Source of the DNA: Planctomycetota bacterium | GTDB lineage: Bacteria > Planctomycetota > JAMOSO01 | DNA: 64,000 bases | Direction of reading: 5' to 3' | NCBI GenBank assembly: GCA_027063065.1 | Contig: JAMOSO010000011.1 | Span: 5,370 to 69,369 of the forward strand | In this document: one piece after another, positions 1 through 64,000 of the stretch | How positions within the stretch are numbered: the stretch's first letter is position 1 | Layout: every line of letters begins with the position of its first letter | Notes under the pieces: model-generated | What the model was told of the DNA's origin: nothing | Databases searched by the model: none | Seen by the model: only the letters and a program-made list of their open reading frames with translations | Program-made: the position numbers and the translations under genes

Positions 1-1
1 G

Positions 2-37
2 AAATTCTCGTTTAAAAATACTAATTATAGAGTTCAT
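2..37 (-). CDS. N-terminus of a GldF-like ABC-2 permease (partial, runs off window)
   Basis: ATG at 37 overlaps the upstream ATPase stop (ATGA). Reads MNSIISIFKREF, like the 'ILRELRSYF' start of the paralogous permease at 50038-50787. Confidence 0.6.
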   Translation of the reverse strand, partial: MNSIISIFKREF

Positions 38-762
38 ACATTTACTCCTTGTAATGTTGTAGTAATTTTTCTAAAAATCTCATCTAAATTACCCTGTTCT
101 TGTTTGCGTAATTGATTTGGCGTTGAATCAACTAAAATTTTACCATTTGCAATGATGATTAATCGTGAGCATAAGGAATCTACCTCCTCTAAAATGTGAG
201 TTGATATTATAATGGCTTTTTGTGGAGCTAATTTTTTTATTAATTGACGCACTTCAAATTTTTGATTTGGATCTAAACCATCGGTAGGTTCATCTAAAAT
301 TAGTACATCTGGATTATGTATTAAAGCTTGCGCAAGTCCAACACGCCGTTTGTACCCTTTAGATAGTGTTCCTATTTGTTGATACATAATATTGCTAATG
401 GCACATTCATGAGCTACTTTTTCTATAGCATTTTTACAAGCAGTACCTTTAATATTTCTTATATTGCATATAAATTTTAAAAAATTATATGGATTCATTT
501 CTTCATAACTAGGTGCGTTTTCTGCTAAATAACCTAAATTTTTACGTACTCCAATAGAATCCGTTACTGTTGAGCAATTATTGATAGTTGCATAACCAGA
601 ATCTGGTTCTAAAAAACAACTAAGCATTTTCATCGTGGTAGATTTGCCAGCTCCATTAGGACCTAAAAAGCCTAATACTTCCCCTTTTTTAACAGAAAAA
701 GATACCCCGTCCACGGCGATAATTGATCCAAAAGATTTATGCAAATCATAGACATTTATCAT
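34..762 (-). CDS. ABC transporter ATP-binding protein (GldA-like)
   Basis: Walker A GPNGAGKST, LSKGYKRRVGLAQAL signature, Walker B ILDEPTDGLDP, H-loop STH. Confidence 0.9.
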   Translation of the reverse strand: MINVYDLHKSFGSIIAVDGVSFSVKKGEVLGFLGPNGAGKSTTMKMLSCFLEPDSGYATINNCSTVTDSIGVRKNLGYLAENAPSYEEMNPYNFLKFICNIRNIKGTACKNAIEKVAHECAISNIMYQQIGTLSKGYKRRVGLAQALIHNPDVLILDEPTDGLDPNQKFEVRQLIKKLAPQKAIIISTHILEEVDSLCSRLIIIANGKILVDSTPNQLRKQEQGNLDEIFRKITTTLQGVNV

Positions 763-818
763 AAAACTTCTCCTAAACTTTTTGAAAAAGAAATTTTATA
801 TATAAAAAAATTATTTTG

Positions 819-1523
819 TCAACGTTGATACCATAGCCAGCAAAATTTTCGTGAACGCAGTACAAAAGGAAAAATTAGTATTATAACAGTTTGTAATAAA
901 CAGCTAAGATAGCCCAAATTATTAAACTTTCTAGATGAGGTAATAATATGTTTATCTTGCAATATAGTAAAGTTACGAGATGTTTGCAGACCTAATTGTT
1001 TTAGTTTTTTTGAAAGTAGTATTTCTTCACCAGCATAAACTTTTAAAGGAAAACCGCCAACTTTTTTAAAATCTTCACTACAACATAATAAAAAAGAGCC
1101 AGCAGCTAATTTAAATTTACAAGATATTTTATTCCATAATAATGCTAAAAACTTACCTGTATAATCAATGTTTTGATCAAAACTTACAACTGCACCAACA
1201 CATATACTGTTGTTTTTTAAGCATTCAAAACCTGCATTTAAAATTTCTGCACTAGGCAAGGTGTCAGCATCTATAAAAAACAAGTATTGACCTATTGCGT
1301 ATTCAGCTCCAGTATTTCTTGCCTTTGAGATTTGATTATGTTTTTCAAAGACAATCGTAGCTCCATTTTGTTTGGCGATGTTGGCTGTGGCATCACTTGA
1401 ATTATTGTCTACCACTATTATTTCTGTAATTGGTAAGCCTTCAGAGGCTTTAATTATATTTTGTAGTGTTTGAGCAATTAAAGCTTCTTCATTCCATGCT
1501 GGTATAATTATTGAAATAGACAC
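819..1523 (-). CDS. Glycosyltransferase family 2
   Basis: ISIIIPAWNEE start, VVDNNSSD, ARNTGA, FIDAD (DxD) motif, GGF motif. GTG start abuts the menB stop. Confidence 0.88.
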   Translation of the reverse strand: MSISIIIPAWNEEALIAQTLQNIIKASEGLPITEIIVVDNNSSDATANIAKQNGATIVFEKHNQISKARNTGAEYAIGQYLFFIDADTLPSAEILNAGFECLKNNSICVGAVVSFDQNIDYTGKFLALLWNKISCKFKLAAGSFLLCCSEDFKKVGGFPLKVYAGEEILLSKKLKQLGLQTSRNFTILQDKHIITSSRKFNNLGYLSCLLQTVIILIFPFVLRSRKFCWLWYQR

Positions 1524-2420
1524 TTAGTAGTGATGCGGAAATTTAGAAAAATCTTGTTTACGTTTTTCTAAAAAGGCCGTTCTGCCTTCTACAGCTTCTT
1601 CAGTTGCATAAGCTAAACGTGTTGCTTCACCAGCAAACATTTGCTGTCCTACCATGCCATCATCGGTCAAATTAAATCCATATTTTAACATTCGCATAGC
1701 AGTGGGACTTTTGGAGTTTATAATATCGCACCACTCTAAAGCAACTTGTTCTAAATCTGCATGAGCCACAACTTTATTGACCATGCCCATTTCGTATGCC
1801 TCTTGAGCAGAATAGTCTAATCCTAAAAAGAAAATTTCTCTGGCTCTTTTTTGTCCAACCATTTTGGCTAAATATGCAGAACCATAACCGCTATCAAAGC
1901 TAGCAACATCAGGATCAGTTTGTTTAAATACCGCGTGTTCTTTGCTGGCAATTGTCAAATCACAAACCACATGTAATGAATGCCCTCCTCCAGCAGCCCA
2001 GCCAGGAACAACCGCCATTACTATTTTTGGCATAAAGCGAATTAGTCTTTGCACTTCTAAAATATGCAAACGTCCTAAACGAGCAATATCGGGCTTTTCA
2101 CCACTCTCCAATTGATATTTATATCCATCTTTGCCTCTTATACGTTGGTCACCACCGCTACAAAATGCCCATCCTCCATCTTTAGGTGATGGACCATTGC
2201 CCGTTAGTATTACTGCGCCTATATCACTAGAAGTTCTAGCGTGTTCTAGTGCAATATATAATTCGTCAACAGTTTTTGGACGAAAAGCATTGCGACATTT
2301 AGGACGATTGATAGCAATTCTTACTGTGCCTTGTTTCTTTGCACGATGATATGTTATATCTTCAAAATTAAAATTTAAAACTTTATCCCATTGATTTGTA
2401 TCAAATATTTCAGAAACCAT
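1524..2420 (-). CDS. menB: 1,4-dihydroxy-2-naphthoyl-CoA synthase
   Basis: Crotonase fold with MenB motifs RNAFRP, AFCSGGDQRIRG, GGGHSLHVVCDLT, SFDSGYG, GQKRAREIFF. Confidence 0.95.
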   Translation of the reverse strand: MVSEIFDTNQWDKVLNFNFEDITYHRAKKQGTVRIAINRPKCRNAFRPKTVDELYIALEHARTSSDIGAVILTGNGPSPKDGGWAFCSGGDQRIRGKDGYKYQLESGEKPDIARLGRLHILEVQRLIRFMPKIVMAVVPGWAAGGGHSLHVVCDLTIASKEHAVFKQTDPDVASFDSGYGSAYLAKMVGQKRAREIFFLGLDYSAQEAYEMGMVNKVVAHADLEQVALEWCDIINSKSPTAMRMLKYGFNLTDDGMVGQQMFAGEATRLAYATEEAVEGRTAFLEKRKQDFSKFPHHY

Positions 2421-2521
2421 AATAATCCATAAAATAAAAATATTATATCAAAAATCTCATATATTGATAAGAATCAATTTTTATTTTTAGTAATTATAAA
2501 AGTAAAAATATATGCTTTAAA

Positions 2522-2549
2522 TTGACATAAACCCTTAATCTTATATAAT
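2522..2549 (+). promoter_or_regulatory. sigma70-type promoter for dciA-gyrB
   Basis: TTGACA (2522-2527), 16-bp spacer, TATAAT (2544-2549). Both hexamers are perfect consensus. Confidence 0.75.
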
Positions 2550-2575
2550 TTACGTTTTTATTAAGGTAGCATAAA

Positions 2576-2881
2576 GTGAAGGAAGATAGACGCTTTGTAG
2601 ACAATGAAAACACTCTAAAACCATTTCTGGCAAAGGTCAAAAAACTTGGTAAAAAAACGGCTAAAAAAACATCTTTAGCCGATACAGAATGGTTTAAAGC
2701 GGTGCCTCAGCAATGGCTAAGTTTTACATCAGTTTCTAGTTTTAAAGATAATGTTTTGACTATCAAAGTTACAAATTCAACTTTGCGTAGTGAAATGGAA
2801 ATGATAAAAAAAAATATTATTACAAATATCAATAATAGCCAAGTGATTTTTGTGCGTGAAATAAATTTAAAAATTGGTTAA
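2576..2881 (+). CDS. dciA: DciA/DUF721-family protein (putative replicative helicase loader)
   Basis: About 100 aa with a KH-like pattern (FKDNVLTIKVTNSTLRSEM...IITNIN...VREINLKIG), directly upstream of gyrB, the usual DUF721 position. Confidence 0.7.
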   Translation: MKEDRRFVDNENTLKPFLAKVKKLGKKTAKKTSLADTEWFKAVPQQWLSFTSVSSFKDNVLTIKVTNSTLRSEMEMIKKNIITNINNSQVIFVREINLKIG

Positions 2882-2915
2882 TTAATAGCTTAGCTTAAAG
2901 TCGGTAAGGAGTTTC

Positions 2916-5315
2916 ATGACTGAAGAAAAAAACTATGGTGCAGACAATATTACTATTCTTGAAGGAATGGATGCTGTGCGCAAGAGACCTGGAATGTATA
3001 TTGGCGACACCTACACACGTGGATATCACCATTTAGTTTTTGAAACTGTAGATAATTCAATTGATGAGGCTATGGCCGGTCATTGCTCTAAAATTATTGT
3101 AATTATTAATCCAGATGGTTCTTGTACTGTTGAAGACAATGGTCGAGGTATCCCCATTGATATTCATAAGGATACTGGCACTCCAGCGTTAGAGGTAATT
3201 CTTACAACTTTACATGCTGGTGGTAAATTTGATGATAATACTTATAAAGTTTCAGGTGGATTACATGGGGTTGGTGTTTCATGTGTAAATGCTTTATCTG
3301 AACGTCTTGATGTTGAAATTTACCGTGATGGACATATCAATGCTATGAGTTTTTCTTGTGGACGCGTAAAAAGTCCATTAAAAAAATTAGCAGCCACAAA
3401 AAAACGTGGTACAAAAATTACTTTTTTGCCAGACAGATCTTTATTTGAATGTGAAGGTTTTAAATATGATATTTTAGCTAATCGCTTAAGAGAGATGGCG
3501 TTTTTAAATCGCGGTGTTTATATTGAATTAAAAGATGAACGCAACGAGCAAAGTGATACCTTTCATTATGAAGGTGGTATTGTCTCATTTGTCGAACATT
3601 TAAATCGCAATAAAGAACCGATTCATGCTGAAGTATTATATTTTGAAAAAGAAGAAGGTGGTGTTTCTGTTGAAGTTTCTATGCAGTATAACACAAGTTT
3701 TTCAGACAATATCTTATCTTTTGCAAATAATATAAATACACATGAAGGCGGAACACACTTAGCTGGTTTTCGTTCGGCATTGACACGTACTTTAAATCGT
3801 TATGCTACTAAAAATAATTTGGCTAAACGTGATGAATTACCAAGTGGTGATGATTATCGTGAAGGTTTAACTGCTGTTGTTAGTGTTAAACTGCCAGAAC
3901 CACAGTTTGAAGGGCAAACCAAAACTAAACTCGGTAATAGTGAAATACAAGGGATGGTAGAATCTATTGTAAATGATGCTTTAGGTGATATTTGTGAAAC
4001 TAAACCAGCAATTGCTAAGTCTATTATTCGTTCTGCAATACAGGCTGGATTAGCTAGAAAAGCAGCTAAAAAAGCAAGAGAATTAACTAGGCGAAAAGGT
4101 GCTATGGATGTGGGTAATTTGCCAGGAAAATTGGCTGATTGTTCTAGTAAGGATGTTAATTCTACAGAAATTTTTATTGTGGAAGGAGACTCTGCTGGAG
4201 GCTCTGCTAAACAAGGTCGAGATAGAAAATTTCAGGCTATTTTACCAATTAAGGGTAAAATTTTAAATGTAGAAAAAGCCCGAATTGATAAAATGCTAAG
4301 TCATGATGAAATTAAACATATGATTATAGCTTTAGGAACTAGCATTGGTGAAGATGACTTTAATATAGAAAAAATTCGTTATAAACGTGTAATTATCATG
4401 ACCGATGCAGATCATGATGGAAGTCATATTAGAACTTTATTAATGACTTTCTTTTTTCGTCATATGCGTCCATTAGTAGAGAAAGGCTTTTTATATGTTG
4501 CCCAACCTCCTTTGTATAAGGTTAAGCGTGGTCGTAAAGAGCAATATGTTTTTGATGAAGCTAAAATGGAAACTATTTTTAAAGAATATGGATGTGAAAA
4601 GGCTACATTAAAAATAGGTGAGCAAATTTTTTCTGATGAAGAATTAAAAGACTTATATGATCATATTAGAATGTTTATGCGTTATGATTTAAATTTAAGA
4701 AAATCACATTTAGATTTATCTAGTCTTTTACGCCGTGCAAAAAATGGTGAAGTTGCACATTATCGTGCTTGTTGGAAAAATGAAGTTGTATATTTAAACA
4801 CCAAAGATGATTTAAGTGATTTTGTAAGTAAGGTATCTAAATCCGAAGGTCATGAAATGGAAATCATCGAAAATGTTTTAAATGATGACTTTGGTATAGC
4901 TTTAATAGAAATCCTAGAAAGTGACGATATTGCCAAGAGTTTAAAAACAGTCTATGAAAAATTTAATATAGAATCATCGGCATTTACAGCAGTACAAAAC
5001 GATGCCAATTTGGTAGAGTTTATTGTTGATGGTAATACAACAGTATTGAAAACTGTCTTAGAATTAGCAGAACATGTACGTGAAAATGGCCGTAAAGGCA
5101 TTGAAGTCCAGCGTTATAAAGGTCTAGGAGAAATGAATCCTGATCAATTAGATGAAACTACAATGAATCCTGAAAAACGTATTTTAAAACGTGTTGTTAT
5201 GGAAGATGTAGTAAAAGCTGATCAGTTATTTACATTGCTAATGGGTAGTGAAGTAGAACCTAGACGTGATTATATAACAAAGCATTGCCTAGATGTTACA
5301 AATTTAGATGTTTAA
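2916..5315 (+). CDS. gyrB: DNA gyrase subunit B (long form with insertion in TOPRIM region)
   Basis: AVRKRPGMYIG, ETVDNSIDE, HAGGKF, SGGLHGVG, EGDSAGGS, MTDADHDG, QRYKGLGEMN, C-terminal NLDV. Confidence 0.97.
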   Translation: MTEEKNYGADNITILEGMDAVRKRPGMYIGDTYTRGYHHLVFETVDNSIDEAMAGHCSKIIVIINPDGSCTVEDNGRGIPIDIHKDTGTPALEVILTTLHAGGKFDDNTYKVSGGLHGVGVSCVNALSERLDVEIYRDGHINAMSFSCGRVKSPLKKLAATKKRGTKITFLPDRSLFECEGFKYDILANRLREMAFLNRGVYIELKDERNEQSDTFHYEGGIVSFVEHLNRNKEPIHAEVLYFEKEEGGVSVEVSMQYNTSFSDNILSFANNINTHEGGTHLAGFRSALTRTLNRYATKNNLAKRDELPSGDDYREGLTAVVSVKLPEPQFEGQTKTKLGNSEIQGMVESIVNDALGDICETKPAIAKSIIRSAIQAGLARKAAKKARELTRRKGAMDVGNLPGKLADCSSKDVNSTEIFIVEGDSAGGSAKQGRDRKFQAILPIKGKILNVEKARIDKMLSHDEIKHMIIALGTSIGEDDFNIEKIRYKRVIIMTDADHDGSHIRTLLMTFFFRHMRPLVEKGFLYVAQPPLYKVKRGRKEQYVFDEAKMETIFKEYGCEKATLKIGEQIFSDEELKDLYDHIRMFMRYDLNLRKSHLDLSSLLRRAKNGEVAHYRACWKNEVVYLNTKDDLSDFVSKVSKSEGHEMEIIENVLNDDFGIALIEILESDDIAKSLKTVYEKFNIESSAFTAVQNDANLVEFIVDGNTTVLKTVLELAEHVRENGRKGIEVQRYKGLGEMNPDQLDETTMNPEKRILKRVVMEDVVKADQLFTLLMGSEVEPRRDYITKHCLDVTNLDV

Positions 5316-5318
5316 TAC

Positions 5319-5353
5319 AAAAGCCATAGCAAAATCTTTTTGCTATGGCTTTT
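5319..5353. terminator. Bidirectional intrinsic terminator
   Basis: 16-bp perfect inverted repeat AAAAGCCATAGCAAAA-tct-TTTTGCTATGGCTTTT between convergent gyrB and lipoprotein genes. Confidence 0.85.
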
Positions 5354-5364
5354 ATTGTATAAAA

Positions 5365-5985
5365 TTATATATCTAACGGACAATAAAGTTTACTGATAAA
5401 CTTTTTAGAGTATGGTACAAAATTATCTATATCTTCTCTAAATCCAGCTTTGTAAGACTGTACCATTGGTGATATTTTTGTAGCAATTTGTTTCTCTTCT
5501 TTTAGCATAGAACTAAAAGTTGATAATCTTGTATATTTATGTTCACTTCTGTACGGCATTTCTGTGTTGGAATACCATTTATATCCAGTTTCTTCATCCC
5601 AAAATTTTCGAAAAGTAGGTTTAAGATTTTTATCTACTATCATCCCCTGCATTTTTTCAATAGTATCACGAGTATAATCTTTGGCATTGGATTTTTCCCA
5701 AGTAATAAATCTGCCGACAGCAGAATCACGTTCAATTGGGTCATCTTGCCACAATTTTATCTCTTGACCTACATTGCGATTCCAGTCATCAAGAAAAGAT
5801 TCATGATTAACCTGCCTATCCCAAGAACGCTTAAAAGATTTACTATAATTATTAGCTACGGTTTTTTCATTTATAATAAAACGCTCAAAAGTACTGTGGT
5901 ATCTACCTGTACTTGAACAATTTGTACTGCACCCAATAAATACATATGGTATGCATAAAATAATAAATAAATTTAATCTAATCAT
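5365..5985 (-). CDS. Hypothetical lipoprotein with internal helical repeats
   Basis: Start moved to ATG 5985, which overlaps the rex stop (ATGA). Signal peptide MIRLNLFIILCIPYVFIG|C ends in a lipobox-like FIGC. Confidence 0.65.
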   Translation of the reverse strand: MIRLNLFIILCIPYVFIGCSTNCSSTGRYHSTFERFIINEKTVANNYSKSFKRSWDRQVNHESFLDDWNRNVGQEIKLWQDDPIERDSAVGRFITWEKSNAKDYTRDTIEKMQGMIVDKNLKPTFRKFWDEETGYKWYSNTEMPYRSEHKYTRLSTFSSMLKEEKQIATKISPMVQSYKAGFREDIDNFVPYSKKFISKLYCPLDI

Positions 5986-6671
5986 AAATTTACAAGTTCT
6001 TTGGAACAATCGACAATTCCATCTTTACAATTAATGCAATCGCCAGAAAAATAAGCTAGTTTTTCTAATTTCATAGAAATATTTAATTGCTCAACACGAA
6101 TATTTTTAGGTACTTTTACAGGTAAATAAGCAAAATTTAATATGGCACACACTTTCGCTTCAATTAATTTATCAGCAACGGCTTGAGCTTGATCATTTGG
6201 AACAGTGATTACCCCCATTGAAATTCCAAGCTCATTAATTTTTATTATTATTTCATCTTGATGATAACATGGGCAACCAGATATTTTTTGACCTACTTTT
6301 TGTTTGTCCACATCAAATGCTGCAACCACTTCAAATTCTTTAGAAGGATTGCGAAAATAAGATAAAATTGATCTGCCTAACCCTCCTATACCAACAATTG
6401 CAATCTTACGTTTGCGCCCTTTATGTAAAACATCTGATATGCCTTTTGACAAATCTGTAATCTTATAGCCATATTTTGGATGTCCAGAACACCCAGTAAT
6501 CATTAAATCCCTACGCATCTGTGCAGGAGTATTGTCAACTAAGGCAGCTAACTCATGAGAAAATATATGGGTTTTGTCATTATCGGATAACCAATTTAAT
6601 AAATGTCTGTATTTAATAAGTCGTTCGACTGTATTAACTGGAATTTTATCTTTTTCATAACATTTGCTCAT
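5982..6671 (-). CDS. rex: Redox-sensing transcriptional repressor Rex
   Basis: IPVNTVERLIKY, SHELA, PAQMRRDL winged helix, GY wing, Rossmann GIGGLGR, AAFDVD, ILNFA. Confidence 0.92.
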   Translation of the reverse strand: MSKCYEKDKIPVNTVERLIKYRHLLNWLSDNDKTHIFSHELAALVDNTPAQMRRDLMITGCSGHPKYGYKITDLSKGISDVLHKGRKRKIAIVGIGGLGRSILSYFRNPSKEFEVVAAFDVDKQKVGQKISGCPCYHQDEIIIKINELGISMGVITVPNDQAQAVADKLIEAKVCAILNFAYLPVKVPKNIRVEQLNISMKLEKLAYFSGDCINCKDGIVDCSKELVNL

Positions 6672-6715
6672 TACTTTAGTCTAATTTAGGATAAGCTAAA
6701 AGTCAATTAGCAAAC

Positions 6716-7420
6716 TTATATATGTATATCATATTCAGAAAATTTATACTTAAAACTAGCTAACATAGCATCTGCAACTGTGTCAAATGTTACATTTTTA
6801 GTAACAGGTATATCTGCTAAGGCAATTGTTTTAGATACAATATGATTTATATTATCTTGATTATGAATCTTTAATAATTTGCATAATTCAGCAGTGTGAT
6901 TTTTAATCATTAGTGAACCGTGCTGTAAAATAGCTTTGCGTTTATGAGCTTGTGCAGAGCCTACAATTTTACGCCCATTAACTAAAATTTCATTTTTTGA
7001 TGGTCCTTGAAAACAAACATGACTTTCTGGCATTTTCCATGCTTTAGCATCGGCACGTTGAACATCGACTCCTAAACGCTGCAAGCCATCTTGTAACGCT
7101 AAAGAGATAATATCATATATTGCATGCAAAGATTGTTTTGGCCAAATCTCTTTTGGTAAAATTATAGAATAAGTAAAATCATCCCTATGTAAAACAGCAG
7201 CACCACCTGTTAACCGTTTAACTATTTCAACATTATTTAATTTACATTTATCAAAATCTACTATTTTATCAGCTTCTTCACTAATACCTAAACTCAGTCC
7301 TGCAGGTTTCCAAGAATAAAATCTTAATATAGATTTGCCTTCTAATAAATTTTGTTTGTCCAAATCCATATTTTCTTGTGGACTTAGATTTTTTGTTATT
7401 TCAAAATTTATAGAAGGCAT
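6716..7420 (-). CDS. Lipoate-protein ligase A / LipM-like octanoyltransferase family
   Basis: ENMDLD, LRFYSW, RLTGGAAVLH, CF...EILVNGRKIVGSAQ, ILQHGSL. Confidence 0.85.
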   Translation of the reverse strand: MPSINFEITKNLSPQENMDLDKQNLLEGKSILRFYSWKPAGLSLGISEEADKIVDFDKCKLNNVEIVKRLTGGAAVLHRDDFTYSIILPKEIWPKQSLHAIYDIISLALQDGLQRLGVDVQRADAKAWKMPESHVCFQGPSKNEILVNGRKIVGSAQAHKRKAILQHGSLMIKNHTAELCKLLKIHNQDNINHIVSKTIALADIPVTKNVTFDTVADAMLASFKYKFSEYDIHI

Positions 7421-7422
7421 AT

Positions 7423-8913
7423 TTAATTTTTTAGATATTTATTGATAGCTTTTGCAGCTTTGCGACCTTCGCCCATGGCTAAAATAACGGTGGCTGCACC
7501 TAATACTATATCACCGCCAGCAAAAACACCTTCGATAGATGTCGCACCAGCTTCATCAACTATAACATTGCCACGTTTGTCTGTTTTTAATTTAGGTGTG
7601 GTTTGAGTAACTAAAGGATTTGAACCATTGCCAATAGCTACTATTACAGTATCCATTTCTATTTCAAATTCACTATTTTTAATTTCAACTGGCCGTCTGC
7701 GTCCAGAGTTATCAGGTTCTCCAAGCTCATAACAAACAATCTCTAATGCACGTACTTTGCTATCTTTATCACCTAAAATACGTTTAACATTTTGTAATTC
7801 TAAAAAATTTACGCCTTCTTCTTGAGCATGAGCAACCTCTTCTTTGCGCGCTGGCATTTCTGCTATTGTTCTGCGGTAAATCACATTTACTTCTTCAGCA
7901 CCCAAACGCAATGCCATACGAGAAGCATCCATCGCGACATTGCCACCGCCTAAAACAGCCACTTTTTTACTTTTAAACATTGGAGTATCTGCATGTTCAG
8001 TATCGTAAGCGCGCATTAAATTAGCTCTGGTTAAATATTCATTAGCCGCAAAGACTCCGATTAAATTTTCGCCTTCAATACCCATAAAGATAGGCAAACC
8101 TGCACCTGTTCCAATAAATATAGCATCAAATCCGTCTATACTCTTTAATTGTTCAATGGTTCTAGTTTTACCTACCACAAAATTTTTAACTATTTTAACA
8201 CCCATCTTGTCTAGATTTGCTATTTCATAATCGACAATATCGTTTGGAAGGCGAAACTCTGGTATACCATAACGCATTACACCACCTAATTTATGAAAAG
8301 CTTCAAATAGCGTAACATCATGCCCTGCTCTGCGACAGTCTGCAGATACAACTAATCCTGCTGGTCCAGATCCAATAACGGCAATTTTTTTGCCAGTTTC
8401 TTTGGCAATAGTAGGTATTACTGCAGTTTTGTTTTTTCTTTGCCAATCAGCTACAAATCTTTCTAATCTGCCAATACCTACTGCTTTATCAATATCTTTT
8501 AAACTTTTACCAACAGTACAATATAATTGGCATTGATTTTCTTGTGGACAAACTCGCCCGCATATAGCAGGTAATAAAGAGTCTTGTTGTATAATATCTG
8601 CCGCCGCTTGAAAATCTCCCTCGGCAATTTTACAAATAAAATCAGGTATTTTTAAACCTACAGGACACCCCTTGATACATGGTTTGTTTTTGCATTGTAT
8701 ACAACGCATGGCTTCTACCATTGCCTGTTCTTTAGTAAAACCTATGGCAACTTCTTCTTGATTAGTTCCTCTTTGTTTAGGTTCTAAAACAGGCATCTCC
8801 TGCAAAGGGATTTGCATCCTTTCTTTCGCTTTAAGACTATCTTGTTTATTGTTTAAATCAGCAAAAACTTCTTTGGCTTTAACGTTTAGGTCTTGTGGGC
8901 AAATATAACTCAT
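7423..8913 (-). CDS. nfnB: Electron-bifurcating transhydrogenase large subunit NfnB (GltD/SudA-like)
   Basis: RCIQCKNKPCIKGCPV and ICGRVCPQENQC Fe-S motifs, GSGPAG, GGGNVAMD, GGDIVLGAATVILAMGEG. Overlaps an NfnA gene. Confidence 0.88.
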   Translation of the reverse strand: MSYICPQDLNVKAKEVFADLNNKQDSLKAKERMQIPLQEMPVLEPKQRGTNQEEVAIGFTKEQAMVEAMRCIQCKNKPCIKGCPVGLKIPDFICKIAEGDFQAAADIIQQDSLLPAICGRVCPQENQCQLYCTVGKSLKDIDKAVGIGRLERFVADWQRKNKTAVIPTIAKETGKKIAVIGSGPAGLVVSADCRRAGHDVTLFEAFHKLGGVMRYGIPEFRLPNDIVDYEIANLDKMGVKIVKNFVVGKTRTIEQLKSIDGFDAIFIGTGAGLPIFMGIEGENLIGVFAANEYLTRANLMRAYDTEHADTPMFKSKKVAVLGGGNVAMDASRMALRLGAEEVNVIYRRTIAEMPARKEEVAHAQEEGVNFLELQNVKRILGDKDSKVRALEIVCYELGEPDNSGRRRPVEIKNSEFEIEMDTVIVAIGNGSNPLVTQTTPKLKTDKRGNVIVDEAGATSIEGVFAGGDIVLGAATVILAMGEGRKAAKAINKYLKN

Positions 8914-9758
8914 TTGTATTCCTCTGCTTTTTTATCTGCGGCTTTATGCATACGGCAGTTAGACTCACATGGTTTAAAAGCATTTAAACGAGCAATCATA
9001 TTATCCCAATTAACTAAATGACCATCAAACTCTGGACCGTCTACACAAACAAATTTTACCTGATCACCAATATCAACTCGACAACCACCACACATACCAG
9101 TGCCGTCTACCATAATAGAATTGAGACTAACTAAAGTTTTAACATTATATGGTTTTGTTGTTAAGGCACAAAATTTCATCATTATCGGTGGACCAATAGC
9201 AATGACCATATCAGGTTTGTCTTGTTTGCATATTTCTTCCAGAGGTTCTGTTACCAATCCTTTACGACCAGCCGAACCATCATCTGTGCAAACAATAAAA
9301 TTATTTGCAATTGATTGCATTTCTTCTTCTAAAATAATTAAACTTTTATCTCTAGCGCCTATGATAGTAGTTACTTCGTTACCTGCCTTAGCTAATGCTT
9401 GCGCTATAGGATGCAATGGTGCTATACCTATACCACCACCGACACACACAACTTTGCCAAACTTTTTAATATGTGTTGGAGTACCTAATGGTCCTACCAC
9501 TACAGCAAGTGCATCGCCGACATTTAATTTTGACATTTCTTGTGTTGTTTGGCCTACAATTTGAAAAATTAAAGTAATAGTACCTTCTGCAACATCGGCA
9601 TCGGCTATTGTCAGTGGGATTCGTTCTCCAAAATCTTCATCAATCATAACCATTACAAACTGTCCAGCTTTACGCCCCTCTGCAATCAACGGAGCACGTA
9701 CCTTAATCATATAAACAGCTTCAGAAAGCTGTTTTTTAAAAGTGATAGAATGTTTCAC
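8910..9758 (-). CDS. nfnA: Electron-bifurcating transhydrogenase small subunit NfnA (PyrK/SudB-like)
   Basis: GQFVM, ERIPLTIAD, GPLG, GGGIGIAP, MVDGTGMCGGCRV...CVDGPEFDGH [2Fe-2S] motif. Start moved to GTG 9758, which follows a GAGGT RBS. Confidence 0.88.
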   Translation of the reverse strand: MKHSITFKKQLSEAVYMIKVRAPLIAEGRKAGQFVMVMIDEDFGERIPLTIADADVAEGTITLIFQIVGQTTQEMSKLNVGDALAVVVGPLGTPTHIKKFGKVVCVGGGIGIAPLHPIAQALAKAGNEVTTIIGARDKSLIILEEEMQSIANNFIVCTDDGSAGRKGLVTEPLEEICKQDKPDMVIAIGPPIMMKFCALTTKPYNVKTLVSLNSIMVDGTGMCGGCRVDIGDQVKFVCVDGPEFDGHLVNWDNMIARLNAFKPCESNCRMHKAADKKAEEYK

Positions 9759-9802
9759 ATAAACCTCTAAATATTGTATATATTTAATAAAAAACAGATT
9801 AT

Positions 9803-9830
9803 ATTGTATTAGTTTTCTATTATCTAGCAA
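9803..9830 (-). promoter_or_regulatory. sigma70-type promoter for the nfnAB-lipoate ligase-rex operon
   Basis: TTGCTA-N16-TACAAT on the minus strand, about 45 bp upstream of the GTG start. Confidence 0.5.
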
Positions 9831-9936
9831 AAGGTTGTCTTTTTAATGCGTAATTTAAAACTATTGAAATGTTTTTATTAGTTGGATTATCTAAAAAAAA
9901 CTTCTAAAATACATAAATTATAGTTATGCTTAAGAT

Positions 9937-10209
9937 ATGAATGATAACTCTGTTTTATTATTGTCGGCACTTAATTTAGGTATGCAAGTCAAGGTTGGTG
10001 GATATGTTTTTTTTATGAAAGAAACTAAACTTTTTCAATTAGATTTTGACAAAACAGAAGACGAAACTACTTTAATCCTAAGTCCAACAATGAAACCTAA
10101 AAACATCACATTAAGCCAATTTATTAAGTTAAGCCAAACTATGACTTCTCAAGAAATAATAAATCTACACAATTTACTATCTCAGCAAGGTACAATTACG
10201 CATGAATAA
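9937..10209 (+). CDS. Hypothetical protein (90 aa)
   Basis: ATG-started ORF that overlaps the next gene by 8 bp. No recognised motif. Confidence 0.55.
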   Translation: MNDNSVLLLSALNLGMQVKVGGYVFFMKETKLFQLDFDKTEDETTLILSPTMKPKNITLSQFIKLSQTMTSQEIINLHNLLSQQGTITHE

Positions 10210-11251
10210 AGCTCTGTTGTTTTTTTCTTTAATACTTGTCAGTTTTGATATAAATGCACAAGAGATTGCTTCTAACACAAGAACCCCCCCATCGGTCAAT
10301 AATCGTGAACATACTAGCCAAGCAATAAAAAATGATTTGGGATTAATTGATAAAAGTTATGGTATTGTTTCATCCAGTATTGTTACTCCAGTTAAATGGT
10401 TTGATAATTTTTTTGGTACAGAAGACTCATACGATGATTACAATGGAAGTTATATCAGTATTACTTCAAAAATCAATTGGCTTGATAGTGGCAATCCTAC
10501 TTACAATCACAGATTTAAAACAAGATTAAGGTTGCCAAAAGCATCTAAAAAATTGAGATTATTTTTTGATACCGGTACTGACGAAGAAGTTTCGCAAGAC
10601 ATATCTGGAGTAAGTTCAGAGTCTTTAAAACGTTCTGAAGTAAATACTACTGCCTCGACGGGAAATTCAACAGGTTTTGCTAAAGACGATTTACTTGCTG
10701 GTCTACGTTGGGTACAAAAAGAAGGAAGAAAAATCAATATAAATTTTTCAGTAGGTGCACGTTTTAGGTGGCCAACTAAAGTATATGCCAAAGCAAAATA
10801 TCGTAAATTATGGGATTTGACAAGTAATTTAAATGCTGTACTTGGTAACACATTTTATTGGAAGCAGTACGATGGCTTTGGCAATACAGCCAGATTAGAT
10901 TTTAATAAAACTTTGAGTCCAAAAAATATTTTAAGAATTTCAACAGAAGGTACTTTTAGTGAAGATTCTGATGGTATAGATTGGAGCCAAGGATGTACCC
11001 TTTCTCATCAAATAGGTAAACGAAAAGCCATTTCTATAACTGGCGAATTTGTTGGAGTAACTCGTCCAGATGAAAAAATTAATGATTTTCGTACCGCAAT
11101 TAATTATAGACAAAGTGTTTTTAGACCATGGTTTTTTGTTGAAGCAATTCCAGAAGTAAACTGGAGTTCTGATAATGGTTGGAGTGGTACTCCACAATTT
11201 ACATTAATCTTTGAAATTAAATTTGGTGGCATTAGACCAAAGGAAAAATAA
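10202..11251 (+). CDS. Putative outer-membrane beta-barrel protein
   Basis: Signal peptide (MNKALLFFSLILVSFDINA), WFDNFFG, alternating amphipathic beta-strands, terminal strand FTLIFEIKFG. Confidence 0.65.
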   Translation: MNKALLFFSLILVSFDINAQEIASNTRTPPSVNNREHTSQAIKNDLGLIDKSYGIVSSSIVTPVKWFDNFFGTEDSYDDYNGSYISITSKINWLDSGNPTYNHRFKTRLRLPKASKKLRLFFDTGTDEEVSQDISGVSSESLKRSEVNTTASTGNSTGFAKDDLLAGLRWVQKEGRKININFSVGARFRWPTKVYAKAKYRKLWDLTSNLNAVLGNTFYWKQYDGFGNTARLDFNKTLSPKNILRISTEGTFSEDSDGIDWSQGCTLSHQIGKRKAISITGEFVGVTRPDEKINDFRTAINYRQSVFRPWFFVEAIPEVNWSSDNGWSGTPQFTLIFEIKFGGIRPKEK

Positions 11252-11274
11252 ACACAAATTATATTAGGATCAAT

Positions 11275-12555
11275 ATGACTAAATCTAAGCAATTATTTAA
11301 TCGTGCCTGTCAAGTTATTCCAGGTGGTGTCAATTCTCCTGTAAGAGCTTTTGGTTCTGTTGATGCAGAACCAATTTTTATAAGTTCTGCAAAAGATGCA
11401 ATAATGCAAACAGTGGATGGCCAAAACTTAATTGATTTTTGTTCTTCTTGGGGTCCATTAATATTAGGGCATGCACCAGATGTTATAACTAAAGCAATAA
11501 ATGATGCTGCAGTTAAAGGTACCAGTTATGGGGTTAATACTCCTGGAGAAGTAGAAATCGCTGAATTAATTGTTAAACAAATACCAGCTATTGAAAAAGT
11601 GCGCTTGGTTAGTTCTGGCACAGAAGCAACCATGACTGCTTTACGCCTAGCAAGAGGAGCTACTGGGCGTAATAAAATTTTAAAATTTGATGGGTGTTAT
11701 CATGGTCATCATGATTCTTTATTAGTATCTGCTGGTTCAGGACTTTTAACAACAGGTACATCGTCTTCAGCAGGTGTTAGTGATACGGTTGTGGCTGACA
11801 CTTTATTATGCCCATATAATGATATTAATGCTGTTAAAGAAATATTTAATAAATATGGTTCAGAAATAGCCGCAATTATTGTAGAACCAGTAGCTGGCAA
11901 TATGGGATTAATAAAGCCTATTGAAGGATTTTTAGAAACATTGCGCACTATTACTAAACAAAATAATGCCTTATTAATTTTTGATGAAGTTATATGTGGC
12001 TTTCGTTTTTGTGCTGGTGCTTATTCTAATATATGTAATATTAAACCTGATATAACTTGTATGGGCAAAATCATCGGCGGAGGTTTACCTATCGGAGCTA
12101 TTGGCGGTAGTGCTACAGTTATGGACAATTTATCACCTCTTGGAGCTGTTTATCAAGCAGGAACTTTAAGTGGCAATCCTATAGCGGTAGCAACGGGCAT
12201 AGCAGTAATGCAAACATTAATTGATACTAATCCATATCCTAAATTAGAAGAAAAAGCCCGCGCAATTAGTGAAGGTTTAAATGATATGGCTAAGAAAAAA
12301 GGAATAGAACTCTGTTCTGAACAATATGGTTCTGTGTTCACACCTTTCTTTTCTAATAAAGCTCCAAACAATTTAAAAGACGTTCAAAAAATTGACACAA
12401 AAAAATACGCAAGATTTTTTACAAGTATGTTAAAGCAAAATATATATCTGCCTCCAAGTCAATTTGAATTGGCATTTATTAATACTAAACATACCGATGA
12501 ACATATCGAAAAATATCTTGAAGCCGCTAATGTAGCCTTAGATTTGATAAATTAA
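11275..12555 (+). CDS. hemL: Glutamate-1-semialdehyde 2,1-aminomutase
   Basis: IPGGVNSPVRAF, SWGPLILGH, SSGTEATM, GCYHGH, FDEV, GKIIGGGLP, YQAGTLSGNP. Confidence 0.96.
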   Translation: MTKSKQLFNRACQVIPGGVNSPVRAFGSVDAEPIFISSAKDAIMQTVDGQNLIDFCSSWGPLILGHAPDVITKAINDAAVKGTSYGVNTPGEVEIAELIVKQIPAIEKVRLVSSGTEATMTALRLARGATGRNKILKFDGCYHGHHDSLLVSAGSGLLTTGTSSSAGVSDTVVADTLLCPYNDINAVKEIFNKYGSEIAAIIVEPVAGNMGLIKPIEGFLETLRTITKQNNALLIFDEVICGFRFCAGAYSNICNIKPDITCMGKIIGGGLPIGAIGGSATVMDNLSPLGAVYQAGTLSGNPIAVATGIAVMQTLIDTNPYPKLEEKARAISEGLNDMAKKKGIELCSEQYGSVFTPFFSNKAPNNLKDVQKIDTKKYARFFTSMLKQNIYLPPSQFELAFINTKHTDEHIEKYLEAANVALDLIN

Positions 12556-12562
12556 TATTATT

Positions 12563-14164
12563 TTGCAAAATTTAACTCCTTTTTCATCTTCACTTTCTAA
12601 TAGCATCAAATGGATGATGTTTGTACGCCTTATCATTTTGATATTGGCGATAGCATCGTATTTAATAAAAAATGCTGAATCATTAACCTTTCAACTAGAG
12701 CCTATCAGTATTTATATATGTTTTATCACAGCCGCTTTGATTAATTTATTTTACTTAATTATTAGCTATAAAATTAAAAATTTAAGTCTCTTTGCTCATA
12801 TTCAAATTAGTATAGATATAGCCATTACAAGTGTGTTAGTTTATCTAACCGGTGGTTTGCAAAGTAATTTTATTTTATTTTATATACCATCTATTTTAGC
12901 TGCATCAATTATATTGGGCAGACGAGCTAGTATGATTTACCCTACTATTATAATTTTTATAATCTCATTTCATATTTTAGCATATAAACAAGGTTTTTTT
13001 TATAATTTACATTTGAACCCAAAATGGTTAAGTGGTTATGTGGATAATTTCCCTGCTGTTACTGCCTCATTATTAAGTCAAAGCACTGCGTTTTATTTAA
13101 TAGCTATTTTTTCTTCGTATCTATCCCGCGGACTTAAAGAAGCAAGATTTTTGGGGGGTGAATATGCTGAAATTACGCCCGATGCATTAATGCTATATGA
13201 TAACAATGGTAAAATAATTAACTGCAATTCAAATTTTGCTAAATTATGTGCATCTAATTGTGATGAATTGCAAGGTCAAATTATGCATAATGCCCCTGAA
13301 CCATGTCCTGATTTATTTGATTTTTTTAAAAATAACAATATAAAAAAATCAAAAATAATTGAATTGCGTCATAATAAAAAATTGACATCGTTTGAGGCTT
13401 CAGCATTTTCAATACATTTTTTAACTGAAACTAATAGAGCTACATTAATTAAACTAAATAATTTATCTACTTATCAAGAGACTCAACGACTTAGAGAGCG
13501 AAATCAAAGCCTAGAATTAGTTAGAGAAATGAGTGCTAGTATAGCGCATGAAATTCGCAACCCTTTGGCAGCTATGCGTGGAGCAGCAGTAGAAATTAAC
13601 TCATGTTTAACTAGTGTTAAAGATAAAAAATTAATGAATATTTTATTGGAAGAGTTAGACAGGATAAATAAAACAGTTGGTAATTTTATGAATATGGCTA
13701 GAATGAGCCCACTAAATCTTGCCAGTATAAATTTAAATCAATTAATTGAAAATAGTGTAATGATGCTACAACAAGCTCCAGAAGCTGACAATAAACAAAT
13801 TATTGTCAATTTAACTGAAAATTTAAAAATCAAATCTGATGCCGATCATATAACTCAAATATTGATAAATATTGGTAAAAATGCATTGCAAGCCTTACCT
13901 AAAAATGGCATATATACTATTAATGGAAAAATATTAAATAAAGATTTTATATGCTTAGAACTTTGTGATGATGGCATAGGTATTGCCCCAGAAATACAAC
14001 AGAAAATATTTACACCTTTTTTTTCAACAAAATCAACTGGATCTGGTTTAGGATTACCTATGGTTGCACAATTAATAGAATCATTAGGTGGCACTATTAA
14101 CTTGAGTAGCAAGCCTGGTCATACAAAATTTACTATTATATTACCAAAAGAAAGAAATATATAA
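12563..14164 (+). CDS. Membrane sensor histidine kinase (PilS-like; TM helices, PAS, HisKA, HATPase)
   Basis: Multiple TM segments with LTGG..SNF, H-box IAHEIRNPL, N-box NIGKNALQA, DDGIGI, FTPFFSTK, GSGLGL. Confidence 0.88.
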   Translation: MQNLTPFSSSLSNSIKWMMFVRLIILILAIASYLIKNAESLTFQLEPISIYICFITAALINLFYLIISYKIKNLSLFAHIQISIDIAITSVLVYLTGGLQSNFILFYIPSILAASIILGRRASMIYPTIIIFIISFHILAYKQGFFYNLHLNPKWLSGYVDNFPAVTASLLSQSTAFYLIAIFSSYLSRGLKEARFLGGEYAEITPDALMLYDNNGKIINCNSNFAKLCASNCDELQGQIMHNAPEPCPDLFDFFKNNNIKKSKIIELRHNKKLTSFEASAFSIHFLTETNRATLIKLNNLSTYQETQRLRERNQSLELVREMSASIAHEIRNPLAAMRGAAVEINSCLTSVKDKKLMNILLEELDRINKTVGNFMNMARMSPLNLASINLNQLIENSVMMLQQAPEADNKQIIVNLTENLKIKSDADHITQILINIGKNALQALPKNGIYTINGKILNKDFICLELCDDGIGIAPEIQQKIFTPFFSTKSTGSGLGLPMVAQLIESLGGTINLSSKPGHTKFTIILPKERNI

Positions 14165-14166
14165 GT

Positions 14167-15888
14167 ATGTTAGAATCTCCAAAATCTATTTGGTTTTGTA
14201 AAAAACCGTCACCTGATAAAACATCAAATATTGCCAATCAGTTATTTATATCACCTATTTTAGCACAAGTGTTGCTTAATCGTGGCTTAGAAGATATCAA
14301 TTCCATCACTAAATTTTTAAAACCAGACACAAAAGATTTAAGCTCACCTTTTAATTTTATCGATATGCATAAAGTGGTCAATCGCATATTAGAAGCGCGA
14401 GATAAAAAGCAAACAGTGCTAATTCATGGCGATTATGATGTCGATGGTATTACTTCAACTACTATTTTATATTTATTATTTAAGCAGATGGACATAAATG
14501 TTGATGTTTATTTGCCAGACAGATTTAAAGATGGATATGGCTTAAATATAAATACATTAAAATCATTAAATATTAATAAATATAATTTAATAATTACAGC
14601 AGATTGTGGTATCACAGCCCATGAACAAGCACAATGGATTAATGAACAAGGTGTCGAATTAATTATAATTGATCATCATAAGCTAGATGAAACAATGCCA
14701 AAGTCTGCTGCTATTATTCATCCAGATATTACTAAAGAAAAAAATTTTAACCAATTGTGTGCTGCATCCCTTGCTTTAAAAGTTGTATTAGCATTAACTG
14801 AGATTGATAATCATGCAAAATTTAAAGCCAATAAAATTATGCCTGATTTAATTATGTTAGCTACTTTTGGCATTATTTGTGATGTGATGCCATTAATAGA
14901 AGAAAACAGAATTATAGTTAATACTGGGCTAAAAATTATAAATGGCATTACAAAACCTGGATTATCAGAAATTATAAAAATCGTAACCAATCACAGTAGT
15001 CTTACTGCGGGAAAAATAGGATTTCAGATTGGCCCTAGAATTAATGCTGGTGGACGTATGGCAAAAACAAGATTGGCGTTTGATTTATTTACTACAGACA
15101 ATCCAGTAATGGCAACAAAAATTTTACAAGAATTAGAAACACAAAATAATGCACGTCAAGCTATAGAAAAAGAAATAACCAAACTAGCATTAGAACAATC
15201 AGAACAAATTATACAAAATAAAGATGCGTATTCTATAGTTGCTTATGGTGATGATTGGCATGAGGGTGTAATAGGTATCGTAGCTTCTAGATTAATAGAT
15301 GCACATTATTTACCATCTATTGTTATTGCATTTAATAATGGAATGGGTAAAGGTTCGTGTCGGTCTATTGATGGCTGTGATATTCATAAAGCTCTTAGTA
15401 AATGCAGTCAATTTTTAGAAACTTTTGGTGGACATTCTGCCGCAGCTGGACTAAGTATTAAACGTGAAAATATTAATGTGTTTATTAAGCAATTTAATCT
15501 TGAATGCCAAAAGCAATTAAGTAAACGTCCTCAGCCAAAACAAGTAATTGATATTGCATGTTTACCAGAATTGATTGATGAAAACTTAATGCATAATTTA
15601 AAAAAATTAGAGCCATTTGGATATAAAAATCCAAAACCAACTTTTGGACTTAAAAATATTGTTGTTGCTGGTATTCCCAAAATAATAGGCAAAGACGATA
15701 AACATTTAATGTTTTTTATAAAAGGAAATGGTCGTAGTTTTAAAGCTATCGGATGGAATATGGCGCAGTATATGCCTTTAGTAAGTTCTAATAAAAATTT
15801 TTCTATTATTTTTACCCCTATTTTAAATAGCTTTAATGGTCAAACAAGTATCGAATTTGAAATTAAAGATATCAGACTAGAAAATTAA
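14167..15888 (+). CDS. recJ: Single-stranded DNA exonuclease RecJ
   Basis: HGDYDVDGITS, DGYGL, TADCG, IIDHH, GPRINAGGRM, WHEGVIGIVASRL, GSCRS, FGGHSAAAG, LEPFGYKNP. Confidence 0.95.
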   Translation: MLESPKSIWFCKKPSPDKTSNIANQLFISPILAQVLLNRGLEDINSITKFLKPDTKDLSSPFNFIDMHKVVNRILEARDKKQTVLIHGDYDVDGITSTTILYLLFKQMDINVDVYLPDRFKDGYGLNINTLKSLNINKYNLIITADCGITAHEQAQWINEQGVELIIIDHHKLDETMPKSAAIIHPDITKEKNFNQLCAASLALKVVLALTEIDNHAKFKANKIMPDLIMLATFGIICDVMPLIEENRIIVNTGLKIINGITKPGLSEIIKIVTNHSSLTAGKIGFQIGPRINAGGRMAKTRLAFDLFTTDNPVMATKILQELETQNNARQAIEKEITKLALEQSEQIIQNKDAYSIVAYGDDWHEGVIGIVASRLIDAHYLPSIVIAFNNGMGKGSCRSIDGCDIHKALSKCSQFLETFGGHSAAAGLSIKRENINVFIKQFNLECQKQLSKRPQPKQVIDIACLPELIDENLMHNLKKLEPFGYKNPKPTFGLKNIVVAGIPKIIGKDDKHLMFFIKGNGRSFKAIGWNMAQYMPLVSSNKNFSIIFTPILNSFNGQTSIEFEIKDIRLEN

Positions 15889-15967
15889 CATCTGTTGTTC
15901 AAAAAATGTATCGACCAAAATAAAAAAAGTTTTAAAATAAATTAAATGGGGATTATGAGGAGATAAA

Positions 15968-16426
15968 ATGCAAGAAAAATTTACAGTTTTAAAATGGGGC
16001 AACAATTTATCTACAGGATTAAACTGGCAAAATGAACAACATAAAACATTAGTCGAACAAATAAATAAATTAGTCAATCAAGAAGATGATACGCTAGATG
16101 ATATTTTGGAGTTTACTAAATATTACACTGCTACACACTTTAGAGATGAAGAAGCAATGATGGTGCATTATGATTACCCGGCATTAGATGCGCATATTGA
16201 AGAGCACGGTTTTTTTGTTAATTCTATGCAAGAAATTTTTAAAGAAAACCAAAAGGATAAAATTAAAATACGCAAAATACTAACAGAATTAAGTGCATGG
16301 CTAATGTGGCATATTAAAAACAGCGATAAAGAACAAGCTGATTGGTTAATCAAAAATACAAATATTAAAAATCATCAACCGACCGAATTTTATGAAGAAT
16401 TAGAAAATTACAGAAGAAATAATTAA
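15968..16426 (+). CDS. Bacteriohemerythrin
   Basis: STG...EQHKTL, HFRDEEAMM, YP..DAHIEEH, WLMWHIKNSD di-iron ligand pattern. Confidence 0.88.
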   Translation: MQEKFTVLKWGNNLSTGLNWQNEQHKTLVEQINKLVNQEDDTLDDILEFTKYYTATHFRDEEAMMVHYDYPALDAHIEEHGFFVNSMQEIFKENQKDKIKIRKILTELSAWLMWHIKNSDKEQADWLIKNTNIKNHQPTEFYEELENYRRNN

Positions 16427-16533
16427 TAGTCTCTGCAAGTAATTGCTGTATCAATTTGATTTATAATTACTAAAATAATATATTTAAAACTTTTAAAATT
16501 ACCCAATTTAATTAAAAACAAACAAGGAAAAAC

Positions 16534-17970
16534 ATGAAATACGATTATGACATTATAACAATAGGTCTGGGACCAGCGGGTATGGCAGTATCAATAATGG
16601 GCTCTGAAATGGGCTTAAATATTTGTGCCATAGAAAAAAAAAGTCTTGGTGGTGAATGTATGAATGCTGGATGTATTCCTTCAAAAGCATTACTAAGAGC
16701 CGCTAGAACAAGACATACCTTTAGTACATATCAAAACTATTCATTAAAAGGTGGCAGCATTCCTGAAGTAGACAATATATTTGAAAACATACAAAAAGAT
16801 TTAAATTTTATCGGCGATAAAAAAACAAAAGGTATGTTTAAAAAAACTGATCTAATGCTTAAGGAAGGCTCTGCCAAATTTGTTGATTCTCACACTGTTG
16901 CCGTTGGAGACAAACGCATTACTGCCAAAAGAATCTTTATCTGCACAGGCACAAAACCATTTGTACCTCCAGTAGAAGGTATTGAGGATATTAATTATTT
17001 AACTAATGAAAATATGTTTAAACTAGAAAAAGTCCCCCAATCAATGATTATTATTGGTGGCGGTGTTATCGGCTGTGAAATGGCTCAAGCTTATCAAAGG
17101 TTAGGCACAAAAGTTACCATTATCAATAGAGATAAAAATTTAATTTTTCCTCAAGATGCAGAAGTCGCCACTACTCTTAAAACAGGATTAGAAAAAGACG
17201 GTGTAACTATATACAATGATAGTAATGTATCTAAATATGAAAAAACTACTGTAGGTGTTAAGGCATATTTTGGCGATTCACAAGTTATCGAAGCTGAACA
17301 AATAATTATTGCTGCTGGACGAGTTTTTGATCCAAGCGAATTAGATTTAGATAAAGCAGGTGTTGAATACACTAAAAAAGGTATAAAAGTAAATAATATT
17401 TTACAAACAAATAAAAAACATATTTTAGCTTGTGGTGATTGCAATGGACATTTTTTATTAAGTCATGCAGCAATGCACCAAGGTATGATAGCATTAATGA
17501 ATACAATGGTTCCTCTTCCTAGTTGGATGCCTATTCCTGGACCATTTAAACGAAATTTTAAACAATATGTAGTACCCTCCACTATTTTTACTGATCCTCA
17601 AGTAAGTCGTGTTGGCTTAAATGAAGATGATTTACAAAAATTAGGTAAAAAATATCAAGTTGTCAAAGTTAACTATGGTGATTATGGCGCTGCCATTGCA
17701 GAAAAAGTAGAAACTGGATATATAAAGGCCTTTATTTCACCACTTGGCAAAATATACGGAGTATATATTGTAGGTGAAGGCAGTGGCGAAATGATTAATG
17801 AATGGGCTCTAGCGATTCAAAAAAATCTGCATATAACATCCATTATGCTAATGCAACATTCATTTCCAACAATGGGTTTTTTAACTAAACGTGTTTCAGA
17901 AGAATGGATGATGGGTAAAATGGCTTCATCATTTTTACAAAAAATGTGCCAAGTGATGTTTAGATTATAA
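16534..17970 (+). CDS. Pyridine nucleotide-disulfide oxidoreductase (LpdA/MerA-like class I)
   Basis: GLGPAG FAD site, GGECMNAGCIPSK redox disulfide, GGGVIGCEMAQ, GDCNG, FTDPQVSRVG. Confidence 0.85.
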   Translation: MKYDYDIITIGLGPAGMAVSIMGSEMGLNICAIEKKSLGGECMNAGCIPSKALLRAARTRHTFSTYQNYSLKGGSIPEVDNIFENIQKDLNFIGDKKTKGMFKKTDLMLKEGSAKFVDSHTVAVGDKRITAKRIFICTGTKPFVPPVEGIEDINYLTNENMFKLEKVPQSMIIIGGGVIGCEMAQAYQRLGTKVTIINRDKNLIFPQDAEVATTLKTGLEKDGVTIYNDSNVSKYEKTTVGVKAYFGDSQVIEAEQIIIAAGRVFDPSELDLDKAGVEYTKKGIKVNNILQTNKKHILACGDCNGHFLLSHAAMHQGMIALMNTMVPLPSWMPIPGPFKRNFKQYVVPSTIFTDPQVSRVGLNEDDLQKLGKKYQVVKVNYGDYGAAIAEKVETGYIKAFISPLGKIYGVYIVGEGSGEMINEWALAIQKNLHITSIMLMQHSFPTMGFLTKRVSEEWMMGKMASSFLQKMCQVMFRL

Positions 17971-17973
17971 ACA

Positions 17974-19071
17974 ATGACTGAATATATCATAAACTGTGCG
18001 GGGGAAAAAATCCCCCTCACTGGTAAATTATTTGAGGCTAGGTGTGACGTTGGTAATTTAGAAGATTATATTAAAGCCAATCAAAGATTTATAATAAACA
18101 AAACGCAAGAATGGCTTGATATACCAAAAATATCAATTTTGATGCCGATTTACTTAGCCGGCGATACTTTTATTGATTCTCTTAAATCAGTGTATAATCA
18201 AAATTGGTCTACGCCAGAAAATGTAGAAATTATTTTATATATCAACCAACCTCTTGGCGAAGAATTACCATTAACTAAAAAATCCATAGAAGTAGCTAAT
18301 AAATTTATAAACAGCGTTGAGAATTCAAAACCTGCTGTGCGTTTAATTTATGAACAACTAAATCACGGTCTACCAGAAGTATATCAGCGTAGTTTTTCTT
18401 CGTTAGTTGGGCGTATTCAAAGTTTGGTAAATACTTTAAATTTTAATAATAAAGATGATAAAATATCTAAAATAAATCAATTAATGAATACTGTTTTTGC
18501 AATAGTTGACGATGATTTAATCTTTAAAAATTCTAATGAACTTTCTTCAGCCTTAGAACAAATAAAAACGGGACAATCTATAGTTACTGGGCAAATTGAA
18601 ATAACTAAAGTTAAAACTTCATATCCAAAATGGGATAATATTTTAACCTCTGTTATGAACTTATATTTTAATTTTAAACAAGAACTAGGCACTTCGACAT
18701 TAACACCTAGAGGAATTAGCGTCAAAGATATGTTTCATCAACCTGCTGTTCAGTTAGAAAATGATTATGCAGATCAAATATGGTTTGCATCAGGAGCAAA
18801 TAACAAACACAAATTAATAGTAAAAACACAAACCAGTTTGCAAGAAGAAACTTATCCAAGTAATGCTAAAATGACTGGGGCGTTAGCTTATTTTTTAGAA
18901 ACTGGTAAAGAAGTTTCCTGTTTAGATATATTTGAGTCTGTAAAAGCTTTATATAAAAGCAATTGGCAAACTCACTTTAAATACTCACATGAAGACGTAG
19001 AACAATTAATCAAAAATTTAAAAACTAGAGATATATCCAAAATTTATCAATATTGTAAAAAATTTACATAA
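17974..19071 (+). CDS. Hypothetical protein with GT-A glycosyltransferase-like features
   Basis: KISILMPIY...LKSVYNQ...VEIILYIN start typical of GT2, plus AIVDDD (DxD-like) motif. Starts 3 bp after the oxidoreductase. Confidence 0.55.
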   Translation: MTEYIINCAGEKIPLTGKLFEARCDVGNLEDYIKANQRFIINKTQEWLDIPKISILMPIYLAGDTFIDSLKSVYNQNWSTPENVEIILYINQPLGEELPLTKKSIEVANKFINSVENSKPAVRLIYEQLNHGLPEVYQRSFSSLVGRIQSLVNTLNFNNKDDKISKINQLMNTVFAIVDDDLIFKNSNELSSALEQIKTGQSIVTGQIEITKVKTSYPKWDNILTSVMNLYFNFKQELGTSTLTPRGISVKDMFHQPAVQLENDYADQIWFASGANNKHKLIVKTQTSLQEETYPSNAKMTGALAYFLETGKEVSCLDIFESVKALYKSNWQTHFKYSHEDVEQLIKNLKTRDISKIYQYCKKFT

Positions 19072-19110
19072 AAGGCATTTGATATTTAAATTTTGTATTT
19101 AGCACAAACA

Positions 19111-19148
19111 ATAACGTGTAAATTTATGATTATAAATTTACACGTTAT
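19111..19148. terminator. Long perfect inverted repeat between convergent genes (probable terminator)
   Basis: ATAACGTGTAAATTTAT-gatt-ATAAATTTACACGTTAT, 17-bp arms. Confidence 0.65.
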
Positions 19149-19157
19149 ATACTTAAA

Positions 19158-19772
19158 TTATTTTTCTATAGTACCTATCGGCGCTATAGTCTTGCCATAA
19201 ACCTCATTAAGTACCTGTGCTAATCCAGTGTAGATTGCAGAAAAACCACAAAAAAGACCTTCATAGCCTGCTATAGTTTTAATATTTGCACTATGCGTAT
19301 AATCTCCATAGGCTAACAAGAAAAACAACACTGTTAAAGATGCAAAAACAACTTGTAATGCTCTATTTAATCTTAACGTTGCAATAAATAACACACCTGT
19401 AAAAATGCCCCACATAGACAAATATGCTACCATAGCCATTTCTGCTGGCGCTGCAATTAATCCCATTTTTGGCATAATGATTAATAATACTAATGAAATC
19501 CAAAAAAATCCATAAGATGTAAATGCTGTAGTTGCAAATGTATTACCTTTTTTCCATTCCATAATGCCAGCAATAACTTGTGCTGTACCACCATAGCACA
19601 AACCCATTGCTAATATCATAGAACCTAAAGAAAAAATACCTGCATTATGAAAATTCAAAAGCACTGTTGTCATTCCAAATCCCATTAACCCTAATGGTGC
19701 AGGGTTTGCTGTATTATCCTGTTGTATGGTTATTGTTTTTGTAATCTCGACAGGATTATTATCTTTACTCAT
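19158..19772 (-). CDS. satP: GPR1/FUN34/YaaH (SatP) family acetate/succinate channel
   Basis: Signature [40 protein letters not shown], six TM helices. Confidence 0.92.
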
Positions 19773-19864
19773 TTTATACCTTTCTAATTTTATATACGTA
19801 TTATGCCTTATGACACTTAAAAAGCGGTATTATATAAAAAAAATTACAAATGCCTATACATAAT

Positions 19865-19896
19865 AAAAAAAGGCGGTGATAATTCTATCACCGCCT
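19865..19896 (-). terminator. Intrinsic terminator after glutamine synthetase III
   Basis: 11-bp GC-rich stem AGGCGGTGATA/TATCACCGCCT followed by a U-tract on the minus strand. Confidence 0.85.
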
Positions 19897-19919
19897 CAAT
19901 AATGTATAAACTTTATAAT

Positions 19920-22025
19920 TTATTTAAAAAACAACATCTCTGCATAGGTTGGCAATGGCCATACTTCTGCATCAACAATTTGCTCTAAACTATCCACTAT
20001 TTCGCGAACAGAATTACATGCTGTAAATACTTCATCGCGATATGCTTCTGCACGTTTTAAAGTTTTACTAATAGCATCAGCCTTATCAGTAACTTCTTCT
20101 AAAATGGCAATGCGATCTTGAAGTTCTGCAGTAAGAGTATTTACCTCTTCTAAAGCTTTCATTTGAGCTGATGCATCAACACCTACATCACTAATTGTAG
20201 CAGCAGCAGTTGCTAATCTACCTGTATAATCTAAACAAGTAGGTAAAATTTGACGTTTAACCATTTGAATTGCTGTACGTGCTTCAATATTAATATCCAT
20301 TGAATAACCATCAAGTAATATTTCTTGACGTGCAGTTAATTCAGAAGCTGATAAAACACCTTGACGCTTAAATACATCTTTATTTTTCTTACAATTTAGT
20401 TGAGCTAAAGCAGAAACAGCATTAGGAAAATGAGGCAGACCACGTTTTTCAGCAATCGCAACCCACTCTTCATCATAACCATCACCATTAAAAACTACCT
20501 TCATATTTTCTTTGGCAATTTTAGTTAAAATACCTTCAAGTTCTGTTTTTGGATTATTAGATTTTTCTAATTGCTTAGCAATATCCTCAAGAATATCAGC
20601 TACAATAGTATTCATCACAATACAAGCGGCAGCTGCATGCACTGTAGAACCAGGCATACGGAATTCAAATCTATTTCCTGTAAATGCAAAAGAAGATGTA
20701 CGATTACGATCTGTTGTATCTTTAGCAACACTAGGTAATTGAGATACGCTTAAACTAATTTTACCACCCTTTTTAGATGATTTAGCTGTACCTTTTGCCA
20801 ATTTCTGAAAAATATCATCTAATTGTTCACCCAAGAAAATAGAAATAATTGCTGGCGGTGCTTCACAAGCACCTAAACGATGATCATTACCTGTGGTAGC
20901 AATAGAGCTACGCAATAATCCAGCATATTCGTCAACAGCTTTAATAACTGCCGCACAAAACACTAAAAACACATCATTATCATGAGGATTTTGACCTGGA
21001 TCTAATAAATTGACTCCTGTATTAGTAAACATTGACCAATTATGATGCTTGCCACTACCATTAATACCAGCAAAAGGTTTTTCGTGAAGTAAGCACACAA
21101 AATCATGTCGTTCTGCAACTTTTTTCAATTTTTCCATAACTAAAACATTATGATCTGCTGCAATATTGACTAATTCAAAAACAGGAGCCATTTCGTATTG
21201 TGCAGGAGCAACTTCATTATGCTGTGTTTTAGCTGTTACACCTAATGCCCATAACTCTTGATTTAAATCTGCCATGAATGAAGCTATGCGTTCATGCAAT
21301 GCACCAAAATAGTGATCGCTTTTTTCTTGACCACGAGGGGCAGGTGCGCCAAAAAGAGTGCGTCCACATAAAACTAAGTCTAAGCGATCTTCAAAAAAAT
21401 CACGATCAACTAAAAAATATTCTTGTTCACAACCTAAGGTAGAACTAACTTTTGTTACATCAGTTTCACCTAAAGCATTTAATACGCGAGTTGCTTGTTT
21501 GCTTAAAGCGTCAACAGAACGCAATAAAGGAGTTTTTTTATCTAAAGTTTCACCTGTGTAAGAATAAAACATAGTTGGGATAAACATAGTTCTGTTATCA
21601 CCATCACCTTTAACAAATACTGGAGACGTACAATCCCAAGCTGTATATCCGCGTGCTTCAAATGTATCGCGTAAACCACCGTTTGGAAATGAAGAAGCGT
21701 CTGGTTCGCCTTGGATTAATTCTTTACCGCGAAATTCAGTAACTACAGAACCATTGCCAGTTGGATCAATAAAAGAGTCATGTTTCTCAGCAGAAGTTCC
21801 TGTCATAGGATGGAACCAATGACAATAATGTGTTGCACCACGCTCTAATGCCCAATCTTTCATGGCAGAGGCAATCACATCGGCAATACTTTGATCGAGA
21901 GCAACACCATTATCGATAGTATTGCGCAAAGATTTATAAACGCTCTTTGGTAAACGCGCGCGCATTACATCATCATTAAAAACATCACAGGCAAATATGT
22001 CTGTTAAATTATTTTGTTCATTCAT
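19920..22025 (-). CDS. glnA: Glutamine synthetase type III
   Basis: 701 aa. GATHYCHWFHP, AEKHDSF, GEPDASSFPNGG, HNEVAPAQYE, HEKPFAGINGSGKH, DRNRTSSFAFTGNRFEFR, C-terminal WPLPTY. Confidence 0.95.
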   Translation of the reverse strand: MNEQNNLTDIFACDVFNDDVMRARLPKSVYKSLRNTIDNGVALDQSIADVIASAMKDWALERGATHYCHWFHPMTGTSAEKHDSFIDPTGNGSVVTEFRGKELIQGEPDASSFPNGGLRDTFEARGYTAWDCTSPVFVKGDGDNRTMFIPTMFYSYTGETLDKKTPLLRSVDALSKQATRVLNALGETDVTKVSSTLGCEQEYFLVDRDFFEDRLDLVLCGRTLFGAPAPRGQEKSDHYFGALHERIASFMADLNQELWALGVTAKTQHNEVAPAQYEMAPVFELVNIAADHNVLVMEKLKKVAERHDFVCLLHEKPFAGINGSGKHHNWSMFTNTGVNLLDPGQNPHDNDVFLVFCAAVIKAVDEYAGLLRSSIATTGNDHRLGACEAPPAIISIFLGEQLDDIFQKLAKGTAKSSKKGGKISLSVSQLPSVAKDTTDRNRTSSFAFTGNRFEFRMPGSTVHAAAACIVMNTIVADILEDIAKQLEKSNNPKTELEGILTKIAKENMKVVFNGDGYDEEWVAIAEKRGLPHFPNAVSALAQLNCKKNKDVFKRQGVLSASELTARQEILLDGYSMDINIEARTAIQMVKRQILPTCLDYTGRLATAAATISDVGVDASAQMKALEEVNTLTAELQDRIAILEEVTDKADAISKTLKRAEAYRDEVFTACNSVREIVDSLEQIVDAEVWPLPTYAEMLFFK

Positions 22026-22080
22026 CCTAGGTTAACTCCGTTTAAAAAAATAAATAGTCTCTAAATATTATTGCTACAAT

Positions 22081-22097
22081 AGCGAATAACATACCAA
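22081..22097 (-). promoter_or_regulatory. sigma54 (-24/-12) promoter for glutamine synthetase III
   Basis: Minus strand TTGGTATGTTATTCGCT has exact GG-N10-GC spacing and lies 55 bp upstream of the ATG. Confidence 0.7.
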
Positions 22098-22169
22098 TTA
22101 TATAAATGATATAACCATCCCATTCTATAGACTTTTAACATAAAATACCAATAAGCATACAAAAATAAT

Positions 22170-22212
22170 TACCATTATGTATTTTTTTTTGTTTTAAAAT
22201 TACATAATGGTA
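22170..22212. promoter_or_regulatory. Paired inverted 12-mers: candidate enhancer (UAS) and/or nadE terminator hairpin
   Basis: TACCATTATGTA (22170-22181) and TACATAATGGTA (22201-22212) are exact reverse complements, 73-115 bp upstream of the sigma54 promoter. Confidence 0.55.
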
Positions 22213-23841
22213 TTAACTTGGTTTATAACTATTATGTATTGGCATACGCCTATCGCGTCCAAAAGCTTTTGGCGTAATCTTAACACCTGGAGGTGATTGA
22301 AAGCGTTTAAATTCAGCACGATCCACCAACCTAACCATATTGACGATTGTTTCATGCTCAACCCCATCTATGACAATTTCAGAAGGGTTCATATCTTTTT
22401 CTACATAATCTTCTAAAATTTTATCTAATATTTCATAAGGTGGCAAAGAGTCTTCATCTTTTTGATCTGGACGTAATTCTGCTGACGGTGGTCTGTCGAT
22501 AATACTCTCTGGTATAATCTCTTTATTAGCTCGTTTATTACAATAACGTGAAAGTTCAAATACTAATGTTTTAGGTACATCTTTTATAACAGCAAAACCG
22601 CCGTTCATATCTCCGTATAAAGTACAGTACCCAACTGCCATCTCAGACTTATTACCTGTAGTTAAAAGTAACCAACCGTGTTTATTTGACAAGGTCATCA
22701 ACATTGCACCGCGTATGCGAGCTTGTAAATTTTCTTGTTCAACACCTGGTTGACCTCCACCTAATGGTTCAGACAACACATTTAACGTAGTTTTAAAAAT
22801 ATCAATAATTGGCAACTCATAAAATTTTACACCCAATTGAAGCGCCATCTTTTTGGCATCATTTTTTGTACCATCAGATGAATATTGTGATGGCATAGAA
22901 ACAGCAATTACATTTTTTGAGCCAAAAGCGTCTACTGCAATTGCTAAAACTAATGCCGAGTCTATTCCACCGCTCAAGCCAAGAACTACTTTTTTTATGC
23001 CATTTTTAGTAACGTAATCTTTAGTACCAATTAATAAAGCTTGGTATATTTCTTCTAAATAATCCATTGGAGGTACAATTTCTGCACTAACTACATCACC
23101 TTGAATTTGCACAACTAAGTCTTCTTCGCTAAATTGAGAGGCTGCAGCAACAATATCACCTTTTGAATTACAAACTAAAGAGCCACCACAAAAAACCAAC
23201 TCGTCTTGAGCTCCAATCAAATTGGAATGCACAATAAAACAATTATTACGTTTAGCAAATTTTTGCATTACTCCACGCCTTTGATTTGCTTTGCCAGCAT
23301 AAAATGGTGAAGCAGAAAGATTAAAAACAAGATCTACATTATGTTCTTTAACCCACAAATCTAAATTAGAATTTTCAATCCAAACATCTTCACATATTGA
23401 AACAGCACATCGTTTACCAGCTGCTTCAAAAACCAGTGGATTTGACCCAGATTTAAAATAACGTTTTTCATCAAAGACTCCATAATTTGGTAATTCTACC
23501 TTGCGATAAATACCCGCCAACTCTCCGTCACTTAGTAAAGCGGCTGAATTATAAATAGAGCCATCTTCCGCCAATTCTGGAAACCCAACTATAGCAGTAA
23601 TTCCTTTAGTTTTTAGCTTAATTTCTTCTAACTTAGATTTACAATCTTTCAAAAAAGCTTTACGTAACAATAAATCCTCGGGTGGATAGCCACATAGAGC
23701 GAGTTCCGGAAAAATAACAATATCTTCAACGCTTTCTTGTGCTCGGCGTATTGCCTTAATGATACTAGCCGTATTGGCACTTAAATCACCAACACTACAA
23801 TTTATTTGCGCTATACTTATACTTAAACGATTATCCGTCAT
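22213..23841 (-). CDS. nadE: Glutamine-dependent NAD+ synthetase
   Basis: Nitrilase-type glutaminase domain (FPELALCGYPPEDL, YRKVELPNY, ICEDVW) fused to a synthetase domain (LGLSGGIDS, ENLQARIRG, TTGNKSEMAVGY, PPSAELRPDQ). Confidence 0.95.
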   Translation of the reverse strand: MTDNRLSISIAQINCSVGDLSANTASIIKAIRRAQESVEDIVIFPELALCGYPPEDLLLRKAFLKDCKSKLEEIKLKTKGITAIVGFPELAEDGSIYNSAALLSDGELAGIYRKVELPNYGVFDEKRYFKSGSNPLVFEAAGKRCAVSICEDVWIENSNLDLWVKEHNVDLVFNLSASPFYAGKANQRRGVMQKFAKRNNCFIVHSNLIGAQDELVFCGGSLVCNSKGDIVAAASQFSEEDLVVQIQGDVVSAEIVPPMDYLEEIYQALLIGTKDYVTKNGIKKVVLGLSGGIDSALVLAIAVDAFGSKNVIAVSMPSQYSSDGTKNDAKKMALQLGVKFYELPIIDIFKTTLNVLSEPLGGGQPGVEQENLQARIRGAMLMTLSNKHGWLLLTTGNKSEMAVGYCTLYGDMNGGFAVIKDVPKTLVFELSRYCNKRANKEIIPESIIDRPPSAELRPDQKDEDSLPPYEILDKILEDYVEKDMNPSEIVIDGVEHETIVNMVRLVDRAEFKRFQSPPGVKITPKAFGRDRRMPIHNSYKPS

Positions 23842-23872
23842 TTTTTATCCTATGATAATTAATAAATTAAAT

Positions 23873-25423
23873 TTAAACACGATATCTTTTATAGCTGATA
23901 GCATATTTTTTAACACGCAAGCCCATAATACGTTCTGTAATACCCAAACTATCAGCTGCCTTAGCCATATTACCCCTAGTGCGTTTTAATGCCTCGATAA
24001 TTAATTCTCGCTCAACATTTGCCATAGTCATATCTAAAGTAGACTTATCTGCAGTATCACTTGCCTCAGCTGTTTGCAATGTTGCTGGCAAATGATGACC
24101 ATGAATAACATCATCGCTGGTCAACAACATCGCACGTTCGATACAATTTTCAAGTTCTCTGACATTGCCAGGCCAATGATAGGCCATCATCATATCTATA
24201 GCTGGTGTTGAAATACGCCTAACATCCTTTAAATTTTCTTTATTAAATTTTTCAATAAAATGATTTGCTAATTGCAAGATATCTGTACGCCTTTCTCTAA
24301 GCGGTGGCAAATGAATTGGAAACACATTTAATCTATAAAATAAATCATCGCGAAAAGTCCCTTCAGCTACATGTTTTTCTAAAGCTCTATTTGTAGCTGT
24401 AATAATACGTACATCCACTTTTACAGTGTGCATGCCACCCACACGTTCAAATTCTTTTTCCTGCAACACGCGCAATAATTTAACTTGTAAATCCTGTGAT
24501 ATTTCACCTATTTCATCTAAAAATAATGTACCTCCATTTGCTAACTCAAAACGTCCTTTGCGAGTTGCAATTGCTCCTGTAAACGCCCCTTTTTCATGGC
24601 CAAACAGTTCTGATTCTAACATAGAATTTGGTAATGCTGCACAATTTACTTTGATAAAAGGCTTGTTAGAACGCAATGAATTAAAATGAATAGCTTGAGA
24701 GACTAACTCTTTACCTGTACCACTTTCACCCATAATTAGCACTGTTGCATTAGATTGCGATACTTGCCCTATTAAATCATAACAATCCTGCATTGCCTGT
24801 GAATTACCTATAATATTATCTGGTCTAAACCTATCTTTTAGCTGTGATTGTAACCGTTCATTTTCGTCTAATAATCGTTGACGATCTTCCATAGCTGTTT
24901 GACGCATCTTTACAGCTTGCGCCATCATAGAGGCTATAACTCTTAATAATCTAGATTCTTCATTTAGATTATGATCAATATCAAAAGGCAAATAAACACT
25001 TAATGTACCAATTGTGTCTGTACCCAATTTTATAGGAACACACACAAAAGATAATTCTTCATTCTGATTTGCTTTAACCCCTGTTAAATTTAAAAAAGTT
25101 TTTTCTTGTGATATCTTAATTATTGACACTGCTTTACCAGTTTGAAAAACCTTGCCTGTAATACCCTGTCCTGGTTTATAAGAACCTTTTTGTCTTTGAT
25201 CAGAACTAAGACCGTGAGCAGCCATAATGTTAATCTCTCCAGTAGTTCTATCGTGCAATGTCAATGTGCCATGACGCATAATAGTATGTTCTGATATAGC
25301 CTGCACCACAGGCTCAACAACATCGCGTATATCCATACTAGATTCTAAAATACTACTAATTTCAAATAACAAGTTTAATTCTGGAACTTCCTTTTTAATC
25401 TTAGTTCTGGATTGTTTTGACAT
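23873..25423 (-). CDS. NifA-like GAF-AAA+-HTH sigma54-dependent transcriptional activator
   Basis: N-terminal GAF ([15 protein letters not shown]), [32 protein letters not shown]-terminal Fis HTH. Start moved to ATG 25423 because the longer ORF begins inside a promoter. Confidence 0.9.
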
Positions 25424-25451
25424 AAAGTTCCCGTATATTAAAAAAGACATA

Positions 25452-25480
25452 AATGTAAGAATATGATACCTATTTGTCAA
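25452..25480 (-). promoter_or_regulatory. sigma70-type promoter of the NifA-like activator, overlapped by two candidate operator sites
   Basis: TTGACA-N17-TACATT on the minus strand. The 12-mers GACATAAATGTA (25446-25457) and TACCTATTTGTC (25467-25478) overlap the -10 and -35. Confidence 0.65.
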
Positions 25481-25588
25481 TTATATAAGGTACTAAATTT
25501 TAGTTTGCTTGTTACGCACAATATAAATGTGGCGCAGAAAACAGATTATTTTAATATATCTCTGCCAAAAGAAGCGGAAATACAATAA

Positions 25589-25617
25589 TTGACAAATTTT
25601 AATGTATATAAGATAAT
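25589..25617 (+). promoter_or_regulatory. Candidate sigma70-type promoter upstream of the rnf operon
   Basis: TTGACA-N17-GATAAT. A second candidate, TTGACT-N16-TATTGT, lies at 25701-25728. Confidence 0.45.
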
Positions 25618-25647
25618 AAGTTTTCAGGGAACATGTATTATCTTATA
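25607..25647. repeat. 12-bp perfect inverted repeat in the rnf upstream region
   Basis: TATAAGATAATA (25607-25618) and TATTATCTTATA (25636-25647), 17-bp spacer. Confidence 0.6.
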
Positions 25648-25774
25648 ACTTTATTTTTTGCGAAAAACATCAAGTTATGCTCTAAAAAATACTTTATACC
25701 TTGACTTTTATACCGATTATTATATTGTTCGTAATTTATAATTTTAAGACAACAATCATCCGCGGAGTTGGTCG

Positions 25775-26347
25775 ATGGAATTTTTCACCTTATTAATCAG
25801 TTCAATCCTCGTCAATAATTTTGTACTTTCAAAATTTTTAGGCGTTTGCCCATTTTTGGGTGTCTCAAAAAATGTACATACAGCTATGGGTATGTCCGCA
25901 GCAGTAACTTTAGTTATGACAATCGCTGCGCTTGTTGCTGCAATTGTTAATACATATATTTTAGTACCATACGATATGGGTTATCTGCAAACATTATCTT
26001 TTATTGTTATTATTGCATCTCTCGTACAAATATTAGAAGTAGTCTTGCAAAAACTTAGCCCCCCACTATATCAAGCTTTGGGCATATTTTTACCATTAAT
26101 AACTACTAATTGTGCCGTGTTAGGCGTAGCTGTACTAAATGTTCAAAACAATCTTTCAATACTGATGTCTACTTGGTATGGATTTTCGTCTGGTTTAGGA
26201 TTCTCTTTAGCTTTATTACTCTTTTCTAGCATTAGAGAACGTCTTGACCTTGCCAATCCACCCAAATCATTTGAAGGTGTTCCTATAGCTTTAATTGCCG
26301 CTGGTATTTTGGCTATGATTTTTATGGGCTTTTCTGGTTTAGTTTAA
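25775..26347 (+). CDS. rnfA: Rnf electron transport complex subunit A
   Basis: VNNFVLSKFLGVCPFLGVSK, LGIFLPLITTNCAVLG, IRERL. Confidence 0.95.
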   Translation: MEFFTLLISSILVNNFVLSKFLGVCPFLGVSKNVHTAMGMSAAVTLVMTIAALVAAIVNTYILVPYDMGYLQTLSFIVIIASLVQILEVVLQKLSPPLYQALGIFLPLITTNCAVLGVAVLNVQNNLSILMSTWYGFSSGLGFSLALLLFSSIRERLDLANPPKSFEGVPIALIAAGILAMIFMGFSGLV

Positions 26348-26368
26348 TAGTAAAAACTTCGGAGTTAT

Positions 26369-27163
26369 ATGATTGCACCACTTTTATTTATGGCTGGTAT
26401 TGGTTTATTATTAGGTATAACCATTGCCTTAGCTAATATATTTTTTTCAGTCAAAACAGATCCTAGAATAGAAGAAGTTGAAGATATGCTTCCAGGAGCA
26501 AATTGTGGTGGTTGTGGATTTGCAGGATGTAACGCATTTGCAAAAGCAGTAGTATTAGATGCTGTTGAACCCCAAAAATGTCCTGTCTGTTCTAAAGAAG
26601 AAGCAGAAAATATTGCAAGCCACATGGGTATGAGCGTTGAATTTGACACGCCTTATGTAGCATTAGTTAAATGTTGCGGAGATAATTCAGACTCGCCCGA
26701 AAGAGCATTATATAATGGAGTGACAGATTGCAGTGCCGCTTTATTAGTAGCTGGCGCAACAAAGTCTTGCCAACATGGATGTCTTGGTATGGCAACTTGT
26801 GCACGAGCTTGCCCTTTTAATGCTATTGAAATAGACGAGAAAAGACACATCGCGATAGTCCACCCTGAATTATGTGTGGGTTGTGGTAAATGTGTTAGTG
26901 TTTGCCCACGAAATTTAATTGATATGGTACCTAAATCTGCTCCTGTACATATTTTATGTAGTTCGCCAGAAAAGGCAGTCTTACAAAAAAAAGCCTGTTC
27001 TAAAGGGTGTATAGGCTGTCGAAAATGCAGTAAATTAGATCCCGAAAGTATAAAAATGGATGGTTTTTTAGCTGTGATGGATTATGACAATTACAGCACC
27101 AATACAGAAATAATAGACGTATGCCCTGTGCATTGTATATACCCATCCTTGGAGGAAAAATGA
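26369..27163 (+). CDS. rnfB: Rnf complex subunit B (polyferredoxin)
   Basis: LPGANCGGCGFAGC and several CxxCxxCxxxCP ferredoxin motifs. Confidence 0.93.
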   Translation: MIAPLLFMAGIGLLLGITIALANIFFSVKTDPRIEEVEDMLPGANCGGCGFAGCNAFAKAVVLDAVEPQKCPVCSKEEAENIASHMGMSVEFDTPYVALVKCCGDNSDSPERALYNGVTDCSAALLVAGATKSCQHGCLGMATCARACPFNAIEIDEKRHIAIVHPELCVGCGKCVSVCPRNLIDMVPKSAPVHILCSSPEKAVLQKKACSKGCIGCRKCSKLDPESIKMDGFLAVMDYDNYSTNTEIIDVCPVHCIYPSLEEK

Positions 27164-28536
27164 TTAAGAAGAAAGCTTTTTCCGGTGGAGTACATCCACA
27201 TGATGGCAAGGAATTAACAAACACCAAAAATATTAAAATTGCACCGCTAATGAAAGAATATGCTGTCTCCTTAAGTCAACATATCGGCGCACCAGCCAAA
27301 GCCATAGTAAAAGTAGGTGATACTGTTTTAAAAGGTCAAAAAATAGCTGAGGCAAATGGGTTTGTATCTGTACCCATACATGCACCTACCAGCGGAACAA
27401 TAATTTCTAAAAATAAAAAAACAAGCGCGGGTGGTCGTATGGAAGGTGGCGTTGACTCGGTGATTGGTCCAACCGGCGCATTAGTACCCATGTTAACAAT
27501 ATCTGCTGACGGCGAAGATACCCCATGCAATGATTTAGAACCAATCTTATCTTGGCAAGATTGTAAACCAGAAGATTTAAAACAAAGGGTTTTAGATGCT
27601 GGAATTGTTGGAATGGGCGGAGCAGCATTTCCGACACACGTCAAGTTATCTCCTCCACCTAGCCAAAATATTGATACATTAGTAATTAATGCTTCAGAAT
27701 GTGAACCATATTTAAGTGCTGACCATAGACAAATGCTTGAAGATACTAAAGGAATTATCGAAGGCATTTTAATTATAAAATCTATTCTTGGTATTCAAAA
27801 AGTTTGTATTGGCATCGAATCAAACAAACCAGATGCTATTAAAGCAATGCAAGAAGAATCAAGAAAACATAATATTGTCGTTACTGCACTACCCACAATG
27901 TATCCTCAAGGTTCTGAAAAACAATTGATTTATGCAATTACAGGACGCAAAGTTCCAATGGGAAAATTACCTATGGAAACAGGTTGTGTAGTCCAAAATA
28001 TAGGTACTGCTTTTGCTATTTACGAAGCTGTAGTAAAAGGTAAGCCTCTATACGAACGCATAACAACAATTACAGGCTCACCAATAGTCAACCCAAGCAA
28101 TTGGAGGCTACGAGTAGGCACTTCTCTTGCAGATGCATTAACTTTAGCTGAAGGTGTAAAAAACCCAGATGATATAGGTAAGGTAATCTTAGGTGGCCCA
28201 ATGATGGGAATGGCACAATTTTCATTAGATGTACCTATTATGAAAAACACATCTGGAATATTACTTTTAAACAAACAAGAGGTAACTTTATACACTTCAG
28301 GACCCTGTATTCGCTGTGGATCGTGCATTAATGTATGCCCGCAAAGCCTTATGCCATCAACCATGGGAGTACAAATTGAAAAAGAAAGATTTGAGCTAGC
28401 TGAAGAAACAAATATTATGAATTGCATTGAATGTGGTTGTTGTTCTTACGTCTGCCCATCTCACCGTCCTTTAGTTCAATTATTTAGGCGTGGCAAATCT
28501 GAAATACAAGCCAACAATCGCAAAAAAAAGGTTTAA
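27160..28536 (+). CDS. rnfC: Rnf complex subunit C
   Basis: FSGGVHP, QHIGAP, HAPTSG, GIVGMGGAAFPTHVK, ECEPYL, YPQGSEKQL, GGPMMG, CIRCGSC, CIECGCC. Start moved to ATG 27160 after GGAGG, overlapping the rnfB stop. Confidence 0.95.
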   Translation: MIKKKAFSGGVHPHDGKELTNTKNIKIAPLMKEYAVSLSQHIGAPAKAIVKVGDTVLKGQKIAEANGFVSVPIHAPTSGTIISKNKKTSAGGRMEGGVDSVIGPTGALVPMLTISADGEDTPCNDLEPILSWQDCKPEDLKQRVLDAGIVGMGGAAFPTHVKLSPPPSQNIDTLVINASECEPYLSADHRQMLEDTKGIIEGILIIKSILGIQKVCIGIESNKPDAIKAMQEESRKHNIVVTALPTMYPQGSEKQLIYAITGRKVPMGKLPMETGCVVQNIGTAFAIYEAVVKGKPLYERITTITGSPIVNPSNWRLRVGTSLADALTLAEGVKNPDDIGKVILGGPMMGMAQFSLDVPIMKNTSGILLLNKQEVTLYTSGPCIRCGSCINVCPQSLMPSTMGVQIEKERFELAEETNIMNCIECGCCSYVCPSHRPLVQLFRRGKSEIQANNRKKKV

Positions 28537-28538
28537 TT

Positions 28539-29561
28539 ATGTCAGAAGAAAAAAATATATTATTACCAAATCCAAGTAAGTTAGTTGTTAGTAGCTCCCC
28601 GCATCTGCACAAAGGCAATGATGTTCAAAAAATAATGATACATGTTATTATTGCCTTGATACCCGCCTGTTTAGTCGGAATCTATGTTTTTGGTTGGAGT
28701 GCAGCCCAAGTATTGATAATCACAATTATTTCATGTGTGCTTATAGAAGCCATTTCTTTAAAATTAATTGGAAAATCACAAAATGCTTTAAAAGATGGTA
28801 CAGCAGTACTCACAGGTATGCTCTTGGCTATGAACTTATCCGCATCAACACCATGGTGGGTGTGTGTTATCGGTGCATTATTAGCTATCGTTTTGGCAAA
28901 GCAATTATTTGGAGGTTTAGGTTACAACCCTTTTAACCCTGCATTAGTTGCCAGAGTTGGATTACTAATAGGCTTTCCAACATTTTTAACCAGTTGGGCA
29001 CCGACTAAATCCATGTTATCTAGCACACACATTGACGCTGTTACATGTGCTACCCCACTGTACCAAATACCCCTCACACTTAAAAATGGAACAACTGAAA
29101 TATTGTCATATACAAATATGGATTTATTTTTAGGTAATATTCCTGGATCGCTGGGAGAAACATCAGCACTAGCCTTATTAATTGGTGGGTTATATTTAAT
29201 TGTTATGAAAATTGTATGTTGGCGAATACCAGCATTTTTTATTGGTGGAGTTGCTGTTATTGCAGGTATCCACCATATGATAGAGCCAAAAACAACACTG
29301 ACTATTACACAACATTTATTTTCTGGCGGTTTATTTATTGGTGCTTTTTTTATGGCTACCGATATGGTCACCTCTCCAGAAACAAAAAAGGGTGCCATAA
29401 TATTTGCGCTTGGATGTGCCATAGTAACTTATTCTATTAGAGTTTGGGGAGCGTATCCAGAAGGGGTAAGTTTTGCAATTTTATTTATGAATGCCTTTAC
29501 ACCTCTTATTGATCGTCTAGCGGCAAATAAACCATTTGGTCATATCGTTACGGAGAATTAA
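28539..29561 (+). CDS. rnfD: Rnf complex subunit D
   Basis: SSSPH, KQLFGGLGYNPFNPA, FMN-binding DAVTCATPL, GSLGETS, FMATDMVTSP, YPEGVSFAILFMN. Confidence 0.95.
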   Translation: MSEEKNILLPNPSKLVVSSSPHLHKGNDVQKIMIHVIIALIPACLVGIYVFGWSAAQVLIITIISCVLIEAISLKLIGKSQNALKDGTAVLTGMLLAMNLSASTPWWVCVIGALLAIVLAKQLFGGLGYNPFNPALVARVGLLIGFPTFLTSWAPTKSMLSSTHIDAVTCATPLYQIPLTLKNGTTEILSYTNMDLFLGNIPGSLGETSALALLIGGLYLIVMKIVCWRIPAFFIGGVAVIAGIHHMIEPKTTLTITQHLFSGGLFIGAFFMATDMVTSPETKKGAIIFALGCAIVTYSIRVWGAYPEGVSFAILFMNAFTPLIDRLAANKPFGHIVTEN

Positions 29562-29562
29562 T

Positions 29563-30188
29563 ATGAAAGAAACCATACGTTTAACTGCTGCACTAACTAT
29601 TATTTGTATGATTGCTACCGTATTATTAACTTATGTTAATGACTTAACTAAAGAGCCTATTGCCAAAGCACAAGCTTTGCAAAAAGCAAAAGCGTTAAAA
29701 CAAATTTTACCTCCATTTGATAATAATCCATTTGACGATGCAATAACTTTAAAAACCAGTGATGGTGAATTTAAAATATTACCTGGCAAACAAAACAATA
29801 AAATAATCAGTGTTGTTATCAGCGGATACACAATGCAAGGCTTTAGTGGTAAAATTGAGGCAATGGTCGGATTTGATAAAAATCAAAATATTACCAATAT
29901 TATAATTACTAAACACGCTGAAACACCAGGGCTAGGTACTAAAGTATGCAATCGCAAAGAACAAAAAACTCTAAATTCATTATTTTCAAATAAAAAAATA
30001 ACAGGAATTGTTCCAAATAAATTTTTAGATCAATTTAACGGGCGTAACCTAGTAACCTTAACTAATAAAGACAAAATTAAATTTGATGCAATTTCTGGCG
30101 CAACTGTTAGCTCTAAAGCTGTAGTAGATGCCGTTTCGCGTATAGCCACAGAATATTTAAAATATATCAATAAAATTGGAGATGTAAA

Positions 30189-30192
<4 letters not shown>
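29563..30192 (+). CDS. rnfG: Rnf complex subunit G
   Basis: N-terminal TM helix, GFSGKI, HAETPGLG, FMN-binding DAISGATVSS. Start at ATG 29563. Confidence 0.92.
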
Positions 30193-32517
<2,325 letters not shown>

Positions 32518-32521
32518 ATTG

Positions 32522-32557
32522 CAATATAGCCACTCAATTATTTGAGTGGCTATATTG
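32522..32557. terminator. Hairpin between convergent pgi and orphan genes (probable bidirectional terminator)
   Basis: 16-bp perfect stem CAATATAGCCACTCAA-ttat-TTGAGTGGCTATATTG. Confidence 0.75.
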
Positions 32558-32558
32558 A

Positions 32559-33626
32559 TTAAGCTACGTCAGTTATCTCCAACAATGCAACTGCCATTTC
32601 TTCTTCATCAATATAAGCGTGCAACAATCTAGCTTGACCAACTATTTGAGCAGCTAATTCTATGGCTTCAGTTTCGTTTAATGCCTCAGGTATACTAATT
32701 GCTTTATTTTTTAACCATTGGTGAGCATCCCAAAATCCAGCATCTTCACTTAAAATAGGTACATTATTTAAACAAACATCTGCAATTTGTAGGCAAACAT
32801 CCTCTGCTTCTCTAGTTAAATAAATTATTGCTTTTTCAGAATTAAAGTTTTTAACAGAACCTTCAAATAATAAGTTTAACAAATCTAATAAATTTGTTTC
32901 ACAAAATACTTTAAGCTTTGATGCGTCAACTTGTTTATGCAACCTAAAATTACGTACATTATCTGCAAATATCTCTTCAATCTGAGCAGTAATAGTAGCT
33001 GTAGACAAGTTAAAACTTAAATAAGCAAAGCCATGATGCGTCAATAAGCAATCTGCAGCTAAATGTTCAATAGCACTCATATCTATCAGCTTGACTATCG
33101 GCTGTAAATCTTCTTGATATTTAACTAAATAATCCTGTACATCTTTAATATCCAAAATAGCGTATACTTCTCTGGCATCTTCTACAATTTTATCGGCAAG
33201 TCGCATAATATCAAAATAAGCAGTATTAATTGATATTTTATAATTATTAATATTAGTATCTTCTCTATTTAACCATTGATCTGCCGACCAAAATCCTGCT
33301 AAAAAGCTTAACTGTGGTACATAGTGTTTACATATTCTAACTAGTGAGCGTCCTAAATCTGAGATTTCTTCACCCTTAGATATTAAATCTTCAAAATCAA
33401 AGTATATATCTCGATTAATCCAGTCATAAATACCAGAAGCATCTATACGATGGCTTAATTCATAACGTATTTTACCATTAAATGGTTCTCCACCCTTAAA
33501 AGTATCTTTGCTAACTCCTACTTCTATTTGACCTGTGGTTAAGTCTAACTCAATAAACGGTAATCCGTCTTTGGCTAGTAAAAAATCTGGGCTAAGCCCA
33601 CGTAAGTTTTCAAATTGTAATTTCAT
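32559..33626 (-). CDS. Hypothetical protein with two tandem copies of an unknown ~175-aa domain
   Basis: Long ORF with a GGGG(A)-type RBS. The halves share motifs DAS, C...VP.LS..AGFW.A.QWL and LA..IV..AR...A.hD. Confidence 0.75.
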   Translation of the reverse strand: MKLQFENLRGLSPDFLLAKDGLPFIELDLTTGQIEVGVSKDTFKGGEPFNGKIRYELSHRIDASGIYDWINRDIYFDFEDLISKGEEISDLGRSLVRICKHYVPQLSFLAGFWSADQWLNREDTNINNYKISINTAYFDIMRLADKIVEDAREVYAILDIKDVQDYLVKYQEDLQPIVKLIDMSAIEHLAADCLLTHHGFAYLSFNLSTATITAQIEEIFADNVRNFRLHKQVDASKLKVFCETNLLDLLNLLFEGSVKNFNSEKAIIYLTREAEDVCLQIADVCLNNVPILSEDAGFWDAHQWLKNKAISIPEALNETEAIELAAQIVGQARLLHAYIDEEEMAVALLEITDVA

Positions 33627-33733
33627 TCCCCTATTCTATCAAAGCAGCAAATAAATACCATTAAATCAATGCTTGGAGCAATTAAAAAAAACATTATAAT
33701 TAAGTTTTATAATTTTAATCGACAAGGATTACC

Positions 33734-34948
33734 TTGAAAATACTACATAGTTCTGACTGGCACTTAGGTCAGCGTTTTTTTGATGAAACTCGTTTAGAAG
33801 AACAAAAATCATTTTTAGATTACTTGTTAAATTTAATCAAAACAGAAAACATACAAGCACTTATTATTGCCGGTGATATTTTTGATACCGCTAATCCAAG
33901 CCGAGACGCTGAAAAATTATATTATGATTTTTTATTGCAGTGCAGTAAATTTAATAGTTTTCAAATTATCATCATTGCAGGCAACCATGATTCTGCCTCT
34001 CACTTAGAAGCTCCAAAAAGGTTATTAGAATCTTTAAATATTTACGTAATAGGAGCTTTACCAGATGATATTGATGAATTATTAATCCCACTTGGAACAG
34101 ACAAAAGCAACCCTAAAGCATGGTTAGCCGCTGTCCCATTTTTACGTGATAGAGATGTTAGGCAAGCAGTAATCGGAGAACAATTTGATGATATGCAAAG
34201 CAAAACTACACAGGGCATAATTAATTGTTATAAAAATATTAGCGATGAAATACAAAATAATATTAAATCCGATACTGATATACCCATTATAGCCACAGGA
34301 CATTTATCACTATTAGGTTCTACTATAAGTGAAAGTGAACGCTCTATTCATATTGGTAATCTAGGTAGCATATCGGACAAGCGTCTAAGTGATTGTTGTT
34401 TTGATTATTTAGCCTTGGGTCATTTACATAGCCCTCAATCTGTTGGTAAAAGCAATAAAATATTTTATTCTGGATCGCCAATCCCACTTAGCTTTAGTGA
34501 AATAAAACCAAAAGAAATACAGTTAATTACTATCAAAAAAAATAAATTACATCATCGTGCAATACAATTACCAACATTCAGACGCTTAATAAAATTACGT
34601 GGTAATTATGCAGAGATCAATGCCAAGCTAATATCCTTAGGTGTTACTAAAACAGAATTAATCCCTTGGGTTGAAATATCTATAACTCAAACAGATATAA
34701 CTGCAACAGAACAAAATCAATTGCGTGATATAGCTCAAAAAAACAACGCCCTTATTTTAAAAATTGGTTTAGATATAAAACAACAAAAAGCCATACCGCA
34801 AATTGAAAATAATATCAATTTACAAGAACTTAGCCCTCAGCAAGTATTTCAACACAAATTAAGCTCGATAGAAACAGAACTTAACACTGAGGAATTATTA
34901 AATTGTTTTAATAAAATTTTAGAAGATATACAAAATGAAAATTCGTAG
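33734..34948 (+). CDS. sbcD: Nuclease SbcCD subunit D
   Basis: LHSSDWHLG, AGDIFD, AGNHDS, ATGHL, YLALGHLH, YSGSPIPLSFSE. Confidence 0.94.
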   Translation: MKILHSSDWHLGQRFFDETRLEEQKSFLDYLLNLIKTENIQALIIAGDIFDTANPSRDAEKLYYDFLLQCSKFNSFQIIIIAGNHDSASHLEAPKRLLESLNIYVIGALPDDIDELLIPLGTDKSNPKAWLAAVPFLRDRDVRQAVIGEQFDDMQSKTTQGIINCYKNISDEIQNNIKSDTDIPIIATGHLSLLGSTISESERSIHIGNLGSISDKRLSDCCFDYLALGHLHSPQSVGKSNKIFYSGSPIPLSFSEIKPKEIQLITIKKNKLHHRAIQLPTFRRLIKLRGNYAEINAKLISLGVTKTELIPWVEISITQTDITATEQNQLRDIAQKNNALILKIGLDIKQQKAIPQIENNINLQELSPQQVFQHKLSSIETELNTEELLNCFNKILEDIQNENS

Positions 34949-37865
34949 TTTACATTTTGCCAATTTAAATTCATTACAAGGCAATAATGAGATTTTCTTT
35001 GCTAAAGGCGCATTGGCAGAAGCTGGAATATTTGCTATTACAGGCCCAACAGGCGCAGGTAAATCTACCATATTAGATGCAATAACATTAGCTTTATTTG
35101 GCAAAGCTGCACGCTACGGCAAAGATGTAAATCCAGAAAATATGATGAGTCGTGGCACTGCCAATTGTTTTGCAGAAGTATGTTTTGAAACGCATAAAGG
35201 TGTTTATCGAGCCCGTTGGGATAGACGGCGTAGCCACAACAAACCAACTGGTAAAATGCAATCCGCAAAAAGACAAATTACCAGTGTTGACGGATCTATC
35301 CTAGCCGAAAAAAATCAAGAAGTTGACAAATTAATTGTCGAAATAAGTGGTATGAATTATGAACAATTTTTGCGATCTATTTTATTAGCTCAAGGACACT
35401 TTAAAGAATTTTTAGATGCAAAGCCAAATCAACGCGGTGAGTTATTAGAACGTATTACTGGTACAGAAATATATTCTAAAATAGGTGAACAAGCATATAT
35501 TGTTGCTAAAGAAAAAAACAATCAAATAAAAACTGCTACCGATAGCCTAAAAAACATAGAAATAATTGATGAAGAAACATTAACTATTTATACAAAAGAG
35601 CAAGATACAATCAATAAGAGTATACTCATAGAAGAAAAACAATTAACTAAGCTAGAACAAAAAATATTACTATACAATCAAAAACGTGATTTTGAAATTA
35701 ACTTATATACTATTAATTCTAGCTTACAAAAATCTAAAAAAGAGCTTAATGCGTTTAATCAACATTTAGATTTTTTAGAGCAATACAACAATGCCCAACC
35801 ATTTCTAATTAAATTAGAATCATTAAATAAAGCAAAAACTCAAAAGGAAAATTTAATAATAAAGCATAAAGCATTAAATCAAAACTTATCAACCGCTTAT
35901 AATAACCTGATAGAGTCTTTACAAATTGCTATTAGTGCTATCGATTTAAATATTGTCAAATTTAACAATCAAAAACAAAATTTAGAATTACAATTATTAG
36001 ATATAAACAAACAAGAATCTCAACTTAAAATAGCTTTGGATATTAAAACATCATTTGATAACAATATTTTAACTAATTTAAAAAATAAACTTCATGATGA
36101 TAGAATGTTATTGTTAAAAGAGCATAATACTGTCAAATACGCGTTAGATATAAAAGAAAATATTGTCAAAACAAAAGAAAATATTCAACAAAACTCAATC
36201 AAACTACAACAATTAAATTTAGATTTACAACAAAGACAATTGGCACATAAACAATTTGAAAAAGAATTAAATAAAGAATTAGAGATTTTAAAAGATAAAG
36301 AAACTATCGAGCAACAACGCCAACAAATAGCCAGTTTAAACCAAAGACGACAATACTTACAAAAAGGCATTGCCTGTCCTTTGTGCGGATCTACTGAACA
36401 CCCATTTACACAACAAAAACCACAAGTGAAAATTGATGATAAATTAAAGCTACAAAAACAAATAGTGCTAAACAAGCAAAACCAAATTGCTAAAATTTTA
36501 TCAGATATTTCTGCACTACAAAGCTCCATTACAGCCTGCATAAATCAAAAAGAATATTTATCAACAGAAATTAAACAATATACACAATCATTTAATCAAA
36601 AGGCTTCTAATTTTAGCATAGATACCCCTATAGAAAAAATTAATCTATTATTAAACGATATACTAAAAGAAGGCAATAATATTAAAGACCGTATTTGTAA
36701 AATTGATTTATTAACTAATTTATACAATCAAGCACAAAAGATAACCTTACAGAGACAACAACTCGATCAACAAATAAACCAAGAAAGCAATGAACGACTT
36801 AATTATATTAAATATTTAAATGAATTTAATGTTAAATTTCAAAAACAAGATATTAAATATTTGCAAAATAACAATTATTATCGAAACACTTACAATACCA
36901 ACTCTACTAAATACGCCCAATTACTAATACAAAACAAAGATTGTCAAACTGAGCTAGATAATATTGCAAATGTTATAACACAAGAATCAAACATATTATT
37001 TAATGATTGTCAAAAAATAAAACTTAGTTCAATTACAGAACTAGCAACCTTGCTACAGCAAAAAGATAAAGCTCAAAATTTAAAACAACAAGAAATACGT
37101 ATAAAAGAAAATTTAATAAGTTTAGAAGCTAGAAAAAAAGATGCTGAAATAGCTCTTGATAAAATATTATTACAATGCCCACCTAGCGAGCAAGAATTAA
37201 GCGATTTTACAAAGCAAATAGATATTATCAAAACTAATATAAATCAAAAACGTGAAAGATTTGGTGAGCTAAACAACATTATTTTAATGGCAAAATCTGC
37301 ACAAAAAAAATATAAAGATAAAATACAAAATATTATTGATTTAGAAAACAATGCTAAACCTTGGTTTATTTTAAATGATATAATAGGCAGTGCCGATGGA
37401 GCAAAATTTTCTACTTTTGCACAGGGCTTAACTCTGGAACAATTAGTTATATTTGCCAATCAACATCTACAAAATATCGAAAAACGCTATAGTATTGTCA
37501 GAGTAAAAAACAGTGATTTAGATTTAGAAATAATAGACCATTTTCAAGCAGACATTCACCGCCCTACAAAGAGTTTGTCTGGAGGTGAATCGTTTCTGGT
37601 AAGTTTAGCATTGGCATTGGGGCTTTCAGATTTATCTGGTAATAAAACAAAAATAGAGACATTATTTATAGACGAAGGCTTTGGCACATTAGATAGCGAC
37701 ACATTAGATATTGCCCTATCTGCCTTAGAAGCTTTACGGCTTAACAACTGTACTATCGGTGTTATAAGTCATATAGAATCATTAAAAACACGCCTTTCAA
37801 CACAAATTCAAGTTAAAAAAAGTAGTGATGGTAATGCTACTTTGCAAATAGTTGAATTTACATAA
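34935..37865 (+). CDS. sbcC: Nuclease SbcCD subunit C (Rad50-like)
   Basis: NLNSL, Walker A GPTGAGKST, LAQG, long coiled coil with zinc hook CPLCGS, LSGGE signature, FIDEGFGTLD, GVISH. Confidence 0.94.
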   Translation: MKIRSLHFANLNSLQGNNEIFFAKGALAEAGIFAITGPTGAGKSTILDAITLALFGKAARYGKDVNPENMMSRGTANCFAEVCFETHKGVYRARWDRRRSHNKPTGKMQSAKRQITSVDGSILAEKNQEVDKLIVEISGMNYEQFLRSILLAQGHFKEFLDAKPNQRGELLERITGTEIYSKIGEQAYIVAKEKNNQIKTATDSLKNIEIIDEETLTIYTKEQDTINKSILIEEKQLTKLEQKILLYNQKRDFEINLYTINSSLQKSKKELNAFNQHLDFLEQYNNAQPFLIKLESLNKAKTQKENLIIKHKALNQNLSTAYNNLIESLQIAISAIDLNIVKFNNQKQNLELQLLDINKQESQLKIALDIKTSFDNNILTNLKNKLHDDRMLLLKEHNTVKYALDIKENIVKTKENIQQNSIKLQQLNLDLQQRQLAHKQFEKELNKELEILKDKETIEQQRQQIASLNQRRQYLQKGIACPLCGSTEHPFTQQKPQVKIDDKLKLQKQIVLNKQNQIAKILSDISALQSSITACINQKEYLSTEIKQYTQSFNQKASNFSIDTPIEKINLLLNDILKEGNNIKDRICKIDLLTNLYNQAQKITLQRQQLDQQINQESNERLNYIKYLNEFNVKFQKQDIKYLQNNNYYRNTYNTNSTKYAQLLIQNKDCQTELDNIANVITQESNILFNDCQKIKLSSITELATLLQQKDKAQNLKQQEIRIKENLISLEARKKDAEIALDKILLQCPPSEQELSDFTKQIDIIKTNINQKRERFGELNNIILMAKSAQKKYKDKIQNIIDLENNAKPWFILNDIIGSADGAKFSTFAQGLTLEQLVIFANQHLQNIEKRYSIVRVKNSDLDLEIIDHFQADIHRPTKSLSGGESFLVSLALALGLSDLSGNKTKIETLFIDEGFGTLDSDTLDIALSALEALRLNNCTIGVISHIESLKTRLSTQIQVKKSSDGNATLQIVEFT

Positions 37866-37883
37866 TTATGCTATAATTTAATA

Positions 37884-39734
37884 ATGACAACACCTTTAGA
37901 AATATTAAAAACAATATATGGATATGATGCCTTTCGTCATAATCAAGATGCTGTTATTGAAACGCTTTGTCTTGGCAAAGATGCTCTTTGCCTTATGCCA
38001 ACTGGTGGAGGTAAATCATTATGCTATCAAATACCTGCATTAGTCCGCAAAGGTACTGGCATTGTTGTGTCGCCATTAATTGCATTAATGCAAGATCAAG
38101 TTAATGCTCTAAAACTACTTGGAATTAAAGCTGATTTTATCAACTCAAGCCAAAATATAACGACACAAAACCAAGTTAAGCAAAGATTGCAAAATGGTCA
38201 ATTAGATATTTTATATGTTGCGCCAGAACGACTATTAATGCCACAGACACTTGATTTACTAGCAACCTGCGAAATATCACTTTTTGCTATTGATGAGGCT
38301 CATTGCGTAAGTCAATGGGGACATGATTTTAGACCAGAATATCAAAAACTCTTTATTTTACATCAAAGATTTCCAACTATACCAAGAATAGCTTTAACTG
38401 CTACTGCCGATAAACGAACAAGAGCAGAAATTATAGAACAATTAGACTTAGCTAATGCAAAACAATTTATTAATAGTTTTGATAGACCTAATATCAAATA
38501 TACTATTACCGATGGCGATAATGCCAAAGTTAGATTGCTAGATTTTATAAACACTTACCATCCAAATGAAGCTGGCATTATATATTGTTTGTCTCGCAAA
38601 AAAACAGAAGCCATCGCTGATTGGTTAAATACAAAAGGCAGGCGTGCCCTTCCCTACCATGCAGGATTGCCTGTGGAAGAACGAAATAATAACCAAGAAA
38701 CATTTTTACGAGATAGCTCTACAATTATAGTGGCAACTATTGCTTTTGGTATGGGTATCGACAAACCAGATGTACGTTTTGTAGCTCACTTAACGTTACC
38801 TAAAAGTATCGAAGCCTATTATCAAGAAACAGGACGCGCTGGGCGTGATGGATTGCCATCAAATGCATGGATGGCATATAGCTTGCAAGATGTCATTATG
38901 TTACGTCAAATGATTGAAGAAAGCTCTGGAAACGAACTATACAAACGTATTACTAAACAAAAATTAGAAGCTATGTTAAGTTTATGTGATTGCTATACAT
39001 GTCGCAGACAAATTATCCTAAATTATTTTGACGAATATGTACCTGACAAATGCAATAATTGTGATGTATGTATTGAACCACCTCAAATGCAAGATGCCAC
39101 TATAGCATCACAAAAAATATTAAGCTGTGCCTATAGAACAGGTCAAAGATTTGGTTCTAGTTATTTGATTGATGTTTTACTGGGCAAAGAAACAGATAGA
39201 ATTTTAAATAATAACCATCATAATATTTCTACATTTAATATTGGCTTAGAGCACAGCTCTATAGAATGGAAACATATTGTTCGACAATTAATTGTATCAG
39301 GCTATCTAAAAACTGATAATGAAGGCTATGGAGGACTACAATTAACTAAACAATCAAAAAGCATTTTAATAGGCAAACAAAAAGTGTTGATTAGACAATT
39401 TAAAAAAAATAAATTAAAATCTAAACAACACAACAAACATTCATACACTAATAACAATGAAAAAAAATCTAATTTATTTGAACATTTGCGCAAAATAAGA
39501 TTTACTATGGCAAAAAAAGAAAATGTCCCTGCTTACAGAATTTTTCCTGATAAAACTTTAGAAGCAATGTCCCATTTTAAACCTGACAGTTTAACAAAAA
39601 TGTCTAAAATATCAGGAGTAGGTGACAAAAAACTACATAGTTATGGTAAAATTTTCATCGATGCTATTCAAACTTTTCAAATAAAAAAAGAAACTAAAAG
39701 CACCTCAACCTCAACCCCTGATTTTTTAGGCTAA
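37884..39734 (+). CDS. recQ: ATP-dependent DNA helicase RecQ
   Basis: [59 protein letters not shown], Zn-binding CNNCDVC, RQC and HRDC (VPAYRIF) domains. Confidence 0.96.
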
Positions 39735-39735
39735 T

Positions 39736-41004
39736 ATGATTTTTAATTTAGTATATTTAATTTTTTTACTCATAAGCGCACCATACTTTATAATATCTAT
39801 AATACGGCGTGATAAACATAGGATTGGCTTATTACAAAAATTTAGTTTTGTATTGCCAACAGTAAAAACTGAAAATAATATTTGGATACATGCAGTATCA
39901 GTTGGAGAGGTATTATTATGTCGTCCATTAGTAGCAAAATTAAAAAAAACAAATCCTGATTTCAATATAGTAATTTCAGTAACAACAGCTACTGGATACC
40001 GTATGGCGCAAAAACATTTTACAGAACATAATTTAATTTTTTACCCATTTGATTTTACATGGTCTGTAAAACGTATCTTAAAAAAAATAAATCCAAAAAT
40101 AATTTTATTGGCAGAATTAGAACTATGGCCAAACTTTATAATGACTGCTAAAAAAATGAATATTCCCGTTGCCATTATCAATGGACGTTTAACTCATAGA
40201 TCTTGCCTAGGCTTTAAACGAGCAATTAAAATTTTAAAACCAATGTTTGACGGCGTTGATTATTTTTGGATGCAAACCAATTTATACGCAGATAGGTTAA
40301 GGCTTTTAGGCATAGATGATGCAAAAATAAAAAAACTTGGGTCTATGAAATATGACAATTTAGATTACACCCCTAAAAATGATAAAATTAAAAACATAAC
40401 CTCTGCTCTAAATAATTATCCAAAACGTATTATTTTAGTTGCTGGATCAACACATAGCCCAGAAGAGACATACTTATTAAACGCCTTAAAACCTTTAATT
40501 AAACAAAAAAAACTAACTCTAATTATAGCCCCTAGACATCCAGAACGTTATAACGAAGTTGAAAGCATGATTATAAATCAAAAAATCAATTGCATTCGTA
40601 AAACCCAGTTAGATAAAAATCAAAAATATATAGAAAATTCTATTATATTATTAGATACGATAGGAGAATTATCACAAGTATATGGTTTATCTGATTCAGT
40701 TTATATTGGCGGAACTTTAATTGACCATGGTGGTCAAAATTTAATGGAACCAGCCGCTTTGGGCAAAGCCATTATATGTGGTCCATCAATATATAATTTT
40801 CAAGAAACATACAATTTACTTCAAAGAGCGGGTGCTATCATTAATGTAAAAGATGAACAAGAGTTAATATTAGAATGCCAACAAAATTTATTAAATCGAG
40901 ACTTGCAATCAATTGGCAAACTTGGTGTAGAGGTTATGCGAGCTCAAGCTGGTTCTACACAAAAACATTGCGATGCTATTTTAAAGATATTACAAAATGC
41001 GTAA
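39736..41004 (+). CDS. waaA: 3-deoxy-D-manno-octulosonic acid transferase
   Basis: IWIHAVSVGE, ELELWPN, INGRL, GSMKYD, AGSTH, APRHPER, DTIGEL, GGQNLMEPA. Confidence 0.93.
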   Translation: MIFNLVYLIFLLISAPYFIISIIRRDKHRIGLLQKFSFVLPTVKTENNIWIHAVSVGEVLLCRPLVAKLKKTNPDFNIVISVTTATGYRMAQKHFTEHNLIFYPFDFTWSVKRILKKINPKIILLAELELWPNFIMTAKKMNIPVAIINGRLTHRSCLGFKRAIKILKPMFDGVDYFWMQTNLYADRLRLLGIDDAKIKKLGSMKYDNLDYTPKNDKIKNITSALNNYPKRIILVAGSTHSPEETYLLNALKPLIKQKKLTLIIAPRHPERYNEVESMIINQKINCIRKTQLDKNQKYIENSIILLDTIGELSQVYGLSDSVYIGGTLIDHGGQNLMEPAALGKAIICGPSIYNFQETYNLLQRAGAIINVKDEQELILECQQNLLNRDLQSIGKLGVEVMRAQAGSTQKHCDAILKILQNA

Positions 41005-41992
41005 AACTAATATAAGAGTATTAAGTATTTTTATAATACATTTTTTAACAGGGGTAATTGGATATCATCTAATTGAAGGTTGGGATTTAATCCAATCTTT
41101 TTATATGACATCTATTACAATTTCTACAGTAGGTTATCAAGAGGCTTTGCCTTTAAGTCCAGCTGGTAAAATTTTTACATCAATTTATATAATCATTGGA
41201 ATTGTTATTATGGCTGCCATTATTGCGGTGATTACATCAGTAATTATCGAGGGAGTATTTCATAATAAAATCAGAAGGAGAAAAATGATTAAAGAAATAA
41301 AAAAATTACGCAACCATTATATTATTGTCGGTTCTGGGCGTGTGGGCTTAGAAGTAATCAAACAAATGAATGCTGCCAAACAGAAATTTGTGGTCATAGA
41401 AAAAGATGATCAAAAAATAGATAATTTAAAAGAACCTCATCATATCAAATTATACGTAATAGGTGATGCGACCGATGAGAAAGTGTTAATAGATGCAGGT
41501 ATCGAAAATGCCTTGGGTATTATTTTAGCAATTAGCAACGATGCAGAAAACTTATTTAGCATTGTAACAATCAGGGGCATATCCAAAGAAATTAAAATAA
41601 TATCAAGAGCAACTTCGCAGAGTTCATGCAAAAAATTTATGCATGCAGGAGCAAACTCTGTTATCAATCCTGGCAAATTAACTGGCATCCGACTTTCTAA
41701 TATGCTTTTAAAACCAAGCGTAGTAAACCTAATGGATGGCATTACAGATATCAACAATGCTAATATGACTATTGAACAAGTTATCATACCTATGCAATCA
41801 TCCCTTATCAACAAAACTATTATGGACGCGGCTATACCTAAAAAAACAGGATTTTTAATTTTAGCCATTACTAGCGCCAATGGAGCATTTTTATTTAATC
41901 CTAAACCAGATTTAATTTTAGAAGCTGGCGATACATTGGTATTAGCTGGTGATCCTGCTAGATTAAGTCGCCTATATGAGCTAATAAGTTGA
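40997..41992 (+). CDS. 2TM ion channel with RCK (TrkA-N/TrkA-C) domains, K+ channel family
   Basis: TM-pore-TM with TISTVGYQE, Rossmann HYIIVGSGRVG, GDATDE, TrkA-C FNPKPD. Confidence 0.88.
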   Translation: MRKTNIRVLSIFIIHFLTGVIGYHLIEGWDLIQSFYMTSITISTVGYQEALPLSPAGKIFTSIYIIIGIVIMAAIIAVITSVIIEGVFHNKIRRRKMIKEIKKLRNHYIIVGSGRVGLEVIKQMNAAKQKFVVIEKDDQKIDNLKEPHHIKLYVIGDATDEKVLIDAGIENALGIILAISNDAENLFSIVTIRGISKEIKIISRATSQSSCKKFMHAGANSVINPGKLTGIRLSNMLLKPSVVNLMDGITDINNANMTIEQVIIPMQSSLINKTIMDAAIPKKTGFLILAITSANGAFLFNPKPDLILEAGDTLVLAGDPARLSRLYELIS

Positions 41993-43029
41993 AAACTATA
42001 AATTATAAAAAATTAAATCGTATTGTTATTCGCGTTCCAAACTGGATTGGAGATTGTGTAATGGCCATTGGAGGCTTACGCGCTATACGCAACCTTTGTC
42101 CAAATGCCCATATTGCTATTGTCGGCAGACCATGGGTAGCTGGCTTATTTGAACATCTTGACTGCATAGATGAGATTATCGCATTTGATAAAACCACAAC
42201 CGATAAATTACCATTTGGATTTTTAAAATTTTGCAAAAAACTAAAAGCAAAACAATTTGATGCTGCCTTTTTATTTCAAAATGCCTTTGAAGCTGCACTA
42301 ATGGTATCTTTGGCAGGCATTAAAATTAAAATAGGCTATAATCGTGACTGTCGTGGTTTTATGTTAAGCCATCCAATATATGTTAATCGTCAAAAATTAT
42401 TATCCAAACATGAAGTTTTTTATTATACAAATATAATAAAACAAAGTTTTAAGCCAACAACAAGCATCGATAGCAATATAAGATTAATAAATACGGATAA
42501 ACAAAATATTATTGAGCAAACATTTAAAAAATTTAATATACCACAACACAAAAACATTATAGGCATATCCCCTGGCGCTGCATTTGGACCTGCTAAACGC
42601 TGGCCAACTAATAATTTTTCTGAACTAGCCAAGCGTTTGCAAACCGAGTTAAATGCCACAGTAATTATTACTGGCGCAAAGGCTGATCAAAAGCCTACAG
42701 AAAATATGCCTGGTATAAATTTATGTGCTAAAACAAGTTTAAGCGAAGCCATATATTTAACTGCGGGATGTGATATTTTTATCTCAAATGATTCAGGGCC
42801 AATGCATATTGCTGCCGCTTTAAAAATACCGCAAATTGCCATATTTGGCTCTACAGATTATATACGCACAGGACCGTTTTCTGACAAAGCCATTATATTA
42901 AGAGATGAAGAATTAGATTGTATTCCTTGTCGCAAAAGAACTTGCAAACTTGGAACCTATGAATGTCTTAGCAAAATAACTGTACAAAATGTATTTAATA
43001 ATTGTGTAAAATTATTAAATAACAAATAA
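41989..43029 (+). CDS. waaF: Lipopolysaccharide heptosyltransferase II (GT9)
   Basis: RVPNWIGDCVMA, PGAAFGPAKRWP, SNDSGPMHIAAA, AIFGST, CIPC..C. Confidence 0.9.
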   Translation: MKTINYKKLNRIVIRVPNWIGDCVMAIGGLRAIRNLCPNAHIAIVGRPWVAGLFEHLDCIDEIIAFDKTTTDKLPFGFLKFCKKLKAKQFDAAFLFQNAFEAALMVSLAGIKIKIGYNRDCRGFMLSHPIYVNRQKLLSKHEVFYYTNIIKQSFKPTTSIDSNIRLINTDKQNIIEQTFKKFNIPQHKNIIGISPGAAFGPAKRWPTNNFSELAKRLQTELNATVIITGAKADQKPTENMPGINLCAKTSLSEAIYLTAGCDIFISNDSGPMHIAAALKIPQIAIFGSTDYIRTGPFSDKAIILRDEELDCIPCRKRTCKLGTYECLSKITVQNVFNNCVKLLNNK

Positions 43030-43049
43030 ATTTAATATAAAACTATCCA

Positions 43050-44519
43050 TTATAATAAATCGTATTTTTTCATTTTTTTCCAAATAGTCATACGACTTAA
43101 ACCAAGGGCTTCTGCAGCTTTAGTGCGGTTCCACCTTGTTTTTTCTAAGGTGTCTATTAAAATTTTTTTATCTGTCTCTGGATTTTTTAACTGTTGTGCA
43201 ACTTGCCATAAAGATTGCACATCACTTTTTGATACATCTACAGCAACATCACATAATGAGCCTTCATAAGTATCATCAAATGTATTGCTAAATCTTTCGT
43301 TAATATCACTCATACCCATTCTTAATTCATGCGGTAAATGCTCTTCTTCTATAGTAGTACCATTGCATATAACAAAAGCATATTCAATAGCATTTTCTAA
43401 TTCTCTAATATTTCCCGGCCAAGAATGCTGCGTTAAAATTGCCATTGCTTCCGTTGAAATAGAAGTAATATCCTTTTGCATTTTTCGTGAAAATTCCACC
43501 AAAAAATGATGCACCAACAACGGTATATCATCTCGCCTAGCTGATAATGAAGGTAATTTAATAGGGAAAACTCTTAACCTATAATATAAATCTTCACGAA
43601 ATTTTTTATGAATTACTGCAGTAGTTAAATTTACATTTGTAGCGCTCACAATACGCACATCAGCATGTCTAGTAATTGACTCACCAACCCTTTCAAAAGT
43701 TTTTTCTTGCAAAAATCTTAGTAACTTAACTTGTATAGGCGGTGCTAAATCACCTATTTCATCCAAAAATACAGTTCCGCCCTCGGCAGCTTCAAAACGA
43801 CCAACCTTATCTTGATATGCTCCCGTAAAAGAGCCTTTAACATGACCAAATAATTCACTCTCTAAAAGTGCCTCTGGTATAGCAGAACAATTAATTTTAA
43901 TAAATGGTTTGTCTTTTCTTTTAGAAAAATGATGTATAGCATCCGCGACTAATTCTTTTCCTGTGCCACTTTGACCCAAAACTAACACGGCAGCATCTGT
44001 AGTGGCTGCTTGACGTATTTGCTCATAAACTTGCTCCATCAAAGGATGTTTACCTATCATCTTATGAACTTTACGTTGGTCGCCAACCCGCTCAATTTGC
44101 TTTTCCAAACCTCTTTGTTTGCGCTGGGCTTGCCTTAATGAACTAATATCTTCTAATATTTCACCTAAAAAAAAGGCTCTTGTATTGTGATCAACCAATG
44201 ATAATTGTCTAGCAATAATCGGCACTAAACGCCCATCTAAACTACGTATTACCTTTTCCTCTGGTAGCGGTATCACATCTTGCCCCATAGGACCTGCAAT
44301 ACCATCTTTAAAATCATTTAAAATATATTTAGTATGTAATTTATCATTTAGTTCTTCACATGATTTATTAAGAATACTGCTTGCCTTAACACCTGTGATT
44401 ATTTCACAAGCACGATTCCAATAACATATATAACCATCAGAATTAAGTAAATAAATACCTTCATATACCTTATCTAATGTCTGCAACAAAATAGAATGTG
44501 TTAAATTTTGCATTAACAT
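43050..44519 (-). CDS. PAS-domain sigma54-dependent transcriptional activator
   Basis: N-terminal PAS (EGIYLLN...WNRACEIITG), GQSGTGKE, ELFGHVKGSFTGA, WPGNIRELEN, Fis HTH (WNRTKAAEALGLSRMT). Confidence 0.9.
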   Translation of the reverse strand: MLMQNLTHSILLQTLDKVYEGIYLLNSDGYICYWNRACEIITGVKASSILNKSCEELNDKLHTKYILNDFKDGIAGPMGQDVIPLPEEKVIRSLDGRLVPIIARQLSLVDHNTRAFFLGEILEDISSLRQAQRKQRGLEKQIERVGDQRKVHKMIGKHPLMEQVYEQIRQAATTDAAVLVLGQSGTGKELVADAIHHFSKRKDKPFIKINCSAIPEALLESELFGHVKGSFTGAYQDKVGRFEAAEGGTVFLDEIGDLAPPIQVKLLRFLQEKTFERVGESITRHADVRIVSATNVNLTTAVIHKKFREDLYYRLRVFPIKLPSLSARRDDIPLLVHHFLVEFSRKMQKDITSISTEAMAILTQHSWPGNIRELENAIEYAFVICNGTTIEEEHLPHELRMGMSDINERFSNTFDDTYEGSLCDVAVDVSKSDVQSLWQVAQQLKNPETDKKILIDTLEKTRWNRTKAAEALGLSRMTIWKKMKKYDLL

Positions 44520-44531
44520 ATTGTAAAATTT

Positions 44532-44573
44532 ATTTACATTTATTGCTATAAAAATATAACAATAAATGTAAAT
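44532..44573. repeat. 19-bp inverted repeat (1 mismatch) between sulP and the activator gene
   Basis: ATTTACATTTATTGCTATA-aaaa-TATAACAATAAATGTAAAT. The mismatch would be a G-U pair in the minus-strand RNA. Confidence 0.6.
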
Positions 44574-44579
44574 CTATGC

Positions 44580-46157
44580 TTAAGCTAACTTATCTAATGC
44601 TAAATGGTAATCAGGATCTTCTAAAACGTTAACTTCAACCAAATCACCCATCTGTTTTAATAAGGCGCTACACTCTACTGATAAATGCCTTAAATGTATA
44701 TTTTTACCAACACTTCGATATCTCTCTGCCAAAGCATGTATTGCTTCCACAGCAGAATGATCACAAACACGTGAATTTAAAAAGTCAATAATCACATTAT
44801 CTGGATCATTGATAGGATCAAAAGCTTCTCTAAAACTAGTTGTTGAAGCAAAAAATAAAGCACCATTTACATCATATCTGCGATGTCGTTTATCCTCTTC
44901 CACTACTGTTATAACTATTTCCTTGGCATGTTGCCATGCAAACAATAATGCAGTTGCAATAATTCCAACACCAACAGCGATAGCCAAATCTGTAAAAACG
45001 GTAACCACAGTCACTAAGACCATAACAAAAACATCTGATTTTGGTGCTTTTCTAATAATTTGAAATGTAGCCCATTCAAACGTACCTATAACAACCATAA
45101 ACATTACACCAACCAATGCTGCTAATGGTATTTTTTCAATAAGTGGGGCTGCCACCAAAATAATAGCAATAAGTGCGACTGCTGCAGTAATACCAGAAAG
45201 TCGCCCACGGCCACCTGCACGCACGTTAATCATTGATTGACCTATCATAGCACAACCTCCCATAGCCCCAAAAAAACCGCAGGTAATATTAGCTGCACCT
45301 TGAGCCATACATTCTTTATTACTGCGACCCCTTGTACCAGTCAATTCATCTACTAATGTTAAAGTCATCAATGATTCTATCAAACCAATGCAAGCCAAAA
45401 TAACTGAATAAGGTAATATTATTTTAAAATTATCCCACGTGAGAGCCACATTTGGAATATGAAAAGATGGCAAACTACCTTTTAAAGTTATGGCAGAATC
45501 TGGAACGCTTGTAGAAGTCATATCACGCAGTTGATTCCAAACCGTTCGCACATCTTCTCCAAATGGTAAAAATTGCGATAATAATGTAATGCCCACAATA
45601 GCTGCTAAAGACGCTGGCACAGCCTTGGTTAATTTTGGTAAAAATTGAATTATACACATAGTAAACAAAACCATAATTAACATAACTATTAAATTTGAGC
45701 CACTTAGCCACTCCATAGCCCCAGTTGCCATATTTAAAGTTTTAAATTGCCCCAATTGTGCCATAAATATAATAATTGCCAAGCCATTCACAAAGCCAAG
45801 CATAACTGGATGCGGGATTAATCTAACAAACTTACCAATACGCAATAAGCCCAAAGTTATTTGAATAATACCCATCAGCACCACAGTGGCAAATAGATAC
45901 TCTATACCATGAGTTGCAACCAAGCTTGTCATTACCACTGCCAATGCACCAGTTGCACCAGAAATCATACCAGGACGTCCACCAAAAATCGAAGTTATCA
46001 AGCCAACAATAGCAGCAGCATATAATCCAACTAAAGGCGTTACTCCTGCTACAAATGAAAATGCCACTGCTTCTGGCACAAGAGCCAACGCAACAGTTAA
46101 GCCCGATAAAATATCATCCTTAATATTACCACGCTTTTTTTTAGATAGAAAAAACAT
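44580..46157 (-). CDS. SulP/SLC26 family inorganic anion transporter with STAS domain
   Basis: [61 protein letters not shown]...DHSA. Confidence 0.92.
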
Positions 46158-46268
46158 ATATATCCTTTAAAATTTTAAAATCTGCAAAGAATATAGATAG
46201 TTTGTATATAGTCAATATTAACCCTGCTAATTGCAGTATATTAATAAATCCCAATCTACAATCTGTAT

Positions 46269-46985
46269 TTACTTGCCACCAGACCAAAAGGCCTTAACTT
46301 TTGGATCACTTGAACTATAACCATCAACCATTACTTCATCGTATGTATGCAAAGCAACATGTCCATCTACAAATACCAAATTGCTACCATTTTTATGTCG
46401 TAACGATATATTATTAGTACCACGTGGTATTGGAAATCTAACCAAAAAATAACTTTGTAAAGTATTTTGCTTAGCGCTATCCGCCCACATTAAAAGTTGT
46501 GCAGGATTTTGTACTGAACTGCTCCTTGTGGGACCACCTCCTGATGCAGTACATAAATAATCATAATTATATCCATATGATATTTGCACTTTGGCTACAG
46601 GAACCCCACCTTCATAAACTCTTCTAGTTTCGGTATCTTCCTTTTTTTGCGAAGAACAATAAAAAACATTATAGATAGGCGGATTATATGATTTTTCAAT
46701 ACCGACATATTCTAATTCATTTTTTGTCCAATACATATCTTCAATAAGATAACCTCTATAATCTAATGAATAATTAATATTAGCTAAACCAAGTTGTTTT
46801 AAATTATTAGAGCAAGATACTTGTTTGGCTTTGGATTTGGCCTCGGACAATGCCGGCAAAAGCATTGATGCTAGAATAGATATAATAGCTATCACTACTA
46901 ATAATTCTATCAAGGTGAAGTATTTATTTATATTTTTAAATTTGTTTATTTTTAATGTTAAAGTATTTAAACATTTCATATACAA
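46269..46985 (-). CDS. Prepilin-type N-terminal cleavage/methylation domain protein with H-X9-DG motif (PVC family)
   Basis: [63 protein letters not shown]. Confidence 0.9.
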
Positions 46986-47267
46986 TCCTTTATTTAAAAA
47001 TACACCTTATTGCTACAAGCAATACCCATTTGAATATAGTTAAATTTCAAACTATCTACTTCGTATAATTTAACCTCAACATTTGTTTAATAAATATCAT
47101 TTTCAACTATTTGTTTATCGTTTTTAATGAAATTGTGTTAAATAAAAAAGAAAATACAAAAAATAGACTCTACAACACTCTATATTTTATAAATTATGGC
47201 AATGTAAATTAAAGCTCTACTAGCCTGTGCCAACTAATATGATTTTATTTGTGTTAAAAATCGAATA

Positions 47268-48542
47268 TTAAAAATGACTTAAGTCTATATCAAAAGATGG
47301 CAATTGGGTTTCATCTACGCGATATATATTTGCCTCACCATGACGTCTTGCCCAATAACCTTGTGATTTTGCTTTCCAAAAATCAACCTGTAGAGATGCC
47401 TCTTTAGTCTTTAATACAATAGTATTATAGTGTTTGGGAATATTTAAATTTTTTGGATATAAATAACTTTTTATTTGTAAATTTAACACCTTATTAATAA
47501 ATAAAACCGCATTTTTAAATGACACTTTTTTATTATTAATAAAAATATTCTTATTTTGTTTTACTAAATTAATATTTTTATTTTGCCAATTAATTTTTAA
47601 ACTCACAAAATTTGTTGCAGGCAAAACAAAAATATAAGGCGATCTAAACTCGTTTGCCAATGCTCCTACGTCATTAATCAATAACAAATCTAGCTCTACC
47701 ACTGTTTTACTGCCAGGTATCATGGCGTATAATTTTGCAGACAACTTATCAAAAACAATAAATGCCGTCTCTGTTTGTAAATTTTTACTTTTTAGTGTAA
47801 CTATATAATCAGCATTTTCAGCAGTAAATAATGTATACAAATCTGCCACACCGCCCTTTATAAACTTAATAGCCCTAGCGCCTGCAATTGCGCTTAATGC
47901 AGTACCTAATCTCTTACCGTCAATCCAGTCTTCAACTGGTTTGCGTATTTTCCAAATACCATTTTTTTGATTGATTAAAATATTAGCATGCTTACTTTTT
48001 ATATTGATTTCGCTAATATCTTGTGCGTCTATAGTAAATATTTGACGACGCTTTAATAAATCAATATCTGTTAATAAGATATCAGCCAAATTACCTTCTA
48101 CCACATAAACTACGTCATCATTATTTAACGTAATATATGAATTATGATCTAATAAAGTTTCGCCAAATACATTAACTTTGATGGTTTTATTAGTGGTTGA
48201 AAGCTCAAAGCTTCCACGTCTACTGCCGATATTGGGTATTTCTTCAGATGGTACAGAGCGCAATGCTTTTAAAGCAAACAATCTACCACCCAACTGACGC
48301 ATCTGTTTTTGATCCAATAAAATATCAGATTTATCCAAGCTCCAATGCTTATCAAAATATTTAAATATCAAAGCATCTGACTTAACAGGTTTTATGGCCA
48401 TACCAGTAATAATATTAGGATTTAAAGATATTAACTGTTTAGAAGATTGAATGACTAAACTATCCTTATGATGCTGTAAACCATATATTAAAATATTAAC
48501 AATAGCGAATACACTTATAATAATAAAACGCCTGATGCTCAT
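47268..48542 (-). CDS. DUF4340-like periplasmic protein of a Gld-like ABC cluster
   Basis: N-terminal TM helix, repeated beta-rich modules (…WKIRKP, YAMIPG..VV, WARRHGEANIYRV), last gene after gldG-like. Confidence 0.65.
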   Translation of the reverse strand: MSIRRFIIISVFAIVNILIYGLQHHKDSLVIQSSKQLISLNPNIITGMAIKPVKSDALIFKYFDKHWSLDKSDILLDQKQMRQLGGRLFALKALRSVPSEEIPNIGSRRGSFELSTTNKTIKVNVFGETLLDHNSYITLNNDDVVYVVEGNLADILLTDIDLLKRRQIFTIDAQDISEINIKSKHANILINQKNGIWKIRKPVEDWIDGKRLGTALSAIAGARAIKFIKGGVADLYTLFTAENADYIVTLKSKNLQTETAFIVFDKLSAKLYAMIPGSKTVVELDLLLINDVGALANEFRSPYIFVLPATNFVSLKINWQNKNINLVKQNKNIFINNKKVSFKNAVLFINKVLNLQIKSYLYPKNLNIPKHYNTIVLKTKEASLQVDFWKAKSQGYWARRHGEANIYRVDETQLPSFDIDLSHF

Positions 48543-50032
48543 TATCTAAATCTCTTTGAACGATGAAAATACCATACTATTAAACCTATAAGTGCAATTA
48601 ATAATGGCATTATTAACATAACTAAAATAAAAATAACTTTAAGCTGAGAGCGTGATAAATTTAATCTGACGTTTTCTGGCCTTCTTGGTCCTATGCCTGA
48701 AACTTCTTCACGACCCGTTAAATAATTAACAGTATTCATTAAGAAATCATAATTACTTGAATGTTCAAATCCAATTGCATTGCGATTACTCGCCAGTACT
48801 GAAGAACCTATGATAAAAACCCTTGCTATTGTAGCTTTACCTTTTGCATCTTTAAATAAACGGCTAAACGATACTGCCAAATTACATGGACCTTGGACAT
48901 CTTTTGCGTCTTTTGAAATACTTGTTAATTTTGACAAATCTTGCTCGCCCCACGAATCCTGCGAACTGCGAACCAATGGAGTCCAATCCATATCTTTTTG
49001 AACCTTACCTGCAGTTTTGTCAGTAGGTAAATCTATACTTCTAGCATTAGAAAAAATCAAAGGAGTATTGCCCATACGCTTTACTACAGAATGCAATCCA
49101 AATACTTTAGCACTTAATGTTCCCGCACCAAAACCTGCTAAATTTTGAGTAGAATCAATAACTAAATCATTATTAATTGTTACACCCCATTTTTTAAAAT
49201 AATTTTTCAAATTAATATTAGCACTTTGATATGGACGTATTTCAATGGGAGCATCCATTAACAACAACAAGCGTCCCCCTCTTTTTAAATACATATCAAG
49301 TAATTTTATTTCATGTGGTTTAAAAATACTGCGTGGTCTATTAATAATTAACAAATTACAATCTTCTGGAATTTTAGGGGCATTAAGTGTAGCAATTGTT
49401 TTTATGCCAATATTGGCACGCAAAATAGCTTGTGCAAATTTAGAACAACCATCCACACCTGTATTGCTTAACGACCTTTCATCATGCCCAATAACCGCAT
49501 AAGCAAATTTAGGTGTATCTTCTGACACAGACATTATACCAGAGGTTATTACCTCTTCTCCCCTAAAGCCTATTACTTTGGCTGGATTTTTATCTAATGG
49601 TGAACGCTTGCTCCATTCGTACAACCCTGTAGATTTAACAAATCTTTGATGTTGGCCACACTCAAATACAATGATATTATTCTCTTTTATTTTAAGTCTA
49701 TCCAAAATAGCTTTTGTACCTGCTGGATCACGATCTTGATCCATATAAATAACATCAACTGCATCTGAAACATTATATCGTTGCAACAATATTTTAGTAT
49801 CAGCATATGCAGCATTTAGCCTATCGAGCAAAACATATATTTTAACTTTTAAACCCTTATGCTTAACAGCTTTTAAAACATCTTTAGTCTTGGGTGAAAG
49901 GCTAAAATAACTATCGCTTGTAAAATCAAATCGCCAGTTATGATAAGCCGCATTACAATTAATTAAAACCAAACTAAGTAAGGCCAAAACAATAGCTAAC
50001 CACAACAAAATATTATATCGCTTTGATATCAT
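48542..50032 (-). CDS. GldG-like ABC-type uncharacterised auxiliary component
   Basis: RFDFTSDSYFSLSPKTK, GEEVITS, GHDERS, YLKRGGRLLLLMD, NYDFLMNTVNYL, C-terminal TM helix. Start probably ATG 50032. Confidence 0.82.
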   Translation of the reverse strand: MISKRYNILLWLAIVLALLSLVLINCNAAYHNWRFDFTSDSYFSLSPKTKDVLKAVKHKGLKVKIYVLLDRLNAAYADTKILLQRYNVSDAVDVIYMDQDRDPAGTKAILDRLKIKENNIIVFECGQHQRFVKSTGLYEWSKRSPLDKNPAKVIGFRGEEVITSGIMSVSEDTPKFAYAVIGHDERSLSNTGVDGCSKFAQAILRANIGIKTIATLNAPKIPEDCNLLIINRPRSIFKPHEIKLLDMYLKRGGRLLLLMDAPIEIRPYQSANINLKNYFKKWGVTINNDLVIDSTQNLAGFGAGTLSAKVFGLHSVVKRMGNTPLIFSNARSIDLPTDKTAGKVQKDMDWTPLVRSSQDSWGEQDLSKLTSISKDAKDVQGPCNLAVSFSRLFKDAKGKATIARVFIIGSSVLASNRNAIGFEHSSNYDFLMNTVNYLTGREEVSGIGPRRPENVRLNLSRSQLKVIFILVMLIMPLLIALIGLIVWYFHRSKRFR

Positions 50033-50037
50033 TGTTT

Positions 50038-50787
50038 TTATTTCCACCGTTTAGCCTCAGCTCGTTGTAAGGCTGCCCATAAAAACAACATTGCAACACT
50101 AGCATAATAGATAAGTGCATTAACGTCCAAAATACCTTGAGAAAAATTTTCTAATTGGCTCCAAATGTTAATATAAATTGCTACTTCACGCATAGTGCCA
50201 GAAGCCATTGTATATTCACCCATTCCAGCACCAAATATACCAAATAAAACCATAATAGTAGTAATTGCAGCTATCACCTGATTGCGTGTCCAAACAGAAA
50301 AAAACACTCCAATTGCTGTAAACATACACCCTAATGTCAATAAACCTATATATCCTGTCACAATTGGTCCAATATCAATGTGCGTATAATTACTTAAAAT
50401 AATGGGATATAATAATGTAGGAATCCACAAAATTATATAAATCAAACTAGCCGATATATATTTTGCCAATACTATGGTTTTTTCTGAAATAGACACTGTT
50501 GTCAATAGTTCAATGGTACCTGTAGATATTTCTTCACTAAAAGTTCGCATAGTAATAATTGGCACTACAAACATTATGTAGTATAATACAAATTCATTAC
50601 CGCCTAAAAAAGATTTCATCACAGCACCATGTGGAGCATCTGGTTGCTGTAATGCAGATATAATCACCGAAAATATCAAGCCATTCATCAATAAAAATGC
50701 AATACTGATAATGTAAAACATAGGGCTTAAAAAATAACTGCGCAACTCACGCAATATCATTGCATTTAATTGTTGTAAAGCTCTCAT
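50038..50787 (-). CDS. GldF-like ABC-2 permease
   Basis: RELRSYFLSP, PIITMRTFSEEISTGTIELL, IVLAKY, TRNQVIAA, GILD. Confidence 0.88.
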   Translation of the reverse strand: MRALQQLNAMILRELRSYFLSPMFYIISIAFLLMNGLIFSVIISALQQPDAPHGAVMKSFLGGNEFVLYYIMFVVPIITMRTFSEEISTGTIELLTTVSISEKTIVLAKYISASLIYIILWIPTLLYPIILSNYTHIDIGPIVTGYIGLLTLGCMFTAIGVFFSVWTRNQVIAAITTIMVLFGIFGAGMGEYTMASGTMREVAIYINIWSQLENFSQGILDVNALIYYASVAMLFLWAALQRAEAKRWK

Positions 50788-51731
50788 TTATGTCCACCTT
50801 CTAATGTAGATATTACAATATTCTCTAAGGTTAACTCTTTGCGATGTAATTCTCTAATAATGCCACCATTTTCAGTAATTATCTGAAATATCCGAGTACG
50901 AATATCATCTGCCGTTGTATAAATAGCTAAATAAAACCATTCTTGCACTGTATCAACTGTTACGCTTTTAATACCATTAATCTGCTTTAAAGCGTCAATT
51001 GTTTGATTGTTAATGTTCTGACATTCCACTACGATAGGTTCAGATAATGCACTATTTTTTAATAAATTTTGTGGAGTTGAAGACACTAATAAACGTCCAT
51101 CTTTAATAATGACAACCTTTGTACAAATAGCTTCAACCTCTTGTAAGATATGCGTTGATAATAAGACACTTGTTTCGGGCACTAAATTCCTAATTAAATT
51201 TCTAAAATCGGTTATTTGTGCAGGGTCTAAACCAGATGTTGGTTCATCTAATATAACTAATTTTGGTCGATGTAAAATAGCATCTGCCAAAGCAACCCTT
51301 TGCCTGTAACCTTTAGATAATTGCGAAATTGGCACTTTTGCATGATCGGTAATACCAATAAGTTCAAATAATTCTGTAATGCGTTTATCCCTTTGTTGTT
51401 TATTAAAACCACGCAATTTAGCTCTATAATGTAAAAATGTTAAAGGTGTCATTTCAAGATATAAAGGTGATGATTCTGGAAGATAGCCAACTATTTTTTG
51501 AACCTGCCGACAATCTTTACATATATCAAAACCACCAATATTTGCCGTGCCTGAACTAGGTTTAATAAAGCCTGTCAACATACGCATTGTTGTGCTTTTA
51601 CCTGCGCCATTTGGTCCTAAAAAACCTACAATATCTCCTGCTTTAACACTAAATGACAAGTTATCTACAGCATTAAAATTGGCATAAGTTTTGGTTAAAC
51701 CATCAACTTTTAGTATAAAATCATTATTCAT
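50784..51731 (-). CDS. GldA-like ABC transporter ATP-binding protein
   Basis: GPNGAGKSTTMR, LSKGYRQRVALA, ILDEPTSGLDP, STHILQEV. Confidence 0.9.
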   Translation of the reverse strand: MNNDFILKVDGLTKTYANFNAVDNLSFSVKAGDIVGFLGPNGAGKSTTMRMLTGFIKPSSGTANIGGFDICKDCRQVQKIVGYLPESSPLYLEMTPLTFLHYRAKLRGFNKQQRDKRITELFELIGITDHAKVPISQLSKGYRQRVALADAILHRPKLVILDEPTSGLDPAQITDFRNLIRNLVPETSVLLSTHILQEVEAICTKVVIIKDGRLLVSSTPQNLLKNSALSEPIVVECQNINNQTIDALKQINGIKSVTVDTVQEWFYLAIYTTADDIRTRIFQIITENGGIIRELHRKELTLENIVISTLEGGHK

Positions 51732-51811
51732 TATTTTATCATAAGCTTTTAAATCAATTGATACAATTTTAATAATTAGCAGTGTGATTAAAAATATGCA
51801 ATAATAAAATT

Positions 51812-52885
51812 ATGCGCCTTTATATTCATATCCCTTTTTGTATCCAAACTTGTAGTTATTGTGATTTTTGCACAGAAAGCAATGCCTCACAACATAGAAT
51901 TAATAAATATTTAGATACATTGCTAAAAGAATTAAGTTTTAGATTAAAACCATACAAAAAATTAAAATCGATTTATATCGGCGGTGGTACACCAAGTCGC
52001 TTAAATACTATGCAAATTCAACGCATATTAAATGCATTAAATCCGTGGATAAGTCAAGATTTAGAGGAATTTTCATTTGAAATTGACCCCGGCACGTTAA
52101 GTCCATCTAAAATTGAAGTTTTATTAAAATATAACGTCAATAGAGTGAGCGTTGGCATACAAAGCTTTGACAACCAAGTATTAAAACAACTAGGACGGAT
52201 ACATTCGGCACAATTAGCCATAAAAACAATTAATATGCTAAGCTCAGTAGGATTTAATATATCGGCTGATTTAATCATAGGTTTACCATCGCATACAAAT
52301 AGAATTCAAAAAGATATAAAAAGATTATCATCATTGCCCATAAAACACTGCAGTTTATATATTTTAAGCCTAGAACAAGGAACAAAATTATATAATCAAG
52401 TAAAAAAACAACAAATTGTATTACCTAACGACACCGAGACAGTCAAAGAATATAATATAGCTTGTAAATTGCTAGAGCAAAATGGTTTTAAACAATATGA
52501 AATATCTAACTTTGCTCGCAACAATCATATCAGTTTACACAACACTGCCTACTGGACATATCAAAAATATATTGGAATAGGTACTTCTGCCGCTGGGTTT
52601 GATGGCATTAAAAGATATGTAAACTCTGCCAATATAGACACTTATATATCAAACTGGCAAAATGACTGCCAGATAGAAAGCTTATCACCATTGACCCAAC
52701 AACAAGAAAAAGCAATGGTTGGACTACGCTTAAGATCTGGTATACAACTATATAAGTTTCCTTTAATTCAAGATAAATTAATTTTTATGCTCAATAATAA
52801 ATTACTTGAGACTTATAAAGATAATTTACGAATACCACAAAAATATTTAAGTAATTCAAATGAAATATTAGAAAATTTATTTTAA
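51812..52885 (+). CDS. hemW: Radical SAM heme chaperone HemW (HemN-like)
   Basis: LYIHIPFCIQTCSYCDF, IYIGGGTPS, RVSVGIQSF, DLIIGLP, YEISNFA, HNTAYW. Lacks the HemN N-terminal extension. Confidence 0.85.
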   Translation: MRLYIHIPFCIQTCSYCDFCTESNASQHRINKYLDTLLKELSFRLKPYKKLKSIYIGGGTPSRLNTMQIQRILNALNPWISQDLEEFSFEIDPGTLSPSKIEVLLKYNVNRVSVGIQSFDNQVLKQLGRIHSAQLAIKTINMLSSVGFNISADLIIGLPSHTNRIQKDIKRLSSLPIKHCSLYILSLEQGTKLYNQVKKQQIVLPNDTETVKEYNIACKLLEQNGFKQYEISNFARNNHISLHNTAYWTYQKYIGIGTSAAGFDGIKRYVNSANIDTYISNWQNDCQIESLSPLTQQQEKAMVGLRLRSGIQLYKFPLIQDKLIFMLNNKLLETYKDNLRIPQKYLSNSNEILENLF

Positions 52886-52920
52886 ATACAATATAAATTA
52901 ATATCCATATTAGCTGCCAC

Positions 52921-52948
52921 TTGTAACTAATATATCTCATTGTATAAT
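52921..52948 (+). promoter_or_regulatory. sigma70-type promoter for cimA-valS
   Basis: TTGTAA-N16-TATAAT, 28 bp upstream of the ATG. Confidence 0.55.
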
Positions 52949-52976
52949 CTTGCTTCTATTATTAGTTAGGTAAATT

Positions 52977-54539
52977 ATGTCAAACAAAATTGAAATATAC
53001 GATTCAACACTACGCGATGGCTCTCAGGGAGAAGGCATATCCTTTTCTTTAGATGATAAATTATCAACTGCTATCGAGCTAGACAAACTAGGTATTAGCT
53101 TTATAGAAGGTGGCTGGCCATTTTCTAATGTTAAAGATGAAAACTTTTTTAAACTTATTCAAAAAGAAAATCTTAAACATGCTCAAATCGCTGCGTTTGG
53201 CTCAACTAGACGTGCCAATACAAACGCCAAAGATGATAAAAATTTAAATGCCCTTTTGTATGCAGAATCTCCTGTCATAACAATTTTTGGCAAAAGTTGG
53301 GATTTACATGTTACAGATGCTTTAAAAGTGAGCTTTGAAGAAAATCTAGCTATGATAGCCAGTAGCATAGAATACTTAAAACAACATGATAGACATGTCA
53401 TATATGATGCCGAGCATTTTTTTGATGGATATAAAAGCAATCCAGAATATGCCATTAAAACTATCTTAGCAGCTCAAAATGCAGGTGCTTCTACGCTGGT
53501 CTTATGCGATACAAATGGAGGCTCTTTACCATTTGAAATACAAAAAATTGTTAGTGATGTTAAAAAAATAACCACTGTTAATATTGGTATCCACGCCCAC
53601 AATGACAGTGGTTTAGGCGTAGCCAATAGTTTATCTGCCGTAGAAGGTGGTGCTAAACATATACAAGGCACAATTAACGGCATTGGGGAACGCTGTGGCA
53701 ATGCAGACATCACAAGCATTATTGCCAATTTAGAATTAAAAATGAACAAACAATGCCTACCAGACACACATATACAAAAACTGACTGAAACAAGCCATTT
53801 TGTTTGGGATATAACAAACCAAAACCCAATTGGCAATCAACCATTTGTTGGCATATCAGCATTTGCACATAAAGGTGGCATACATGTAAGCGCCATCGCA
53901 AGAAACTCTAAAACATACGAACATATAAAACCAGAAGCGGTCGGCAATACCCAACGCATATTAATATCCGAATTATCTGGCAAATCAAACGTACTTGCTA
54001 AGTCAAAAAAACACGATTTATCCAAACACCCTGAAGCACTTAAACAGGTATTAGCTAAAGTAGTTGAGTTAGAAAAAGAAGGTTATAGTTTTGAGTCTGC
54101 CGAAGCATCATTTGAATTGCTAATCCGTAAAATAATGGGAGACAAATTAAACTTTTTTAAATGCGAGGGATACCGTTCTATTATAGAAAACAGTCCAAAT
54201 CATACCTCGGAAATATCTGAAGTAAGCGTAAAAGTAAGAGTTGGAGAAAAACTTGAACATAAAGTAGCTGAAGGACACGGACCTGTTGATGCTATAAAAC
54301 GTGCTTTAAGACGTTCTTTAGTACCCCATTATCCACAGTTAAACGATATGAAATTAGTTGACTACAAAGTTAGAGTCATTGAAGGTGGCGATGGTACATC
54401 TTCTAAAGTACGCGTACTGATAACCAGTAAAGATAAAAAAGACCTTTGGAGTACCATAGGTGTTTCTGAAAATATATTAGAAGCCAGTTTTAAGGCTTTA
54501 GTAGATTCTTTTGAATATAAACTTGTTAAAGATAATTAG
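52977..54539 (+). CDS. cimA: Citramalate synthase (DRE-TIM, Geobacter-type CimA)
   Basis: YDSTLRDGSQGEG, IEGGWP, GKSWDLHV, YDAEHFFDGY, HAHNDSG, AFAHKGGIH, SELSGKSN, regulatory domain GHGPVDA/DYKVR. Confidence 0.9.
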   Translation: MSNKIEIYDSTLRDGSQGEGISFSLDDKLSTAIELDKLGISFIEGGWPFSNVKDENFFKLIQKENLKHAQIAAFGSTRRANTNAKDDKNLNALLYAESPVITIFGKSWDLHVTDALKVSFEENLAMIASSIEYLKQHDRHVIYDAEHFFDGYKSNPEYAIKTILAAQNAGASTLVLCDTNGGSLPFEIQKIVSDVKKITTVNIGIHAHNDSGLGVANSLSAVEGGAKHIQGTINGIGERCGNADITSIIANLELKMNKQCLPDTHIQKLTETSHFVWDITNQNPIGNQPFVGISAFAHKGGIHVSAIARNSKTYEHIKPEAVGNTQRILISELSGKSNVLAKSKKHDLSKHPEALKQVLAKVVELEKEGYSFESAEASFELLIRKIMGDKLNFFKCEGYRSIIENSPNHTSEISEVSVKVRVGEKLEHKVAEGHGPVDAIKRALRRSLVPHYPQLNDMKLVDYKVRVIEGGDGTSSKVRVLITSKDKKDLWSTIGVSENILEASFKALVDSFEYKLVKDN

Positions 54540-54546
54540 AGATAAT

Positions 54547-57222
54547 ATGCCTACAGAATTAGACACTCGCTACAACCCAGACAATGTTGAAGATCGCATT
54601 TATAAAATGTGGGAAGACAAAAATTTATTTGCATCTAAACCAAATCCTGATAAAAAACCATACACCATTGTGATACCTCCGCCAAATGTAACTGGCGCAT
54701 TGCACATGGGGCATGCTTTAAACAATACTATACAAGATATTTTAATTCGTTGGCGACGTATGCAGGGGCACGAAACCCTATGGATGCCCGGTACTGATCA
54801 TGCAGGTATAGCTACCCAAAATGTTGTGGAAAGAGCATTAAAAAAAGAAGGCAAAACTCGTCATGATGTTGGCAGAGAAACTTTGGTTAATCGTATTTGG
54901 GATTGGAAAGCAGAATATGGCTCTAGAATTATCAATCAATTAAAAAAATTAGGTTCATCTTGTGATTGGCAACGCGAACGCTTTACTATGGATGATGGAC
55001 TTTCTGCTGCTGTAAAAGAAAATTTTATTAATCTATTTAAAAAAGATTTAATCTATCGTGGTAATTATTTAGTAAATTGGTGTCCACAATGCACTACTGC
55101 ATTAGCTGATGATGAAGTAGAACATTCAGACGATAAAGGTCATATGTGGCATATGCGATACCCCTTAACAGAAAACCCAAATAAATTTTTGATAGTAGCC
55201 ACAACACGACCAGAAACAATGTTTGGCGATACCGCAGTTGCTGTAAGTGCCAAAGATGAGCGTTATAAAGATTTAATTGGCAAAACTATCACCTTGCCTT
55301 TTGTCAATCGACAAATCCCTATTATTGCCGATGAACATGTAGACTCTGCCTTTGGAACAGGAGCTGTCAAGGTAACTCCAGCTCACGATCCAAATGATTG
55401 GCAAATAGGCAAACGCCATAATTTAGCTGAAATTACAGTAATGGATGAACATGGTATAATGAATAATGAAGCTGGCGTTTTTGCTAATCAAGATCGTTTT
55501 ACCTGCCGTAAAAACATCATAAAACAATTAGATGAATTAGGACTATTAGAAAAGATAGAAGATCATGACCATTCTGTTGGACATTGCTATAGATGTGATA
55601 CCGTTATAGAATCCAGATTATCTAAACAATGGTTTGTCAAAATGAAACCATTGGCAGAAGCTGCCATTGCCAAAACAAATGCAAAGGAATTAACTTTTCA
55701 CCCCAACAGATGGGAAAAAGTTTACATGTCTTGGTTAGAAAACGTCAGAGACTGGTGTATCAGTCGACAAATTTGGTGGGGACATCGCATTCCTATTTGG
55801 TATTGTGAAGACTGTAACGAAGTTATACCAAGTGCCGACAATTGTGTTGAAATTTGTCCAAAGTGTCAAAGTACAAAACTACACCAAGATCCTGATGTAC
55901 TAGATACTTGGTTTTCTTCTGCCTTATGGCCTTTTTCTACTTTAGGTTGGCCAGAAAACACAAAAGAACTTGATTACTACTACCCCACTAACACCCTTGT
56001 AACAGATCGTGGCATAATTTATTTTTGGGTTGCCAGAATGGTTATGATGGGTTTAGAAAATATTGGGCAAATACCATTTAAAGATGTTTACATCCATGGA
56101 ACAATACTAGATGAACAAGGTCGTAAAATGTCAAAATCATTAGGCAATGGTATTGATCCATTAGAAATGATAAAAAAATATAGTGCCGACGCCGTTAGGT
56201 TTTCCATTATCAGCCTAACTACTGAAGGACAAGATGTAAAATTATCTCCAACTAAATTTGAAATGGGACGAAATTTTACTAATAAACTATGGAATGCATC
56301 ACGTTTTGTTTTGATTAATTTAGAAGGATTTGAAAAAACAAATATAAACTATGACGATTTAACTTTTGCCGATAAATGGATATTATCTAACTTAAATAAA
56401 ACAATTGCTAAAGTTAGTGACGATTTAGAAAATTTCCATTTTAATCAAGCGCTAAACACTACTTATGATTTTGTATGGAATCAATTTTGCTCTTGGTATT
56501 TAGAAATTACCAAACCAATTATTGCTATTGGTGGCGACGACAAAATAAGATCCCAACAAATATTAGCGCATATTTTGGATTCTATCTTGCGCCTATTACA
56601 TCCAATTGTACCTTTTATCACTGAAGAACTATGGGAAAAACTTGCAAAAATTGCCCCTGTTAGAGATTTGATATCAACTGATAAACCTAGTCAATACATT
56701 ATCAACGCCCCATGGCCAATGGCCGACCAAAAGTATATAGATACCAAATTACATTCGACAATGGATACTTTACAAGATATTATCCGTGCTGTAAGAACTA
56801 TTCGTAACCAAACAGGCGTGGGTGAAAAAATAATTATTAATTCTTTTATTTCTGCCAATAATTTAGAAATAAAAGAATTAGTCGATGAACACAAAAAATT
56901 TATCACATATATGGCCAATTGCACAATTGAAGCATTAGACATAAATTTAACTCAGCCACATAATTCTGCCGTAGAAGTAACCGATAGTGCCAAAATATTT
57001 GTAGCTTTAGAGGGCTTAATTGACAATGATGCCGAAAGAGAAAAAATCAAAAAAGAAATAGACAAAGTATCAAAAGGTCTAAAAGCTTTAAGCGGTAAAT
57101 TGAATAATCAAAAATTTATTAGCAATGCCCCAGAAGCTGTAGTTAAGGCAGAACAAGCTCGCCAAGCAGAATTGCAAGAAAAATTAAATAATCTTGAAGA
57201 TAGCTTCAAAGCTTTAGCATAA
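54547..57222 (+). CDS. valS: Valine--tRNA ligase
   Basis: PPPNVTGALHMGH (HIGH), GTDHAGIATQ, WCISRQIWWGH, DTWFSS, KMSKS, C-terminal coiled coil. Start at ATG 54547. Confidence 0.97.
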   Translation: MPTELDTRYNPDNVEDRIYKMWEDKNLFASKPNPDKKPYTIVIPPPNVTGALHMGHALNNTIQDILIRWRRMQGHETLWMPGTDHAGIATQNVVERALKKEGKTRHDVGRETLVNRIWDWKAEYGSRIINQLKKLGSSCDWQRERFTMDDGLSAAVKENFINLFKKDLIYRGNYLVNWCPQCTTALADDEVEHSDDKGHMWHMRYPLTENPNKFLIVATTRPETMFGDTAVAVSAKDERYKDLIGKTITLPFVNRQIPIIADEHVDSAFGTGAVKVTPAHDPNDWQIGKRHNLAEITVMDEHGIMNNEAGVFANQDRFTCRKNIIKQLDELGLLEKIEDHDHSVGHCYRCDTVIESRLSKQWFVKMKPLAEAAIAKTNAKELTFHPNRWEKVYMSWLENVRDWCISRQIWWGHRIPIWYCEDCNEVIPSADNCVEICPKCQSTKLHQDPDVLDTWFSSALWPFSTLGWPENTKELDYYYPTNTLVTDRGIIYFWVARMVMMGLENIGQIPFKDVYIHGTILDEQGRKMSKSLGNGIDPLEMIKKYSADAVRFSIISLTTEGQDVKLSPTKFEMGRNFTNKLWNASRFVLINLEGFEKTNINYDDLTFADKWILSNLNKTIAKVSDDLENFHFNQALNTTYDFVWNQFCSWYLEITKPIIAIGGDDKIRSQQILAHILDSILRLLHPIVPFITEELWEKLAKIAPVRDLISTDKPSQYIINAPWPMADQKYIDTKLHSTMDTLQDIIRAVRTIRNQTGVGEKIIINSFISANNLEIKELVDEHKKFITYMANCTIEALDINLTQPHNSAVEVTDSAKIFVALEGLIDNDAEREKIKKEIDKVSKGLKALSGKLNNQKFISNAPEAVVKAEQARQAELQEKLNNLEDSFKALA

Positions 57223-57257
57223 AAAAAAAGCCCCATAGGTTTTGCCTATGGGGCTTT
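57221..57257. terminator. Bidirectional intrinsic terminator between valS and rhaB
   Basis: 13-bp stem AAAGCCCCATAGG-ttttg-CCTATGGGGCTTT, with a long U-tract on the minus strand. Confidence 0.88.
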
Positions 57258-57266
57258 CAAAACTAT

Positions 57267-58733
57267 TTATTTCAATAATGATTTAAATTTTTTATAGTGA
57301 GTTTCCCAACGACAATCTTGTTTTGGGATATATATTTTATTATCAAAACTATCAGCAATTAACTTACGTCCTGCTGTCAAATCAGCAACTTCTCCACTGG
57401 CAATAGCTTGCGTAATAATATTGCCTGCTGCAGTAGCTTCAATAGGCCCAGCAACAACTTGCCTGCCAGTTGCATCGGCTGTCAATTGACATAATAAACT
57501 ATCCTGAATGCCGCCACCGACCATATAAATAGTATCATATTTTTTATTATGTAAGTCCTCTAAATCTTCTATGGTTGCGCGATATTTTAAAGCTAGGCTT
57601 TCTGCTATACAACGCAACATAACACCTTTATCATCGCTAACATCTTGATTGGTATCTTTCCAAAATGTTTTTATAGTAACAGGCATATCCGCAGGTGCTA
57701 TAAAACTATCATCGTCAGGATTTAATAATACTCCAAAAGCAGGTGCTTGTTTTGCCAATAAAGATAACTCTCCAAAATCATCTGTAGCCCCTTGCTTAAC
57801 CCAGCGTCTACGACACTCTTGAACTAACCATAAGCCCATTATGTTTTTCATAAAATTAATTTTGCCACCAACGCCACCCTCGTTAGTAAATTGCTGTGCG
57901 CAAGCTTCGGATGAGGTTAAAGCGTTATCTAACTCCACCCCCAACAAACTCCAAGTACCACAACTAATAAAGATAAAATCATCTTTATCAGATGGTACAG
58001 CAGCTACTGCGCTTTGGGTATCATGCCCAGCAGTTGCCACAACGTTAAAAGCGTGAACGCCCAATTCCTGACAAACCTCAGATCGCAACATACCTATATC
58101 AGAACCAGATGGCGAAACTTTCCCAAAAATTTTACGTGGTAAATTTAATTTATCGATAATTTCATTACTCCAGCTACCTGTTTTGGCATCTAATAATTGA
58201 GATGTAGAAGCAATTGAATATTCAGTTATTTTTTTACCTGTCAAAAAATAAGCTAATAAGTCTGGAGTAAATAATAAATCTTCTGCTAAATCCAAAATAG
58301 CATCACCATTTTGACGCATAGAAGATAATTGTAAAATTGTATTAAAAAACATACTTTGAATACCTGTTATCTCATACAGACGTTCACTACCAATTATATC
58401 ATCTACTATCTCTTGCATACCATCAGTACGAGGATCGCGATAAGTATACGGCACACCTAAAAGCCTGCCTTCTCTATCTAATAAACCAAAATCAACCCCC
58501 CAAGTATCAATGCCCATCGATTTTATATTAGCTCCGAAATGATGACATTTTAAAATACTTTGTTTAATTTCATGCAATAACCTAAAAGTATCCCAATATA
58601 GATTTTTACCTATTTGAATGGTTTCATTTTCAAAACGGTGTACTTCTTCAATATTTAATTTACCATCTTGTATATGGCCAAGTATTGCACGTCCAGATGA
58701 CGCTCCAAAATCAAGTGCGAGGTATGTTCCCAT
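57267..58733 (-). CDS. rhaB: Rhamnulokinase / fuculokinase-like FGGY kinase
   Basis: LALDFGASSGR, EEVHRF, GIDTWGVDFGL, YRDPRT, ASTSQL, GHDTQSA, SCGTWSLLG, FTNEGG, KNIMGLW, VAGPIEAT. Confidence 0.88.
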   Translation of the reverse strand: MGTYLALDFGASSGRAILGHIQDGKLNIEEVHRFENETIQIGKNLYWDTFRLLHEIKQSILKCHHFGANIKSMGIDTWGVDFGLLDREGRLLGVPYTYRDPRTDGMQEIVDDIIGSERLYEITGIQSMFFNTILQLSSMRQNGDAILDLAEDLLFTPDLLAYFLTGKKITEYSIASTSQLLDAKTGSWSNEIIDKLNLPRKIFGKVSPSGSDIGMLRSEVCQELGVHAFNVVATAGHDTQSAVAAVPSDKDDFIFISCGTWSLLGVELDNALTSSEACAQQFTNEGGVGGKINFMKNIMGLWLVQECRRRWVKQGATDDFGELSLLAKQAPAFGVLLNPDDDSFIAPADMPVTIKTFWKDTNQDVSDDKGVMLRCIAESLALKYRATIEDLEDLHNKKYDTIYMVGGGIQDSLLCQLTADATGRQVVAGPIEATAAGNIITQAIASGEVADLTAGRKLIADSFDNKIYIPKQDCRWETHYKKFKSLLK

Positions 58734-58754
58734 TTATTTTTCCTATTAAATATG

Positions 58755-58768
58755 TGCAATCGATTGCA
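58755..58768. promoter_or_regulatory. LacI/GalR-type operator upstream of rhaB
   Basis: Perfect 14-bp palindrome TGCAATCGATTGCA with a central CG, just downstream of a minus-strand promoter TTGCCT-N16-TAAGCT (58778-58805). Confidence 0.7.
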
Positions 58769-58925
58769 TAAGCATTTAGCTTAACAAAATAATCCTCACA
58801 GGCAACTATTACTTATATTTATTAACATGCAATTTTAGCAAAATATATCTTCATTAGTTAAAGCTATTTAGATAAAATAAATGGTCAAAATTAACATTTT
58901 AGTTTTAATATTTAAAGGTAAGCAA

Positions 58926-59783
58926 ATGAAAAAGACTTTATTATTGGTTAGTGTTTTATGCAGTTTAACCACAATAGCTAAAGCAACACCTACATTTAAC
59001 TTTACAGCAATACCAGATCAAAATTCCGCTGGATTAGAAAAACGTTTTGGTGGCATAGCTAAATATCTAAGTCAACAATTAAACGTTAAAGTTAAATATA
59101 TACCTGTAAAATCGTATACTGCCTCTATTACAGCCTTTAAAAGCAATGTTGTACAATTAGCTTGGTTTGGTGGTTTATCCGGCGTTAAAGCTCGCTTGGC
59201 TGTCGCAGGTTCAAAAGCGATAGCTCAAGGAGCAGAAGATCGCAAATTTAAAACATATATAATTGCCCACGTTTCAACAGGACTTGCAAAAAGCGAAACC
59301 TTTCCTAAGGGTATCCAAGATAAAACTTTTACCTTTGGTTCTAAAGGTTCAACTTCTGGAAGATTAATGCCTGAATATTATATCCGCAAAGCATTTAACG
59401 ATAGCCCAAATCATATTTTTAAGCGTGTTGGATTTAGTGGAGATCACTCTAAAACTATTTCATTAGTAGAATCTGGCACATATTTAGTAGGTGCTGTAAA
59501 TTATGCTGTTTGGGATAGGTCTATCTCTGAACATAAAATTGACACATCTAAGGTACAAATTATTTGGACAACACCCGAATACCCTGATTACAATTGGACA
59601 ATTCGCGGCGATGTTGACAAAACGTGGGGTAAAGGTTTTACTCAAAAGTTAACCCAAGCTTTACTGAACTTAAAAGATAAAAAATTGTTAGCTAGCTTTC
59701 CTAGATCTGCTTTTATACCCGCCAAAAATGCTGACTACAAACCTATCCTAGATACTGCAAAGGCGCTTGGCATTGTTAGATAA
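58926..59783 (+). CDS. PhnD-like ABC substrate-binding protein (putative selenate-binding subfamily)
   Basis: Signal peptide, FTAIPDQ, LAWFGGLSGV, FTFGSKGSTSGRLMP, GFSGDHSKT, TPEYPDYNW. Start at ATG 58926. Confidence 0.8.
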   Translation: MKKTLLLVSVLCSLTTIAKATPTFNFTAIPDQNSAGLEKRFGGIAKYLSQQLNVKVKYIPVKSYTASITAFKSNVVQLAWFGGLSGVKARLAVAGSKAIAQGAEDRKFKTYIIAHVSTGLAKSETFPKGIQDKTFTFGSKGSTSGRLMPEYYIRKAFNDSPNHIFKRVGFSGDHSKTISLVESGTYLVGAVNYAVWDRSISEHKIDTSKVQIIWTTPEYPDYNWTIRGDVDKTWGKGFTQKLTQALLNLKDKKLLASFPRSAFIPAKNADYKPILDTAKALGIVR

Positions 59784-60436
59784 TGCTCTCCATTAAAAAT
59801 ATAAATGTTAAATATGGCGATTTTATCGCACTGAAAAATATTTCACTAGAGCTAAAGCTTAAAGAGCACGTTGCAATTATCGGCCCCAGCGGAGCTGGAA
59901 AAAGCACACTATTACGTGAGATATATAGACGCATACCTACTGGTGCAAATTTAATACAACAACAATTTGCACTAGTTCCACAATTAAAGACTTTTCACAA
60001 TGTATATATAGCTAGATTAGAAAGATATTCTTTTTTTACAAATCTATGCAATTTAATCAAGCCAAATACACAACGTTACCAAGAAATATTAACCATACTC
60101 AAAGACTTAGGTATTGAAAATAAAATATTAACACCAGTATCACAGTTATCTGGTGGCGAACAACAAAGGGTCGCCATTGCCAGAGCGTTATACCATGGAG
60201 GCAATATAATTTTAGGTGACGAACCAATTTCAGCAGTCGATCCTCATAATTCCGACATTATTATGTCAACGCTAAGCAATAGTAATAAAACATTTATTTT
60301 TTCTGTGCATCAAGTAGAAGTTGCTTTAAAATTTGCAACTAGAATCATTGGTATGAAAGATGGACAAATCTTCTTTGACGATGCACCAGGCAATATAAAA
60401 CGCTCACAAATTAACAACCTTTACGCACCATGTTAA
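59783..60436 (+). CDS. PhnC-like ABC ATP-binding protein
   Basis: GPSGAGKST, LSGGEQQRVAIARAL, GDEPISAVDP, H-loop. Confidence 0.85.
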   Translation: MLSIKNINVKYGDFIALKNISLELKLKEHVAIIGPSGAGKSTLLREIYRRIPTGANLIQQQFALVPQLKTFHNVYIARLERYSFFTNLCNLIKPNTQRYQEILTILKDLGIENKILTPVSQLSGGEQQRVAIARALYHGGNIILGDEPISAVDPHNSDIIMSTLSNSNKTFIFSVHQVEVALKFATRIIGMKDGQIFFDDAPGNIKRSQINNLYAPC

Positions 60437-61875
60437 AAACTTGTTTTGGATTTTTACTAGCTGGATTTATCGCATTATTTTTTGTAGATTTCGAAATCAG
60501 CACCATAAATCCAATTATTGAATTATCCAAAATTGCAAATGGTATTTTATGCCCTTCTTTTGCAAGGTTTACTGAGATTTATCCGAGCATTTTTACTACC
60601 GTTGCAATAGCAATAGTAAGCATAACTATCAGTATTATAATTGGCTCAATAATTGCGTTTTTTTATAACCAATGGTACGCTAGGGCTGTATGTATAGCCT
60701 TGCGATCAGTACATGAAATTTTTTGGGCCTTACTTTTAATCCCTATATTTGGTCTCACTCCTCTTAGTGCTGTACTGGCAATTACAATTCCATTTATTGG
60801 GATATTTGCAAAAGTATTTTCAGAAATTGAAAGTGAGTCTAATAAAGCTCCTCGCCAAGCATTATCAAAACAAACATCCAAACTAAGCGGATTTATATAT
60901 ACTATTTTACCAATTATAACTCCTGCGATGTTTAATTATATTCGTTATCGTTTTGAATGTGCATTGCGATCTAGTGCTGTACTAGGCTTTTTAGGTATTC
61001 CAACTATTGGATTTTATTTAGAAACAATGTTTAGAGAAGGATACTACCATCAAGCTGCTGGATTATTAATTATCTTTTACATGTTAATTTTTTCTTTACG
61101 CTATTGGCTAAAAACTAAAATTCTTATTATTATTACTTTAATTGCGTTTGCATATATTTTTAAATCTGAAAATTTGCATTTTTATACTACTGGTTACCTA
61201 ACAGAATTAACTCCATGGCCTTTGCGCAGTACACAAAGTTTTCATGATTGGTTTTTAGAAATTTACAAATTAGGCGCCCAAGGATTAATTAACACCATAA
61301 GTCTCACTCAAGTATCTATTGTTAGCACAGCTATACTAGCTATTTTATTAATCCCTATGTCTTCAATTAAATTTGTATCAAAATCAACAAAAAATATTTT
61401 TCACATTTTATTAATCATATTAAGAACAACACCAGAATTATTTATAGCTTATTTGTTTTTGGTTCTATTAGGCCCTTCAATGTTGCCTGCTGTTATAGCA
61501 TTAACATTACACAATGCAGCCATTATGGCTTATTTAAGTGTTGGTTTATGTGATAAATTAGATATACCAGAAGGTGTATACAAACGGAAATTAGATAGTT
61601 ATTTCTTTTGGTTTTTACCGCAATTATTTGGGCAGTTTATTGCATTTTTATTTCTGCGTTGGGAAGTTATGATTAGAGATTCTGCCCTCTTAGGCATTAT
61701 AGGTATTTATACTATTGGTTTTTATATCGATAGTGCCATCAGTGATCAACACTTAGATGTGGCACTGGCTCTTATAATTTTATCTGGCCTTTTAACTTTA
61801 ATGGTTGATACAACCAGTCATATAATACGCAAACGCCTGCGATTAGAAGGTATAACCACATGCGTGCAAATTTAA
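60430..61875 (+). CDS. PhnE/PtxC-like ABC permease (two fused permease domains)
   Basis: LRSVHEIFWALL and YRFECALRSSAVLG in the first half, LRTTPE and LRWEVMIRDSALLG in the second. Confidence 0.82.
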   Translation: MLKTCFGFLLAGFIALFFVDFEISTINPIIELSKIANGILCPSFARFTEIYPSIFTTVAIAIVSITISIIIGSIIAFFYNQWYARAVCIALRSVHEIFWALLLIPIFGLTPLSAVLAITIPFIGIFAKVFSEIESESNKAPRQALSKQTSKLSGFIYTILPIITPAMFNYIRYRFECALRSSAVLGFLGIPTIGFYLETMFREGYYHQAAGLLIIFYMLIFSLRYWLKTKILIIITLIAFAYIFKSENLHFYTTGYLTELTPWPLRSTQSFHDWFLEIYKLGAQGLINTISLTQVSIVSTAILAILLIPMSSIKFVSKSTKNIFHILLIILRTTPELFIAYLFLVLLGPSMLPAVIALTLHNAAIMAYLSVGLCDKLDIPEGVYKRKLDSYFFWFLPQLFGQFIAFLFLRWEVMIRDSALLGIIGIYTIGFYIDSAISDQHLDVALALIILSGLLTLMVDTTSHIIRKRLRLEGITTCVQI

Positions 61876-63434
61876 TACTAATTTGTTTATTGATTGCTGG
61901 ATGTTCAACTTTACCAAAAAATGTTGTAAAAACTAAAACTACTGCCATTTATAATACGCAAAATACAAGCCTTGGTTTATATGTAAATAAATTATTAAAT
62001 AAAAATAATAACTCACAAATGTATTTATTAGATGAAGGCTTAGGTGCTTTTTTTGCTAGAAAATTATTAATTGATAAAGCAATGTCATCGATTGATGTTC
62101 AATATTTTATATGGCGAGCTGACTTAGTTGGTAAATTAATGTTTTATGCTCTACTTTGCTCTGCGGATAAAGGTGTTAGAGTTAGAATTTTACTAGATGA
62201 TATCAGTATAGATAATCAAGTTTTAAAAATAATAACAGCCTTAGATCAACACAAGAATATTAGTGTAAGTGTGTACAACCCCTTTTCATCACGACTTTTT
62301 AGGTTTAAAGATTTTATTTTTGATTGGCACAGACTTAATAGAAGAATGCATAATAAATCTTTTACTGTTGACGCCCAAGTTACAATAGTAGGCGGACGAA
62401 ATATAGGTAACGGGTATTTTTCAGCCAATGAAAATTCTAATTTTTCAGATATAGATGTAATGGCTATTGGACCTATTGTTAAAGATATCGAAACTCAATT
62501 TGATGCTTATTGGAATAGCAAAGTAGTTGTGCCGATATCACATTTTAAATACAACCAAGCTACAGTAGAAGATTTAAATATCTTAAGATTACAACTTAAC
62601 AAATTTTATAAGTCTCAACAAATATCTAAATATGTGCAAGATATAAAATCGTCTACTGCATATCAATACTGGAATAATATTAAAAAAGTAAAAACTGATA
62701 ATATGTTGTTTACAGGAAAAGCAAAAGCCATATATGATGATCCAGGAAAAGGACTTAGTGCAAAACAAATAAATGTTACCTATTTAAAATCGCTTTTAGA
62801 ACCACATATACACCAAATTAAATCATCATTAGAAATTATATCACCATACTTTGTACCAGGACTCGAAGGTACAAAGCAACTAATAAGCCTAGTAAAAAAA
62901 GGCATAAAAGTAAGAGTGATTACCAACTCGTTGTCCTCCACTGACGGTGTAATGGCACAATCTGGATATGCTAAACGTAGATTAGAGTTATTAAAAGGCG
63001 GTATTGAAATATACGAATTAAAATCAAATGCCAAATCAAAGTATAATATGGCATTAAAAATGAGCGGTAAATCAAAAAAAGCATTACACGCAAAAGTATA
63101 TATTTTTGATAGAAAAGAAGTTTTTATAGGGTCATTCAATTTTGATTTAAGATCGGCTAATATTAACTCTGAAGTTGGCGTAATATATCAAATACCTAAT
63201 ATGGCATATCAAATAGCCCATAAGCGTTTTGATATAGATATTGATAAATTTACATATCAAGTCAAATTACAAAAAATAAAAACTAAAAGACGCAACAAGT
63301 TATCCCATGCTAATGTGATAACTTGGATTGATAAAAAAAATAAAAAATATTATACAACTAATCCCGACACTTCTATATGGCGTAAATTATTAGAATCTTT
63401 TTTTGAAATATTACCCATAGAATCTCAACTGTAA
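61860..63434 (+). CDS. Phospholipase D family lipoprotein (ClsC-like)
   Basis: Lipobox LLIAG|C, two HKD motifs (RRMHNKSFTVD...GGRNIG and LHAKVYIFD...GSFNFD), SPYFVP. Confidence 0.88.
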   Translation: MRANLILICLLIAGCSTLPKNVVKTKTTAIYNTQNTSLGLYVNKLLNKNNNSQMYLLDEGLGAFFARKLLIDKAMSSIDVQYFIWRADLVGKLMFYALLCSADKGVRVRILLDDISIDNQVLKIITALDQHKNISVSVYNPFSSRLFRFKDFIFDWHRLNRRMHNKSFTVDAQVTIVGGRNIGNGYFSANENSNFSDIDVMAIGPIVKDIETQFDAYWNSKVVVPISHFKYNQATVEDLNILRLQLNKFYKSQQISKYVQDIKSSTAYQYWNNIKKVKTDNMLFTGKAKAIYDDPGKGLSAKQINVTYLKSLLEPHIHQIKSSLEIISPYFVPGLEGTKQLISLVKKGIKVRVITNSLSSTDGVMAQSGYAKRRLELLKGGIEIYELKSNAKSKYNMALKMSGKSKKALHAKVYIFDRKEVFIGSFNFDLRSANINSEVGVIYQIPNMAYQIAHKRFDIDIDKFTYQVKLQKIKTKRRNKLSHANVITWIDKKNKKYYTTNPDTSIWRKLLESFFEILPIESQL

Positions 63435-63435
63435 A

Positions 63436-63999
63436 CTATTTAATAATAGTAAAATTAATTGGAACTACATACTCTTTTATACCCTTACGGGCAGCAACTG
63501 GTTTAAATTTCCACTTAGATAAATATAATTTGGAGATCTTATCTATATCACTAGAACCACTACTAATTATATTACGAACCCTTAAAACTCTTCCGCCTGT
63601 ACTAACTGTAATTACAAATCTAGATTTAAACTCAACTTCCTGAACCTCAGCCCACAAAGGATAATCAGCAATCGAAGGCTTAAATAAAATTTTGCGTTTT
63701 ATTGGTTTTCCAACCAAACTATACACACCTGTACGAACCTCTATACCGCCAATAGACTCAACCTCTACCTGAGGCATATCGTTTAAATGCAACTCAACAG
63801 GCGGTGTTGATAAAGCTTCGTCTTTATTGTCTTCTGCTAAAATATCCTTATCCACCGAAAAGCCAGAATCAAACAATTTACGTTGCCCTTGCATTATCTC
63901 CAATGAACCTAATGATTTTATTTCTTTTAACTGTGGCAATTTAGGTGGAGCAAAATGTTTTGTAATGGGTGGAGTAATAGTTACCAATTCATAAGCAAA
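63436..63999 (-). CDS. TonB C-terminal-domain protein (partial; frame stays open to window edge)
   Basis: Pro-rich stretch followed by YPLWAE...FVITVSTGGRV...SSGSSDID...WKFKP...VPINF, a TonB_C pattern. Confidence 0.7.
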   Translation of the reverse strand, partial: FAYELVTITPPITKHFAPPKLPQLKEIKSLGSLEIMQGQRKLFDSGFSVDKDILAEDNKDEALSTPPVELHLNDMPQVEVESIGGIEVRTGVYSLVGKPIKRKILFKPSIADYPLWAEVQEVEFKSRFVITVSTGGRVLRVRNIISSGSSDIDKISKLYLSKWKFKPVAARKGIKEYVVPINFTIIK

Positions 64000-64000
64000 A

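Follow-up and report, generated by a model that had tools for sequence, protein, structure and literature searches.

The window, a 64,000-nt stretch of a Planctomycetota genome, carries the genes of a sigma-54 activator, an NAD+ synthetase and a type III glutamine synthetase (GSIII) one after the other on the minus strand:

23873..25423, minus strand: sigma-54 activator, 516 aa from the ATG at 25423, with GAF, AAA+ (containing GAFTGA) and Fis-type HTH domains
22213..23841, minus strand: glutamine-dependent NAD+ synthetase, nadE, with CN_hydrolase and NAD_synthase domains
19920..22025, minus strand: GSIII, with GSIII_N (2.5e-77), Gln-synt_C and Gln-synt_C-ter domains
19870..19897, minus strand: intrinsic terminator 3' of GSIII (12-pair stem with 6 G-C pairs, 4-nt loop, T run)

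A whole-genome search with PF00120 returned GSIII as its single match. The assignment of nadE agrees with NF010588 (706.7 bits, cut-off 479), and the gene is probably co-transcribed with the activator, whose stop codon it follows after 31 nt, no terminator being called in that gap; a link between glutamine supply and NAD synthesis, as the earlier note had proposed, is speculation.

The activator showed matches to the Pfam families GAF (1.5e-10), Sigma54_activat (1.1e-73) and HTH_8 (5.6e-11), and its start is more likely the ATG at 25423, with GGGA 6 nt upstream, than the TTG at 25480 that opens the listed ORF. The Walker A and GAFTGA columns are invariant in an alignment of 23 homologues, and the GAFTGA of the activator is intact. 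Automatic annotation labels the protein NifA; indeed it scores above the cut-off of the NCBIfam nifA model TIGR01817 (556.1 versus 528.85 bits), among solved structures it is closest to the Nif-specific regulatory protein 9qq6_C (E 1.2e-115, residues 15-510), and its GAF domain matches that of Aquifex Nlh1 (4g3k, E 1.7e-21). Against the NtrC model TIGR01818 it reaches 370 bits where 558.6 are required, and it has a GAF domain in place of a receiver. As for nitrogenase, the whole-genome search with PF00142 yielded no more than three partial matches, all of them weak (26-29 bits, 59 residues or fewer), the genome being 90.5% complete, and the best of them, 29 bits over 59 residues, was read as a ParA/MinD-type match.

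The region between nadE and GSIII contains the following elements:

22201..22212: TACATAATGGTA, the distal enhancer box (TAC-N6-GTA), beginning 116 nt before the promoter match does
22170..22181: TACCATTATGTA, the proximal enhancer box (TAC-N6-GTA), beginning 85 nt before the promoter match does
22170..22212, minus strand: 12-bp hairpin followed by AAUUAUUUUUG, on the same 43 nt as the boxes, perhaps a weak terminator for the transcript of activator and nadE
22081..22097, minus strand: putative sigma-54 -24/-12 promoter of GSIII, TTGGTATGTTATTCGCT (GG-N10-GC, read on the reverse complement)

The sigma-54 promoter that the earlier note had placed before GSIII is present in sequence, though as a weak match when taken alone (8 of 11 consensus positions); matches of at least 8/11 number 1716 in 4.26 M position-strands, giving 0.058 expected in 145 nt. 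By eye, no other GG-N10-GC is found on the coding strand from the boxes down to the ATG at 22025. The two inverted 12-mers that had been described upstream are an exact 12-bp inverted repeat with a gap of 19 nt, the distal copy beginning immediately past the nadE stop codon; each copy, however, is a complete palindrome, TAC-N6-GTA, and not a half-repeat. Exact boxes of this form occur 356 times in the 2.13 Mb genome, exact pairs at a gap of 8-30 nt only twice, and the GSIII pair is the sole one with a gap of 17-20 nt, so that the arrangement is nearly unique. Single boxes are not specific: a 16-nt matrix built from the boxes of relatives finds 163 sites of at least 9 bits in the genome, and upward of 45 of them outscore both GSIII boxes (11.2 bits each). 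The consensus first proposed, KACAWAWWKGTA, occurs 4 times in the window where 1.0 is expected, a number reached in 5 of 100 shuffles; since the pattern was derived from these same four sites the count is no test of it, and the tests that count for the box motif were drawn from other genomes. The motif is distinct from the canonical NifA site, as had been suggested: TGT-N10-ACA is absent at 22026-22230, and its 24 occurrences in the window compare with 21.9 expected.

Activator homologues of 50-67% identity were found in Desulfobacterota, Spirochaetota, Hydrogenedentota, Planctomycetota, Verrucomicrobiota and Acidobacteriota. Because synteny of nadE or GSIII with the activator is nearly absent (0 of 8 orthologue loci among GTDB relatives; 4 of 80 public loci), amtB and glnA neighbours were used for footprinting; the ORFs immediately downstream of the homologues (n=66) include 14 amtB, 5 glnA, 1 nifH and 1 PII. 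From other phyla we collected 19 spacers between activator and amtB, glnA or nifH (5089 nt) and counted all 3-nt palindromes with gaps of 2-12, in comparison with shuffled spacers. TAC-N6-GTA ranked first, with 25 hits in 17 of the 19 spacers, against a mean of 1.3 and a maximum of 6 for the same pattern after shuffling and a best of 10 for any pattern in 30 shuffles; phylogenetic footprinting, proposed earlier as a check of the motif, thus recovers it as the top palindrome. These boxes are located upstream of sigma-54 promoters.

The spacing is conserved as well. Over 80 homologue loci (832 kb) there are 157 exact boxes, forming 26 pairs with gaps of 0-60 nt: 18 nt in 15 pairs, 19 in seven, 20 in two, and 36 and 37 in one each, i.e. 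18-20 nt in 24/26, a range into which the 19 nt of the window fits. Two other genomes with the activator have a GSIII preceded by boxes and a sigma-54 promoter, one of the pairs also with a 19-nt gap, and another GSIII lies inside an activator-amtB-glnK-GSIII cluster; of the genomes searched, the two whose activator orthologues are most similar (64% and 57%) have a GSIII without boxes. The recognition-helix region of the activator is nearly identical to that of spirochaete and Desulfomonile homologues associated with exact boxes. A quick tree of 80 activator rows placed the window's protein no more precisely than within a 31-row group (support 81, not starred) together with 11 of the 14 amtB-adjacent rows, 3 of the 5 glnA-adjacent ones and the nifH-adjacent row. 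The comparative evidence backs the claim of the earlier note that a GAF-AAA+-HTH activator lies beside a GSIII with paired boxes and a sigma-54 promoter. Through these two conserved boxes and that promoter the activator very probably turns on GSIII, the one glutamine synthetase (GS) of the cell.

A closely similar regulon has been predicted by comparative genomics in Desulfovibrionales (Kazakov et al. 2015, BMC Genomics 16:919, PMC4641369). Its regulator, DVU1949, is a single-component activator of the sigma-54 class in which GAFTGA is present. The predicted targets include amtB-glnB, glnA, the operon of DVU1949 itself and the type III GS DVU1258, which has a sigma-54 promoter, and the listed sites centre on TTTACA-N4-TGTAAA, several of them, by eye, in pairs 30-32 nt apart. 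The window's system shares with it a single-component activator with intact GAFTGA and, as judged by eye from the lists, palindromes with a TACA-N4-TGTA core before sigma-54 promoters, here TACCATTATGTA-N19-TACATAATGGTA; unlike the DVU1949 sites listed, the outer positions favour TAC/GTA with AT flanks. Over the 42-aa DNA-binding stretch alone, the only part compared, the two activators have about 15/42 identities by eye. Judging from these site lists, the motif is not new and matches the DVU1949 regulon motif predicted in 2015.

A second candidate target is amtB-glnK. The form TGGYAT-N5-TCGCT has three copies in the genome: the GSIII promoter, the promoter of amtB-glnK on another contig, and one inside a coding region. 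The amtB-glnK promoter also has a box 82 nt upstream and, since it shares both promoter form and box with GSIII, the circuit is not self-contained as had been claimed. Of the other genes that the earlier note had suggested scanning, gltB has neither box nor sigma-54 promoter upstream. When 1874 crudely called genes were searched for a sigma-54-like promoter with an exact upstream box, eight were flagged, GSIII and amtB among them. Two other hits were set aside as chance, one in the nuo operon (C50), whose "promoter" falls within the nuoA coding sequence, and one whose box is inside murB (C31); a sigma-54-like match at 38872 lies within an ORF. Ammonium assimilation is the predicted target here as in the DVU1949 regulon, with GSIII and amtB-glnK each having box and sigma-54 promoter, and the regulon of this genome appears to consist of GSIII, amtB-glnK and the activator's own operon only.

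The same two promoters could instead be driven, or co-driven, by a receiver-domain activator of the NtrC family, the GAF protein merely modulating them. The genome does encode four receiver-type sigma-54 activators, and in the published regulon the D. vulgaris amtB operon appears under the response regulator DVU3220 as well as under DVU1949 (PMC4641369); yet not one of the four attains the cut-off for NtrC (best 424.3 versus 558.6 bits), and both promoters carry the type of box that belongs to the family of the GAF activator, which is itself encoded near GSIII. We hold this alternative to be improbable and favour control by the GAF activator itself; that the circuit works independently of NtrBC, as the earlier note had it, is a tentative claim.

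On RNA, the GSIII boxes would form the hairpin listed above. A 76-nt fold of the region has an MFE of -15.1 kcal/mol (z -3.40), and none of 200 shuffles was as stable; the terminator scan, limited to loops of 3-8 nt, passed it over. By eye, relatives lack this perfect inverted symmetry: the T-rich centres of their paired boxes run in direct orientation, and therefore a terminator role could account for part of the GSIII-box sequence. In its extreme form this leads to the reading, already anticipated in the earlier note, that the repeat at 22170-22212 is the activator-nadE terminator and nothing else. GSIII transcription would then depend on a sigma-70 promoter or on read-through, and the resemblance to a sigma-54 promoter would be chance. 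The stability of the fold, its position right past the nadE stop codon with a U-rich run after it, the lack of such symmetry in relatives, the weakness of the sigma-54 match with its 0.058 expected, and a 9/12 sigma-70-like site at 22151..22122 all agree with it. However, the arms are exact TAC-N6-GTA boxes at the family gap of 18-20 nt and the genome's only such pair; the rare promoter form, with a box at the same distance, also precedes amtB-glnK, where no upstream gene requires a terminator; and boxes with a sigma-54 promoter likewise accompany GSIII genes of other genomes and of the Desulfovibrio regulon as published. Terminator and enhancer roles are moreover compatible, and we regard a terminator-only repeat as very improbable; activation from the boxes remains the preferred reading.

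Upstream of the activator itself there are two further box-like sequences, lying on a sigma-70-like promoter that matches 10/12 positions:

25480..25475 and 25457..25452, minus strand: -35 TTGACA and -10 TACATT of the sigma-70-like promoter
25467..25478: distal operator-like box TACCTATTTGTC (coding strand GACAAATAGGTA), starting 55 nt before the ATG and overlapping the -35
25446..25457: proximal operator-like box GACATAAATGTA (coding strand TACATTTATGTC), starting 34 nt before the ATG, over the -10

Both 12-mers reported earlier are therefore present and overlap the two hexamers. Across homologue loci, 26/72 have an exact box ahead of the activator gene, no more than 250 nt from its called start and for the most part at -14 to -70, where a background of 0.2 per kb would give about 3.6 such loci; these positions are approximate because starts were called crudely (first ATG/GTG/TTG). 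Several of the homologue boxes lie, by eye, between a -35-like cTTGcg and a -10 made by the 3' end of the box, and in the 64%-identical orthologue the activator stands with glmS (20-nt gap), a box adjoining TTGCAA-N17-TATAAT. A site upstream of the regulator's own operon is a further likeness to the DVU1949 regulon, here as two one-mismatch boxes at -34 and -55, and the own-operon sites of three Desulfovibrio strains begin with TTGACA, as does the window's distal box (PMC4641369). The window's system differs from the DVU1949 regulon in the probable co-transcription of nadE with the activator and in an own promoter that is sigma-70-like with boxes on its -35 and -10.

These two 12-mers might also be chance look-alikes in AT-rich DNA, the activator gene having no autoregulation. 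Each has one arm off TAC/GTA, their gap is 9 nt and not 18-20, and their matrix scores are 8.2 and 2.3 bits. Two boxes of the degenerate form KAC-N6-GTM within the 70-nt upstream region were found in 0 of 1833 other crude genes, a count to be read with the K/M degeneracy, which was fitted post hoc, after the earlier note's sites and the Desulfovibrio list had been seen. Against chance stand this rarity, the frequency of exact boxes upstream of homologous activators and the TTGACA shared with the Desulfovibrio sites. Chance resemblance is accordingly a minority possibility, although a less remote one than the two alternatives discussed above, and autoregulation is the reading we retain.

Among characterized systems, enterobacterial NtrC offers a parallel at glnAp2, glnAp1 and glnLp, where paired enhancers activate a sigma-54 GS promoter and sites over sigma-70 promoters repress. 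The logic would by analogy be the same here; unlike NtrC, the proposed input is a GAF domain and not a phosphorylated receiver, the DNA motif is different, and no NtrB partner would take part. The likeness to proteobacterial NifA consists in the TIGR01817 score and in candidate sites that precede a sigma-54 promoter by some 80-150 nt; unlike NifA, nifH was not found in the genome, the site is TAC-N6-GTA and not TGT-N10-ACA, and the translated activator has, by eye, no Cys-rich linker. Nlh1 of Aquifex aeolicus, which reportedly binds upstream of glnBA, has the same GAF-AAA+-HTH architecture (GAF structures 4G3K and 4G3W). A review states that Nlh1 is thought to govern nitrogen assimilation and not fixation and that its GAF ligand is not known. 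The likeness to the DVU1949 regulon lies in the motif, the predicted targets including GSIII, and the probable autoregulation. In our view the activator is likely a member of the NifA-like family that acts as a one-component nitrogen regulator, of the same type as DVU1949 or Nlh1 of Aquifex. Literature searches found no experimental study of a DVU1949-type regulon, Kazakov et al. 2015 alone being returned by a full-text search for "DVU1949", and no paper linking NifA with type III GS (glnN).

The genes, the sequence elements, their conserved form and spacing in other phyla and their near-uniqueness in this genome are direct observations; from them we infer that the protein binds, activates and represses, that the transcript terminates and what kind of signal acts, in a scheme that as a whole, a NifA-like activator controlling GSIII, amtB-glnK and its own transcript, is in our judgement the probable explanation. 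Activator dimers would bind the two TAC-N6-GTA palindromes, whose centres are 31 bp apart; upon a low-nitrogen signal at the GAF domain the AAA+ ring would open the sigma-54 complex, leading to GSIII transcription. The usual candidates for such a GAF signal are 2-oxoglutarate or PII; the genome encodes a PII protein, and a predicted complex of it with the GAF domain (residues 1-200) scored 0.00 against a mark of 0.32. The same activator would very probably switch on amtB-glnK, which has the same promoter form and a box at a like distance, and through the two degenerate boxes on its own -35 and -10 it probably represses the activator-nadE transcript. The GSIII boxes, as hairpin and U-rich tail on the RNA, may partly terminate that transcript, and read-through past the hairpin would supply basal GS.

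One extension of this scheme is put forward only tentatively, namely that the 43 bp are both a DNA enhancer and a leaky RNA terminator, and that an operon of activator and glutamine consumer is a conserved form of glutamine protection. If so, the perfect 12-bp repeat, shaped from boxes in this lineage, would set basal versus induced GS synthesis, and a box-controlled sigma-70 operon (with nadE here, glmS in the orthologue) would tie glutamine consumers to regulator occupancy.

For the family, annotation pipelines use the name NifA. The findings suggest a regulator that controls ammonium assimilation as a single component, is present in at least six phyla and has an enhancer that is readable and strictly spaced. 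With only two predicted enhancer-dependent target operons and a single GS, the system would suit reconstitution of the motif, the three-turn spacing rule and the GAF signal. The gain is a correct functional label for this "NifA" and the recognition of its motif as one previously described; the circuit stands as a real, well-supported further case of a regulon type so far only predicted.

The locus under study comprises three genes:

25423..23873, minus strand: sigma-54 activator with a GAF domain, an AAA+ domain carrying GAFTGA and a Fis-type HTH
23841..22213, minus strand: nadE, glutamine-dependent
22025..19920, minus strand: GSIII (type III glutamine synthetase), with a strong terminator behind the gene

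When compared with the NCBI nifA model the activator scored 556.1 bits (cut-off 528.85), and its top solved-structure match was a Nif-specific regulatory protein, covering the full length. Its GAF domain matched the structure of Aquifex Nlh1, a protein that according to a review is thought to govern nitrogen assimilation and whose GAF ligand the review gives as unknown. The genome (2.13 Mb in 71 contigs, 34% G+C, 90.5% complete) encodes a single rpoN, a single PII gene and GSIII as its sole glutamine synthetase; at this completeness neither a convincing nifH nor a domain match to GlnD was found, and none of its four receiver-type activators reached the NtrC cut-off. Among 40 GTDB representatives, none was nearer to this genome than the same phylum. 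Elsewhere in the window, an AceTr acetate uptake transporter (284.6 bits) is encoded downstream of GSIII (19158-19772, minus strand), an Rnf cluster led by rnfA runs divergently from the activator (25775 onward, plus strand), and another sigma-54 activator, of 489 aa with PAS, AAA+ and HTH_8 domains, lies at 43050-44519 (minus strand).

The earlier note had derived a binding consensus from two 12-mers on the GSIII side and two in the activator's own promoter. All the strings it quoted were found where it had placed them; the count of its consensus in the window is no proof of a motif, since the consensus came from those same four sites. Direct synteny was uninformative, as the orthologues among the GTDB relatives have different neighbours, and of the 80 public homologue loci just 4 had nadE or GSIII near the activator. 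The ORFs immediately downstream of the homologues (n = 66) included amtB (14), glnA (5), nifH (1) and PII (1), amtB being the commonest neighbour of the activator family. We therefore used as a footprint set the 19 spacers (5089 nt in total) that separate the activator from an amtB, glnA or nifH gene read in the same direction, and counted in them all palindromes with 3-nt arms set 2 to 12 nt apart. The palindrome TAC-N6-GTA (hereafter the box) ranked first, with 25 matches in 17 of the 19 spacers, followed by the nested ACA-N4-TGT and CTA-N8-TAG; in shuffled spacers it gave a mean of 1.3 matches and a maximum of 6, and the top count of any palindrome over 30 shuffled sets was 10. In the relatives the boxes are located upstream of good sigma-54 promoters. 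Exact boxes, in which both arms fit, formed 26 pairs with gaps of 0-60 nt across the 80 loci, the gaps being 18 (15 pairs), 19 (7), 20 (2), 36 (1) and 37 nt (1); the family gap corresponds to three helical turns, centre to centre. One pair, TACATTTATGTA-N19-TACGTTTGGGTA, lies between the activator and nifH in a Syntrophorhabdaceae locus (L052:7540-7810), therefore some members of the family probably control nitrogenase too. The activator of another homologue locus (L087), on a contig labelled uncultured Bifidobacteriaceae, is almost identical to that of L086 (Vicinamibacterales, Acidobacteriota), their branches in the tree measuring 0.006 and 0.034, and the label probably stems from a binning error.

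The region upstream of GSIII reads TACCATTATGTA-N19-TACATAATGGTA, that is, two exact boxes at the family gap. The genome holds 356 exact boxes and two exact pairs with a gap of 8-30 nt, the GSIII pair being the only one with a gap of 17-20; thus each 12-mer represents a complete site, and what had been described as two inverted copies is present as strings, forming a tandem of two sites and not the halves of one repeat. The recognition-helix region of the activator is nearly identical to that of spirochaete and Desulfomonile homologues bearing exact boxes. GSIII is accompanied by boxes and a sigma-54 promoter in two other activator-bearing genomes, with a gap of 19 nt in one, and a spirochaete carries it within an activator-amtB-glnK-GSIII cluster; in the two genomes whose activators are the closest orthologues among those searched, GSIII was found without boxes. 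The top single-box matches to the family matrix (16 nt, made from boxes of the relatives' loci) in this genome were ACTACGTAAACGTAGC (17.9 bits, contig C3, 24228-24239) and CCTACGCAACCGTAGC (15.9 bits, window 31187-31198), neither of them at known nitrogen genes.

The GSIII promoter, TTGGTATGTTATTCGCT, fits 8 of the 11 consensus positions, and matches at least that good are expected 0.058 times per 145 nt, so that by itself it would not be convincing; what supports it comes from elsewhere in the genome. A search of 1874 crude genes for a sigma-54-like promoter preceded at 30-230 nt by an exact box flagged eight, including GSIII and amtB-glnK (contig C27), the boxes lying 85 and 116 nt upstream of the former promoter and 82 nt upstream of the latter. 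The two promoters share an unusual form, TGGYAT-N5-TCGCT, of which this genome has three copies, the third being inside a nuo gene with no upstream box. The search for sites before other sigma-54 promoters proposed in the earlier note recovered amtB-glnK, with box and promoter, and the description of the circuit as self-contained has to be dropped.

A near-perfect sigma-54 consensus, TGGCATATAGCTTGCA, at 38872-38887 (plus strand) falls inside a 616-aa ORF (37884-39734) and is probably a chance match. Divergent from amtB-glnK (L107:1768-3327, minus strand), a 682-aa ORF (L107:3593-5641, plus strand) combines AA_kinase (5.3e-47) and class-III aminotransferase (1e-111) domains and looks like an ArgB-ArgD fusion; in certain other organisms N-acetylglutamate kinase is under the control of PII. 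The PII protein (L107:1768-2109, minus strand; 113 aa) has the T-loop GCGKQEGFREHYRGKELN, which in the translation, by eye, lacks a Tyr where uridylylation usually takes place, and is 50-56% identical to PII proteins encoded after amtB in spirochaete loci.

As RNA, the 43-nt box region would form a hairpin of 12 bp (-15.1 kcal/mol, z -3.40) that begins at the stop codon of nadE, with AAUUAUUUUUG after it. By eye, the paired boxes of the relatives are not mirror images of one another, so the perfect symmetry in the window may reflect selection for a leaky terminator of the activator-nadE transcript.

The boxes in the activator's own promoter (25446-25457 and 25467-25478) have one arm each off TAC/GTA, are 9 nt apart and score poorly with the family matrix; between them they take in the -10 and part of the -35 of a TTGACA-N17-TACATT promoter, and no GG-N10-GC was found upstream of the activator. 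A role for these boxes is favoured by four observations. Among 72 homologue loci, 26 carry an exact box no more than 250 nt ahead of the called start, usually at -14 to -70, positions that are approximate given the crudely called starts; ~3.6 would be expected from 0.2 boxes per kb over those loci. In several of them, by eye, the box follows a -35-like hexamer and its 3' end supplies part of the -10. Two boxes of the degenerate form KAC-N6-GTM, a pattern picked after the fact, were found within 70 nt upstream of none of 1833 other crude genes. The sites published for the own operon in three Desulfovibrio strains likewise start with TTGACA. We lean towards the activator repressing its own promoter, with the crude starts and the post hoc pattern keeping our confidence modest. 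In genome G031 (L019:1888-5309, minus strand), glmS, which encodes a glutamine amidotransferase, lies 20 nt behind an activator orthologue of 64% identity, a unit that parallels activator-nadE; an exact box, TACATTTCCGTA, immediately precedes a TTGCAA-N17-TATAAT promoter there.

In two homologue loci nadE follows glnA; Santos et al. (2020) report that nadE clusters with PII genes and that PII is bound by NadE-Gln. The motif itself is not novel: in Kazakov et al. (2015; PMC4641369), the only paper found by full-text search for DVU1949, this single-component activator of Desulfovibrionales is predicted to control amtB-glnB, glnA, the type III GS DVU1258 and its own operon, through listed sites centred on TTTACA-N4-TGTAAA, several of them in pairs that we read as 30-32 nt apart. 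The observation made in the earlier note is confirmed, and independent evidence from comparison with other genomes gives good support to the core of its interpretation. Judged from sequence, the system is a further case of a kind of nitrogen regulon known so far by prediction only.
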